Source: Pseudovirgaria hyperparasitica (Eukaryota). From it: 64,000 bases of DNA. This document shows, piece by piece, positions 1-64,000 of this stretch. A model generated the notes under the pieces. It was not told the DNA's origin. It ran no database searches and saw only the letters and a program-made list of their open reading frames with translations. Within the stretch, counting starts at the first letter, position 1. Each line of letters opens with the position of its first letter. Position numbers and translations under genes: made by a program. Location of the stretch: NCBI GenBank assembly GCA_010093815.1, contig ML996571.1. The stretch is one strand, 5' to 3'.

Positions 1-4
1 CATA

Positions 5-586
5 GTGCCCATCCCCGCCTTCCAGCCCGACGGTGATACAGACTGGCGCATAACCTCTCTTCCTCCTCTGCCGGACTGGGTCTCCATCACACGCCTCATC
101 AATCCTGCCGATGCACTCTACTACCATGCCGCGCTCATGATCACATTCCCATCCTCGCAGTCCCAGAAACCTGCCGACTCGCCAATATCCTCACCTGTCG
201 ACATGCCCGCGGAAGCGATCATATACACACCGCACGGCATATCCGCGTCCGCGATCCCAGACCTGCGCTCTTTGTCGCCTCCGATCCATACGCTCGCGCT
301 CTTACACGGACTACACGCCATCACGCTCACGAAGCAGAAGCTGAATCTAGGTGCTCACAACGGGTTGCAGGCGCAAAGGAAGCTGCAATCGCGATATTGG
401 ATTGGTACACATGACGAAATCAAAAGAGGCGGTGGGATCGTGGCGAGGTTTCTGAGACGGAAAGTGATTACGCTGCAGGAGGCGGTGGAGCAGGAGAAGC
501 AAGGGATGAAGGAGGAGGAGCGAAGGCAGTGGGCAGATGTTGGGTTCTTGGAGGTGGAGAATGGTGAGAGTGTGTTGCTGAGATGA
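5..586 (+). CDS. 3' part of a conserved fungal hypothetical protein (possibly metallo-beta-lactamase-like superfamily); 5' end lies outside the window
   Basis: Open frame from the window edge to TGA at 584-586; motifs LLHGLH, LNLGAHNG and YWIGTHDE..GGG resemble a recurring fungal uncharacterised family (recognised from memory, not searched). Confidence 0.6.
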   Translation: MPIPAFQPDGDTDWRITSLPPLPDWVSITRLINPADALYYHAALMITFPSSQSQKPADSPISSPVDMPAEAIIYTPHGISASAIPDLRSLSPPIHTLALLHGLHAITLTKQKLNLGAHNGLQAQRKLQSRYWIGTHDEIKRGGGIVARFLRRKVITLQEAVEQEKQGMKEEERRQWADVGFLEVENGESVLLR

Positions 587-2370
587 CGGGGACGTAGAGA
601 TATAGATGTGCATAATACAAGTATCAGTAGCAAGCTGAAGGAGCATAATTCGTGATTGACTGCTCATGTTGTATTACTATGCACGCGTGCGGCGCAGTAA
701 TACCCAGATCTTCACTGTGTACTGTAGCTAGCTGTGCAAACGGGAAGATCCGTTGGGTGGGTGCAGGCTCGGCGTATACGCAGCGTTGGGATGGCAGTCC
801 CGCGTATATCTCAGCATACCAGCGCACAAGAGGGCACTTGGAAAGCCAGGCAGGTATAGACGACGAGATCAACAACCCATATCCACCCACCCATCTTCCC
901 CGCCGATTTAAGCGACTTTCAGCGGGCACAAGGCGGCGACGGCGGGTGGTGCTTTGATGCTTTAGAGTACATTGGTGCTTTGGTGCCTTTGGTGCCTGTG
1001 CTAAGGTGTGCTAAGCGTGCTAAAAGTGTCTGTGGAGTCGACGGGAGGGCTAAAATAGGCTGAGAGACCGTCGCAGATCAATCAGTTCTCACACTCTCAG
1101 CCTCACTTCTGGCAATATCATTCGCTATTTGCTATCGTGGTCGACTGTGCTGGAGATGATCGGTGGAGATGGAGATTTGCAGACAGTAACTAGGTTGGAA
1201 GGTGGAGTGGCGCACGATGTGATTGATGATCAACACAACGGCGGCAGAGTTTGTTCTTGTCGATTTAGTGCTGATGGCTGTACCTAGCTAGCTAATTAGC
1301 CACCCTGGATGAGCGTCGTAAGCATTACAGTACCTTTGAAGAGGACTATTATGGTACCTACATAGCTATCGTTCATGTAAGATACAGATACCTACCTGGT
1401 AATTAGGTAGTAACTATGAACCAACCTAACTAAGCAGTGGGGGATATGTGGACTCATCTCCATCTGATCCTTGAAGGCCCCCCATATCATCCGCGACTCT
1501 CCGCTTGGTGCATTTCCACACCAGCATCCAAACAATCCCAAACAATTCGCTGGTCGCGCCATGACCATACTATACACCTTGTATATCATCCAATTGTGTT
1601 ATTGTGCGTCCCGTCTGCCCCATGCTATGTCTCATATCCCTGCCTGCCTGCTTGCTTACCTCCACCTCCACTACGAGTTATGTATGCTCCGTGGCTTGTA
1701 TACTTTGTATCGGGCGCATGGCAATCTTTCTCGCGTGGGCTGATAGGCAAATAACAGCAGGATACCGGTAGCAAAAGCCATCTAATCAAAAACCGCGTAG
1801 CTATCCTCGGACCAAACTCCTCGAGGACGACGCCAATAAAGTGACAGCGGAACGTGTTCAAGTGCAGCCTTTCTTCTGCAGGGAAACCCTCACACTTAAC
1901 CCGAGACGGCCTGGCTAATAAGCCTATTCGTGTTCTAGACTGTTGTTTTTTGCGCTGATTTCTATTCCCTTTTTCCAGTCTCGACCTTCCCGCAACGCTA
2001 ATCTCTCCCATCAGCCCGCTATGTGAACTTGGTTCACTACAGCTTCCCAGCTTCCAGCTACCACTCAACCTCCACTCCACGTCTATTCGTGCTTCCACGT
2101 CCTTTACCTTTTCTTTCAGCTTCATGCACCTTGTCCAGTCCATGGAAGGTGGTCTCTTGTAACTTGCATCTCTACACATCCATTCCCGTGATTACCTCTC
2201 CTTGCCACTCCTTCTGGGCTGACTGTCTTCCCAATCGAAGCTACTGGCCCTGCCAGCCCATCCGGGCTCACCACCCCGAACCATAGCAACAGCAACCATA
2301 GCATTGCTTCTTGCATTTTACTTCGTTTTGTTGGCCTCTGAGTGGGACATGTCCTCGAAATCTGGCCAAT

Positions 2371-5300
2371 ATGCGCATTCCTATAAGGGAGCAGCTGGGT
2401 CTGCTTGTGATACTGGCAGCTCTGATCGCTTTGGCTGTTGTAGCTTCAGCAACATGGGTGCGTACAACTTCACTCGAGACCCAACGTGGATTGCAGATTG
2501 TACTGACCTCTGCACAGATCACGACGCGTAACTTCGTGCTCGAATTACGGTGTGTTTGAAATGACCGTCTTTCACAAGAAAGTATCCGCTGACTCTTACA
2601 CGCAGAGCTACTCGGCTGTCTCTTACGGCCTCTCTCAAGGCTGCGCAACTGACCTCGAATCTTGCTCTTATGCAATCACAAGTTCGCTCTGCTGCTAGTC
2701 GACTTGTCATTCAGAGCGCACTACAGCGATACAACAATGGCAACAACACTGTGGAGAATTGGACTCGTACGAGAGACGACTTAGCTGCAGTCTTTCAAGG
2801 TGGAGGCCAGAGTGGACTTTTACTACAGGCTCGAATATTCGCGAAGAACTCAACAGGTCCCGCCGGCTCAAACACGACTCTTGTTGAAGCTACCGGAGTC
2901 GACGTGGTGGATACTGTGCAACTACCCGGCCTGAACGCAGACGGCAGCTCCATATATCTCGGCTCTAATGGCAGTTCTGGCTATCCGTCGAATCTCTATC
3001 CCAATCTCACTTACCGGAATGACGGGGAGAATGCCAACACAGGCGAGTTTGTGACAGTGGATGGCACGCCTATGGATTCGACAGATACTCTTTTGCTGGG
3101 ACCATGGCAACTCAATGAGACCGTCTCTTTGCTTTCAATCACACTTCCTATCATCAATAATACATCCGCTTCTGACATGCTCGGTTGGCTTACTGTCGTA
3201 TTGGATGGCAGGCTGATTGGAGACGTCGTCGCTGCTAGGGAAGGGCTCGGAGACTCTGGAGTAACACTTCTTATTGGACCTAACACGCAGACCAACAGGT
3301 TTCCCAGTGGTATCTTATCAGATAGCAACAATGGCAATCCACCAGATAATGTGGAGGTTGTGTACAAGCTCGCACCGACAAGGCGTCAAGATGTTGGCGC
3401 TCGACACACTGCTCGCGATTATGGCAGCTCCAGAATGCCCTTCAGCCTAGACAGTTTTCCTGCAGCCAAAATTGGATTTACCAGCAACCTAACAACTCTG
3501 GATAACGCCAACAACGCTGGCAGCGCGATATCTACTCGTAATGAGGAAGGCTTGAAAGTGTCTGTAGGCTACGCTACACCCAGCACATCCCTTGTGGACT
3601 GGCTTCTTGTGGTAGAGCAATCACGAGCTGAAGTTTGGGAACCTATAAACCGCCTCCGAACTGTCCTCCTAGCCTGCATATTTGCCACACTAGGCGCTAT
3701 GCTTTTATTCGCTGTCCCGGCGGCCCACTACGCTAGTCGACCGATACGACGGCTCAGAGATGCTACCAAGCAAACAGTCACACCTCCTGGATATGGCCCC
3801 TCGAGTCCCGCGAGTAGTCCATCATTCCTTGATGACGACGTGAGCCCAGGGCATGTTGCAAAAGAAGGCTTCTTCGCAGCTTGGAAGAGATTTTCTATCA
3901 GAAGAGACGCGGACACGGATGGTCAGCAGGATGAAGGGAGACGAACTTTTCGCATTCCCGGAAAAGTGAAAGACCGGAAACACTACATCAATGATGAGCT
4001 CACAGACTTGACAAGGACCTACAATGAGATGTCAGACGAGCTAATGATGCAATATGAAAGGCTTGAGGAGAGAGTCGCTCAGCGTACAGCTGAGCTGGAA
4101 TTAAGTAAAAAGGCGGCCGAGGCAGCGAACGAAAGCAAGACGCTATTCATCGCGAACATTTCGCATGAACTCAAGACTCCATTGAATGGGATCATGGGTA
4201 TGTGCGCTGTGTGTATGTCGGAGGAGGATCCAATCAAGCTTAAAAGATCCCTCGGGATTATTTACAAAAGTGGTGACTTGTTGCTGAATCTCCTTACTGA
4301 TCTGTTGACTTTCAGGTAAGTCTTTCAAAACCGTTGGGCGCATTCGAACTTGTGATCTAACATTTCTTCACAGCAAGAATCAGGTCGGTCAGCAATTAGC
4401 GCTCGATGAGAAGGAGTTTAGGCTTCGCGATATCAGCACCCAGGTGCTGGCCATCTTCGAGCGCCAGGCGAAAGAGAACCATATAGATCTATCGATCAAC
4501 CTGGAAGGACCCCTCGAGGCAAATACGGACCATACGGGCATCGTTAACGAAAAGCTTTCATACGGTCCTTTTGGTCTCGGCAAGGTGAAAGACATGGTCT
4601 TGTACGGTGATCAGCATCGCATCCTGCAAGTATTGATCAATTTGGTGTCTAACAGCCTGAAATTCACACCCAAACACGGGAAGGTCATAGCAACGATACG
4701 GTGTGTCGGCGAAAGTAACATACCCATTAGTCGACACGAGTCGGTCCACTCTCGCCTAAGATCAGCGAAATCCAAGGTCCCATCTTCGGCAAATTCATCT
4801 ACAGGAACATCTCGGCTGGTCAACACTGCAACTGCAAACGAGATAAACGCATTGCAGAAGCCATCAGTATATGCGCAAATTCTAGCAAGCGAGCTGAATG
4901 CACCACCACCTGCTGGTCGTGTGCTTGAATTTCAGTTCGAAGTGACGGATACCGGACCTGGGATTCCGGAACATCTACACCAGCGGATTTTCGAGCCTTT
5001 TGTGCAAGGTGACCTTGGCCTAAGCAAGAAACATGGAGGCACGGGTCTAGGTCTGAGTATCTGTTCGCAGCTAGCAGGGCTTATGAGGGGCCATGTTGAT
5101 GTGTCCAGTACCCTCGGTCAGGGCAGCAAGTTTACCATGACGATACCACTGAGACACCTTACCAGTGGTGCCGACAGCACGTCTGGCTCAAGTATCGTGT
5201 CTTTCGTACCTCCTCGAACAAGAAGTCTTGACCGTGGCCCCGATACGAGCACCGACAACGACGATGCGAGTTCCATGCGGTCGTTCGCATCAGCACCAAG

Positions 5301-6033
5301 TCCATCGAACGGTCCCGTAGCTTTCGATACGGATACGCAGCCACGACTCGTGGGCCTAAGTCAACCTTTCTTTGCGTCCAATGTGCCACTAGAATCGCCA
5401 GATTCGCAACCAGCAGCCATGGAACGCGTAAAGGCTGAAGCCTCTCATCGAATGGCCAAGGTCAAAGTCCTTGTGGCTGAGGACAACAAAACCAACCAGG
5501 AAGTGGTACTAAGGATGCTGAAGCTCGAAGAGATCTACGATGTTACAGTGGCCAAAGACGGCCAAGAGGCTCTAGATCGAGTGAAGGAAAGTATGGAGGA
5601 CCACAAACCGTACAGCTTGATCTTCATGGATGTGCAGATGCCGAACCTCGACGGCTTAGAGTCCACACGTCTCATCCGTAAGACTGGCTATACAGCACCA
5701 ATTGTTGCTCTCACTGCCTACTCGGAAGAGTCCAATGTCAAAGAATGCATCGCGTCAGGCATGGACTACTTCCTTTCGAAGCCCATCCGGAGGCCACAGC
5801 TAAAACAAGTCTTGAAGACGTACTGTCCCACAATTCAGGAAGAGGACGAAGAGCGATCGATGTCATCAAGCTCAGCAAAAGTCGATTCGCCCGCGGAGGA
5901 ACGCGGCCGTGGAAGCTCGTCTCCACCAAAGCCTGTCCTCGGATCTGTAGATTTTGGGGCCACGAATAGTACCAACACTCGAGATGGACCGATCACACAT
6001 CCCTCACGAGAGCCCTCTCCAAAAGCATCCTGA
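2371..6033 (+). CDS. SLN1: Membrane-bound hybrid sensor histidine kinase/response regulator, Sln1/TcsB type (4 exons)
   Basis: ATG 2371 MRIPIREQLGLLVILAALIALAVVASATW (TM1); introns ~2458-2517, ~2550-2605 and 4316-4373; N-glycosylation-site-rich extracellular domain; TM2; H-box FIANISHELKTPLNG; N-box INLVSNSLKFT; DTGPGI; GGTGLGLSI; receiver LIFMDVQMPNLDG. Confidence 0.92.
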
Positions 6034-6873
6034 ACACTCGCATCCAGTCTGGTACAGCTTCTGTCTCTGGCTGACGGTTTTACCCTGCGCAGGTCGACCT
6101 CCCTGCACATGTCATGATCATTTCCTTGTACGGATAGCGTATTTTTGGGGCCAAGGGACTGGGAGACATTTGTCTCATATTTCCATGTAAGTATTGACCA
6201 GCATAGTAAGGTGTGTGGCGTTTTAGGGTTGGTCTCCTGGACGACTTAAACAAATAAGGGACGACCGGCTCGCTGTATACAATCAGGGCAAAAAATTGGG
6301 GAAAAGTGAATATTCTGAAAAAAAAAAGGGCTCAACGACAGGTGTGTCGAGCGATCCTGTCTCTCGTAGTTCGATGACGACGATTGTATATCTCTATAAA
6401 ATCAGCATAATAGTTAATGACACGCTCTACTAGCTCGATTGATCTCTTGAACTAAACCTCGACAACAGTACTCCAGATGTCTTTTAATAGAAAGGCTTGT
6501 GTATGAGCATTCACCTGTTGACATCTAGTTTCCTCGGTCTGGTGGATCAGGTGTTCACGCTGCATTGAGGGTATGCTATGATATGCACTTTAATGGTTAT
6601 GCAGGACCGGTATGCGTGATGTCTGTAGTGCGCTTTTGACACTTGTAGGTTTTGTTCATTTATATGTCTTGGGTGTGGTGATTGTGGGTGGGGTACAAAG
6701 TATTATAAGAATATATTGGATTGAATGTGTGTGTGCGTGTGTGTGTGTATATATAACCTCCAGTTCCCGCTTACACTCCACTACACCACCAACCTATATA
6801 CACAATCTGCACATCTAACAAACATGCAACACCATTAAATTACACGTATAGTAAGGCATAATTCTCCTTCTCT

Positions 6874-6877
<4 letters not shown>

Positions 6878-6905
<28 letters not shown>
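6878..6905. repeat. (CT)n microsatellite upstream of the hydrophobin
   Basis: Visible CT dinucleotide run; an interrupted (TG)n run also lies at ~6726-6748. Confidence 0.9.
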
Positions 6906-7278
6906 CAAGAGACCCCTAAAAGCACGTCCGTCCCCGCGTTCCCTCTCATAATCTCCGGTCGTCTGGATCGGAGAGATATCAGGTTTTGTATAGAATGGCA
7001 GGCAAGCCCCCTTTGCCTCGTTCGAACTGTTTTTCTCTTTTGAATTGAATTGAATGAGTGCATGCGTACTTATCTCACTTGATGGTCTCTTTCTTTTTTT
7101 TTTTTTTCGCTCTTCAATCGTGAGTCTGGACGGACTTGACAAATTTCTTCGAGTGCTCACGACACGCATACTTCTACTTACCCACCCATCCATCCATTCA
7201 CACAAAACCCCAACAAGAGCGAGAGAAGTAGGAAGAGAACAGAAGAAAGAAGAAAGAAGGAAGAAGAAATAAAGGAAA

Positions 7279-7757
7279 ATGCCCTTCTCCCCCCTCCGAC
7301 CACTCTCCTTCCTCTTCTCCTTTTCCCTCCTCCTCTTCCTCCTCCTCCTCACAACAACGACAACCGCCTCCGCGCTCGTCCGCCGCGAGTACGACGCCTG
7401 CACCGGCCACTACAACACAGCCCAATGCTGCGCCACCGACGTCCAGGGCGTCGCAGATCTGGACTGCGCCAATCCGGCCGCCGTGCCTGTGAGCGCGGAT
7501 GACTTCGTCGCTGTGTGTGCGGGTGTGGGACAGAGGGCGAGGTGTTGTGTTGCGCCTGTTGTGAGTACTTCTTTTTTTACCCCCTTTCTTGGTTCGCTTT
7601 GGGGTCTTGGGGATTGTTGGGGATGATGATGGGCAAGGGGAGAGAGAGTTTGTATGTGGTGTGTGATAGAGAGAGATAGGGGCTGACGTTTTGGTGTTGC
7701 TTTGTGTAGCTGGGGCAGGATGTGCTTTGTCAGACGCCGGCTGGGGTTAGGAGGTAG
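7279..7757 (+). CDS. Class II hydrophobin (cerato-ulmin/HFBII-like), 2 exons
   Basis: Signal peptide followed by LVRR; intron 7561 GTGAGT to 7709 TAG with a GCTGAC branch site; exon 2 LGQDVLCQTPAGVRR*. Spliced Cys spacing C-x8-CC-x11-C-x16-C-x8-CC-x10-C fits the class II pattern. Confidence 0.93.
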
Positions 7758-8196
7758 GATTTCGGATTGTGGAGGGGGAGTGCTCTGGGAGTGGTGGTGA
7801 GATGGTTGGGTTGTGAGGGAGTGGGTTTTGGGGGAGGGGATGTAATGGTGTGGTTTTGTGAGCTGGATCATCTGGGTTGGGATATGAGGTGAATGGGCTG
7901 GATAGAGGTGTGCATTTTGCGTGCAAAGGAGGGTGTTATTGATGGTGTATGAAGAGAGAGGAGAGAGGAAGGCTATGGGGAATGTACATATATATCAGCG
8001 GTACTTAGCTACTGGGAATGCATACATGAGTGCATGGTTTTCTGATAATAGTCCTGTTGCTCTCATATCATTATCATTAAGTCTATGTCTAGATATCTAT
8101 ACATCATCAAGAAGAACGCTACGTTCTATGCACCTTTCCCATATACCAACTCTCTTTTCTATCATGTGACCTCTCTCATCATAATCATCATCATCA

Positions 8197-11100
8197 TCAC
8201 CACCACACGAACATCACAGACAAACCACACGCCAGACTTCCCAGTCCTCCATTCCACCCGCTCCCGATCAAACGACCAGCCGCGCCTGTCGGCCTCGCCC
8301 CATCTCCATCTCCATCCCCGTCCCCAGACCCCGTCGTCCGCGCCGCTCCGCCCGTCTCAGCCACCGTCCGCGCCCCCGTCCTCGTCTCATCCCCAAAACT
8401 CGACTGAACCGTCGTCGTCGTAATATGCATCTCCGCCACACTCCCCGCCGCAGCCGCCGCAGCCCCAAACACACTCATCATCAACTGCGTCATCTCGTCC
8501 CACGCGCTCGGCACAGGCGCATGCACAGGCACAACCCGCGTCGCCGTCGCATCCGAGACTACAAGCCCCCGGCTCGGATCCCAGACTATTGTCTCTGAGC
8601 CGAGGACAGTGCTGAACGTGTGGGATGCGTCGAGGGTGATTGTTTGGCTGCCGAGGGTTAGGACGGAGGGCGTTGCGGGGTCGAGGATGAGCGGTGTGCC
8701 GTCGGGGAGTGTGAGGAATGTTGTTGGGCTGGAAGTAGGGGGTGTTGGGGCGGGGAGGAGGAGCGTGGATGTTGTGCCGTCGTGGGCGACGACGAGGCCT
8801 GTGGATGGCGCGAAGAGGAGTGTTGTTCCGTCGATGATGGTCGAGCTTCCTGGGGAGAGCGGGACGCCGTCGTCGTTGTCGTTGTTGTTGTTGTTATTGG
8901 CCCTGGAGGGCCCGATGATGATTGCGCTAGGGTCGTTGCCAGATGTTGGGTCTGGGTATGTGATGATGATAGGGGTGTTGTTGATGGATGTGAGTGTCAC
9001 GGGCGCTGGACCTGCGTTGTTGTCTGGGTTGAAGGTTGGAATGGCGATGGTCTGGACGGTGCTGCTGTCGCCGATGATGAGGTTGTTTCCTGGTCCGACC
9101 GAGATGGTTGTACCAGAGATAACGGTACCTGGGTCGCCTTCACTGAGGGTCTCGGATGGGTTGAGGATGATGGCGCCTGGGTTGGTGGGGTCGTTGTTGA
9201 TTGTGCTGTCGCCGATTGTTATGATTGGGACAGGCGTGACCGCTGGAGGGTTTTGGGCCGGTGCGTCTGTTTTGCCTGGGTCGTTGTTTGGAGGCGCTGG
9301 GTTTGGGTTCTGCACTGGATCAGCACCGTCCGTTGGGTCCGAAGGGTCGTCCTGTGATGGATCTGCACCACTGCCTGGTCCGACCTTTGTTGGATTACTG
9401 CCTGGATCAGATGGCTTCGAGCCATTGACTGGCTCCGGGGTAGTAGGACTCGTGTTCTGTGCTAGCCGGGAGGGCGCCACGCCAGTCTGAGGCGGTGGAG
9501 ATGCGGTGGGTTCAACAGAAGTTGGATCTGCGACGACTTGAGCGCTTCCAACAGCAGTCGGAGGATCACGTGAGCCGTCCCAGTCCAATTCACACTCCGC
9601 CCATGCAGGATCGATTGAACGGACTTGTCGCGGCACGGCTAGACGAGGACTGTATAACGACGGAATGATAGTATCGCAATCGTTCGTTCCCAGCCAGGGG
9701 TTACACTCTGGCATACACTGATATGCACTCTGCGGAACTGAGCCGACCAAGTCACCAAAATTGAACGGATAAGGCGTGACGCCGAGTGTTATTCTGACGG
9801 GCAGACTTCCAGTCGCAGTCGTCCATTGCCAACCACACATACTGGAAATATCACTTGAGGGTATTGCCACGATGGAGCCTTCGTGAGTAGCTCCGACTTG
9901 GCCCCCCTGGCAGGGTCTTCCAGCAGATATACTCCTGTACTTTACGTATGCACTATCTGACCAGAGGGTGATGGTCTCGTTAAGCACGACCGATTCATGC
10001 GGATGAGAGTAATGAGTAACGATTTCTGCCATACGAGATTAGCAAAATGTGGTAAAAAAAATTGTTCCAAGGGCTCATACTTCTATTGAAGAGAGGATCT
10101 GTAGTAGCACATAGATCCCTTGAAGTGGCCGGAGGAGCAAAATAGATCAATTCGACATCGTACGCAGCAATGGTGCACTTCGCTGTGTGCGAACAGGACG
10201 ACGATTTGAAAGACAGTTCGTCGCTCCATGAACACTGCGGGACGGGTCGGAATGACAGCTGGTACATGGTGTCGTAGATTACCGTTCTCTCGCCACCGGG
10301 AGTGAGAAGCAGATCATCATAGTAGTTGAAGGCCTTGGACAGATTGTATGTGACGCCACTTGCGCCTACAAGTGGTGTATATACATCTCCGTGCACAGTA
10401 ATGGCAGGTGCTGGAGTGATCAGAGGAAGCTCAGAGGTCTTGCCGTTGACGACAACAGCGCTTGGCGGGTTCGCGAGAGACACTATAGCTTGCTGTGATG
10501 CAGCAAAGGATGCGTCTTGTGAGTCCCAAGCCGATTGGTAGTCTGAGACTAACTGTGCACAGTCTGACGGATTAATCGTACATGTCGGCCTGGTGATTGC
10601 GAGGTGAGGGTAGGTCCAATTACCGATGTCAGTACTGAGAGTATATGTGGTCGTCGAGTACTTCGTAGTTGTAAGAGTGTAGTCCTCTGAGGTGGTGATG
10701 TTGAATCGTGGGTAGCCATCACATTGAGTCGGAAGGGCTCCAGTAGCAAACCACGTACCCCAGACGCCGGGTTTATCTGTTCTCACAGACACGGAAGTAT
10801 AATATGACATTGTTGGACTCGGATTCCTCAGACTGGACTGGCGGACATATCCCAATTTAGCGGCGTTGCAACTTCGCGCGAAGTCTGTACCTAAGCACAT
10901 GTTAGTCACATTGATATCGAGATAAGTCCAGCCAATCGTTACCAGATCCATTGACTGGCCCAGTATAGTTCTGTAGTAATGCATCCCAAGGTCCAAGCGT
11001 GGTCGAGGAGTTAGCAGATGTATTGAACATCCGATTAGATGGTATGGAGGCATTGCCCAGTGCTACTGATGATGTGATTGTAGGAAACGAGTTCGTGGAG

Positions 11101-11304
11101 GCTGCAGAGCTAATTGGTGGCGTGGAAAGTGAGGAGTTTGAGAATTTAGGGGGAGAAATTCCTGGGGTAGAAGCCGAACTAGATGCCGCTACAAGATTAT
11201 TAGCATAAGGCTTGCTCTGGGTTTATGGTGTATTTTTGCAGACTGTACCTACCTCTGACGCCAACAAGTCCGCCAAACAACATCCAAGTCCCCTGGAAGA
11301 GCAT
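8197..11304 (-). CDS. Large secreted, probably GPI-anchored Ser/Thr/Pro-rich cell-wall protein with a Cys-rich domain (4 exons, roughly 980 aa)
   Basis: ATG 11304 MLFQGTWMLFGGLVGVRA; introns ~11190-11252, ~10891-10941 and 10026-10080 (GTATGA..GCTAAT..CAG) join the track ORFs 9995-11053 and 8197-10032 in frame. Contains motif FNFGDL..VP.SAY.C...C..CDTI..YSPRLAVP.QVR.IDPAWAEC, then a P/D/N-rich linker, repeated I/T/G segments and a hydrophobic C-terminus. Confidence 0.75.
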
Positions 11305-11999
11305 CCTCGAGACTTGACTACTGGCCGGTAGATAGTAAAGCAAAAGTCCCAAGTTTCATCGTAAGCTTTGAGGAGGCGATCTGGACCTCGTATATGTACG
11401 CGCAGGGCATCAAGCACACTGGCAGCCCCATAACGGCGGATGCAGGCACCAGAGAATCTGACAGCGTCGAGATGTCGTTTAGCACCAGCATTAGAGTGGG
11501 TAAAGTGTAAGCGTGTGGAGCAGAGTATTTAGAAGAGTAAGCTCTAGTGTAAACATGCCGGGATAGACCCATGTCGACATGAAGAGGTTAATTTACAGGT
11601 CTGGGGCTGAGCTGCACCCATAGCCATGACCGGGTTGGTTCATGTACTACAAGCAGATTCCACAAAGAGTGATGGCCTTGTAAGTTGACTTCGTCAGAGT
11701 GGCTATGATGGTATCAAGACGAAGTTGGGATTCGGCTCGAGTAAATGGCTCTGCTCTCGTGTGAACAGTCATGGAAGTGGAATGCAAGACATATCTAGGA
11801 ACCATCTGCCCCATTCGATCATCTTACGTGATACCTCAGCCAGCATTTTCGCCAACCCGTCAGTTATGGATACTGGATATGATCATGGAGCAGAAAGCAG
11901 AGATCAGAAGGCCATTGGATGATTTCGACAGGGAGCGGAGGGGGAAGACCTCGGCCGACGCCGTAATGGCCGCTTGTTGAGTGACGAGCGGGATGCGGG

Positions 12000-12115
12000 A
12001 TCCGTCGTTTTCCTAGAACCTGACGAGCTTGGCACTCGCATGTCGCGCGATGTCTCCCCCACCCAAATTTACGTGAGACGGACATATTTTGGCATTTTAT
12101 TATATACTCGTCGCC
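12000..12115 (+). repeat. Left inverted repeat (116 bp)
   Basis: Reverse complement of 15396-15511 with 3 mismatches, all transitions and all within the inner 44 bp (12072-12115). Confidence 0.95.
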
Positions 12116-12245
12116 ATATGAGGTTTTAATATACGTATACTATCGAATATTAGTTAATATACTTAGTGTTAAGTCTCCACGTATTTTTTTTACCTATATA
12201 CCCTCTATGAGGTTAAAAAAACCCGCTCGAAGCGTTTAATTTACT

Positions 12246-14039
12246 ATAGACGCGTCAACTAAACCTCCTCCTCCTCCTCCTCCTCCTCGTTAATATAAAT
12301 CTACTACTAAATTAATAGAGGCAGCTACGGCGAGGGTAATAGCGAAGAAGTAGGCTTATAAACGTACTACGGCGTCGAAAAATCCACGGATTATCGATAT
12401 TTCTACGCCTCCTAAGGCTATATCTCCTCCTTCTCCTCCTCCTCCTCCTCGTCGTTCCTCTACTCCTCCTCCTTCTACTCCTTCTACTCCTCTTGATTTA
12501 TCTTCTCCTATGAATTAAGTAAATAGTAGTTAGAATAAGGTTATAGAGGTTAAGGAGGACGTGGAGGAGACATATAAGATACACGTGTCCTAGAGATTAC
12601 GTGTTAATAGGAAGAACGAGGCGGCTAATAAACTTACTACTATTCCGCGATATACTTTTAAACGCGAGGTATATAAGGGTACTATTAATAAGATAATTAG
12701 TACGAAGCTTAATATAGATAACTAGACCTTCGAGACTTATTAGATTATATATAGTCTTAGTATAAGGAAGAAGTAGAGAAGGACACTTACTATTAATGAC
12801 TGGTCGATTATTAGCTAGGAGAGACTCTATATAGTTATAGATGATATCTACTCGCTTGCTAGTACTAAGGATAAGGTTATTATAGTTACCTTTAAGGATA
12901 GCGTGAAGTGCGAGTCGTAGGCTAAGAAACCTTAGCTATCTTAGTAACGTATTCGTCATCACGACTCTTCTACGCTATTACTAAATATAGGGCTTCGAAG
13001 TTCGCTAAATATAGAGAATCTCTAAGGGCGTGCCCGAGTAATATATAATAAGGCTTAGTAGAGGAAGGATGCCGGTCTAAAACGGATCGAGATAATTAGC
13101 TTAATAGAGGTAATCTATCGCTATATAGACGTCGGTTATAGTAATAAGCAAGGCCACTACTTTATTATTCTATTCTTATTAGGACGTCTTTATTATAAGA
13201 TTAAACACGCGTCGATAGAGCCGTAGGCATACGCTATTACTATCGGTATTACTAGCGCCTCTATTAAAGATCCTCCTATAGGTATAATAAAGTAACTTAT
13301 ATCTAAGCCCTATAAGAGAAAGTTAGTAAAGAAGCTAGATAATACTAGGTAAGTCGATATTACTACCCTCGTAGTAGAGTATAAAGCTAAGAAGCTAAAA
13401 GCAGCCCTTAATAACATCGATCGTTATAAATAGAATAAAATTAATAAGGCTAAGGAATAAGCTAAGCGTCGACGATTCGACTAGTAGATAAGGTAGACTT
13501 AGCTTTATTAGGCTAGATTTAATCCTATATTCGGAGCACGTATGCCTCTATATCCGATAACTATACCACCGCTATATATATTACCCTTACCGACTCGTGA
13601 GGTTAATAGTTAACGCCCTCGTAAGATTAATAGTTAACGCCCTCGTAAGGTTAATAGTTAACGCCCTCGTCTATCGACACTACTAGATTCGATAAATCCC
13701 GCCCCGTATAGTAGTCCTACTTAGCTAGAACTCTATTAGGCTAATATCGTTTAATTAGTACTTAAATGGCGACTAGTAAAGGAGACTTATACGAGGACGA
13801 AGGATAGAATTAGGTTACTCCGCGAGTACGCCGTTAAAAACTATTATTAGTATAGATAAGTCAAAGAGATTACTCGTCCTAGGACCGCTTATTACGAGAC
13901 GGCGAAGTCGTATAGCGTCCTATTAAGTATTATCCTAGATGCTCGTCGCTATCTTCATGAGTATAAGGGTAGTCTTAAGGTAATAGAATAGGAGGAAGCA
14001 GCGAGGGCACTCTATAGGCTTGCCTCTAGCACTATCTAA
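12246..14039 (+). pseudogene. RIP-degraded second ORF of the transposon (~598 codons, unknown function, possible Cys/His motif)
   Basis: The same frame at both ends, ATA (<ATG) 12246 to TAA 14037-14039; the stops read are TAA/TAG, explicable from CAA/CAG/TGG. Poly-Pro N-terminus, segment YRYIDVGYSNKQGHYF..YYKI...*AYAI..ASIKDPP, and C-terminal SVLLSIILDARRYLHEYK. Confidence 0.72.
13594..13670 (+). repeat. 24-bp tandem repeat x3.2 inside the transposon second ORF
   Basis: Unit CTCGT(G/A)AG(G/A)TTAATAGTTAACGCC; copies differ only by G/A; in-frame 8-codon repeat. Confidence 0.9.
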
Positions 14040-14169
14040 GTTATTTAAGTAGAGATATCGCGGTTTTCCTATAGTACACGTGTATATATAATTAATTTCA
14101 TCCTCTATATTACTATATTCAGCTATATACACGAGGGTAATATAACGTATACGCGAGGGCAACGTGATA

Positions 14170-15279
14170 TTAGTCAGTAAATATTATCGTAAAAAGTCGA
14201 CTAATATACCCAACTTCCTTAGTAAAACCTCTCTTCCTACCACGTCTAAATTACTTTAGATTATGGATAATACGTTCCCGTAGCGTTTCATTAATATACT
14301 AACTATTAGTAGTATATATAAAGAAGCGGAGAGTAAATTAATCGTAGCAGCTATCTATAAAGGCGCGGTATAAGAACTCCTTAAAGTTAACTAACTACTC
14401 ACGTGTATATAGATACTACCTTTAAATCCACGCCTTTAGTACCGCCTATACCATCTTAATAGGGTTATAATTAGGCGAATAAGGCGGTATATATCGAAGT
14501 GTATAGCTAGCTATAGTAACCATAGGAGCGACGTCGTCGTTAGTGTGAAGAGAGAGATTATCTATTACAATAACCATCGCCTAATTAGGGTACTTTTCTT
14601 ATAGGCTAGGGAATAGGTATACCTCTAGCTAGTCGATAAACTCTTCCTTATTAAAGTAACCCTTCTTAACTCTATAGGTAACGAATCTATTAATAGAGAT
14701 AGCGCCACACGCGCTGTACGTCTAGCCATAATTAATACGAGTAGATTACGTAGGTATCTCTCCACGAGGAGCCCTACCTCGCCTTCTCTACCCTATTTTC
14801 TTATTAAAGATAACCTTATTAATAAATATAAGGCGCTTAGTAGGTAACTAGGTAATATCCTCACGATAGGAGCGACGTGTAACCTTAGAGCGGTTAGAAC
14901 TAATACGCTTTAATAGCCGCTAAGTCTATCCTCGCTTTATTAACTACTTTAAGATAGTAGACGGTAAGGTTACTATCTTGAGCTCTTTATATAGCCATTT
15001 AGCCATCTTATTAAGGTATAGCTATCCCTCCTAGAGTAGGTATTCGAATAGTAGGCCTATAATATAATCGCTAAGGATAGTCTCACGACCACGCGTCTTT
15101 ATAGATTAAGGCTTATTCCGCTAACTATAGGTATCTAGGTTATACCTCACGCGCTAGACTATTAATATAGATACTTAAGACTTCTCTATAGTAATAGTAG
15201 TTAGCACGTCGTGCTCGAGGAGGAAGTTAATTCGATGATAGGTACTCGCGTCGTACGCTCTACTAGGTAGGCCCACTAT
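14170..15279 (-). pseudogene. RIP-degraded Tc1/IS630-like DD34E transposase (3' end approximate)
   Basis: Continuous frame from ATA (<ATG) 15279: HTH-like N-terminus, LIFINKVIFNKKIG*RRRGRAPRG, MVIVIDNLSLH, then exactly 34 residues from the second D to NPI-K(<E), then MV*AVLKAWI. Confidence 0.9.
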
Positions 15280-15395
15280 CTATATACGCAACTATAAGCC
15301 TAAAACACTAGAAATATATAAAATAAGGCCTATACTAACTCCTAGATGGCCTTAAAAACCTACCGAATACGTATATTCGGTAATTACGACGCGTG

Positions 15396-15511
15396 GGCGA
15401 CGAGTATACGATAAAATGCCAAAATATATCCGTCTCACGTAAATTTGGGTGGGGGAGACATCGCGCGACATGCGAGTGCCAAGCTCGTCAGGTTCTAGGA
15501 AAACGACGGAT
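15396..15511 (-). repeat. Right inverted repeat (116 bp)
   Basis: Reverse complement of 12000-12115. Confidence 0.95.
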
Positions 15512-16024
15512 TCGCCAGCGGGCGCTTAAGCTTAACTAACTCTCGCTCTCGCTCTGCACAGCCTCGTGTCGGAAGTTGCCTATATTTAGTCAGTCGTGCA
15601 GGTTTCTACAATATCCATCTCCATGCGGCCTTGCATCTAAGAGCCGCAGTGTATACTTGACAGTAGAATCGTCATTTTCGTCTTCAGAACGAGATCTTGT
15701 AGATTCTACTGGTCTTAGTCAGCTCTGCGAAGATTCACTGCACTAGTGGTGAGCATGTCGTTCCTTTCATCCTCGTCGGAGCATCTATATGCTATGAGAT
15801 AGTGGAAGTACTAATCAACGGGCTCGCTCGGCGGGAAACTCGAATCATGTGTCTTTGAGGGTCCCACCAAAGTGTGGATGGACCACGATTACGGCCCGAA
15901 TCGTCAGACATCGAGTCAGCCATTCAGAACAGAGTCTGGGCATGTCACATCCATCGTCCTGTGTTCGCTGAGAATGGATTAGTTTTGGATTGATAAATAA
16001 ATGTAGCCTGTGTATAGGCTCCCT

Positions 16025-18218
16025 TCAATCCGTTTTAATGGCGCTACGTTCTGTCAGCACTGGCGATACTGGAGCTCCAAGCGAACGACTTACCTATATA
16101 TTCTCCTCACAAATGCATAAGATGCCAGAAACCCCACTGTCCCAGTAAGAAGACTGTATAGGGCACACGCCAAAAAGCTGTAAGCAAAGAAAAGCACCCC
16201 TGACACAAAGCCAGAGACGTGCAACTTCGTCATGTAGTACCACCCGGAGTACAGGAATATCCATATTCCGCTGGAAGCTCCGACAAGAAAAGACTGCCAC
16301 CACCAATGATAGTTCTGCTTTCAGATTAACGGTTTGAGAAGTGATGCCCTGGATCTCACATACCTCCGCATTCAGCTGAACATATGTCGCCACGATGCTG
16401 ATTTCCATTACTGTAATCAAAAGGACGATCGACACTACTGTCAGAAAGCCAAACACATAGTAGTACCCGGTCTTATCTTGCCACAAACTCTTGAACACGT
16501 ATAGCAACTCAATGAAGATGACACCAAACGGAATTATACCGGCGAGTAAGATGGTACGCGCACTCGCGATGTACCAATCCGCTTTGGGTAGCTGTCGAGG
16601 AATCGCATTAGTCTTAATCGGATGGTCCCACGCCCCAACATTGTTGTACCCATACCAACCTCCTACATATACCAGAGGAAGTTGGATGAGGAGCCATAGG
16701 CAGAGTATTACAATCAAGGATCCGAAAGGAATTGCTGTGCTCGAAGCTTGAGCCCAAGCGAAGAGGTTCAAGATAAAGACAATCAAGAACAGGAGACCTG
16801 GGAGTGCTAGTCCCGTCACCAGAACATTCTTCTTCCACTGCTTGCCGCCCAAAGTCTTGTAAATCCGCGCCGAATAGTATCCCGAGAACACGCCAGCGAA
16901 AACAAACAGGCCGATACCAAAGCTGACGTACCCTCCCCGGAAGCTAGGATTTAGGACGCCAAAGCAGCTCAAGGAAAGCAATCCGATTGTCATAAATATC
17001 AGCTGAGCACCGGAACCTACAAGCGGTGCGAGGATCCCGCCATAAGCCGGTGGACGGAAGACATCGCCGTGTACTAACTTCCAGCCAGTGGTGTCCTCGA
17101 GAATCTCTTCATCGGCCTGGTCTTCCACAGCCTCCAGGTCTAAGGGTTGGCCGAGGAGTCCTTTATCTACGCCGCCATGATTCGACTTACGCTTCCCTTC
17201 GATTCCGGCCTGTATGTCCCCACGGACGGTCCGCGCAACAATCACGGCAACGACTGCTGTCAACAGCCCCAGCACAACGAGCGAGTTGATGATTGCAAAC
17301 CAATGAACTCTCGAGCTATCATCGGCGGCAAAATACATGTCCCATCGGTTTCCCCATTCCAAACTATGGTCTTCCCGGAAGTATACCGAGTACGAGAAAG
17401 GTATTGTCAAGGTCCGGTCATCAGGACCTTTCTGGTTCACTGGATCGGCTCCATTCATGACCAGTTCCATAGCCTTTCCAGTCCACATGACAGTTTCGTT
17501 ACCCCTGACTTGTCCCGTCACGCTGGCATCCACGCTTTTTGGGTAGATCTCAAACCCCACTATAACTTTTTTGCCTGCGTCCCCGTCTCGTCCTGGTGCT
17601 TTCGTATACCGAAATACCATGGTGACATGGTTGTTGAGGAAGAATCTCGGCTCAGTCTCCTTGTTATCAACCCATCCCATCTTGAATCCTGATGCATAGT
17701 ACGCTCTTGACTTATCCGTTGTTACAAAACGCGTCGCCCCCGGTAAGTTGTCCACAATCCATTCTGCAACGTAACCATCTCTTACTAATTCTATCGCTTT
17801 TTCGAGTGATGCCACGTCCACATCTCTCTTGCATAAAAGATTGAACTCATCATCCACGTTCATTCGCAAACGATAGTCTGAAAGGGATACCCTATCTCCT
17901 CGCAATATTTCTCCAAGATTCAACGATCGGGACTCTCCGCTGAGGGTGTGGCCACCACGTAATTCTTGCACAGGCGGGCAGATGAAAGGAAGTTCGGCAT
18001 ACGCATATTGAAGCTGGGTATTGTCTGAGTAGACTTTATTGACGAAAAGAGGAATGACTTCGCCGTCACCGTAGCTTTGGATCGTCCAGCCTATGGTCCT
18101 CGCGTGAGCACTGGCAATGAAGTGAAACACAGGAACATGCCATACCTGGGATGTAGAAGCTCTGGGTGAGAGTGGCAAAGCATAACAGCGATGCATAGAG
18201 CCGGGACTCCGTGCGCAT
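16025..18218 (-). CDS. Transmembrane 9 superfamily (nonaspanin/EMP70) protein, 4 exons
   Basis: ATG 18218 MRTESRLYASLLCFATLTQSFYIPG|WTIQSY; motifs SLNLGEILRGDR, WIVDNLPG, VHWFAIINS, GWKLVHGDVFRPP; after introns near 16315-16363 and 16044-16093 it reads NYHWWWQSF...RRIYSAIKTD* (KxD C-terminus). Confidence 0.93.
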
Positions 18219-20084
18219 CTTTACGCACAATTAGGCTAGATGTTCGTGCCCGATTCTTGTGTAGCCTGAAGATGAAAATGTGACATAGATCCGAATGTCG
18301 TGTAATCCAGTTTCGTAAAGACAATCAAGCAGCAGGCCCAGCTCTCCGGTGATTAGATTTAGACAACGTGCGCAAAAATGTGTCCATAGCTGAGGAAGTT
18401 CGTGATGATGCCTCCCTACCTACCCTGCAGCTGTCGCGCTGCATTTCGTGGCGCAGGTACTAACCTTAGCGTCCTTTAATCAGATCAATCCTATTTAGCT
18501 TAGAACAGCCACAGATCAAATAATACCTTCTCATAATTAATGCTTGGCCAGTACGATCCATCAAACTTCAATTTCATCGTCATGCGCACATGCTTGCTAG
18601 CTCGAATGCCATTCAAACGAAGAATCGAAATATCTATTCTCCTGTGTGCGTTGGATGTTGTGTTCTCTTATTGGCAGAAGGTGCAATAGATAGAGAGCTA
18701 AATCTCTGGGTCTCGCTCCGCATATCTGATATTGAGACTCAACGAATGCGTCCGTAGTCCGATTGTCATATTGCAGCGAACCTGATATGGCGCCAGCGCG
18801 AGACACTTCGAGGCATTCTTCCCTAGTCGTGACTTGCAAGATTATACGTAGCCCTAACCCGCCTCACATCCGGTCTTCCGTCCGGATCCATCACACTGCC
18901 ACCTAAGATACTTTTTTTCTTCGTTACTATAGCAAACGAGCACGGCGACCAGGTTGATACAAGCGCCAGTTCCGAAAATATTCATCTCGCCGCGTGTGAA
19001 TCCGTGTCAAGGTCTCAACAGCAGCCGCCTGACCGAGGCATTTAGACGGTTGTATGAACATGGAACTAGCAAAAGCAGATAATTGTCAAAGCAGAAGGGG
19101 ATGACAATGAGTCTGTTCAAGAAGAAAACATAGATTGAGCTCTCTCGTCTAGTGATACTTGTTCATCGAAAGCTTTTTTTATCAGCATCAAAGATGAACA
19201 CTAAGTGGCTATGTCTTCCGTGACATTCCATTTCCACGCTGCTGGATAGTCTCGGCGATGACAAGCTTAGGATCCGTGTCAGAACCGAGTAATAATATCT
19301 CGACTACCCATTGGTAGCGAAATTCTTTAGCGCTGTGTCAGAAAAAAACAATTCATGACCTCCTGTGAACACTCTAAAATTTCGAAAATTGACTTTTGGA
19401 ACCATGCGACCTCAAAGCAGGCAACTGTCATTCTTTGCGCGCGACTCTAGAAAGGGATTGAGTACAAAGACATGCATTTCATTACTTCATACCAGCCTAT
19501 CAATGACGAATGGAGAGTGACCAGAAACAGGTCTTTCTAGTATATGCATAGTGAGGAATTGAAAACATGGTATTACCTTCTTCGTTCTACAGATTACGGA
19601 TCAAAGTCATCATTAGAAGCATCTTGTTATAAAGAAATGTCGTTGGCTAGAACGGAAGCGCAGATACCCGAGACGTGGTAGTAAATACTATTACTTATCT
19701 AGCGAAATATAAATATGATCTAGCTGATGGATTCCTATAGGTCATCTCTCAGAAACTGAGTTGATCAGTTCTATAGGGAGATATTTAATATGATAATACC
19801 TACCTCTCTCTACTCGTCTAAAGGCATAATTCTAAAGTACGAATGATCTTAAAAAAAATCTATGCCATCATATGATTTGTGTCCGAAAAGCTGGGTGCTA
19901 CCCTCTCTATTGGTTCCATGGTAGGGGATAGAAAATATGAGATCAGAAGCCGCCTACAATATGCCTCGTAGGTTGAATTATTTGCTATCTATGCGTGAGT
20001 TTCCGAATACGGGTACGCGGCTCAGATGTGTGTCCGCCCTGATCCGTGAGTTAGGAATAGCATATGTTTCTGGTCCGGTCGCCT

Positions 20085-20092
20085 TATAAATA
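20085..20092 (+). promoter_or_regulatory. TATA box of the small secreted protein gene
   Basis: TATAAATA about 115 nt upstream of ATG 20199, followed by a CT-rich leader. Confidence 0.55.
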
Positions 20093-20198
20093 GAGGACCT
20101 CATCCACTCGTTATTCTTCCTCTTCTCCTTCCAGTACCTCCCATTCTTAACAAATCCTCTCCACCACTTATAACTCTTCACCACAATCGCACCTTACA

Positions 20199-20549
20199 AT
20201 GCTCTTCTTACTCGGCCTCATTCTCGCGGCACCTCTCAGCAGCGCTTTGCCTCAGCAGATGGAATGTGGCCCAAAAGTTGTGCCAGATACCTCTGCCTGC
20301 GCGTTATCATCATCAGGTCAATACTATATATGCCATAACGAGGTTTATGATCCGACCTGCCTCGGCTTCAGCTTGTTGTCATGGCCGTGCGAACTTGAAG
20401 GAGAAAGCGGATGTTTCAAAGACTTCTCGCGAGACCATGAAGGGGTGATCCATTTCGAATGCAGGCGACGAACCTCGAAAGATTCGCCAGAACCAAGTTT
20501 CCAAGACCTTGAGGCTTATCCCTTCCGCTGCGATAAGATTCGCCAGTAG
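20199..20549 (+). CDS. Small secreted cysteine-rich protein (116 aa, 8 Cys), effector-like
   Basis: ACAATG start context; signal peptide MLFLLGLILAAPLSSA|LP; 8 Cys; upstream TATA box. The 3' structure is uncertain because a GTAAGT donor lies at 20558. Confidence 0.7.
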   Translation: MLFLLGLILAAPLSSALPQQMECGPKVVPDTSACALSSSGQYYICHNEVYDPTCLGFSLLSWPCELEGESGCFKDFSRDHEGVIHFECRRRTSKDSPEPSFQDLEAYPFRCDKIRQ

Positions 20550-21267
20550 AACTATTGGTAAGTACATTCTTCGTTTCATGGCCTGAAGCTACTTTCTTAA
20601 TCGCTGATTAGAACCACTATCACACACTCGCTCAGAGGGGTTAATATCGATTGGGACTAAGCTGGGGAGATCTATGGCATCATGGTGTATCTCGGGCTCG
20701 TATGGCTATCGGAAATCATAGATATAGTTGGAAGCATCATTGATAATGAAGTCACAGCAAGGTCGTATGGACCAAGTATGTTCACCAGTCTGGTTTCTGT
20801 TGTTCCTCTGCAGCTAGACGCATTATTCACCAGCATGTAATCAAAAACACATGGTCATTTCATACTGCTTCTGCCTCGCTCGTGAAGATGTACCGTGAAG
20901 TGTCTATGTACTTAGATCAGTGTGGTCAATATATACATTGCTCTACCACACGACACGCTGAAGCCGATACGGGACCATACAGTTCTCGTAATGCGTATCC
21001 TTAATCGTTCACAGATGGTAACATACAGCTGAACCTGTTCGGCGATAACAATCCGCCTCAACACGCCATCCTATCCGGCCTCGATCGAAGGCCAAGGTCT
21101 AAGACTACTGATTAGGCCTAAATCTAGCTTGAAATAAGGCCTTGGGCTGTATGTGGATATATACCCATGTTACTTGATCTAACACACGAGTAGTCTAACC
21201 AATCATGATAAGATTATACTACTCTTGGCAATCTTTCTAGAGGCGTAGATTGGGCTTGTGTTCTTCA

Positions 21268-22062
21268 TCAGAATATTTGATCAAATTGAGCTTGCATGGA
21301 TTCGTATTGTATGTCCCGAAGTCTGTTTGACTCCTGATTAACCAATACATGATCTTGGAGAGCATGTATCACATCGTCCATGCAGTTGTAAATTCCAATC
21401 CAGCAGCCTTGTATTACCTCACGCAGCGGTATCCCCTTCAAGACTGGGAATTTGCCCTCAGAATACCGTTGTCGAACGTCGCACATCCGATTGGGCGAAG
21501 TTTCGAGATCATAGTGAGGAGGCCTGCCCGTTATGATTTCGTACATCGCACATCCGAATGCAAATATATCGGTTTGTGTGCTTATTGCGGGTGTGCAGAC
21601 TCGGTAGCTGAACCATTGGTAACAAGACGTAGCTTCATGTCCATCAACGCTGCTACCCTCGAAATCGATGAACTTTAGCCAGTGGTTGACAAGGATCATG
21701 TTTGGCACTCCAACATCGGCGTGTATTATACCTTTGTTATGAATGTGTTGCAACGCGACTGCAGCTTGTTGGATCCAGCGTACCTTTTGCTCGATGTCTG
21801 TTGTAACATTTTCTGCCTCACTATTCCGAATTACGTTTTGTAGAGGTTGACCTCGCTCCAGGATGAGTCCGTTGTTTTCTATCTCTAGTAGCCTCACGAC
21901 ATTTGGGTGGGGGCCGAGTCGAGAAAAGACTTGGCATTCTACATCAATACCTTCAGCGAAGTACTTCTTCAAAACTCTTCGTTCATCCAGCGCGTAAACG
22001 AGGCTGGATTTGCCGGCAGCGATACAATTGTGATTGGGATGTGGTGGGGATATTAGATCCAT
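21268..22062 (-). CDS. Compact intronless non-RD protein kinase-like protein
   Basis: IAAGKSSLVY (Gly loop), VLK, HPNVV, IIHADVGVPN (catalytic loop), DFEG, TDIFAFG, YEIITGRPP; kinase domain only. Confidence 0.85.
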   Translation of the reverse strand: MDLISPPHPNHNCIAAGKSSLVYALDERRVLKKYFAEGIDVECQVFSRLGPHPNVVRLLEIENNGLILERGQPLQNVIRNSEAENVTTDIEQKVRWIQQAAVALQHIHNKGIIHADVGVPNMILVNHWLKFIDFEGSSVDGHEATSCYQWFSYRVCTPAISTQTDIFAFGCAMYEIITGRPPHYDLETSPNRMCDVRQRYSEGKFPVLKGIPLREVIQGCWIGIYNCMDDVIHALQDHVLVNQESNRLRDIQYESMQAQFDQIF

Positions 22063-22736
22063 TCGTAGCCAAACGGGTGTAGGTAGATTGTTCGTTAATT
22101 ATATGGTTAGACGAAAGGTGGAATGAAGAAGTAGAGAGAACGATGACAATCGTGAGGTCCGAGATCCGAAAATTTGCCGAGTACTCTGCTGACGCCTGCG
22201 GCTTGGTAAAAAAAAAGTCGTGGGAATAATAGTTTTCAACTTAGCGCCCATATAAAGTAATATTACTTTATAGAATACTTTTATTCTTACTTTCTAATAC
22301 TACTAAACAATAGTCTAATCATAATTTTTAGGTACGTCATATATAATTTGTAGACAGCCAAGAAGTGCGGGTGCACCTCAGGCACAAAAAGTGGCCATCC
22401 GCGTATTTGTTGTATAATAAGGTCTGGCGGCCCTGGCCCAGTACTGTCAGCATTTCTTATCACCGGAGTATATCGAGCATCCCCATTTTCTCGAAAGCCA
22501 CGATTAGACCTAGCACCAGGTCTCTTAGTAGCCTAGCTTAGAATCTCGGTCTCACACCTACGTAGCTACCCTCAAGAAGCCTCTTAGGAGGGTACGGGTT
22601 AGGATCGGGTTAGGAGGGTTCCGGGTAGGCTATAATTAAGAGAGCGAAGGGTGCTTGCGCCCACCACTGTTGTAGGTTGTGGTTACCTATATTAATATAC
22701 ATTGTGGTAGCTGCAACAATCATGAAATCGTCTACA

Positions 22737-23982
22737 TCAGTGATTTCTTTCTACAATCTCTCTAGCAAATTCTGCGAAACTTCGCTTCTCATCAATCATT
22801 TCCCATAGATTTGGCTGTGTGAATACTGCCAGAGTATTCCGTGCCACCCTGCCTGTATGTTTAGTCGCTTTGGCGCCTCGGACAAAGTGCGGGACGGCTT
22901 TGAATTTGCCTTTCGTGATGATTTCCAGTGCTTCTCCGGTTTGGAATGCAAGGCAGTCTCTCGGTATCGCGACTTTTGTCACAGCTCCGCTACGCGAATG
23001 GATATAGAGCCCAGCTTGCGGATCAGGAGATTGGGCGAGTTCGGTGAGGTCTTTTGGTACATGCGACCTATCATTTAGTTCAGAAAGGCCTCTTAAAAGC
23101 GTAGGGACTGAAGCATCCTCATCGATGAACATGGCGCTGGTCAGACCGGTCAGACAGCCGTGATCAACATGAGTTGCGCACCAGTCGTCTTCGTCGGCGG
23201 ATTTGTTATTGTCGGCAGACGGAGGAGGAAAGTAATGCAAAAGCCTGGCTTTTGTGCTGACACTACTGTTCACGACGTGCTCCAGGTAGCCCGGTTTGTA
23301 GCCATCGATATTTTTCTCTGCATATCGATCACAAGCACGCGCAACTAATACAGCGACATCGATGATTAAAGTACACAGTTCTTCGAAGCTTTCACGAAAG
23401 CCAGGGAGAGTGTCTTCAGATGGCCAGACGTTTGGTGCAGTGTACTCAGGAAATGTCGGGTACCTGGTTGCCAGTGACGTTTGTGTATCTCCTTGCGAGA
23501 ACGATGGCGCGCAATTAACGTAGTAAGATCCTTTGAAAGTATCATATGCTCCGTCCTTCAATTTCTCTTTCCCAAGTGACCATCCGACGAGGTAGTGCGA
23601 GTCGGGCGACTCTAGCTGTTCTGTTCTGCAGTAAGTCACAAATTCTACAGATGGTTCGGAGGCACGATATCACTTTTAAAAAAAACTCGAGCGGGTGACA
23701 CTACAGTCCGACTTACTCAAGCTCTGCTCCGGTAGATTTGCCAGGTAACTAGAATATGACAGTAATCGTAGACGCAAACTTTGAAATCTCTCTGGGAGAC
23801 CTTTGACAACGATTATGCCAAGACTCTCGGGCCCGAAAGCCTCTTCCAACGTCGTAAATGGTATCGAGCCTTTAACCGCGATCGTTAGCAGCTGTTAGAC
23901 CTTCTGGGCCACGGGGATAAGGACCTTGAGTCAGGGCGTCCAGCTCTACGGTCACCGCAGACTTTTTTTCGAGTATAGACAT
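22737..23982 (-). CDS. 2OG-Fe(II) oxygenase, isopenicillin N synthase-like (3 exons)
   Basis: ATG 23982 MSILEKKSAVTVEL..; LEEAFGPESLGIIVVKGLP; GWSLGKE; RLLHYFP; HVDHGCLT (HxD); VPHFVR (distal His); RNTLAVF. Confidence 0.88.
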
Positions 23983-25456
23983 GTTCGAAGACACGAGGAA
24001 CACGATGCGTAAAGCATGAGACCAAGGCGGCTTTATGAGCCTTATGAGGGAGTCTGCGGCTCGAAGGTGGAGTCAAGAGGAAAGATTTGATTGGTAGTCG
24101 AGCAGAGCTGCCTTGACCTTTCAGTTTCAGCCCAAGCGCCGGTAGACGGCGTCATCCGATTCCGACGTCGATTCGCCCATAAAATATAAGCTGTGGACAA
24201 TATCAATCTTGTGAACATCTCTTACTTGCTGACTGCAAATCTAGCAGAAGGACTGGCTTGCTACTTTTTCTTCTGGGTGGCCCGTTTCTTCCTATACAGA
24301 ACCATGAGACGCGTTCTGTCTTCACGCGTACCGGTACAGGAGTAGGCCGTTATACTCGAAAGTGAAGCTACCGTTGCAACTAAGCTGTCGTTGTGAAATT
24401 TGTGCTTACACTATCGATAATATTGGTAGGCAGTATGGTGTGAAGGAACTCGAAGCGGAGTTACGCTGTAGAGACAATTGAAAACAAGGACGAGTCGAGG
24501 TATATCAGGACTTCCCTTCAGTAAGTACAGCGTAAGAATGAGGGATCAGATTGTGAGGCTGGATTTCTGATGTACCCGTGGTGGAGGAATTGTTGGTAGT
24601 GTAGCGGGAACGACAGAGTCACGGCGCAGCTATGTATTATCAAACAGGAAATCGATGAACTGAGCTTTTACTAACCCGTAGCAGATCACAAATGGACATT
24701 TGAAAGGCATCGCTCGAAAAGTCCGTCAACCTCGAGTCTACGACGCGCAACCTGAAATTCGCATATCAGGCCTGCGTACATGAAGCTCCCTCCTCGTCGC
24801 AAGTCTTGAACCACGCCCGGTAGACTTCTCCAACAATTTGAGTTCTCATAAACAAGAACTCCAAACCTCCCTCTCTATACTGGCATGGACGAGGGCCCTA
24901 TCATTATCCTTATGTCTGGGTAGGATTTATGTTAATGCTTGCCATGACTGTATGCCAACTACCTGGATTCATCCCTCAGGCAATGCATTACTCAAGAATC
25001 CACTCTCATCAGACCACTTTAGACTCACAAGGGAAGGGACATGCCTGTGTTCTCAGTATCTGCTTCCGACCTAAGGCATTCGTCTGAATTTGAGGAAGGC
25101 ATGAGCAGGTCTTACATCACTTGAGAGAATGTTTTGGCAGGAGACTTTCCTCATCAGGTAATCGACGACACGCCATTTCCCACCCTCATTCTGAGCTCGC
25201 GTGCACTGGCCTTCTGTGATTTGATTAAATAGCTGGCTTCTTCTGCCGTTTTCCATTTCTTCTTCTTCTTCCTCACATCATTCACAAACATTCTCAGTTG
25301 ACAGTATCAGCATCAAAGCATCAATCGGACTCGCTGCCTCCACTCATTGTATCCTTGTTTATTGATTATACTCTTCACCTCAGTCCTCAGATCACTTCAC
25401 TGCTCAAATACACACTTCCATTAAACCTTTCCTCAGACCTGCACGTCTCTTGTACT

Positions 25457-26562
25457 ATGTCTCCAATCAATTTCACCAAGCTCGCAGCCGTCCTCGCAAC
25501 CTGCGCCAGCCTGACTCGTGCTCAGGATTCGGCTGAAGTATGTCTTCTCTCTTGAGCCGCTGCTGCTGTTAATGACATCTTCTCAGAGGTTCTCTTGCAG
25601 CCTTCCCAGTGGATTTGATCGGACCGTTACTGAAAATGAGCTGTACGATGCAAAACAAATTGGGATGTTTGATTGTAAGTCAAGTCCCGCGACTTGACCC
25701 TTACACAGTTAATCCATCTCCAGGTCCAGTCAAGCACGCAATTCGGGGCTCATACGAGTGCGAATCATACGTCACTGAATATAGCTTTATCCCAGGATGC
25801 ACTACAAAAAGTGAACTCTACCCCTTCGGAACGGACGAAGGTTTATTCCTTGGTCCTGGTGAGTTTCGCGGAACCATCAGGCAGATAATTATCGAGGGTG
25901 GCCTCACTTACAACATCTCAATCTTTGGCTACGGTAACGTCCAAGCTACGCTCGTACCCAAGTCTTTGGAAGTTGTTGAACGCTCACCTCAATGCTACGG
26001 CGGCTACTGTCCTCCAGCATCGTCGGTGGAAGAATCAACTATCTACGTCCCTCCATTTGAACCCTCAACAGTTTACATTCCCCCATCAGAAGCTTCGACC
26101 ACTGTCTATGGCCCTCCACAGGAGACTTCCACCATCACTTCGACCACGCTCATCACTGTCGGCTGTTCGGCTCCTGGTTATGGTACCGATGCTGGATGTC
26201 CAACCTCTGCTCTGCCCACTGAGACGGACGAGGAGTCCTCCACTGGCACAGCCTCCGTGACTGGTACAGAATTCTCTGGCACGGCCTCGGCCACTGGGAC
26301 TGCCTCTTCTGGTACTGTCTCCTCTACTGGTACAGCTTCTTCTGGTACTGTCTCCTCTACTGGCACAGCCTCCTCTGGTACCGCATCGACCACTGTCACT
26401 GCTACCACCACCGTTGTGAACAACTTGATTCCCTTTGAGCCCCTGACTATCCCTACAGAGACCATTGCCATCCCTAGCTCGCAGGGCTCTTCTGTTGAAA
26501 GCTGTCGCGGCCCTCTCGGCGCCATGGTGATGGTTATGGCTGGTTTCTTGCTTCTTGCTTGA
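25457..26562 (+). CDS. Secreted GPI-type Ser/Thr-rich protein with a small Cys-containing N-terminal domain (3 exons)
   Basis: ATG 25457 MSPINFTKLAAVLATCASLTRA signal; introns 25538-25586 and 25675-25723 join in frame; 11-aa repeats TGTASSGTVSS; hydrophobic C-terminus GAMVMVMAGFLLLA*. Confidence 0.8.
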
Positions 26563-26657
26563 GATTGCCCAGTTCTCCTGGCCGGGAAGCTTGAGACACG
26601 ATGGTCTGAGAGTAGCTGGTCTTGTGTGTTTTAGTGTGATGGAAAGAGTGGTTTTGC

Positions 26658-26761
26658 TTGGGTCGAGTATGGTATCGTGTTGATTGGTCTGAGGGCAGAC
26701 CTAGTTTCCTTGGTTCGAGTATGGTATCGTATTGTTTGGTCTGATGGAAGACCTAGTTTCC
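26658..26761. repeat. 52-bp imperfect tandem duplication
   Basis: TTGG(G/T)TCGAGTATGGTATCGT..TTGGTCTGA..AGACCTAGTTTCC at 26658 and 26710. Confidence 0.85.
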
Positions 26762-26887
26762 CTTGACCTGGAAGAGAGTGAAGACGTTCTGGAGTAGCCA
26801 AGAACCTAATAGACCTTTTTTCTCGCTCGAAGTTTTGTGTGTCGTGTGAGTTTTGTATTTTTCTTTTGTGGTTTCCAGAGCCAGTAT

Positions 26888-27013
26888 GAGACGTGCAACT
26901 GCTGGCTTGAGACGTGCAAGTGCTGGCTTGTGAGGCGCAACTGCTGGCTTGTGAGGCGCAACTGCTGGCTTGTGAGGCGCAACTGCTGGCTTGAGACGTG
27001 CAAGTGCTGGCTT
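26888..27013. repeat. 21-bp minisatellite x6 with variant units
   Basis: Units GAGACGTGCAA(C/G)TGCTGGCTT and GTGAGGCGCAACTGCTGGCTT in the order A',A,B,B,B,A. Confidence 0.93.
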
Positions 27014-27102
27014 GGGTATATGACGTATGACGTTGTGTTGGTGGCATGGATGTTGCGAGTATAGTGTAATGACAGTCGTGTTGTTTGAGTGACTGTATTC
27101 CA

Positions 27103-27141
<39 letters not shown>
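27103..27141. repeat. Compound (AC)n(AT)n microsatellite
   Basis: Directly visible, 3' of the ALDH stop codon. Confidence 0.92.
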
Positions 27142-27225
27142 AACAATGCAAGCACGGCAGAATGGGAATCTTATTTGATAGATTAATACTATTACTACTA
27201 GTACTACTCCTAACAAGTACAAGCA

Positions 27226-28692
27226 CTACAACTTCAGCTTGTAGGAATGGATGACGTGCGGGTTGCAGTAGGAGAGCAGGCCGGTCTGGCCCCACTCGCC
27301 ACCAATGCCACTCTCCTTGTGGCCGCCAAAGATGGCCTGCGGCGTGGGCTTTTCCCAGCTATTGACAAAGACGCTGCCGGCCTGGAGACGGCGGGCGATG
27401 CGCTCGGCACGGTCGACGTCGGCGCCCCAGACGCAGGCGCCGAGACCGGTGTTTGTATTGTTTGCGCGGGCAATGACCTCCTCCTCGTCGGACCAGGGCT
27501 GGGTGGGCACGATGGGGCCAAAGGGCTCCTCGGCGATGATGCGGCTGTCATTTGGCGGGTTATCGATGATGGTCGGGGTGATGAAGAAGCCCTTTTGCGG
27601 GAGTGCGGAATCGGTTGCGTCGGGCGAGCCGGCGGCGAACTTGTAGCCTTTTGCTTTGGAGTCCTGGAAGAAGGTCTTGACCTTGTCGTACTGCATCTTG
27701 TTCTGGATGGGGCCGAGGAGGATGTCGTCGGGCTGGTCGTCGCCGCCGCCGAGCTTGATGGACTTTGCAAAGGCGGCCATTTCGGCGACAAAGTCGGTGT
27801 AGATGGCCTCGTGGATGTAGATGCGCTTTGTGGCAACGCAGACCTGGCCTGAGTTCTGGAAGGCGCCCATGACGATTTCGGGGGCGGTCTTCTTGATGTC
27901 GACGTCGGGCAGGATGATGGAGGCGTCGTTGCCGCCGAGCTCGAGGGTGACGCGCTTGAGGGTTTTGGCGGCGGCTTCCATGACCTTTTTGCCGGTGGCG
28001 ATGGAGCCGGTGAAGGAGATTTTGTGGACGTTTGGGTGGAGGGAGAGCCAGGCGCCGAGGTCGTTGTTGCCGCCGACGACCTGGACGACGCCGGGCGGGA
28101 AGACTTCCTGCATCGTCTCGACCATCTTCAGGGAGGTGTAGGGGGTGAAGGGCGAGGGCTTGACGATGATGGTGTTGCCGGTCAGCAGGGCGGGCGCGAT
28201 CTTGCCCATGGAGAGGATGAGGGGGAAGTTCCAGGGGCAGATTGCGCCGACGACGCCGAGGGGCGTGTAGCGGGTCGTGATGACCTTTTCGTCGTCCTCG
28301 ATGCGCTCCTCGGGGATGGTGAGGGTGGTGTGGAAGCCGGCGAACTGGGTGACGCCGTCGACCTCGACGGTGGCAAACTTGCGCGGCTTGCCCGTCTCCT
28401 TGATCAGGAGGTTGATGAAGTCGTCTCTGTGCTGCGCGTAGACGGCCACCCACTTGCCGAGCAGCTCCTTGCGCTCCTCGATTGAGGTCTGGCTCCAGGA
28501 CACGAAGGCCTTGTTTGCGGCGGCGACGGCATCTTCGAGGTCTTGCTTGCTGGCGACGGGGACGTCCCACAGCTCCTGGCCGGTGACGGGGTTGACGCCG
28601 TGGTGGGGAGTGTCTTTGGTGTCGCGTAGCTGGCCGTCGACAATGTTGTAGAACTTGTCGAAGACGATGGTGGAGACTTTGGAGGGAGACAT
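27226..28692 (-). CDS. NAD(P)+-dependent aldehyde dehydrogenase (intronless)
   Basis: ICPWNFP, KPSPFTP, FTGSIATG, TLELGGND (catalytic Glu), SGQVCVA (catalytic Cys), EEPFGP, FGGHKESGIG. Confidence 0.96.
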   Translation of the reverse strand: MSPSKVSTIVFDKFYNIVDGQLRDTKDTPHHGVNPVTGQELWDVPVASKQDLEDAVAAANKAFVSWSQTSIEERKELLGKWVAVYAQHRDDFINLLIKETGKPRKFATVEVDGVTQFAGFHTTLTIPEERIEDDEKVITTRYTPLGVVGAICPWNFPLILSMGKIAPALLTGNTIIVKPSPFTPYTSLKMVETMQEVFPPGVVQVVGGNNDLGAWLSLHPNVHKISFTGSIATGKKVMEAAAKTLKRVTLELGGNDASIILPDVDIKKTAPEIVMGAFQNSGQVCVATKRIYIHEAIYTDFVAEMAAFAKSIKLGGGDDQPDDILLGPIQNKMQYDKVKTFFQDSKAKGYKFAAGSPDATDSALPQKGFFITPTIIDNPPNDSRIIAEEPFGPIVPTQPWSDEEEVIARANNTNTGLGACVWGADVDRAERIARRLQAGSVFVNSWEKPTPQAIFGGHKESGIGGEWGQTGLLSYCNPHVIHSYKLKL

Positions 28693-29210
28693 GGCGGGAG
28701 TTGGGTATCAAAGAGGATTGGAGGGGTGGACGAGAGAGAGAGGAGTTTTTGGAAGGGAGACGAGGAGGCGAGTCGGAATGCGAGGAGAGGATGGCAATTG
28801 ATATATGGACGGCAATAAGGTCAATGACAGACATGCATGAGTAGGTGGAGTGTAGTAGCAGTAGTAGTAGTAGTGTAGTGTATTAGTGGTAGTGGATTGC
28901 GGATGACATTAGCTGGTGGGTGGGGATCCATGCCGAAGCGGAAGCCGACCCCCCTCCCCCTCCTCCTCTATTGCACGCATCGGTCAGTCAATAAAGGGTG
29001 TTCATGTTTGATGCAGTAATAGAATCATATTCAACGCTCTGCCTGATACTACTCCAAGTACTGTCCAGGCAGAATGCACGGCAAGTTTGCACTAACTGGA
29101 AGGGGATAACACACAAAACACAACAAACACACACTCTCACACTCCAGCTGTCTCACTCACTCACTCACTCCTCACTCACTCACAAGCCAAGCCTGCAGTG
29201 CCAATGGATT

Positions 29211-29405
29211 GCGGGGAGAAGACGGCTAGTCCGGATATAGGCAATACTGGCTGGCTTGACATCTCGCGAGTTGTTGCCCGCTATTTCTTGCTGGCTGGCG
29301 GGGCTGACGGGCTGACGGGCTGACGGGCTGACTTTTGGGGGGGTTTTTAGGCGGGGGTGTCGGTGTCTTAGGGCGAGCGGCCTGCCTGGGGGGGACTTTG
29401 CGGGG
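29211..29405. promoter_or_regulatory. Cluster of SYGGRG (CreA/Mig1-type) motifs and a (GGGCTGAC)4 repeat upstream of ALDH
   Basis: GCGGGG at 29211, 29298, 29351 and 29400; CTGGGG at 29386; GGGCTGAC x4 at 29301-29332. Confidence 0.35.
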
Positions 29406-31337
29406 CTGGCGGGCTGTCCTGTCCTGTCCTGCTGGTGGGCTGTCTGCCTGCCTACTGCCTTACTACTGCTACTGCTACCTGCTACCTGCTACCTGCTACC
29501 CTACCTAATACTTACTATACTACGCAGTAATAGCTAATACCTCGGACGTGGCGCCAAGTGGAGGGGCACGGCGAGCGCAATGAGGGGCAGCATCTATCAG
29601 GCATTCAGGCATTCATCACCTTAGCTAAGCTTGTCTGCTTCAATTCCTCCAATTCCTTCATTCTTCATTCCATCTTCTCGTCCCTCTTCTCCACCACACA
29701 GCCAACAAACACCAATACCATCCCCTCTACCACACACACTATACCTCCGTCAACAATCCTCTCTCACTGCCAACTAATCATCTTCGCTGAACAGCCAACC
29801 ATCTTCGCTGAACAGCCAACCATCTATCCCTTCGACACTTGGCCTCCACCTCCACCTCCACCCCTACCGCTCCACCGCTAACTGCTATAGGCAAACACTC
29901 GCGCCTCCTCCGCGGACTCGGCTCAGCCCTGGAATAGGACAATAGGTATGCATCCCTGATCCATCTCGTCCTCTTTGTTGCTCTGTTGCTCTTCTTGCTT
30001 ATACATCTGCCCTCCACCACCAGCTGTTCCCGCTCTTCATATTCCGTTTTCGTCAATTCTCCTTCCGCTACTCGCTCCCAATCACTCGCTTCTTTTCACT
30101 CATGCTCACAACTCTCAGATATCCTTACCGCTATTCCTGTCCAGGCCTGCATCTACTGCATGAATCTACTAATGCCACCCTCTCCATCCTTTCCGCCCCC
30201 TGCCACCATGCGACAACGCTCCACAATCATAGCCATCCACGCATTGAAAAATATACCATTGTGAGTCCTGCGCTCCGTCTCCGCCGTTTCGTTATCACGC
30301 TCGCATTTCCTGTCTAGGATATCGCTCTGAACCTTGAACTGTCGTCCTGTGTCTCGATTGTGGGGCCGGTGACATCGATCGGACCGTGCCGTGTCAATCG
30401 TCCTTTTAGTTTGGCGCATCGGGGAGAATCTCGCACAACAAGCCTGATGCCACCCACCACTCTCACACACTCAAAGCTTCAGTCCTTTGCCGTGAACATG
30501 CCACTATAATCCGTGCATGATTATGCCGTCTTGCAAGATATGTCCGTCAACGATATGGCAACGCTGCCTGGCCCGACATGGCCGAGTGCAGCGCAGACAA
30601 TTGTCTGACTAACCGCCGTTCTTGTGCGACCATAACGTGAGCCCCACTCATCTGATACTCCAGAGTGATTATCCATCGTCCACTTTCTAATCAAACACGC
30701 CTTCCATCTGCGGGGCGTGTTGCCTAATCCACGGAGTAATGTTCGTGTCTCCGACTAGCTAGCATAAATCCCGCCTCCATTCCACCCGCACTGCACACAA
30801 TTGCCCAAGGAATCAGGACCCATTCCATCGGACGTTGCAAAAAGCTCGCGCTTGGCCTTGTCACACAAAATCGCTTCGTCGTTCACACTAGCTTCTAGCC
30901 CGCCCTTATGCGTATGCACTGTCTTGCGCCATACATGATGGCTAGCTACTAATTAGCTAGCTGCTGCATGGCTCTTGCAGTAGATCCGCTCTCCCCCTTT
31001 CCCCCCCGGCTGACGTCAGCGGCGTACTCCTTGTCGCGGGAATAAGCTGTTCTTTGGCCTGACGTCGCCGTTTGACGATTCGACTCATTCAAAATGTGCT
31101 TGGCATTGCACAGGTATACCTAACAACATAATGCTTTTGCTCTGGCGTCGTCGCGCCAAGTAGCATGCATGTATGCATGCCTTTGAAGATAATTTGCCCA
31201 TGTCTAACAAGCATGGCCAGCCATAATGTATCTTCCCGTTTCCTCGTCATAGCACGTCATATATCTCTATAAAAACCCAAAATTCACTCCTACCTAGTAT
31301 AGCCCCTCCTTTCCTCCCCGCCTCGCTCGGCATGGCC

Positions 31338-32297
31338 TCAGGCAAACTTATCATGCTTCCCCTTCCTCCGCACATACACCAACTCCTCATAGAAATTCCC
31401 CTCCCGCCGCGCCCTCTTCAGCCGCCTAACCTCCTCATCCCCAAGCTTCCGCTCCGCCAGCTTCTCAAGCTCACTCCGACTGATCTTCGCACTCGCCTTT
31501 TCCTCGCGCGCCACCTGCTGCAGCCGCGGCTTGAAGCGCGCCTGCATCCGGATCCGCAGCGTGCAAGGGTACGTCAGCGTGTCCGCATCGCCCCGGACTT
31601 CTGATGCCGAGGGCGCGGTCAGGAAGGTCTCGTATGCGGTCTGGAGGGCGAAGCCGGAGGGTGCGTGCGCCGAGGGCACCGGCGTGAAGATGCAGGGTGG
31701 GTTCGCGGCTGTCGAGGTGGCGCTGAGGAGGCCGTGTTTGTCGGCGGATAGATATCTGTTTTTTTTTTGTTCGCTTCGTCAGCATATCTATCTCTTCTGA
31801 TCATCATCATCATTCCATCCATCCATTCGTGACAAATCATCCAGGATATATATGTATCAAAAGAAAACGGCAACGTACTTCCCATGATGCCCCTTGAGCG
31901 TCACACCCTCCAAGCCGGCTACCCGTCCCGCGACCCAGACTTGTCGTACGTCGTGCGGCTCGGCGGTCGCGGGGTTGGAGTCGATCATGTTTTCGAGGGG
32001 GTGGGCGAAGACGGCGCCGAGGGCGTCGCTCGAGAGGGCTGTGGGCGGGCTGGTGGCGAGGACGAGGAGGACGGGCCCGGTGATGTCGGCTTCTGTTTCG
32101 GCGGTTGTCCAGGTGTCGTCGTTGTTGTCGTTGGTGGTGGTGGTGGTGGTTGTGCTGGGTTGGGGATCTGTGGTTGTGCTGGTGGTGGTTGTGGTGGTTG
32201 TGAGGGACTGGGTGTGTTGTTCGGATGGGGGTGGGGTGGGGTCGCGTTTGCGTTTTCGGGGCTTCTTGTCGCCTTTGAAGGTTAGTGGTTTGACCAT
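31338..32297 (-). CDS. FRG1: FRG1-like family protein (2 exons)
   Basis: ATG 32297 MVKPLTFKGDKKPRKRK; AEPHDVRQVWVA; KGHHGK|YLSADKHG across an intron ~31756-31878; RIRMQARFKP; RARREGNFYE; KHDKFA*. Confidence 0.9.
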
Positions 32298-32637
32298 TGT
32301 TGTGTTGTTGGTGGTGGTGGTTGTGGTTGTGGTGGTGACTTGTGTCACGAAAGAGAAGTGTGCGGTGGTGGTGGTGTATCTTGAGATGGAGCTGCGGTGG
32401 AGCTAGTAGAGCTTAGCTCCCGACGTAGGGCTAGTGGATGTGATGTGTGATATTTGGGCACAGTAGAGGTACTTCTGGGCACAGCTGCTCCTAGATTCGA
32501 TTGGATTGGTAGCGAATGTAGATAGATAGATACACGCTTATCATGGTAATGAACGTTGACTCTTCCAGTCCTTTATACCCTCTTCCCATCCTCACACATC
32601 CATCTTCCCACCCATCCTCGCACCATGTCATCCCCCC

Positions 32638-33069
32638 TCAACCAATGTTGATAGCAAGCTCCAAGTTCTGCCCGCTCGCACTCGTAAACTCCGCCGCAAT
32701 AGTCCTGCTCTGCGCATTCAGGATGCTCTCGCTCGTCTTCTGCTCCTCCCTGCTCTTCGACCGCTGGCTGCTCCCGTCATAGTACTCCGGCAGCGCCTTG
32801 ACACAGGTGATGTCGTCGCCCAGCCCGGTCACAATGTCCACCCACGGCTTGTAGTTGTGCACGCCCATGGCCACGAAGAAGGCCTCCTTGCCGGCCTCGG
32901 TCATGTACCGCACCATGCCGGACGTGCCGCTGCCGCCCATGGTGAGGGTGAGCTGCTCGTTGGACTCGACCGTCCAGGTGCCGCCGTTGGCATAGTACCA
33001 GACGCCGCTTTCGACGAGGCGGAAGCGCTCGCTGGACTGGTTGACGCGCACTTTGATGGTGTAGGACAT
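32638..33069 (-). CDS. Fungal fruiting-body lectin (FB_lectin, ABL/XCL actinoporin-like family)
   Basis: 143 aa with no signal peptide; MSYTI.VRV.Q, VWYYANGGTW, LTMGGSGTSG, GVHNYKPW.DIVTGL match the family signature. Confidence 0.93.
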   Translation of the reverse strand: MSYTIKVRVNQSSERFRLVESGVWYYANGGTWTVESNEQLTLTMGGSGTSGMVRYMTEAGKEAFFVAMGVHNYKPWVDIVTGLGDDITCVKALPEYYDGSSQRSKSREEQKTSESILNAQSRTIAAEFTSASGQNLELAINIG

Positions 33070-33247
33070 GCTGTAGAGGGTGTCAGTTGGAAAGGTTCGG
33101 GGCTTGATGAGGGTACAGGCGGTGGTTTCACTTGATTGGTAGGTTTATCGTTCTTTGGAAAGACTTTTCTTCTGAGAGGAGGAGCTTGGGTGGTGTCTTT
33201 GCTGAGTGAAAGAGAAAAGTGCTCCTCGACGGCACCTGGGAGCGAGG

Positions 33248-33255
33248 TTTATATA
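33248..33255 (-). promoter_or_regulatory. TATA box of the lectin gene
   Basis: TATATAAA on the minus strand about 180 nt upstream of ATG 33069. Confidence 0.55.
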
Positions 33256-35779
33256 TCCACATCCGAAGACCAACACAAGACCCCCCACTCCTCGAATCGA
33301 TCCCGCAATGTCTACCTACCTACCTACGCAACCTCTGCATCCTCCGATCGGGATGGTGGTGCAGTTCCTTTGTCCAACCCGCACGAGAACTCCGCTTTCT
33401 GCATGCATCACATTCAGCTCAGCCATCCTCCATGTCCTGCCCCAAATAGCGGGGTTGCTTCCGAGGAATCACACTCATGTGTGTCAGGATTTGTCCAGAT
33501 TCTCGTAACCCAGAGATGTTCTTGCATTGCCCTGCCAGGCGAGGATGGTCCCATTCTGCAGAGCATTCCCGCATTGGGGCGGTCAGTGATGCTCCATCAC
33601 GAGAATGAAATTCGTTGCTGGGTGCGTGCAGGCGTCGCGAGCTGCAAGTTCGTCGGTCTTGGCATGCTCTTTCGATGTTGGGGAACGGGAGCATTCGCCT
33701 TCCGATCTCATGCACTCTTATATTGTCTGAGGGGCTTCACGGACTGTGCTCCATGTTGTCGACAGGCTTCCTCCATTATTCGTGTCGGAACTCTATGTAT
33801 GCGTCGTCCGAGCACCCCCACCACCACCACCACCACCACCACCAACATGCTGCATACTCACTCGCCCAAACAAAGAGAGCATACCGTGACACATCTCGCC
33901 ACAGCGCGGTGTCTGCAATGATGCTCCTACTCTGCAGCTGTCTCCATCTGCAGACGCAAGAGCTCTGGAGATCCCCCTCAAGACAAAAGGTAAAAAGCAA
34001 AAAGCACCATCCCAGCTAGCTACATCAACGGCCTGCACACACACATACACACACACAGAGACACACAACCATGTTGAACCAAGTCAGCCAGCCAGCCAGC
34101 CAGCCACAAACCTCAACACCTCGCCCACAACAACGATACATGCATGCTCGTCCGTCCTCAGTCCTCAACTCCTCTCACATGAGTGTACAAGGTTTTCCCC
34201 CTCCTCCTTTCCCCCCGCAAGGTTGTCGATTCGTGTCGTGTAGATGCCGACGTGCATCGTTGCCATCCACCCATGTCTCAAGCAAGTTCACCACAACCAC
34301 CTCACTCAAACACCTTCTTGTCCAGTCTGCTTTGCATGGAGTGTCCAAGGGTGAAGACGTTCTTGGTACTGAGTAGTGTGAGGAGACCGGCGATGGAGTC
34401 AGGAAGTGGATTGAAATGCAGCGTCATGCAGACTGTGCAGATCACTTAGGACTTGAGAAGGATATTGGGGGTTGCCATGCTCTATCTGGGGCATCATACC
34501 TCAAGCATGCATGCATTTGACGACATGGCATCGAATACGCATTGTGCTATGCTATGCTATGCTGCTGCGGACGGAGTACATACAGCGGACTAGTAAGTCG
34601 AGCCAGTAAGTCATGACTTTGGAACAAAGACAACTGCGTCAAAACGAGACCCTTCAGCTCAACCGCATCCCCCAATTCAACCCTTTTCTGTCACATATCT
34701 TAGGCCGTCAAGTAGATCTAGAGTGTCGTGTGTGTGTGTCCTACCGGAGTGTAAGCCCGAACCGCACTATGTTGGCATGTTGTACGTAGACGCTGTACAT
34801 ACACATATATCTATATATCCATCTACTCATCCCCAAAACCACTGCGTATCCACAGCACTACCAATGGAAATGGCTATAAGATGCTTGAATCACGTAACAT
34901 CAGACACTGTATCTCAACACCAAGGACACCTTTACGCACACACATATATATACATCCACCCATCCACCCATCTATTCATTCCCCCAGCACATCCGAAAAT
35001 CCACGCTCTCACCCACCCAACCACCACCTGCCACTCGCACGCCCCTGGCAAAACCCAGCCCCCTTTCATAAACTAGACAGGAGGTGAACGGAATCTCTGA
35101 AGAATTCACAGTTTGTGAGTCTATTAAACCTACTAATTCAGTCCAGTCTAGTCCAGTCCAGTCCAGTCCAGTCCAGTCCAGCTCTAGTTCCAGTCCGAGG
35201 ACAAACACACCAGTAGTCCCCTCATTCACTCCCCATGCCCATGCCCATGCCCATAACACAACTCCCCTTTCTCCTCCTCCCAACATATACACACACGCCT
35301 ACCCACCATTTTCACAGGAAGAAGAGGCACAAACCATCCCCACAATCCATCCACATACATACATACAGCCATCCGAATCTAAATCCAAATCCAAATCCAA
35401 ATACTCCCCCCCCCCTCCCCCAAAACAAAACAAAGAAAAGCCATATACACCACACGACCTGCCTGACCTACTGTTTCAAGCAACAACATAGCAAACGGGA
35501 AACAAGAGAAAAGAATGACTTCCATCTCCAATGCAACCCGCTAAACACGCCAAACATGCAGCTGCAGCCCACCCATAAAAGACGCAACACACTCACTCAC
35601 TCATTCACACCACGAATCAGGGTCCACGGAAGAAAGTATGTACCACAACCCTGCATGTAATGAATGTATCACACACACGAAAAACTACGAAACCCAACAA
35701 CAGCAAATAAAAAAACCCCCAACCATCAATCGCGGGCGAAACTGTTGGACTGCTGCTGTCATGAATGAATGAATGAATG

Positions 35780-35844
<65 letters not shown>
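35780..35844. repeat. (CAT)21 microsatellite
   Basis: Perfect trinucleotide run preceded by (ATGA)n; (CAGTC)n lies nearby at ~35138-35181. Confidence 0.95.
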
Positions 35845-36429
35845 CCAAACACCCAACGCACAATCGTAGCATTGCACGCCATCTTTTATATCTCATTTCA
35901 TTTCATTCCATTCCATTTTCACAACGTAGATACTCACTCTCACACAAACGTCACGCGTGAAAGAAAGAAATGGCAATGTTGAAAACAAAAAGGGTAATCG
36001 TGATTTCAAAAAAAAAAGTATTTTATTAGGTACTCATCTCAAACCCATGCCACCCCAGCCGCCTGGGAAGATAGAACAGAGCTACTTTGGGATCCTATGC
36101 GAACCGTGGTTGATCTGTCAATGTAGCTTAAGCGTATTGTTTACACCACCACAAACAAGGGTCGCAGCTGAAGTATTCGTTTCTCTATAACACGCTTTGT
36201 TCGTAAAGGAGTGACCAGATCGGGTAGATCAAATGTCCAAAATGAGACGCCCAAAAATAATTCCTCGACATAAAAGTAGGAGCGAACAGAAGGCCCGGGG
36301 AATCGTGCAACTATAATGCGCCATCTAACGCCAGTTGCGCCAAGTGCCAATGTACAGCCGTAAGTGAAGCATCTGTGATCCGTCCGCCTGCTTGCTAATA
36401 TCGACACGCCAAAATAGTATACCTTTCGC

Positions 36430-37736
36430 TCAGTCGATCGTCATCCGGGATGGCATAGGTTGCGCGGCTGGGCTGCCACCATATGCGGGCATCTCAGTCT
36501 GGTACTTGACCTCGTCGGCATTACCTACACCGCCGCGACGGTCTACATGCGGCTTGAGACCTTTGTTGAAGTTGTGCGTGCACATGCACGCGATGATAAT
36601 GGTGCCCACGAGAAGGACGATGGTCAGGCCAGCAAATGTCGAAAGCATGCGGCGCGCCGGCAGATAATCATTGGCACGGTCATCGTTGCTGTACATGCGG
36701 ATGAGCTTGAAGAGGAAATAGGCCATAGCCGCAAAGTAAATGATCTTCTCAAGTTAGCTTTGAGATGTGCAACGCAGAAAGAGTGCCCTTACAATAATAG
36801 CAATCATGCCGACCGTGTTTTCCTTTCGAGTCCAATAGGCAGCTAGCATCAAAAGGACAATCGTGACGGGAATGGCGGCGATCGTAAGCCAGAATTCCAC
36901 GTCTTTCGTGTTTGTTACGATGACAAGAAACTGTACCGTGAAGCCCAGGAAGAAGAAAAAATCAAACTTCAGAAGAGCAATGTAAATCTGTAGCCAGTAT
37001 TAGCACGCTGCGCAGCACAGATGGCAGGTCTTAGTGTACCTGGTATGTCAAATATCTTCTCTTCAGGCGAAGGTCGGCACTAATATGCTTGTAGATTGTC
37101 CATGCAAACTCATCATATAGCTTCCAGGTGACAACGACAAGGAACATCGTACCCACAGCCATAAGGATCGGGAGTGCGATGAGAGAGGCTTTGACACTGG
37201 ACCAAAAGTTGAGTCCTAAGATATTCTTTTCAGAAAGTCGGTCGACGTTGTCTTTGAGCTGATCGATCTGAATAGCAGCATAAACGAGGATTCCCATGTT
37301 GTAGACACAGAGACCGATAACCTGAATTGTGTTCTTTAAACGGAGAGCATCATAAACCAGAAGCAACTGGTAAATGAAACCGAACATGAAAACGGACAAG
37401 TAGGTGGGTATGGCATTTTTCAATGCCGTTACCGTCTGCCCACTGTTGTCTTCTGGTCCCGTCCTGTCTTCGTTGTCCACAGCAAATTGATATTTTCCGA
37501 AAACGTAACTAGGATTGTCAGCTCGCGACTCAAGAAAGGGTAGACAGATGTGTAACGCACGCCTCCAGAGCCAAGCCGACTATTGCTTGGACGAGGGCAA
37601 TCAGAAGAAACGACCACGTCCACCTCGAGCTGGGTTTATAGATGCCAACCATCTTGGGTTTATCTACTGGCTGAGCGACTGGGTATCCTTCGCGGTGATG
37701 AAAACCGCCAGCGTATGGAGCGTAGTTTCGATCCAA
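36430..37736 (-). CDS. Multi-pass membrane protein, UPF0658 Golgi-membrane-like (4 exons)
   Basis: IPTYLSVFMFGFIYQ, DALRLKNTIQVIGLC, LYDEFAWTIYKHISADL, Q|IYIALLKFDFFFFLGFTVQF, NFNKGLKPH; introns ~37511-37560, ~36988-37039 and ~36745-36792. Confidence 0.85.
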
Positions 37737-39197
37737 ATCTTGGCCTCCGAGGAGGGAGCGGCGGGACTCGTGACTAGTAATTTTGACGGACTTGAGCCGC
37801 TGGGCGCGGCGAACGAGAGGTTGGAGCGGGCGAGGGAGAGACGGCGAAAGCGTCGGAAGGCGGTGTTGCGGCGCTTTTGAGTCAGTCTCCGGTTTCTATT
37901 TTTACTACGGCGATGTGTTGGCGTGGTGTATTAGTCCCTAGAGCCTTCCAAAGGACAGCAGACGTCGAGAGCAAGTTTCGATGGTCCACGGACAAGGCTG
38001 AAGGTGATTGGGGTCTGAATATTGGTCGTACGGATGAGACCCTTTGAGCCTTAGCGAACGAGGGGAGAGGAGGTGGAGATGGTAACGATTGTCGGGTGCC
38101 AAATGCGCGTAGAAGACGATTTAGCACACAGAGGCGTGTGAGAGGAGTAGTAGGAAGAGGAGGAGATGGGGGATGAAATGAAGATGAAGGAAAAGCGGTC
38201 GTCAAGAAGAGAGAGAGAGAGAGAAGAGATGTGGAGAAGCCGGAGTGTCAGGCAAGCAACGAGCCGCAAGCACCACCAGGTCAGCCAGGCACAGACTGGT
38301 TGCAGGTTGCAGGAAAGGGCAAAACGTAGCAGAGGAAAAGAAGCACAAGCCCCGCCAAGAGTCCACTGTCCACCACCCGCCCAGCGCAGAAAAGGGCGGA
38401 AAATGGCAGAAAGCAGCGGGTCAGCCAATCACAGGACGTCTTTTATCTTATGCCTTATTCACTTTCGTAGTCCTTTTTGTTGGTTTGCAGAGTCACTTGA
38501 TGATATGCCTACAATGCGACTTCATAATAGACAGTCTCCGATGCTCTCATCTCTCGTGTCCAACAACTGACTGCCTGACCTTGTTGTGGTGCCATCGTAA
38601 GGTATCAGCATGTTGCGGTTAATCCCGGCACGTGATTGAACTATGGCTTAAACCAAGCAAGCCTCCTGTGGCTGAGTCGATCTTGTGGAGCCACTTGGAC
38701 CCATCAGCCATTTGTTTATCCTCCGTTCACGACGCCGATAATTGAAAGGAGTTCAATATGTAGAACTCTTCGTCTGGATTTCTTCACCATGGCAGTGCTA
38801 GGAATCTATCTGAGTAGCTATGCTATGCTAGAAGAAACCTGCTCATTGCTCCGTATTACTGCCTTGTAGATTGAACATAACAACCCCTGCGTCGTGCGAT
38901 ACACGACCATGAGCCACACTATCCATTTCCTACTGGGTTTCAGCTCCCATCATCCCTGAGCGATTGGTGGCCCTGGCTCTCCTGAAGTCTTGAAACGATG
39001 CCTTTCGCATTCTGGTTGTTCTCTTGACCTACACGTGACTCTCTCCTCCAGGGATCTTCTTTCATCATCGCAGTAGACCCTGAGGGACGCGACCTCACGC
39101 GCCAATCCACTTAACCCGGTCCTGCCATAAGCCTCATGTCCTTCGCCCACAGCCTTCGACTCAGATCCAGCGCAGAAGCCTTGTCTGCATAGTTATC

Positions 39198-40873
39198 ATG
39201 AGCTCCGGTGCGTACTCCACCACCTTCTGGAAGGTCTCATTACTGATCATGAAATATGACAGAAGTCATGCTGGAAAAGGCGGCCAAAGATGGCACCTTC
39301 GATCCGTATGCATACCGTTCATGGTGTCGATCATAAGCTCACGAATATACAGCAACGATTGGCCTCCAGTCCTTGAGACTGTCCTCGCTCGACTAGACCA
39401 TGTTCGTGTGCTTCTGGACGCTGCTATAGCTTATGCGACTAACAGTGTCCCAAGATCTTCCACCACGAATTTCCCCGTCCTTTCACAGTCACCCTCGAGG
39501 CACAACACGTCCTTCCCGCGATACATACTCCTGTCAAGCAAAACCAAACATCCAGCCAAGACTCACAGACTGCGGATAAAGAGAATGCACCTCCTTCCAC
39601 CCCTCCATCTCGTCCTCCCGTCCCACCCTTTTCCCGACCGACTCAAGACCTAACACCAACATCTTCACCCACACTGGCTGGCGACGCTACATCGCATACG
39701 TATCCACCAGAGCTGATATCTCTCCACAATAATATACGCACGTCGCTGAAGCAGAACTTTCCAAAGTTTCCACCCCACACCATTCAGCGTCTAGCAGAAC
39801 TCATCGTCAGCCCAAAGGCGCATTACCGTTTCCTGCCACCATACCTACGCGCATTGGACCGCGTAGTATCTGTTTCGAGTCCGACGACCATATTCCCCCT
39901 TCCACAAGCCACACTTCCTTCCAATCACAACCTCGTCAATGGCGGAGCATCTATGGCCGCAAGCTCTAGTGCCAGCTTTGGAAGCGATGAGTCCCTAGGC
40001 GGTGCTCTCCTCACACCTATCCCATGGCTGAGGCCTGAACGCCCACAAGACGAAGGCTCTGCACGAATGAGCAGCAGCAACAGCAGCCAGAACGAGCTGA
40101 TCTCAGAATCTACAGAAATGGTCGACGGTCCCAATGGCACCGGCCGCATTGAAACAGTGACTGTCTCCAACGGCGTCCTAACAACCACAACCTCGCACTC
40201 TGGCACTCTCACCGTCCCCTCCAACGCTCCGCGAAGCATCACCCAGATGAGCACCGAATCCCTCCGCGACACCGGCGCTATCACACAGGGCGAGCTCCTC
40301 CGCCAGGAACAAGAAGCCGGCGTCGTCCCCGTCTCCCAGACGCACACGGGCGCCTCCCACTCGCAACCTCACGCCCACCCACAACCGCGGAGCATCCTTC
40401 CATCCAACGCCATGTCACAGCAAGACCTAGACGAAACGACCTCGGACATGTCCGCGGTGCCAAGTGTGGAAACAGACGTCGTCGTAGCGGGCGCTACACA
40501 CGATTCCGAGATGGCCACCGACGAGCAGCGTGACGAGCGCCCGCATGCGCGTGGTCCAGAGCAGATCGGCATGGAGGACATGGGCCCGCAGCGGGATCGG
40601 AGTGGATCCCACTTGGACATTGCGGCTGCCGTAGGGCGGACGCTGACGAGTCCGGGGAGGAGTAGCGTTAGCCCAGACGTGAAACGGGATGTAGCAGAGA
40701 ACAAGGACGAGGAGATGGCGGATGCTGAGCTTGGTCACGGCGAGGGAGGCCAAGATGCAGAGGAGGGCACTGTGCTCACTGATGTAGACGGCAACACCGA
40801 CGAGAAGCTAGATAAGATGGATGCGCAAGGTGAAGGGAAAGGCGCCGAGGGCGTAGATACGTCTGCACAATGA
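39198..40873 (+). CDS. PSY4: Protein phosphatase 4 regulatory subunit 2 (PPP4R2/Psy4), 4 exons
   Basis: Short 5' exons MSS|EVMLEKAAKDGTFDP|NDWPPVLETVLARLDH; core PPHTIQRLAELIVSPKAHY..YLRALDRVVSVSS; LGGALLTPIPWL; acidic tail. Confidence 0.85.
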
Positions 40874-41285
40874 GCGAAAGCCTTCTTTCCTAGGCTGCTA
40901 TTGCTACCGCAACTTCCAATATATGACCGTCATGATCCCCTCAGAGCCGTCCGCAGCATGTATATATATATATAATAAAACGTGCCGTTGTTCACAGGGT
41001 GTAAACATATTATCCCAATCTATATCCACCCATGTGTAACACCATACTATGCGCATCGAAAAGACAAAAGAGACACATCTACCTCGCTGGAAAGATGAAT
41101 GCTAGGTAGGCAGGGTATTGATAACTAGCGAATATACATAGGGGAAAAGTCGCTGTCTTCGCGTATATCTAGGCGAAAGGAGAGGGGGTGGGGGTATCAA
41201 TCATGACCTGCTGTAAAGCCCTTCTGGCTCCAAACGGAAATACACACACACAAAAAAGGAAACGTAGTGGCAGTCCGTTCCATCA

Positions 41286-43767
41286 TTATTCTCTCAATGC
41301 GTCCCCAAGCGCATCCACATCGACGTTCTCGACTGTCAACTGATATGGCGTCTCCGGCTCAGGTCCGAAGCCCCAGATCGGCCCTGCCTGATTCACGCCA
41401 GGTGCTCGCATGCGGAACGTGCGTGCTCGTACCGTCGCCGCGGCATTCTTCTCTTTCTCCTTTTCCTTCTCCTTCTCCTTCGTCTTGCGCGCAATGTCCT
41501 TTCCACCATCCAGCGTCGTGTGTAGACTTGAAACCTCGGAATTTGTCCCCGATGCCGAGCTCGCTGGTGACCTGAGTGCGTCTGGATATAGTGTATTTGA
41601 AGACGACGTCAATGGCGTATTCCCCCATGTCCCCTTTATCCATCCACCGAATTTCTGGCTTAGTGTCGTGCTACTTGCTCTGCTTTTTAGCGTGCTCCCG
41701 CTCGCGGATGGCATACGGTGCATTGTGCTTAGCAGGGCACGGCTGTCCTGACCACGCAAACGCGCAGATGAGATTTTGGCATGCGCGAAATGTGCGCTCA
41801 GCATAGCGCCACCGCTCGAACTGGCGGCTGCACTTGTAGAGAGTAGGTGATGCGATGGCCGGTGTGCGATGTGGATGTCCATACCGGCGACAGAGATGGA
41901 GTCTGATGAGCCGCGTCGGACGCGTGTGTACGAAGGCGAAAAATAATCAGGTAAGACATCTTCGGATTCGTGTTCGAGATCGGTGGAAGAGGAAGAGTCG
42001 CGTGCTGTGATTGGTACATTCGAGGTAGACCCCGCGCCAGGATGGCCGTCCTCTTGCTCGTGTTCGGTCTCCTCGAGTATGGTCGTGTTTGCGATTTGAG
42101 GTTCTGCGGAAGTCGAAAATTGGGATACAGTGGGTTTGGCGAGGCTTGCAGTGGGTGCCGAAATGGTACGGATAGGAAAGGGTGAGGAGAAATTCCGGGT
42201 TGTAGGCGTCTTTGATTTCTTCTGAGGTTTGGAGGGTTTAGGGACCTCTAATTCGGGATCGTCGAGAGCTTCATTTGGGATAGGTGGTAGTTTCGTAGGG
42301 GTCATCTCAGGTGAAGGAAAGGTTGAACTTGCTGGACTTGTCGGTCGGGAGGAGTCGTACGCTGCTTCGCTGAAGACGCGATCAAAGAGGGAGGACGGGC
42401 GTCGGGAATGTGTATATGGCGAACCTGGTACTGAAGAAGCGTATGATGTCCCAGTTTGATTGGACTGCATAGACCAACGGTTGGTGTGGGTTGAATGGGG
42501 TATCGTCACGGCGGTATGCTGTAAGATGGCTGTGGAAGATTGTATGTTCTTGGGGGTCAAGCGCGATATCGAAGCGCGAGATGCACTCGACGGCGTCGAG
42601 GCATGTGACGCAGGTGACTGGAAATGTGCCGGGGTGATCGACTTCCTATTAGTCTTCTTGACGCGTCGCTGGACATGATGATGGACGTGAAGATGTAGCT
42701 CAGGGCTCTTGTCGAGCTGGAGTTCTTTCTCCAAGGTCGGCGTAGGCGTTGTAACTCTACTTTCATCCTGCATAGGTTGGTGTAGAACGACTTGCTCTCT
42801 CAGGCGCTCTACTTCTTCGTTTGAGTTTGTGAGCATCTCCCGCAGTTCCACGATACCCAGTTGGAGGTTGGCGTTGTCTTGAAGAATATCCTTCACGAAA
42901 TGGGACACCACATTAGTCCCATTCTTCTCGCCAGTAGTCTTCATGGCTGCCGCTCCCTTGAGACGTCCTGCAGCAGTTTCGAGCTCTCGCTCTACAGCAC
43001 GCCTTCTCTCCATACGACCCACTACTTCGATATGGCGCTCACGCTCCTCTTTTGCCTCACGTTCGATCTGGTCAAGCTGGTCCTGCAGGTGTGCGATCGT
43101 TCGCTCGGCCTGTTGCCACCTGTGGATTGCACTAATCTTCTCCTCGTCTGTATGAGCTACTTTTTCATGCAGTATGGCTTGCTCATTCTCAAGGTCGGCG
43201 AGCTGACGTTCCAAGCTTTCTGTTCGTGCTGCGAGGATTGAGAGGCGTTTCAATTCGAGTTGAGTGGACTCCAGAGTAGCAGTCAAGCTCTTGACTTGTG
43301 TTTCTGACTCGGCCAATGCATCGTTGAGTTCCTCAAGCTGGTTCAAAAGCTCCCTGTTTTCTTGTATAGTCTTTGTGTTTGCAATCTCTAGGCTCAACTT
43401 CTGCTGCTCCAGCCTCTCGATACAGGCTGCCATATCGGTACGTTCGCGTTCGGCGTCCAGCATGTAAGCTTCGTGGCGAACTAAGAGGGCCTGGAGAAAG
43501 GAATGTCAATAAATATCCTTCCGATCGGACATTGCGACGACCAGGGTCCCAATATTAATGGTAAGACAAGCGCGCCCGGTAGTACGCCATCGTGTGGTAC
43601 GCAGTCGGGAAGACAATGCAGGTACATACCTGGCCTTTGCTTGCAGCTTGCTTCACGTCTCTTTCAAGACTATCGACCGTACGGGCGTTCTTCTGTAGTA
43701 TTGGGCAGCCTCTCTGACCGCAGCAACACGGTATCGTGGCGCGTTCCGCGGGGCTTGGGTCGTCCAT
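41286..43767 (-). CDS. Conserved fungal coiled-coil protein of unknown function (2 exons)
   Basis: ATG 43767 MDDPSP..CCCGQRGC..LERDVKQAASKGQ|ALLVRHEAYM; long heptad region; VVSHFVKDILQDNANLQ; Ser/Pro-rich tail ending RAPGVNQAGPI. Confidence 0.82.
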
Positions 43768-44359
43768 GGCTAACGGCTTGGACGACGGCGACAACACAGG
43801 AGATTCCGACCAAGTCGAGCATAATACCGGGGGAATTATGTAGAAGACAGCGAACGGTGGATTGACAGAAGGTAAGGAGGCAAAAATGAAGGAGCTGGGG
43901 AAATCAAGTGACTTGACTTGACTGACTGACCGACTGACTGAGTGAGTGCAGGTCTGGGTCTGGGACACCTACCGGGACACCTGGACGTGAAAGAGGCGTT
44001 GCAGTGGTGCCTGTAACACACTGGCCCTTGGGACGTGGTTGACAAGTCAGCTTTTACTAACCGGAATAGGCATCGCGCCTCGGCCTTGGTTTATGTATGT
44101 TGGTAGGTTTCTGACGCATCGCCAGCCACCGCCTTTCGCTCCGCAGATCACTCGACCGCATACACATGTCAACAAATAACAATCAAATATAGCGACATTT
44201 AGGTGGACCTCGTGCACTAGCTTTCGGCTTCCCGCTCCCGCCATCTTGTTTACGTGCGGTGCGGTGACTGGTAACTTCGAACCTTCAACCACCGAACCAC
44301 TCCGATAATAAGTCCACCGTCTGAACCACACCATCACCTTCATCGTCAAGATCCATACC

Positions 44360-46402
44360 TTAGCTCGACAGTTCCTCCATAGCGTCGTCAACGAAACGGT
44401 CCAGTTCCATGTCATGTTCGTCTGCGACATCTGACTGGGCGCCAATGCTCAATTCTGGCTGCTCTCCATCAGCTAGGTCTTCGTCTCGCGACACCATGCT
44501 ATGAGTTCTCTTGCGTGATTGAGGTCCGCTCTCAAAGCCGTCTGTATCGCTCTCAGGCCTGGGATCGTACGTAAACATGCCGATCGAGTTGCGAAGAGAT
44601 CTCTGCGCTTTAGCCTTTTGTATGACTTCCATTCGCTCCCGCTCTCCTGCTACCCCTTCCATAACTTTGATCAATTTCCGCCATTCTTTTGGGTCACGCT
44701 CTGGGTTGACAACATCTTGCCCGTTGAACATCTTTAGGTCAAGCGCATCGTTCCTCGATTCTGCCCAGTACCATTGTTTCCCATCTTTGATGCGGCTATC
44801 ATTGAGCCGAGCCTGTTTTCGTGCCGATTCCATGCCTTTCCGACCTTTACCGAGAACGCGGTCTCCTCCAGGAAACCATAGATTCATTGCCTCGTTCTCA
44901 TAATGTCGACCTAGGATACGGTTGAAGGACACTTTCAGCATCCTACTAAGATCATGCTTCAGGATCCATCTCTCGTCACGCCATGTGTACCCTGTACCGA
45001 ATATAAATACGGTAGATTGGTACGGACGGCCGTCATCATAATCGTCTTTACTGGCTTGGTCAAGTCCAGTGAAGGTTAGCTGAATAGATCTGATTTTCAG
45101 TACATCTGTGACCTCAGCGCCTGAATTTTCGGGTAGGAGGCGAACCGTGTCTCCTACCAGTATGAGTTCTGAACTGATATACATTCCTTCGCAGTAGACC
45201 GAGGCTGAGGGCCAAGTCCCTTTGAATCGAAATTTTTCAACGAGCGAGAATGTCGACATAAGCGTTATCGCGTGATGGATTGTTGGGTGCCATTCGTGCT
45301 CCGGCACATTTATCAAAAACTCTCTCCAGAAGATGAATGGGCGGACTTGATGCAGGTACACATATTTATGCTGCATGGACAAGGTTTTATCCTTGCTCCC
45401 GAGTTCGGGTAAGGGTTCCACACGTAACCCGGCGTAATTGACATTCCACTCCTGCTTTTCTGCTGGTTCATGAATAAGATCTGCGATCGGAATAGATATG
45501 TCATGATGAACGGATTGCGAGACAACGCCAGCCTCCCAATTCGCCGGACGAATAAATTTTTCGGTGCCTGTATCATACACACGATACACACTACGTTCTT
45601 CGTCGTATTGCACTTCTTCGCCTGGTGTGACGTTCCTGAGAAATAACACAACATCCCCGATTCGTGGCATCCATGGAGGCCTAAGGTTGGTAGTACGCAA
45701 CCACTCGAGTGTAAGCGCCCGTTCAGCGCGCCAATCCATGGATAGGGTCTCCGTTATGTCTTCATCAATGCTCCCTCGCTGCTGTAGGTCATCAATCAAG
45801 TTGCGGTACACATCAGGGGTTCCTTCGTCGTCCACTTGGGCGGTCCGGCCAAAGGGTAGCTTCGAGGGTCGCTCGACAGACTTAAAATACGCAGAAGTAG
45901 TGGGTTCCAACGGACGTCTTGTCATGGGCATTGATGGCTTGGCGGCTGATGCTGAAGTCGAGATAGACGGGGAACTGCCGAAACGATTGGCAGCGCCACC
46001 TAGAACACCTTTGCTACCGGAACAGAGAGTACAAGGGCAGCCGATGTTACTGCCTCCAGTTTCCATCAAATGCAGAAAGTGTGGGTAATACCTGTTAGGC
46101 GAGTCGAATTTGCCTCGGGGGCCTCCAAATAGCCATTTGTCTACATGCTTCGGGTGACCAGGACGGGGTCTCTCCCACAGGGTGTAGCCATGAGGCAGCC
46201 GATCAAGCCGGTATGTAACGCCGCGTTGAGCTTGCCCCCTGGTTTCCATCCATAATTGCCCGATCTTTTCGAGATAGAGCGTTGGAGGGTCGACTGGTGT
46301 GTGAGTCGCGTAACTTGGATGCACCGTTGGATCGCCGTCAGACCCAGAGTTGATTGGCACTATGACAACTACCCCAGAGGACATCTCTCTGAGCTTAGTC
46401 AT
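44360..46402 (-). CDS. clr2: Cryptic loci regulator 2 (Clr2)-like heterochromatin silencing protein
   Basis: N-domain LPHGYTLWE..DKWLFG..FDSPNRYYPHFLHL..CPCTLC; WMPRIGDVVLF; VRPFIFW; C-terminal GMYISSELILVGDTVRL. Confidence 0.85.
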   Translation of the reverse strand: MTKLREMSSGVVVIVPINSGSDGDPTVHPSYATHTPVDPPTLYLEKIGQLWMETRGQAQRGVTYRLDRLPHGYTLWERPRPGHPKHVDKWLFGGPRGKFDSPNRYYPHFLHLMETGGSNIGCPCTLCSGSKGVLGGAANRFGSSPSISTSASAAKPSMPMTRRPLEPTTSAYFKSVERPSKLPFGRTAQVDDEGTPDVYRNLIDDLQQRGSIDEDITETLSMDWRAERALTLEWLRTTNLRPPWMPRIGDVVLFLRNVTPGEEVQYDEERSVYRVYDTGTEKFIRPANWEAGVVSQSVHHDISIPIADLIHEPAEKQEWNVNYAGLRVEPLPELGSKDKTLSMQHKYVYLHQVRPFIFWREFLINVPEHEWHPTIHHAITLMSTFSLVEKFRFKGTWPSASVYCEGMYISSELILVGDTVRLLPENSGAEVTDVLKIRSIQLTFTGLDQASKDDYDDGRPYQSTVFIFGTGYTWRDERWILKHDLSRMLKVSFNRILGRHYENEAMNLWFPGGDRVLGKGRKGMESARKQARLNDSRIKDGKQWYWAESRNDALDLKMFNGQDVVNPERDPKEWRKLIKVMEGVAGERERMEVIQKAKAQRSLRNSIGMFTYDPRPESDTDGFESGPQSRKRTHSMVSRDEDLADGEQPELSIGAQSDVADEHDMELDRFVDDAMEELSS

Positions 46403-47243
46403 GTTCGTAGGAACTTGCGAGTAGGTTCAGAAACAAAGCAGGAAAGTAGAAATAGTGGTCAAGCTAAGTGACTTGAAAACAAAACGGTGCTGGACCAGCA
46501 CCTGGTCTTGTGGCACTACTCAAGCCCAAACTTATGAGAATATTCATTACTTTCCGCGATGAGTGACCAAACAAGGCGACTTACCAAAGCAAGTAGTGTT
46601 ATAATGCTTGTCTGATGGGACAGCAGTGAAGAAGGGTCAAATGCTCGCTAGGATTCATTGAGAGAGGTACGCCTCAGTGAGCTGGAAAATGCCACGTAGA
46701 TCTTCGCTGACTGTCCAAAGATGGATAAGAAAGTGAGTCGAGATACACATTCACAGTGTTGATGTTGGTAGATTGATATGTGCTATCATTATCGTGGATT
46801 AGGGATGAAGACCCTCGGCGCGCAGATCGGATGAGAACGAATCAGCAAAGCCGGGAAAAGCAAAGATCCGAAACTAAACTAATCCCCACTTCTCTTACTA
46901 GTTGAAGGTTCGCGGCGTGATTAGAGCTACTTCCCCGCCATTCACAGGCCAACTTGAGTTCTGGCTAATGCTGCTAGAACCGCCTCAGTCAACGCCCCAT
47001 CTCTTTTCTCATGTCTAGTTGGAAGGATTCGCGCATCCATCGCTCCTAAAACGATGGGCGACGCCAAATCTTCTTCTTGTGCCCTCGGCATTGCTCTCCT
47101 TCTCGCCTTCGTTGTTTCCATCAGGTCTTTGTTGACTCTTGAGCCTTTGCGCGTGCGCCCATCGGTCAACTCGAATACAAAGAAGCGAGTTGCACAAAGA
47201 ACCGCAGTGGCATCATCCTCGACGCCGCTCAAATAACGCCGAA

Positions 47244-48359
47244 ATGGCGCGATCCCGCACCCCAGAGGGGCGGCCGTCTCCCTCGTATTTTGCGTCAATG
47301 GATTTCTTCACCAACCGATCTAAGGAGCTTCAAGCGAGCATGGCGAATCCTGAGTCGCTACCAAAACGCATAACAACCCCTGCTGGGCAGCGTCTTTCCG
47401 TTATCGTGGAGGACAAACACATGTCAACGCACTCGCGATGGACGAAATCAACAGCTGCTCTCCCAAGACAACCGATGGACTCAGTATCAGAAGGCGACAG
47501 CGTTGGCGATGAGAAACTCAATCAATTGCGAGCCCTCCGAGAAAAGAAACAGATCGCGAAAAGAGGAGGATGGAAACGCCTTGCTCTTGTGATAGTACTG
47601 TTCATCTGTGTCATCGTCGCGGTCGTCGTGGGTATCGTCTTCGGTCTGCGCGAACGGAACAAGAACAACCACCATGATTCTTCCGGGAACACTGGCAACA
47701 CTTCGCCGACATCTTCAGCTCCTCCAACAGCTACCGACGCGTCTGGCAGACCGGTGGATTTCCCTGCTGGCTCATACTCCATGTCTACGTACCTGGATAC
47801 CGTACAAGCGAATTGTACGGAGAACGCAGCTACTTGGACGTGCCCACCGTATCAGACCTACAACGAAAACCCCGGACAACAGCCAACAACATTCAACTGG
47901 GTCATTACTAAGGACGGTGACTCGTATAAGATTTCTCAAAACGGCAACAATCCTTTCGCTTTGTTCGATTTGGACGGTCAGACTCTTACTTTGGTCGACG
48001 AGGGTCAAGACTCTGAACGCTACACTTTCCGCATGACGATGAACAAATCGAACATGCCATCTGCAGATATCACTGGCCAGAACATCGCTTCGACGTGTTA
48101 CTTCAACGGAACAACCGTTACGGGCACGCTCTACACCAAGATGGAAAGAGACTATCCTTCGTCGAATGCACAAGCATCAGCCTACCTTCCGTGGCCCTAC
48201 AAAGTCAGAGTAGAACAGACTATTGCTGGAGGTGACAATGTCCCCGCCTGTTATCGGAATGACAATCAGCAACAGATCACCGATGGTCTTTCCGCACAGG
48301 GTGCGTCCACAATGTGCAGCTGTTTGTACAGGAATTGGTTGACTCCCGATCCGAACTGA
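47244..48359 (+). CDS. Single-pass (type II) membrane protein of unknown function
   Basis: ATG 47244; RGGWKR followed by a hydrophobic helix; Ser/Thr linker; luminal Cys domain FPAGSYS..CT.NAATWTCPPY...CSCLYRN. Confidence 0.8.
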   Translation: MARSRTPEGRPSPSYFASMDFFTNRSKELQASMANPESLPKRITTPAGQRLSVIVEDKHMSTHSRWTKSTAALPRQPMDSVSEGDSVGDEKLNQLRALREKKQIAKRGGWKRLALVIVLFICVIVAVVVGIVFGLRERNKNNHHDSSGNTGNTSPTSSAPPTATDASGRPVDFPAGSYSMSTYLDTVQANCTENAATWTCPPYQTYNENPGQQPTTFNWVITKDGDSYKISQNGNNPFALFDLDGQTLTLVDEGQDSERYTFRMTMNKSNMPSADITGQNIASTCYFNGTTVTGTLYTKMERDYPSSNAQASAYLPWPYKVRVEQTIAGGDNVPACYRNDNQQQITDGLSAQGASTMCSCLYRNWLTPDPN

Positions 48360-48849
48360 TGTGTACATCTTGAGGATGGTGTTTAATATACAATTGTAAT
48401 GTAATATAATATGCGAGCACCCCTGCGCTTGGGTCCTTTTTGGAGCGTGGAGTACGCTGGCATTGCGGTTTCATTTGTGATCATTGCTCTGCTTTCCAGT
48501 GTGACATGTGGCTTCAATAGAATATATTGAGTTTTACCTTATTCTGAAATGTTTACGCAGCGTCTACGTTGTCTTGAAATTATCAGTGTGAAAGCAAGTG
48601 TAAAGAGGAACCATTGGTTGGGATTTTGTCCGATGGACGGAATGATTGATGGATCCGTGCGTCCTGGGTGAACCCTGAGGTCATCCACCATCCAAAGTCT
48701 GGCGCGGCGGAGCTTTCAAAATACAGCTACAGCACTTTTGTGTATTAGTTACTCCCTGCATATCGCTGCCGTCCCTCTACCTTCTCTACTCACCTCTGCT
48801 CTCTCTTCTACCTCTCTTTCAATCTCGGATATCCTCCACCCGTTTCAAG

Positions 48850-49693
48850 ATGGCGCTCGCATGGTACGGTCCTTAATGCTTGAAGCATTCGTCGTTAAGC
48901 TCAACCACTGACGTAGCTATACATCTAGGTATCAAGCAAAGGTTGCGCAGAGCCCTCTCATGACCCAGAGCATCACAACTGCTGTAAGAGCTCCCTCTTG
49001 AGCGTCCAAGCCTTGAACCACCGTCTCAAGCCTTCAATTGGCATCAATCGAGCATCGGCCCACGCCTGCCCCGCCATGGCTCTCTCCCACCACCTCTCAA
49101 GATCCAGGATGAAGAGCTCAAGCTAACTTCACACCCCCCAAACCAAGGTCCTTTTCGCGACTGGTGATGTCGCCGCCCAACAAGCCGTCGAAGGCGTCGA
49201 GAAACATAACTATGCCCGCACCGGTCGCATGGCCCTCTACGGCGGTGGTACGACCCTCTCTCTCCTTCCCTTGCCTCAAGACCACCCCCTTATCACCAAT
49301 CGAAACATTTATGCACACTTTTAATGACGTCAACCAGCAATCTTCGGTCCTGCTGCGACAAAGTGGTACCAGCTCCTCCAGCGCAACATCAATCTCCGCT
49401 CGCAAAACGCCACCATAGCCGCACGCGTCGCCGCCGACCAGCTGATCTTCGCGCCGACCAACTTGGCCTTCTTCCTCAGTAGCATGGCATACATGGAGGG
49501 CGCAGACCCAAAGCAGCGAGTCAAGGACGCATATGTGCCCGCGTTGACAAAGAACTTCATGGTGTGGCCGGGCGTGCAGGCTATCAACTTCAAGTTTGTG
49601 CCGCTGGACCAGCGCGTGCTTGTGGTGAACGTGGTCAGCTTGGGCTGGAACTGCTACTTGAGCTATGTGAACAGCTCTGGTGGGAAGAAATAG
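48850..49693 (+). CDS. SYM1: Mpv17/PMP22 family mitochondrial protein Sym1 (4 exons)
   Basis: [90 protein letters not shown]. Confidence 0.92.
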
Positions 49694-49996
49694 GCGTGCG
49701 GGTGATGTTGGCCTTGGGCTTCTTGTGTGTGTGAAACCGGGTTCACGGAGACTTCTGGCTGTGAGGCACGTCGAGCATTGCTGGCGTTTGGACTACTGTT
49801 CGAGCATCCATATTCCTACTGTAGGCAGATACCCCCTCTTCTCTGGCCTGTCAACTTTTCGTAGTTGTACCTAGGCATTCAAGTGCAATACAAAGAATTT
49901 CTATGCAGGGACACAAAACCCATCATCTACGCATGTGCTCGAGCTAGATACCGCGTAATATTACATAATATACAGTATATACAGATACAACGTTTC

Positions 49997-51643
49997 TTAC
50001 ATCCAATTTTCACACAACGCCTCGAACATCCTCCTCGCCTGGTCTACCTTCAAGCTCGCACCCGGCGCACCCTTCTCATTGTATGACACTTTCTCCCTTC
50101 CGTATATCGGAATGCCATGTTCCTGCAGTATATCGTCTGCCGCCTTTCCCATCCCTTGTCTCGCCCACGTCCGATGCCACACCTTCAGCGCCACAGTCCC
50201 CTCGTCAAGCTCATTATGTCCGACAACAGCCCCAAAATGGAAACCCTTGAGCCGCGCCTCGCCAATCTTGGCACTGAGCGATATGCCCCGCGTGTCCAGC
50301 GTTATTGGCAGACGCAGCGTATTGAGGGGCTGGGGGGAGGTGGATGGACCGGGTGTGCGGCCATGCAGGATATCGTGCACTTTGAAGGCATAGTTTACTA
50401 TTTCAGGCTTGTCGTTGAGCGTGAAGATGATGATGGGTCGGGGTGTGAGCCAGAAGGGGAGCGGCTTTGTTTTGTAGTCGGGGGCGCCGTGGGTGCGTGT
50501 CATCAAGATGTGCATGAAGCGTTCGATGCTGCCGAAGGCGGCGCGGTGGATCATGACTGGGCGATGTGATTTCTGGTCCGCGTCTTTGTAGCTGAGTTCA
50601 AAGCGTTGTGGGAGCTGGAAGTCCAGTTGGATTGTTGCGGCCTGTAAGGGTTCGCCGTAGCGCGTGTTGTCGGGGATCTGGATGTCGATTTTGGGGCCGT
50701 AGAAAGCGCCGTCACCTGGGTTGAGTTTCCAGGGAAGGCCGCTGTCTTCGAGAGCTTGTTTGAGATGTGATTCGGCGGTTGACCATTGGGAATCCTCGCC
50801 TATTGCACTTCCGTCGGTGGGCTTGGTGCTGAGTACGAGGTTAAAAGGGGGTAGGTCGAAGGTCTGGTAGACCATGCGGACGAAGCTGAGTTCCTTCAGA
50901 ATTTCGTCTTTGATTTGCTCGGGCGTGCAGAAGATATGACCGTCGTCTTGATGAAAGCGACGCACCCTGGTCAGACCACGAAGTGAGCCAGAGTTCTCAT
51001 TGCGATGGAGAGGGCTAAAGTCAGCGTAGCGGACTGGGAGTTCTCTATGACTCCAGGTTCGGTTACTGAATAGGACGCAGTGGCCCGGGCAGTTCATAGG
51101 CTTCAACCCAAACTCTTCGTCCTCGCCCACTTCTCCATCCTTGGTCGTACCAGTTGCTCCTCGACCAACAACGGAAAACATGTCTTGGGCATAGTTTTCC
51201 CAATGTCCTGATCTTTCCCATAACGACTTTTTGTATATAGTAGGTGTAACAACTTCAGAGTATCCTTGTTCTGCATGTTGAGCGCGGAGGAACTCGACCA
51301 AACGGTTGAAGACGTATGCGCCATCGGCATTGAAGAGTGGTGAGCCGGAACTGTAGTGGGATGTTTGGTATAGCCCGACAGAGTCGGCACTGAGTCGGCT
51401 ATCGGATGAAGGTTTAATAGCCTTGCCATTATATTCCTTCTTGATCTTCAAAGATCCTGAGGTTGAGGGTGCGCCCGAATTCACATCGATAGGATGCGAA
51501 GGCGCTTGCTCGCTTTGCTTCCGGACTGCAGTGCACGAGCATGTTCGTTTGTATGTAGGTGAGAGGACGTAAACATTAGGCTGGGCCGACCGGGCACATC
51601 GCGATACCTGCGAGATGCTTGAATGAAGTCGAAGAGCTCGCAT
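49997..51643 (-). CDS. MST1: Mitochondrial threonyl-tRNA synthetase (no N-terminal editing domain)
   Basis: ATG 51643 with an Arg/Ser-rich presequence; LWERSGHW, LKPMNCPGHC, LHRNE.SGSL.GLTRVRRFHQDDGHIFC, GAFYGPKID, TIQLDFQLP, MIHRA.FGSIERF. Confidence 0.92.
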   Translation of the reverse strand: MRALRLHSSISQVSRCARSAQPNVYVLSPTYKRTCSCTAVRKQSEQAPSHPIDVNSGAPSTSGSLKIKKEYNGKAIKPSSDSRLSADSVGLYQTSHYSSGSPLFNADGAYVFNRLVEFLRAQHAEQGYSEVVTPTIYKKSLWERSGHWENYAQDMFSVVGRGATGTTKDGEVGEDEEFGLKPMNCPGHCVLFSNRTWSHRELPVRYADFSPLHRNENSGSLRGLTRVRRFHQDDGHIFCTPEQIKDEILKELSFVRMVYQTFDLPPFNLVLSTKPTDGSAIGEDSQWSTAESHLKQALEDSGLPWKLNPGDGAFYGPKIDIQIPDNTRYGEPLQAATIQLDFQLPQRFELSYKDADQKSHRPVMIHRAAFGSIERFMHILMTRTHGAPDYKTKPLPFWLTPRPIIIFTLNDKPEIVNYAFKVHDILHGRTPGPSTSPQPLNTLRLPITLDTRGISLSAKIGEARLKGFHFGAVVGHNELDEGTVALKVWHRTWARQGMGKAADDILQEHGIPIYGREKVSYNEKGAPGASLKVDQARRMFEALCENWM

Positions 51644-52367
51644 TGCGAGCAATGTGAATAGCGGCTCGGTACGCGATATGCGAAGACCTGAAAGAAGTTC
51701 GCGACATTGGACCTAGCGCGTCCAAGGGTCCGCCATAGCTCTAAATTGTGGCTGGTGATGTCTATCGATAAGACTCTGCTATGGGTAGTGTAGCACAGCC
51801 ACATTATGGTTGTGCCGTTGAAGGCTCCGGGGCGGCCACTCTCGCTCCACTAAATAATTACTGAATACTGACTACAAGCTATTTCTATATTATACGGCAC
51901 GGTAAAATCATATAGTTTTGCTCGCATGTAGTGTCTCATGGCTCACCTATAGTTACTATAGCTGATGCCATACTCGATGAAGAGGCGCCCACAGTATGGA
52001 AAAAGAAAAAGGAAACCAAGCAGGGCTAGGAAACTGGGAGCTCATGACGCACCGCCATGGATATGAACGCCACTCCACTCTCAACGTGAAGGCAGCCTAA
52101 TGCAACTTCACATTCCTTTCTCTTACATCAACTATACGGTCTGTGTATCATATATAATGCTTCGTAGACCCTCGCATCACTCTTTACGTTTTCAGTGTTC
52201 CGTCAAACGTCTCCAGCATCTAAGCGCCCGGCTTGACGCTAGATAGCTACGCCTGCCAACAGGGGAGTTGTATTCTGTCAAAGGTCATACTTTACCGTTG
52301 CGTTTCTCTCACAAGTTTGTACTTCCACTCATCTGCCACCCTTCAAACTTGGTTATCTACACCTGCC

Positions 52368-54140
52368 ATGGCACGATCAAGCAAGAGTGGCCAGTCATCC
52401 GGCTTAGGCGACTCGTGGGCAACGGAGGAGTATCACGATGATCTAGACGCTCATATCAGCAGTGGAAGTAGTTTGGAAGCAGATACGACTGATGACCTTG
52501 AGGGCGAGTCCGAAGAAGAGATCCAGACACCTCCGCGTTCTTCAAAGAGGGACTCGCGCAATAGTCGTACTCCAGGCTCTGGTAAGGGCAAAGCGTCAGC
52601 TCTCGGTACGACCCAGACTCTACAGTCAAAGAATGCCACGCCCATCAGGAAATCATACCGCGTTAGCCCCAAGTCAAACTCAGTGGAGCCATTGCAGTCG
52701 TTCATAATGCCTTCTATGAGCGAGGATCAGCCTGGCAGCTCCTGGATCAAAGCCTCCGCGAACAATGCTACTAGGTCGCCCAGACGGAGGACTGCCGCGA
52801 CCCCAACACATTCTTCGGCTCGAATGCGAAAATCAACAAGTATCATGGATAATTCACGTCGAAAGGCTTTCAGCCATTCCACCGGATCACCACGACGTCC
52901 GTCAAAGATCCGCCACGAACAGCGTGACCCAGCACAGCCATTTCTAATTCTTGGTTATATCTGTTCTACTATGAAACCTCTCACAGACTTTGCACTGTCA
53001 GTATTTGGCATGATGATGGAAATGCTGAAACCTCTGATCGCCACCATTGGTGTCGTACTGGCCCTATACTTCTCCATCAGAGCCGCCCAGTCCTCTCTTA
53101 CCGCCGCCCTGGCCCCTATGTGCGCCATTCCTGGTGTCTCATTCCTTCACCTGCCTTTCTGTGAGCAGAGATCACAATACCAGGCATCTATTGAGTTTGA
53201 TCAACTTGTCAATGCCCAGTCCGCATTCGAAGAAGTGTTGTCATCTTCAACTGAAATCGCCGGCCTCCCTTACGATATGAAACGGAGTGAAGCTTCTATC
53301 CGCGACCTTCGCTCTGTGATCCAGCATTCATCCATCCCATCGCGCAATGAGCTCTCCTTTGAGTTTAGTAGCTTCATCGACGCGGCTCGTCACGCCTCTG
53401 CCGACCTAACCAAATTTGACACCCGTATCGGAGGCGCTGTGGACAAGATCATATCTACCAATCGCTGGACCTTGCAAGTTCTTGGTTCTCTCCAGAACGA
53501 TGAAGCGTCCAAAGGCGCTTTGTCCCGGACCTTTAGTGCCATAAATCCTTTCAGCTCGTCTTATAGCTCTCAGCACAAAATTTTGACGCAGTATCTGCGC
53601 CATGCTGCCGCCGTCGAAGACCAAGTTAATTCTGTCATTGCCGAAGCTCAAGGTCTTCTACTCCTCCTCAATATTCTGGACGAGCGTCTCGATACTATTG
53701 CTTCGATCGCCGCACGCGACGGCTATACTGTTAAAGATGCGCGTGATGAACTCTTCTCCTCGCTCTGGACTAAACTTGGCGGCAATACCTCCGCTCGCAA
53801 GAAGATTGACGAGAATCTCGGTTTGTTGCGTAGTGTGGGCAATTACCAGAAAGTCGCGTGGCGTCATGTCAGCGAGACGGTGGTCAAGCTACAGGAGATC
53901 AGCGCGCAGCTAGAGGACTTACGCGAGAGGGTGGCGGCACCTGGACTTGTGGGTGTCAGAGCAGATCTTCCGCTGCATCTGCATATCGAGAACATATTGT
54001 TGGGTGTGGAGAGATTGGATGGGGTGCGTGGGGAGAACAGGCGGGTGCAGGGGGATTTGTACCGCAGAATGGTGGCGGGAGACATTCCACTGGAGGGAGT
54101 AAAGGTGGTGGATGCAGATGTCGGAAAGCAGTCGTGGTGA
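52368..54140 (+). CDS. Conserved fungal membrane/coiled-coil protein of unknown function
   Basis: GCCATGG start at 52368; low-complexity N-terminus; hydrophobic segment; CAIPGVS.L.LPFC; MKRSEASIRDLR; LWTKLGGN. Confidence 0.8.
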   Translation: MARSSKSGQSSGLGDSWATEEYHDDLDAHISSGSSLEADTTDDLEGESEEEIQTPPRSSKRDSRNSRTPGSGKGKASALGTTQTLQSKNATPIRKSYRVSPKSNSVEPLQSFIMPSMSEDQPGSSWIKASANNATRSPRRRTAATPTHSSARMRKSTSIMDNSRRKAFSHSTGSPRRPSKIRHEQRDPAQPFLILGYICSTMKPLTDFALSVFGMMMEMLKPLIATIGVVLALYFSIRAAQSSLTAALAPMCAIPGVSFLHLPFCEQRSQYQASIEFDQLVNAQSAFEEVLSSSTEIAGLPYDMKRSEASIRDLRSVIQHSSIPSRNELSFEFSSFIDAARHASADLTKFDTRIGGAVDKIISTNRWTLQVLGSLQNDEASKGALSRTFSAINPFSSSYSSQHKILTQYLRHAAAVEDQVNSVIAEAQGLLLLLNILDERLDTIASIAARDGYTVKDARDELFSSLWTKLGGNTSARKKIDENLGLLRSVGNYQKVAWRHVSETVVKLQEISAQLEDLRERVAAPGLVGVRADLPLHLHIENILLGVERLDGVRGENRRVQGDLYRRMVAGDIPLEGVKVVDADVGKQSW

Positions 54141-54246
54141 AGACATAAAGATGATATGTTGCACTGCCTATGCGGCGCTTGAACGGCTTTAGCAATTCTA
54201 GTATAGTGTTGAGCGAGTTCTTTCTATAAAGCTCGATGTCTAAGTT

Positions 54247-55675
54247 TTATCCTATATTCTCGCCCCTAACCTCCTGTACACACCTCCTAACACCCCCAAC
54301 CTCGCCACACATGAATTCTACGTTCCTGCATATCATTCCCAGCTTTTGCGCCTCCTCCACAAACCCATCCATACTCCCTCCTACCCCAAAATACACTTTC
54401 TTCGCAGCTACGAGTGCTCTCGCGCCCGGCGCACGAGTGAGCAATCTACTCAACACAGAAGAAAAAGTGCGCGTAGCAGCTGGGGAGTAAATTGTTTCAG
54501 ACGCGAGGATGAGTGTCTCTACTGGCGATGAAATGTTCAGTGGGTAATTCGAAGGCATTGCCGACGGTGGCAAAAGCGCGTCGAACGACTCCGTCGCCCA
54601 GGAGCCTCCAATCAGTGTAATTCTGACTTCGTGCTGGAGTAGTGCTTTGAAGGCTTCTACGAGTGCAGGTGTAATCTCCAACGAGCCATTCTCCTGCCAG
54701 CTCTCACTACCAAAGGCTAACGGATTCGGATTTTCTGGGGCAAATGGATGTGTTTTGGCGGGAAGTGTCGATGCATATGTGAGGAGTAAATTAGGCAGAG
54801 TGGCATGTGTGAGAACGGTAGAATTGTAATCCGTTATTGTTAGTGTTAGGCCCTCAGGCTCCGCTTCGCCGCCAGCCAGTACGGTTCGCGATCTTAGATA
54901 CTGCCATAGAACTGTGGCGCTTGGGAGTGCTGTTCCTGCGCCTAGTTCAATGACAGTTCCGGGTCTTTTACCACTGGTCGCAGAGTCGAGTAATAGGGCC
55001 ACTAGATCTAAGCTACACTCCCACGTCTTGAACCCGCCTTCGTACACATTCGTTCGGATGTCCGCGTCGTCTAGGCCCGCAAGGAGAGCAGGTGAGTCTG
55101 ATTCATCTTCAGCGATAAGCTGAAGGCGTATGTCGAAGAGTTCGCGGCGGGGCAGGCGGAGTGTTGTGCCGCCGGGTGATGTTATTGAGATTGTGGTGTA
55201 TGCGATTTGCGACGGGAGGATGGAGAGCTGGGAATGTCAGAATGTTCTGGAAGATATTGACAAGATGTGGGTTTGGGCTGGAGGGGATGAAGGGGCTGAA
55301 CAAAGCATAACATGATGCTTGTGCTGATCATTGTTTGCATAACGACATGCTCGATGCTGATGCTTGAATTACGCGATGTGGTTTAGCGCCGGAACTCCGA
55401 CGGATTTCCGGGTGACGAAATCTGGTCAGAGAGGACGTAAGTCCGAGCAGTTTTGGGGCGAAGGGTATCCATGCAGTACGATATGTGTACTTGAAGTAGT
55501 AGGAGGCCTAAAAACTTACCAACGCGTCAATATCAAGTTTTTGTGGGGGTATCAAGTTTATGCTCTCCGTTTCATTGCTCGCAGAAGTAGAGGGTTCGCT
55601 CTGAGATGCTATGTTCAAAGTCTCGTCATCGGAATCATCACCACCGCTAAAGCCGAATGAAAAACCTTGTGACAT
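54247..55675 (-). CDS. HPM1: Histidine protein methyltransferase 1 (Hpm1/METTL18-like), 2 exons
   Basis: ATG 55675 MSQGFSFGFSGGD; phase-0 intron 55228-55519; RRELFDIRLQL, VYEGGFKTWECSLDL, ELGAGTALP, ASETIY, AKKVYFGVGG. Confidence 0.9.
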
Positions 55676-56174
55676 GATGATTCATCGTTGTAAGGGTTTG
55701 GCCATTAAGTTGCACTGGTGTTGATGACAAGGCAAATCCTCTAGTCAGGTTTTCCAACATTTAGCTTGGCACTTATGTAAGCCCCAAACCAGCTCCCGAC
55801 TTTCACTCCTAGTATCGAGGATGGAACTCCCTGTACCTGGCCTTAGCATCAACGCCGACTGCAGTGAGTGCAGGATCTCTTGCCAAGGCAATATGATGAT
55901 GGAACTACCTAGCGCTAACGGAGTTGCGATGCTCCAGCTTGATAGTGAGACGCAAGGCGGCGCTCATGCTCAGGCGATTGCTGAAGACATATAAGAAGCA
56001 GCCATAGACACTTCATTGTGAAGCACATCTTCCAATCGATCCCCAGCTTGGTATATCCCGGATTGCCCTTGACTCTTGTCTAATTTCGGAATCTTACGCA
56101 CAGAATCCGCTTCTCCCAAATCAAAAGATCAATCAAACACTACAGAGGATATCTGCTCGTTCAGCATATTCAGC

Positions 56175-57245
56175 ATGTCCAACGATTCATTCCATCCATA
56201 TGCCGACCGCCATGTCAACCCCAACGGTGCAGGCGACGCTCGTCCCACAGCCCTACAGGTTGTGCAGGATGAGGGTCTGGTTGGAAAATTGAGTGACAAA
56301 GTCGTGATTGTCACAGGCGCAGCCAGTGGTATTGGCGTTGAAACTGCTCGCGCCATGCACGAGACGGGTGCGAAGGTGTACATCATGGTTCGTGACACTA
56401 AGAAAGGTCAAGAAGTCGTGGACGAAATTCTGGAGAATAGTTCGATCAAGGCAGACATGGGTGTCATCCAAATCGACCTTGCTTCGCTCGCTTCTGTTCG
56501 CAAAGCTGCACAAGAATTCCTCAGTAAGGAGAGCAAACTCAACATCCTCATCAACAATGCTGGAGTCATGGCGATTCCAGAGCGAACGCTCAGTATTGAC
56601 GGCGTAAGTGCTGATGTGCATTCGTTTAATCCTTTACTAACTAAGCTTGAGCATGAACAACAATTCGCGGCCAACTACCTAGGTCATTTTCTTTTATTTC
56701 AACTACTCAAGTCGACACTCCTTTCTTCAGCATCGCCGGGCTCAGATTCGCGGGTCGTAGTCGTGTCTTCGAGTGGCCACCGCACGCAGCCACCTCAATT
56801 CCAGGACCTTACCTTTGAGAAGAATTACAGCCCTTGGGGTGCATATGGCCAAGCAAAAACAGCCACCATTTGGATGTCGAATGAGATCTTCCGACGTTAT
56901 TCTTCTCAGCATCTCACATCAACATCCCTCAACCCAGGCGGGATCTGGACACCTCTTCAGCGACACGTCTCGAAGGAGACACAGGAATCATGGGACAAGG
57001 ATCCGAATGTGCCGAAATTCATGAAGAGTCCTGAGCAAGGGGCGGCGACTTCAGTTTGGGCAGCGATCGGTAAGGTCTGGGAGGGTAATGGCGCCAAGTA
57101 CCTCGAGGACGTTGGCTTGTCATACGAAGTTGATAAAAGCGGAGATGTCAGTCCTGGTGGTTACGCTGCTCATGCTTTTGATGCTGAAGGGGCAGAGAAG
57201 ATGTGGAAAGTCAGTTGTGAGCTCACAGGGGTCAAAGATGACTGA
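56175..57245 (+). CDS. Short-chain dehydrogenase/reductase (retinol-DH/WWOX-like)
   Basis: ATG 56175; TGAASGIG, DLASLASV, INNAGVM, YGQAK (YxxxK), NPGGI; probable in-frame intron 56604-56651. Confidence 0.93.
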   Translation: MSNDSFHPYADRHVNPNGAGDARPTALQVVQDEGLVGKLSDKVVIVTGAASGIGVETARAMHETGAKVYIMVRDTKKGQEVVDEILENSSIKADMGVIQIDLASLASVRKAAQEFLSKESKLNILINNAGVMAIPERTLSIDGVSADVHSFNPLLTKLEHEQQFAANYLGHFLLFQLLKSTLLSSASPGSDSRVVVVSSSGHRTQPPQFQDLTFEKNYSPWGAYGQAKTATIWMSNEIFRRYSSQHLTSTSLNPGGIWTPLQRHVSKETQESWDKDPNVPKFMKSPEQGAATSVWAAIGKVWEGNGAKYLEDVGLSYEVDKSGDVSPGGYAAHAFDAEGAEKMWKVSCELTGVKDD

Positions 57246-57532
57246 AAAGTGTATGAAAGTCCACACCTGAATATCTCACTGCAACAATGAGGACGTCTCT
57301 GGTCTGTAAACATGGAGCTAAATTTTGTATATGTGCAATCCCTGCTTCGAAATGGATGCAATTTCGTAGCTGCTTCAATCCTGAATTGTTTATGGAGTAC
57401 GAGCATTTTTAACTAGCCTCGGCTACGCAGCGGGGGTCGGCAAATCGAGTGACCCGGTTATGTTCTCTACAGATACATGTTCAGGATACATAGAGTAATT
57501 CGTTGACGGGCTAATTATCTTTGTATACCAAC

Positions 57533-59887
57533 ATGCCGGACTTTACAGATAATCTCAAGCCTCTATATGATGGTGCAGCAATCTTGGAACACGAGCGCAG
57601 CCGATCCTTAGTGAACATCGACGAGCTCTCGAGACATCTACTATCCCGCAATGGCTTTCTCGAACGCCAAGCTCGAGTCTTAGCAATTATCGAAAGGGAA
57701 CAGCTGTTTTCAAAGAAGCAGCAATTGAACCTTTCGAGACCTGTAAGTTAGGAGCCTTGGGAAATGACATGCTGCATGTCTAGCCACTCAAACTCGCAGG
57801 AACGCTATCATCTCGGCCTTGCCCGGGCAAAAGCACTTCGTCGTCTCACCAGGAAGCATGGCTGGGACTTCGAAGACTATCGTATGGCAGAGTATCTCAC
57901 CGACGAGATGTCACCGTATTTTCTGCACATGAGCATGTTTGCGACGACCGTTCGTGAGCAAGCCTCTGACGACCAGAAGCGGTACTGGATGCCCAAAATC
58001 GAGGCTTGGGAGATGATCGGGGCTTATGCACAGACAGAGTTAGGTCATGGAAGCAATGTAAGGGGGTTGGAGACTACCGCTACGTATGATGTGGTAAAGA
58101 AGGAATTTGTTATTCATAGTCCAACTTTGACGGCTTCGAAGGTATGATCACAGTGACGACTAGCGGTAGCATGAGCTGATTGATCTAGTGGTGGAATGGC
58201 AGTATGGGAAGGACAGCCACGCATGCGGTAAGTCTTCAAGGGCAGGAGGCTAAGTACTTAGGCTGATTCACCTTCAGATAGTAGTAGCTCAGCTCATGCT
58301 CCCGAAGAAAGGCCATATAAGTCAATTTGAGTCTTACGGTCCGCATCCATTCATCGTTCGTATTCGTCAGGAAGGCACACACCTTCCACCAGACGGCATC
58401 GTCGTTGGCGATATCGGGGCCAAGTACGGCTATACGTCCATGGACAATGGATATATGCTATTCAACAACTACCGTGTTTCCCACTCCGCAATGCTCGCCC
58501 GATACTCCAAAGTAGATCAGGACACGGGTACCTTCTCTAGGACGGGTAATCCGGCTGTCGTCTATGGTTCACTGACGAATGTACGTGCCAATATCATCAT
58601 GCACGCCAGATTGATCCTCGCTCGGGCGGTCACCATTGCTGTAAGATATACGTCCGTTCGAAGACAGTTCAGAGACCGAGACTCCAAGTCGACCACTGAG
58701 CCTGAGACAGCAGTCCTTGACTATCCTACTGTACAAATACGTCTTTTACCATTGTTGGCAACGGCTTTTGCGTTGCATTACACTGGCGACTCAATGTATA
58801 ACCTGTACAATCAAACGAGAAGTGGGATTGAAAAGGGAGACTTCACAGAGCTTGCAGAGCTCCATAGTACCTCATCGGGGCTGAAGGCCCTGTGTACAAC
58901 GTATGCCGCTGATGGCATCGGTAAGCCATCCCAGGGGGCCCATGTATCACATACTAATGAGTACCAGAAACGTGTCGAAGAGCTATGGGTGGCCACGGGT
59001 TTGGTGGAGGAAGTGGCTTAATCAATATTAATAACGAGTAAGTCATCTTCAAAATAAGGTAAGCTTAGGACTCACTTTAGATAGTTACTTATCTAAGCCA
59101 ACCGTCGAAGGGGATAACTGGATGATAACCCAACAAATGTCGAGTCACTTGATCAAAAAAATGACGGCTGCTGTCAAGAGACCAAACGCCGAACCTGTTG
59201 ACGCCACAGACGAGCTCTTCAAACGCTATCTACAGCAGCAAAAAGCGCGTAAACCCGCCGACGCCGTACACTGGATGTCTATCGATGACAACGCAATTGT
59301 CGACGCGTTCCAATGGAGAGCGGCAGATCTCGTATGTACCTTTCAATTCTATCATGCCAAACTAACAATACCAGACATACCGTGCATACCAGGATCGCGT
59401 AGAGAGAAAGAAGCCCTGGAACTCCCTCCTCATCCAACTCCACAAACTTAGCAAAGCCTTTTCCGAATCCATCGTTGTAACAAATTTCCATGCTTCCCTC
59501 AGGTCAAATAATATTCCTTCCGAAACCTCAACAGTGATACGCGATCTCTACCGCTTGTACGCGCTCCACACCATGGACACCGATGCACGATCCTTCGCAA
59601 CAACCACCGCCGCAACTGATTCCACGCTGGACGCTCTTTCAGACGCAATCCTCAAATTGATGACGAGTATTAGGCCTCATGCGGTCAAACTGGTGGATAG
59701 TTGGATGATGCCTGACTACCTGCTAGATAGTGCGCTGGGAAGGTATGACGGGAAGGTGTACGAGGCGTTGTATGACATGGCACATAGACAGAATCCGTTG
59801 AATCGGACTGTATTTAATTGGGACTGGAGGAGTGAAGAGATCGTGCTGGGAAGTGGGGATGGGGGAAAGCTAGAGTCAAAGCTTTGA
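57533..59887 (+). CDS. Peroxisomal acyl-CoA oxidase (multi-exon)
   Basis: GAYAQTELGHGSNVRGLETTA, HSPTLTASK|WWNG, GDIGAKYG..MDNG, VTIAVRY..VRRQF, CRRAMGGHG, PTVEGDN, SALGRYDG; C-terminal PTS1 -SKL. Confidence 0.94.
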
Positions 59888-62800
59888 GGTCCAAAGAAGA
59901 TTGTAATGTGTAGTGTAAAGTTAGATAGGTCATTGCTACCGTGCTATTGAATGTAACAGGATAAGCGAAATCTCGTTGGCGATATGACAAAGGCTGAGTA
60001 TGTTACAGTCATCAAACAGAAGGTTGCGTTTAATTTCACAGGCACCAGCAACGTACAGACCATGTGTGGATATAGCCCTGCTGTGACCTGTATATAGCAT
60101 GTACGTAATATCGCCTTACTTCTTCGAGACGCTGTACGGCCGATAAAGTGACCATGGAGGTGACTTTGTTTGCCGCTGATAGCCCATTGTCATCTTGACC
60201 CTCTAGTGGCTGGCTCTTTTGCCAGCAAGTCTGCTAAAGACGGATCGATTGCCACAGCACCTTTGGCTACTAATGGACGACCATGACCTATCTCTTAACA
60301 AATCATGAGCTCTTGGAGACGTGATATGCGAGTGGCAGCCAGCTTTACTGTCTCACAAGCAAGACGATTATCTCTAGTATGGGTTGATGGAGGCTCTGAA
60401 TATACGTCTGGAGCAACTAGTATCATGCTCAGCGTTCTATAACCATAGAAAGCTTCACAATCGACAAGCCTTGTAGACATTTTCAAAGACTCTGGGGTAT
60501 TGATCATGCACTAGCAACACAATACGTCGTGAAGGTAGTGAGTGCTCTGCAATTTGGTACACATCCTGTCGCGCATAAATGCACAACAAAAACGCATTCA
60601 TCCCAGCCTCGACACGCCTCAGCTTCGCATGAAATATAGTAACATACTATCGCAAAGCTATTTGCACACTTTCAGGCCACATGGGCCTTTTCTTCGGGTC
60701 ACAGGGCTCAAGCTGGGGCCCTGGGCCGAGAAAGACTCACTCGAACAAAGAACAGTCAAATCACAACGCTCTGTCTTGGAATCTGCTCTCCATATCAGAA
60801 TCCACACTCTTCTGTATCATGATAACTTCCAGAGACTCCAGCCACTAGCCTCTCAACGTACTTACACAAGCCATCGTAAGCATCTAGTTCGCTGCCTCTT
60901 ATCAGCCATTTGTATATTCATGCTGTGTATTCATTCAAAATGTGCGAGAGCCTGGAGTATGCTTATGTGATTCGCGTCGCGTCTGATGCGCATGGTATGT
61001 TAGACCACGAGCCCTTGGTCGGTCCACCCTGTCGAAGAAGAGCCTTGCGAAGGAGTGTGCGAGACTGCATCCGCTGGATACTACCATGTCTCTTGCTCTC
61101 TCATTCTTGTTTATCTATTCTCTCCTGACAAAACGCACTTCTTGGACCACTCGATTGTAGTAAAGACGTACTAACGGCTGTCAGTGAGAATTTACTGCAA
61201 AGCTCTTAAACCATATTCATTTCCCTCCAGTCGTCCTTGCACCCTCAGGGGCTGCACCGTTATTACAGATACTTTTGGGATCGTTGTCCATGACGGTAGC
61301 AGTTATCCCTCGCAGCATAGATTCAATGGTTTGAGATGTGTATCTGCCCGAGCGAGGCCATACGAGGCATGCACGGCTGAACGTTCACACGTTCGAGTAC
61401 GGGATATCCAATGTTCTAGCTTGTAATTCTGCTGTCTTTATCTTCACTCTGAACTTATATTCAATCCCTGTGGGCGCCATGCGCGCTCTTGTCTCGCCTG
61501 CCTATTTTTTCTCTTGGTCAGCTCTCTTTCCCCTCCCCTTTATCGTATCTCGTATCCATTCGTTCTATGGATCGCCTTACAGCCCTAGTCGGTTCCGTGT
61601 CTCTTCTTTCGTGAAGATCTTACTCAAACACAACTTCAAATTCATCTTAGAGGCGCGCAATCGCTGGTGTCGCGAGTCTTGCATGATGCCGTGTACCTCG
61701 ACGGGTTGACTGTCTTCCTAATGGACCGCGTAGCGGATGTATAACTTCTAGGACGTGTACGGAGGAAGGTACATGAGATGTACAGAGGAAGGTATAGTGC
61801 TTGTTCGCTAGTATAAGGTAGGTCTTGGAGGCAGAGGTTGAGCTGGGGCACTGAGAACAATGGCTATTTGACTGGGCTTGGTACGGTTGTAGCTGATGTC
61901 TGGCAAGCGCGTTTGCAGAAGGCTCGTTGTTCGGTATATCTATTAGTTGGCTTCGCGTAGAACTAAATACATCTAGAACTGTTATTCCTTCTCTTTCTTT
62001 GCCTGCGCCACTGCGCGCGCCACTTGCTTATCTCTTACACTATGTGACAGTCCCTGTATAGACCTTTCTTGCTGTGGAGAACTTCGTTGGCGAGTGGAAC
62101 CAGTTTGTGATCTTCCATATTTTAGACTCTGATACTCCTCATACTACTCCTGTTGTTAAGACTATGTTGATAGGATATCTTTCTCTTGCGCTTGATAGCC
62201 AGCTCTTTCTTTTACTTGTCTCGCCAGTGGGAGGCCAGTCCCCGCGAAGGCCAGATGCTTGTGACGAGCATTGAGTATGCAGGAACGATGGCTGAGACTC
62301 TGCTACATCTCTTGAATCAAGTGCCCTTGCCGTCTGAAGAGTTTGTCTCTCTCTCGAGGCTCTCAACTGTGCATTCTCCTTGTGCGTTGGTATTATGATT
62401 CTATTGCACCAGTCTGGACCTATTGAGCCTTTTTTTTCTTTTCACACACGGCTATTATCTCTTACCTCTCTATTTTTGTGTCCGTAAGGTAGTGTATTCC
62501 TTTTGGAAATTCGGTGACGACGACCAGAAAGACGATGAGCTGGAGTTCTTCGCCTGGTAGGAGGAGAGGGTATTTGTAGGACTAGGAGAGTAAGGACTGA
62601 TAATTGAATTTACTGCGTACAATTGCTGTAATTGCAGTTAGGCATTCTTTGTGGTGAGATTGCAGTCCGGACTCTGCTGCTGTTCCCCTTGTCCAGTACT
62701 TTGACACAAATCGCAAGTCTTGGCAAAAACAGGAGTTTGCCCAGTCACGCAAAACATTCCCACACCCGTTTTCTCAAGAAACTGGGCATTAGTTTGGTCC

Positions 62801-64000
62801 CAGATACCGCATCATACCAAAAGGCTTATATACGACCGTCTAGCTACGTGGTATACTAAGCAGATATACCAGCAACTACACCCAGCTATGATGGCAACCT
62901 ACGTCAAACCCGCTCTCTAGAATCTCTGGTATTCCCTAATTTTTCTCGTACAGATACATACAACATAGATTCCAGGAGCACACCAAGAAAAACTTATCTC
63001 AATGTAGACATACGCTTTCACTGGATGTCTGAGACTCCAGCCATTCGCACATTCTACGTCCAACGCAATAATGAACCTATCTAAGGTCCAAGTAGATTGA
63101 TTCATGATTTAGATTCTGCGCGTTACCGTCTCTGAGTGCAAGCTTTGCTCAACCTACGGCCTGTTCTCCGGCAACCGTTAGAGGAGGTAGTATGATTGTC
63201 TACTAATATTTAGAACTCTTATGGCCACTTGGAGCTATCCTGGTCTCAATGAGATAAGTGCCTTCTATCAATCTACTGGGTCTGCGTTCTGACTGAGTCA
63301 CAGGATTCCAGCCCTATAGTGTACTTCAATTGCGTCTCGATGACCACTGCCGCCCATCTACCTTCCTTCCAGGGCGAACGAATACAAATATCCAGCACAA
63401 TCAAGATAAATATACAAAGAAGTGGAAGACATGATATCTGACATCGACCGCCCTTCACAGAACTCTGCCGCCACAAGAACAGGGGATAGTAAAGTGTCAA
63501 ATGAGGGCAAGCACTGAAAGCTAAATCGCTGGAGGCCTTTGTCAAGATACATTACGATATTAGCTGCTAGATAATCAATGGCGGTTTTGGGCAGCAGTGT
63601 ATAACACATACTCAGATAATAGGTACTACGGTTCGGGTTGGAATCAGTCTATATTCTCGTACCTTGCATAGAATATCGCAATAGAAGTTCAAGGGTTGAG
63701 TCTCGTGTCTTGTGTCTCGTTCAGTTCATACATGGCTGCAGTGAGCTTTATGATTCATTTAACACACCAATGGTAACAATGTCGTATTTTGATGGTTTTG
63801 GTATTTGAGAATGGGTAGCACTTCGTCGGGACTGCCTTGCCTCTATAGAGGGCTATATTGAAAGTAATACTCACTAGTCGTGAGTTCTATACCTCTTCCA
63901 TCTTTCTCAAGTGAGAGTGGTTCTGTCTGAATGAGCGGTTGTCTCTTGTCAAGGAAGGCAGTCTTGGAAGAGTTCTACCTAGCTCAGTGCCCTGTCTGTT

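Follow-up and report, generated by a model that had tools for sequence, protein, structure and literature searches.

The 64,000-nucleotide stretch of Pseudovirgaria hyperparasitica DNA that we analyzed (the window) contains, at positions 12000-15511, a Tc1-like element of 3.5 kb with 116-nt terminal inverted repeats at its ends. We think it probable that this is one dead copy, killed by repeat-induced point mutation (RIP), of a two-gene, Tc1-like DD34E cut-and-paste transposon, and that its second gene (ORF2) belongs to a conserved family of partner genes. Both genes of the element were destroyed by RIP. As the initial annotation had proposed, they lie tail to tail inside the inverted repeats: the 116-nt arms enclose both genes, and 130 nt separate their stop codons. 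The parts of the element are listed here in window coordinates.

12000-12115, plus strand: left terminal inverted repeat, without RIP mutation (GC 0.49, TA/AT 0.70)
12116-12197, plus strand: leader between the left repeat and ORF2, heavily RIP-mutated (for 12116-12206, GC 0.26, TA/AT 1.46)
12198-14039, plus strand: ORF2, the second gene, inactivated by RIP; 37 of its roughly 610 codons are TAA/TAG stops (from codon statistics and RIP-aware alignment)
12259-12510, plus strand: N-terminal low-complexity region of ORF2, which is basic and rich in Pro, Ser, and Thr, with runs of (CCT)n and an acidic patch behind it
13119-13274, plus strand: conserved core of ORF2 (from alignments to L008, L016, L006, and L010)
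13594-13670, plus strand: tandem repeat in ORF2, three units of 24 nt (eight codons each), in frame
13752-14030, plus strand: C-terminal part of ORF2, aligned with the SAM-like domain of relatives (collinear with the C termini of L008 and L006)
14040-14169, no strand: spacer of 130 nt separating the two convergent stop codons
14170-15279, minus strand: DD34E Tc1-like transposase, RIP-inactivated, 370 codons with 24 TAA/TAG stops
15280-15395, minus strand: leader between the right repeat and the transposase, RIP-mutated
15396-15511, minus strand: right terminal inverted repeat, without RIP mutation

The minus-strand frame at 15279-14170 matches Pfam's DDE_3 (PF13358) with an E value of 2.4e-19 and 70.1 bits (the cut-off is 28.6 bits). 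Despite RIP, it is about 35% identical over about 300 amino acids to at least 45 relatives, and it can be aligned along its full length with intact ones. The named relatives are from Pleosporales. Its in-frame stops sit mainly at positions where the relatives have W, Q, or R. The catalytic positions are N/D/K in the window's copy and D/D/E in the relatives, and the two changes are G-to-A, which is the RIP type. The second catalytic position is separated from the third by 34 residues, and the aligned DN...NPIE columns are free of gaps. The profile match and this spacing confirm the earlier assignment of a DD34E transposase to the minus strand, from 15279 to about 14170.

The two arms (12000-12115 and 15396-15511) are 97% complementary over 116 nt. 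The similarity ends at the inner edges of the repeats, and there is none between the two ends beyond the repeat. Contigs from other copies diverge from the window's sequence just before 12000 and behind 15511 or 15512; in these copies, a T precedes 12000 and an A follows 15511 or 15512. We also examined the ends for a TA target-site duplication: in the window, a g stands before the first A of the element and a t stands behind its last T, and TA is present at each end of two relatives, L003 and L004. We found no second copy in the window: outside the two arms, the repeat motif is absent, and a BLAST search of the remaining sequence gave no match.

Elsewhere in the organism, the whole two-gene unit is present in multiple copies, as judged by comparing reads and contigs. 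Depth is about 300 in the flanks, 300 to 3700 in bins from ORF2, and 1250 to 5700 in bins from the transposase. The window and the other copies differ at 669 positions; among the 40 of these that were listed, single positions in ORF2 have a letter other than the window's in up to 9-10 distinct contigs. One contig of 882 nt, from a second sample, joins the 3' end of ORF2 to the 3' end of the transposase. The number of units in the 24-nt tandem repeat varies among copies, with joints that skip 48 nt, and 69 nt with 21 nt between. The initial annotation implied that ORF2 would be open in its unmutated form, and fragments of less-mutated copies are indeed open in the same frame (by eye).

ORF2 is a genuine former gene. 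All 37 of the stops in its 611 codons are TAA or TAG, with zero TGA, and the density of stops is 6.1%, compared to 6.5% (24 of 370 codons) for the transposase. Gln and Trp make up just 0.2% and 0.3% of its translation. Codon periodicity is evident across the whole frame (chi-squared = 113, P = 4e-22) and in each of its four quarters (P < 0.02), so the register of ORF2 stays intact along about 1.8 kb. Its pattern of periodicity is the same as that of the transposase. The register that was originally proposed, a plus-strand frame at 12246-14039 with only RIP-type stops, was correct, but its start probably was not: ORF2 is likely to begin upstream of 12246, at either 12207 (ATG) or 12198 (ATA, which by eye is ATG in one less-mutated copy).

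We also considered whether the coding strand of this segment might be the minus strand, which is the direction of the transposase, so that the plus frame would be an open antisense shadow. Read antisense in the same register, the segment contains fewer stops (32, versus 37 for ORF2) and the longest open run (112 amino acids, the one fragment on the ORF track), and periodicity alone cannot separate the strands. The RIP-type stops had been taken as marking the plus frame; they are all TAA or TAG, but the counts by themselves do not discriminate. Our plus-strand call is instead based on amino acid composition, a RIP-simulated codon model, and homology. The composition of ORF2 is like that of the transposase's sense frame, whereas its antisense (17% Leu, 14% Arg, and 3.5% Lys) is like the transposase's antisense. 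The model, which uses host codons and simulates RIP, favored the plus strand for the ORF2 segment by 40.2 log units, with 30 of the 40 coming from the Pro-rich first 100 codons. As controls, the transposase scored +9.6, and in a leave-one-out test on 17 host ORFs, the model assigned the right strand to 16. Furthermore, homology was found for the plus frame (see below), and two less-mutated contig fragments have TGA in the antisense register (by eye). A minus-strand gene is extremely unlikely.

Conventional searches with the mutated ORF2 were uninformative. With stops replaced by X, its six frames had no match in Pfam, with only ATG16 at E = 0.06, and the best E values were 0.33 against PDB sequences and 0.28 for tblastn against 80 loci. 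A word-index protein search found no relative, and a metagenome scan gave 416 pattern matches, of which 0 were confirmed. When we ran phmmer against 1.84 billion representative proteins, there were 0 matches to the mutated frame, which illustrates how RIP hides genes. A plain HMM of the family (described below) did not match any of the six frames of the window, and none of seven stop-to-stop ORF pieces was present in the protein collection by exact cluster look-up. For the RIP-mutated ORF2 alone, AlphaFold's mean pLDDT was 37.8. The homology emerged only via intact relatives that were reached through the neighboring transposase.

These relatives are metagenome contigs that were fetched through the transposase, and the set of homologs covers transposase-linked loci only. 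At seven of the loci (L006, L007, L008, L010, L016, L026, and L040), there is a homologous gene downstream of the transposase. In all seven of these transposase-fetched loci, the partner gene is on the opposite strand and convergent with the DDE_3 gene, as in the window, which agrees with the expectation that homologs of ORF2 would be linked to transposases. The partner gene lies inside inverted repeats in three loci (L010, L016, and L040). In L006, it is an intact ORF of 722 amino acids; the partner genes of L008 and L016 are decayed, with one and two in-frame stops, respectively. Both genes of L016 begin at the inner edge of the same 141-nt repeat. The N-terminal layout of the window's ORF2 (basic and Pro-rich, then acidic) recurs in L006, L010, and L016.

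Because standard searches find no relative, the link between the window's ORF2 and this family rests on a RIP-aware Smith-Waterman score. We used our own recentered score for six proteins and calibrated it only with 25 composition-preserving shuffles per protein and with the other frames. (A first version of the score, which was not centered, did not separate the six frames.) Against the window's frame, the scores were 125 for L008 (z = 11.6), 113 for L016 (z = 10.1), 113 for L006 (z = 7.1), and 78 for L010 (z = 4.8); the alignments were not significant for L026 (z = 2.0) or L040 (z = -0.7). For five of the six proteins, the frame from the initial annotation was the best of the six frames. The alignments are collinear, and with L006, the alignment is near full length.

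Could this resemblance be due to chance, with the 2-kb segment being either a nested remnant or a captured gene that has no relation to the family? Under the RIP-aware score, every codon may be read as any of its possible ancestors, which inflates matches, and both sides contain low-complexity stretches that are rich in Pro, Ser, and Glu; nor does any standard search connect the window's frame to the partner genes. However, the recentered scores for L008, L016, and L006 (113-125) exceed every control, including the shuffles and the five other frames (maximum of 85), and the Pro-rich N terminus plays no part in the alignment with L008. The invariant C, C, H, W, and PP are either kept in the window or one canonical RIP step away, at matched spacing, and the place, strand, and length agree. 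The top tblastn match among 245 kb of loci, though not significant, is also on the core motif of L008. We consider a chance resemblance to be very unlikely. Judging from these sequence comparisons, the ORF2 family is found in the same place and orientation across a clade of Tc1-like elements and is not a one-off capture, and it is highly probable that ORF2 is a conserved, integral partner gene. Two other candidates were rejected: a nested foreign element as the source of the 2-kb segment (there are no inner repeats and no matches to transposon proteins), and a diverged second transposase (blastp of ORF2 against 114 relatives gave no match).

The proteins of the ORF2 family have four parts: a basic, Pro-rich N terminus; a poorly conserved middle; a small Cys/Cys/His/Trp core; and a C-terminal SAM domain. 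Outside the core, pairwise similarity is weak. The best match across subgroups is 39% over 59 amino acids (E = 4e-7, in a tiny database), and the most similar pair is L026 and L040. The core of the family reads C...C(F/Y)...H.(K/L)...W..(A)I...G...PP. Where the relatives have C..C....C, H, W, and PP, the codons of the window give Y..Y....Y, Y, a stop, and PP; the codons at the C, C, H, and W positions are TAT, TAC, TAT, and TAG, each of which is one canonical RIP change from the family's residue. By reversing RIP in the window alone, the initial annotation had arrived at C-x4-C-x-N-x4-C...H...W..AI...PP, which is almost exactly the core of the partner genes in L006, L010, L016, and L008. Two Cys and one His of the core are invariant, and the first Cys is present in four of six members. 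In the model of L010, the core region is a beta-hairpin plus helices (pLDDT of 86-93). A zinc-binding module should have four conserved metal ligands; with just three invariant Cys and His residues, the core is no more than a candidate for one.

As for the C terminus, L026 scored above Pfam's cut-offs for both SAM_1 (PF00536; 28.1 bits versus a cut-off of 23) and SAM_2 (PF07647; 21.2 bits versus 20.5), and L040 scored below the cut-offs. The window's ORF2 has no match to Pfam's SAM families and is related to them only by its collinear alignment with the SAM-like C termini of its relatives. AlphaFold modeled residues 168-245 of the L010 piece with pLDDT of 94-97, and the best structural matches of this model were mostly SAM domains, with Z scores of 5.3-7.3 (a range that the tool describes as middling). 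With Foldseek, the L010 model had no match at E ≤ 0.001, and a profile of the C-terminal half of the family had no match to PDB sequences (best E = 0.98). The structure searches barely probed the small Cys/His domain. Overall, the modeling shows a predicted SAM-like fold at the C terminus of the relatives' ORF2 proteins, and the product of ORF2 seems to be a SAM-domain protein that fits no family described so far. Pfam searches with pieces of the family's ORF2 proteins revealed no domain known to be involved in transposition.

We then placed ORF2 on a tree of the transposases, which came from a quick tree search; support values are from SH-aLRT. All eight of the two-gene rows (the window and the seven loci) fall within one clade of 20 rows (support of 97). 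Within this clade, the window groups with L006 (95), and L026 groups with L040 (99). The transposases of the clade are about 30-47% identical to P0002, and GC content ranges from 26% to 48%. ORF2 was not seen in 8 of the 20 rows. L001, L003, and L004 are compact one-gene relatives (1.36-1.40 kb) that lie in the same clade on short branches; therefore, some elements of the clade can do without ORF2. None of 41 more distant transposase rows has ORF2, with informative downstream sequence in only 8 of the 41.

What might ORF2 do? The transposase would move the unit by binding the repeats, and each repeat may also serve as a promoter or leader for the adjoining gene. The ORF2 protein might oligomerize via its SAM domain and might bind nucleic acid or chromatin via its basic N terminus and Cys/His core, which would make it a nonessential accessory or regulator of transposition. 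We predict an accessory or regulatory role with some hesitation, at slightly worse than even chances. An oligomerizing accessory or regulatory protein is the explanation that we favor, and the one-gene relatives show that it is dispensable.

Alternatively, ORF2 could be cargo: a gene from the host or from a foreign source that an ancestral Tc1-like element acquired in a single capture (transduplication) and that has no part in transposition, so that it only hitchhikes or else acts on the host. The extra ORF that was "sequestered" by a Tc1/Mariner element of Pyrenophora tritici-repentis has been interpreted in this way (PMC3538342). Cargo would also fit with the one-gene relatives, which are nested within the clade and look recently active without ORF2; with the distant transposases, few of which are informative; and with the lack of a recognizable transposition domain. 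However, the place, orientation, and domain order of ORF2 are constant across elements as deeply diverged as those in the clade, and its domain-specific conservation, along with the intact ORF of L006, argues for long-term selection inside the element. Where it can be judged, the similarity of ORF2 tracks the transposase tree (L026 with L040 and the window with L006), and the shared start of both L016 genes at the repeat looks like built-in expression signals. We regard cargo as unlikely, though it deserves to be taken seriously.

A whole fungal Tc1-like lineage, possibly spanning Ascomycota, Basidiomycota, and Mucoromycota, might be a two-component system whose SAM-domain partner is an element-encoded cofactor or regulator that could, for instance, bridge both ends of the element by polymerizing, target insertion, or damp silencing by the host; we view this broader proposal as speculative, with perhaps one chance in three of being right. 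If true, the conserved convergent second gene would add a two-component branch to the Tc1/mariner superfamily. Clusters of "hypothetical proteins" of about 200-500 amino acids in fungi may be this transposon's second gene, which we offer as a lead only, and the consequence for the annotation of fungal genomes is modest.

Tc1/mariner elements are the textbook minimal transposon, with one transposase between two repeats, and in fungi, the canonical Tc1-like (DD34E) elements, impala and Molly among them, carry a single gene and measure 1.3-1.9 kb. The window's element resembles these, as well as L001, L003, and L004, in its DD34E DDE_3 transposase and its terminal inverted repeats, and it belongs to the same clade as L001, L003, and L004. 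Unlike the canonical elements, it includes 2 kb of additional sequence, which holds a convergent second gene, so the transposase is not its sole gene.

The closest precedent that we found is a Tc1/Mariner family in P. tritici-repentis, with 46 copies, 31 of which have both ORFs, and with transcripts (Manning et al. 2013, PMC3538342). The extra ORF was found through matches to Pfam's Osmo_CC (PF08946) and was interpreted as transduplication, and a similar pair of ORF and transposon was reported on an Alternaria BAC (PMC3538342). The Pyrenophora element, too, comes from a Dothideomycete, carries its extra ORF within the inverted repeats, and multiplied as a unit. PF08946 did not match the window's ORF2 at up to E = 10, nor L006 or the other pieces at up to E = 1 (our release of Pfam differs from that of 2013). 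Comparing the two by description only, the Pyrenophora element may be of the same family as the window's element. Because of this 2013 element, the novelty that the initial annotation saw in a two-gene Tc1 element is somewhat lowered: there is a partial precedent, but the domain that defined it is not detected here.

Among ciliates, the IS630/Tc1 elements Anchois, Sardine, Thon, Tennessee, TBE, and Tec have one to three extra ORFs, and Anchois is 3.6 kb (PMC3464196). They share with the window's element their membership in the IS630/Tc1 group and the presence of extra ORFs besides a DDE transposase. However, they are from another kingdom, and, comparing by description, their extra ORFs encode either hypothetical proteins or tyrosine recombinases, with no SAM domain reported in the available part of the article. 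In the yeast Ogataea, the "non-classical" Tc1-OP1 has about 680 extra residues, which form a Ser/Pro-rich "domainX" (PMC9977792). By its available description, the extra part of Tc1-OP1 is fused to the N terminus of a DD40E transposase within one ORF, whereas the window's element has a separate convergent gene. Our searches of the open-access literature turned up no Tc1 element described as having a convergent gene for a SAM-domain protein.

Two-component DNA transposons occur in other superfamilies, for example PIF/Harbinger, with its Myb-like ORF, and MuDR, with the convergent genes mudrA and mudrB. The genes of MuDR each begin beside a repeat, and Harbinger's second protein has been shown to be a cofactor. 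Like the window's element, these transposons combine a transposase with a second element-encoded protein, and in MuDR the genes are convergent as well. The superfamilies and the second proteins are unrelated, though, and a cofactor role for ORF2 is only our guess. If that guess is correct, the SAM-domain partner would be the Tc1/mariner counterpart of Harbinger's Myb-like protein.

A dead transposon copy in the window exposes a lineage of Tc1-like transposons that carry two genes, one of them for a conserved partner protein. The element is intergenic, and its inverted repeats enclose a transposase gene and a convergent second gene (ORF2).

Features of the element and neighboring host genes
12000-15511: Tc1-like element (arms and two genes)
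12000-12115 and 15396-15511: inverted-repeat arms, 116 nt each, 97% complementary
12198/12207-14039, plus strand: ORF2
15279-14170, minus strand: DD34E (DDE_3) transposase
4309-6033: hybrid histidine kinase, neighboring host gene
16094-18220: EMP70 endomembrane protein, neighboring host gene
21268-22098: protein kinase, neighboring host gene

When the two ends of the element are compared, their similarity ceases where the arms give way to the interior. ORF2 and the transposase gene are equally altered by repeat-induced point mutation (RIP), and the interior is heavily mutated: GC content is 0.38 in both genes, TpA/ApT is 1.71 and 1.83, and (CpA+TpG)/(ApC+GpT) is 0.22 and 0.26, respectively. 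The corresponding values for the inverted repeats are 0.49-0.50, 0.70, and 0.79-0.86. No further RIP-mutated part of the 64-kb window was seen with these indices, nor was leakage of RIP into the neighboring host genes. The boundary of RIP coincides with the inner repeat ends (12000-12115 and 15396-15511 versus 12116-15395): both repeats are essentially RIP-free, and the adjoining DNA is saturated (GC 0.26-0.38, TpA/ApT 1.3-1.8). Summed contig depth, too, peaks in the repeat bins. One idea is that the repeats are spared as short solo or miniature copies under the length threshold for RIP.

The minus-strand frame matches DDE_3 from Pfam (E = 2.4e-19) and has 34 residues between its last two catalytic positions, so the DD34E transposase of the initial annotation is borne out. 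Its full length can be aligned to intact relatives (33-34% identity), with N, D, and K at the catalytic positions versus D, D, and E in the relatives. Its 24 in-frame stops are all TAA or TAG and are mostly opposite W, Q, or R of the relatives. We used this gene as a positive control for the effect of RIP on genes.

ORF2 has the same stop density. As claimed, its stops are all of the RIP type: 37 of the 611 codons in the plus-strand frame at 12207-14039 are stops, each TAA or TAG, with no TGA. Gln (0.2%) and Trp (0.3%) are nearly absent, which is expected if their codons turned into stops. Composition by codon position shows strong periodicity (chi2 = 113, p = 4e-22), and each quarter taken alone is periodic (p = 2e-17, 2e-4, 0.016, and 0.005) with the same pattern as the transposase. 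Thus, the register is unbroken, in agreement with the proposed absence of a net frameshift. Stop counts do not decide the strand: the in-register antisense has 32 stops, and its 112-aa open run is the sole ORF on the track there, which is the one short fragment that the initial annotation had described on an otherwise blind track. Instead, we assign ORF2 to the plus strand from composition, a codon model, and homology (below). The plus frame (Leu 9%, Lys 10%, Glu 4.5%) resembles the sense frame of the transposase, and the antisense frame (Leu 17%, Arg 14%, Lys 3.5%) resembles the transposase's antisense. The codon model, trained on the window's host ORFs after simulated RIP, favors the plus strand by 40.2 log units, 30 of them from the Pro-rich first 100 codons; it gave +9.6 for the transposase and oriented 16 of 17 left-out host ORFs correctly.

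With its stops read as X, ORF2 had no match in Pfam, in PDB sequences, in a word-index protein search, in a phmmer search of 1.84 billion representatives, or in a metagenome scan, and an AlphaFold model of the mutated protein was uninformative (pLDDT 37.8). We found relatives by way of the transposase, whose RIP-mutated sequence retrieved one fragment (P0001); this fragment in turn retrieved 114 DDE_3 proteins, and the few with names belong to Paraphaeosphaeria, Westerdykella, and Gomphillus. We aligned 21 of the 114 and used the alignment to retrieve 80 metagenome loci (L numbers), and element types were told apart by seeking inverted repeats around each transposase. Some elements are compact, with one gene (L001, L003, and L004; 1361-1404 nt). 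Others are long (L010, 2755 nt; L016, 3059 nt; L040, 3475 nt); in these, a further gene, split into two to four ORF pieces, runs opposite to the transposase. Comparing these pieces to the six-frame ORFs of the 80 loci with BLAST and an HMM added L006, L008, L026, and L007. The L006 gene is a single intact ORF of 722 aa that ends 129 nt from the transposase. In L010, two pieces are separated by a 38-nt GT..AG intron that preserves the frame; L008 and L016 have one and two in-frame stops. The claimed tail-to-tail partner gene is found again in these relatives: ORF2 is downstream of and convergent with the transposase in all seven loci, all on contigs chosen by their transposase, so that linkage is by design. 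In 25 of the 80 loci, the sequence extends 600 nt or more past the expected transposase end; ORF2 is present in 6 of these and was not seen in 19. L007 has less downstream sequence, and only the gene's end is visible.

We then compared the window's ORF2 to six family proteins. Each window codon was represented by the set of residues possible before CpA>TpA or TpG>TpA changes; the best member was scored by BLOSUM62, recentered to the usual expectation, in Smith-Waterman alignments.

Custom RIP-aware scores of family proteins against the proposed frame (z from 25 shuffles per protein)
L008: score 125, z 11.6
L016: score 113, z 10.1
L006: score 113, z 7.1
L010: score 78, z 4.8
L026: score 53, z 2.0
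L040: score 39, z -0.7

The proposed frame scored highest for five of the six proteins. Scores were 33-85 for the remaining five frames of this DNA and at most 74 for shuffles of any protein; the transposase control scored 629-638, versus shuffles near 50. The alignments are collinear: window residues 6-605 align to 108-717 of L006, 26-376 to 7-347 of L016, and 282-611 to 26-296 of L008, with the Pro-rich N terminus outside. The relatives share a core of C-x4-C-x-N-x4-C, then H-x-K, W-x2-A-I, G, and PP, which aligns to Y...Y...Y, Y, stop, and PP in the window. This is the motif that had been predicted by reversing RIP, although only two Cys and one His of the core are invariant across the family. 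By eye, two other copies in this genome have Tyr and Trp at two putative Cys positions. These sequence comparisons, which depend on the custom score, support placing the window's ORF2 in the partner-gene family of the intact relatives. Overall, the initial observation is confirmed and its interpretation is supported.

Other copies in Pseudovirgaria were studied with contigs from four public runs (X1-X4; two samples of the same organism), placed on 11500-16000 at ≥80% likeness. They differ from the window at 669 places, 40 of which are listed individually. In the best run, summed depth is about 300 in the flanks, 300-3700 in ORF2 bins, and 1250-5700 in transposase bins, and single ORF2 positions have up to 9-10 distinct contigs with a letter other than the window's. 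Most differences are A>G or T>C (in X1, 153 and 155 places, respectively), so the window copy holds A/T where other copies retain G/C. Contigs with differing flanks diverge from the window at 12000 and 15511/15512, and an 882-nt contig from the second sample spans the 3' ends of ORF2 (13793-14056) and the transposase (14266-14619). In this organism, the two-gene unit in its entirety is multicopy. Six fragments from less-mutated contigs (loose ends and inserted letters, read by eye) are all open in the proposed frame; in two of the six, both remaining plus frames contain stops. Also by eye, such fragments have an Arg codon at the window stop 12531-12533, CAG in place of one stop of the pair at 13056-13061, and, in one fragment, ATG at the window's ATA at 12198.

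Two side observations concern these contigs. In an ORF2 deletion derivative, 190 nt at 13270-13461 are replaced by 21 nt (net 169 nt, out of frame); it is at roughly single-copy depth in all four runs and both samples and is an old defective copy common to the strains. At 12049, the window has G; contigs read T in 6/6 (X1) and 4/4 (X2), X4 has a single contig with T (depth 10.8 of 868.8), and X3 has no cover there.

Pfam identified nothing in the family proteins beyond C-terminal SAM matches in L026 (SAM_1, 28.1 bits; SAM_2, 21.2 bits; both over the cutoff) and L040 (below threshold). We modeled a 247-aa piece of L010 with AlphaFold, using an 11-row family alignment. The model has two confidently predicted domains: a beta-hairpin plus helices at residues 21-88 (pLDDT 86-93) and five helices at residues 168-245 (pLDDT 94-97). 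Foldseek gave no match at E ≤ 0.001, and its top weak matches were mostly SAM domains, as were most of the top 50 in a full VIA scan (Z 5.3-7.3, rated middling by the tool). Given the structural and Pfam matches, we accept the predicted C-terminal domain as SAM-like. In Atlas, L006 and the L010 piece adjoin clusters of 55-223 fungal "hypothetical proteins" (scores 0.89-0.98; labeled Basidiomycota, Ascomycota, and Mucoromycota) and are also near Mucoromycota SAM-domain clusters; as possible relatives of ORF2, these are leads only. In the AT-rich subgroup (GC 0.26-0.29), L040 (~3200-3344) and L026 (3324-3623, both minus strand) have an extra N-terminal Cys-rich stretch with several CxxC pairs, which other members lack.

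In L016, a 141-nt, 99% inverted repeat (9322-9462 and 12240-12380) extends into both genes, whose frames have an identical 24-residue read-through leader before the first Met; both genes start at the repeat's inner edge. Identical leaders from one repeat suggest that each repeat may drive the adjoining gene, with identical expression signals at both ends. In the window, ORF2 starts about 83-91 nt and the transposase 116 nt inward from the repeats.

We built a quick maximum-likelihood tree from 61 transposase rows, leaving out twenty loci with matches of <150 aa. All 8 two-gene elements fall within a single 20-row clade (SH-aLRT 97); of its other rows, 8 show no ORF2 and 4 are uninformative. 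ORF2 was not found in the 41 rows outside the clade, 8 of which are informative. The window groups with L006 (95) and L026 with L040 (99), the most similar ORF2 pair. L001, L003, and L004 are nested beside L007 on very short branches. These compact elements (L001 8062-9465, L003 9819-11179, and L004 984-2376; 1.36-1.40 kb) are on different contigs, are nested among two-gene elements, and have nearly identical transposases (branch lengths 0.02-0.06); L003 and L004 have TA at each end. They resemble a derivative with recent activity that has lost ORF2. The simplest reading is a single old acquisition of ORF2, long coinheritance, and several losses, from which it follows that ORF2 is not needed by at least some elements.

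Searches of the open-access literature turned up no account of Tc1 elements with a convergent partner gene encoding a SAM domain, and excerpts of a survey of fungal cut-and-paste transposons (PMC5751038) do not mention a partner gene of this kind. According to excerpts of other papers, ciliate IS630/Tc1 elements bear extra ORFs (PMC3464196) and a yeast Tc1 has a fused domain of unidentified kind (PMC9977792). Excerpts of Manning et al. 2013 (PMC3538342) describe a Tc1/Mariner family of Pyrenophora that contains a "sequestered" ORF, an arrangement termed transduplication, and note a similar ORF-transposon pair in Alternaria. The Osmo_CC match that defines the Pyrenophora ORF in these excerpts is absent from the window's ORF2 and from the relatives tested with Pfam. 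Compared by the description there, the Pyrenophora extra ORF and ORF2 may be one family.
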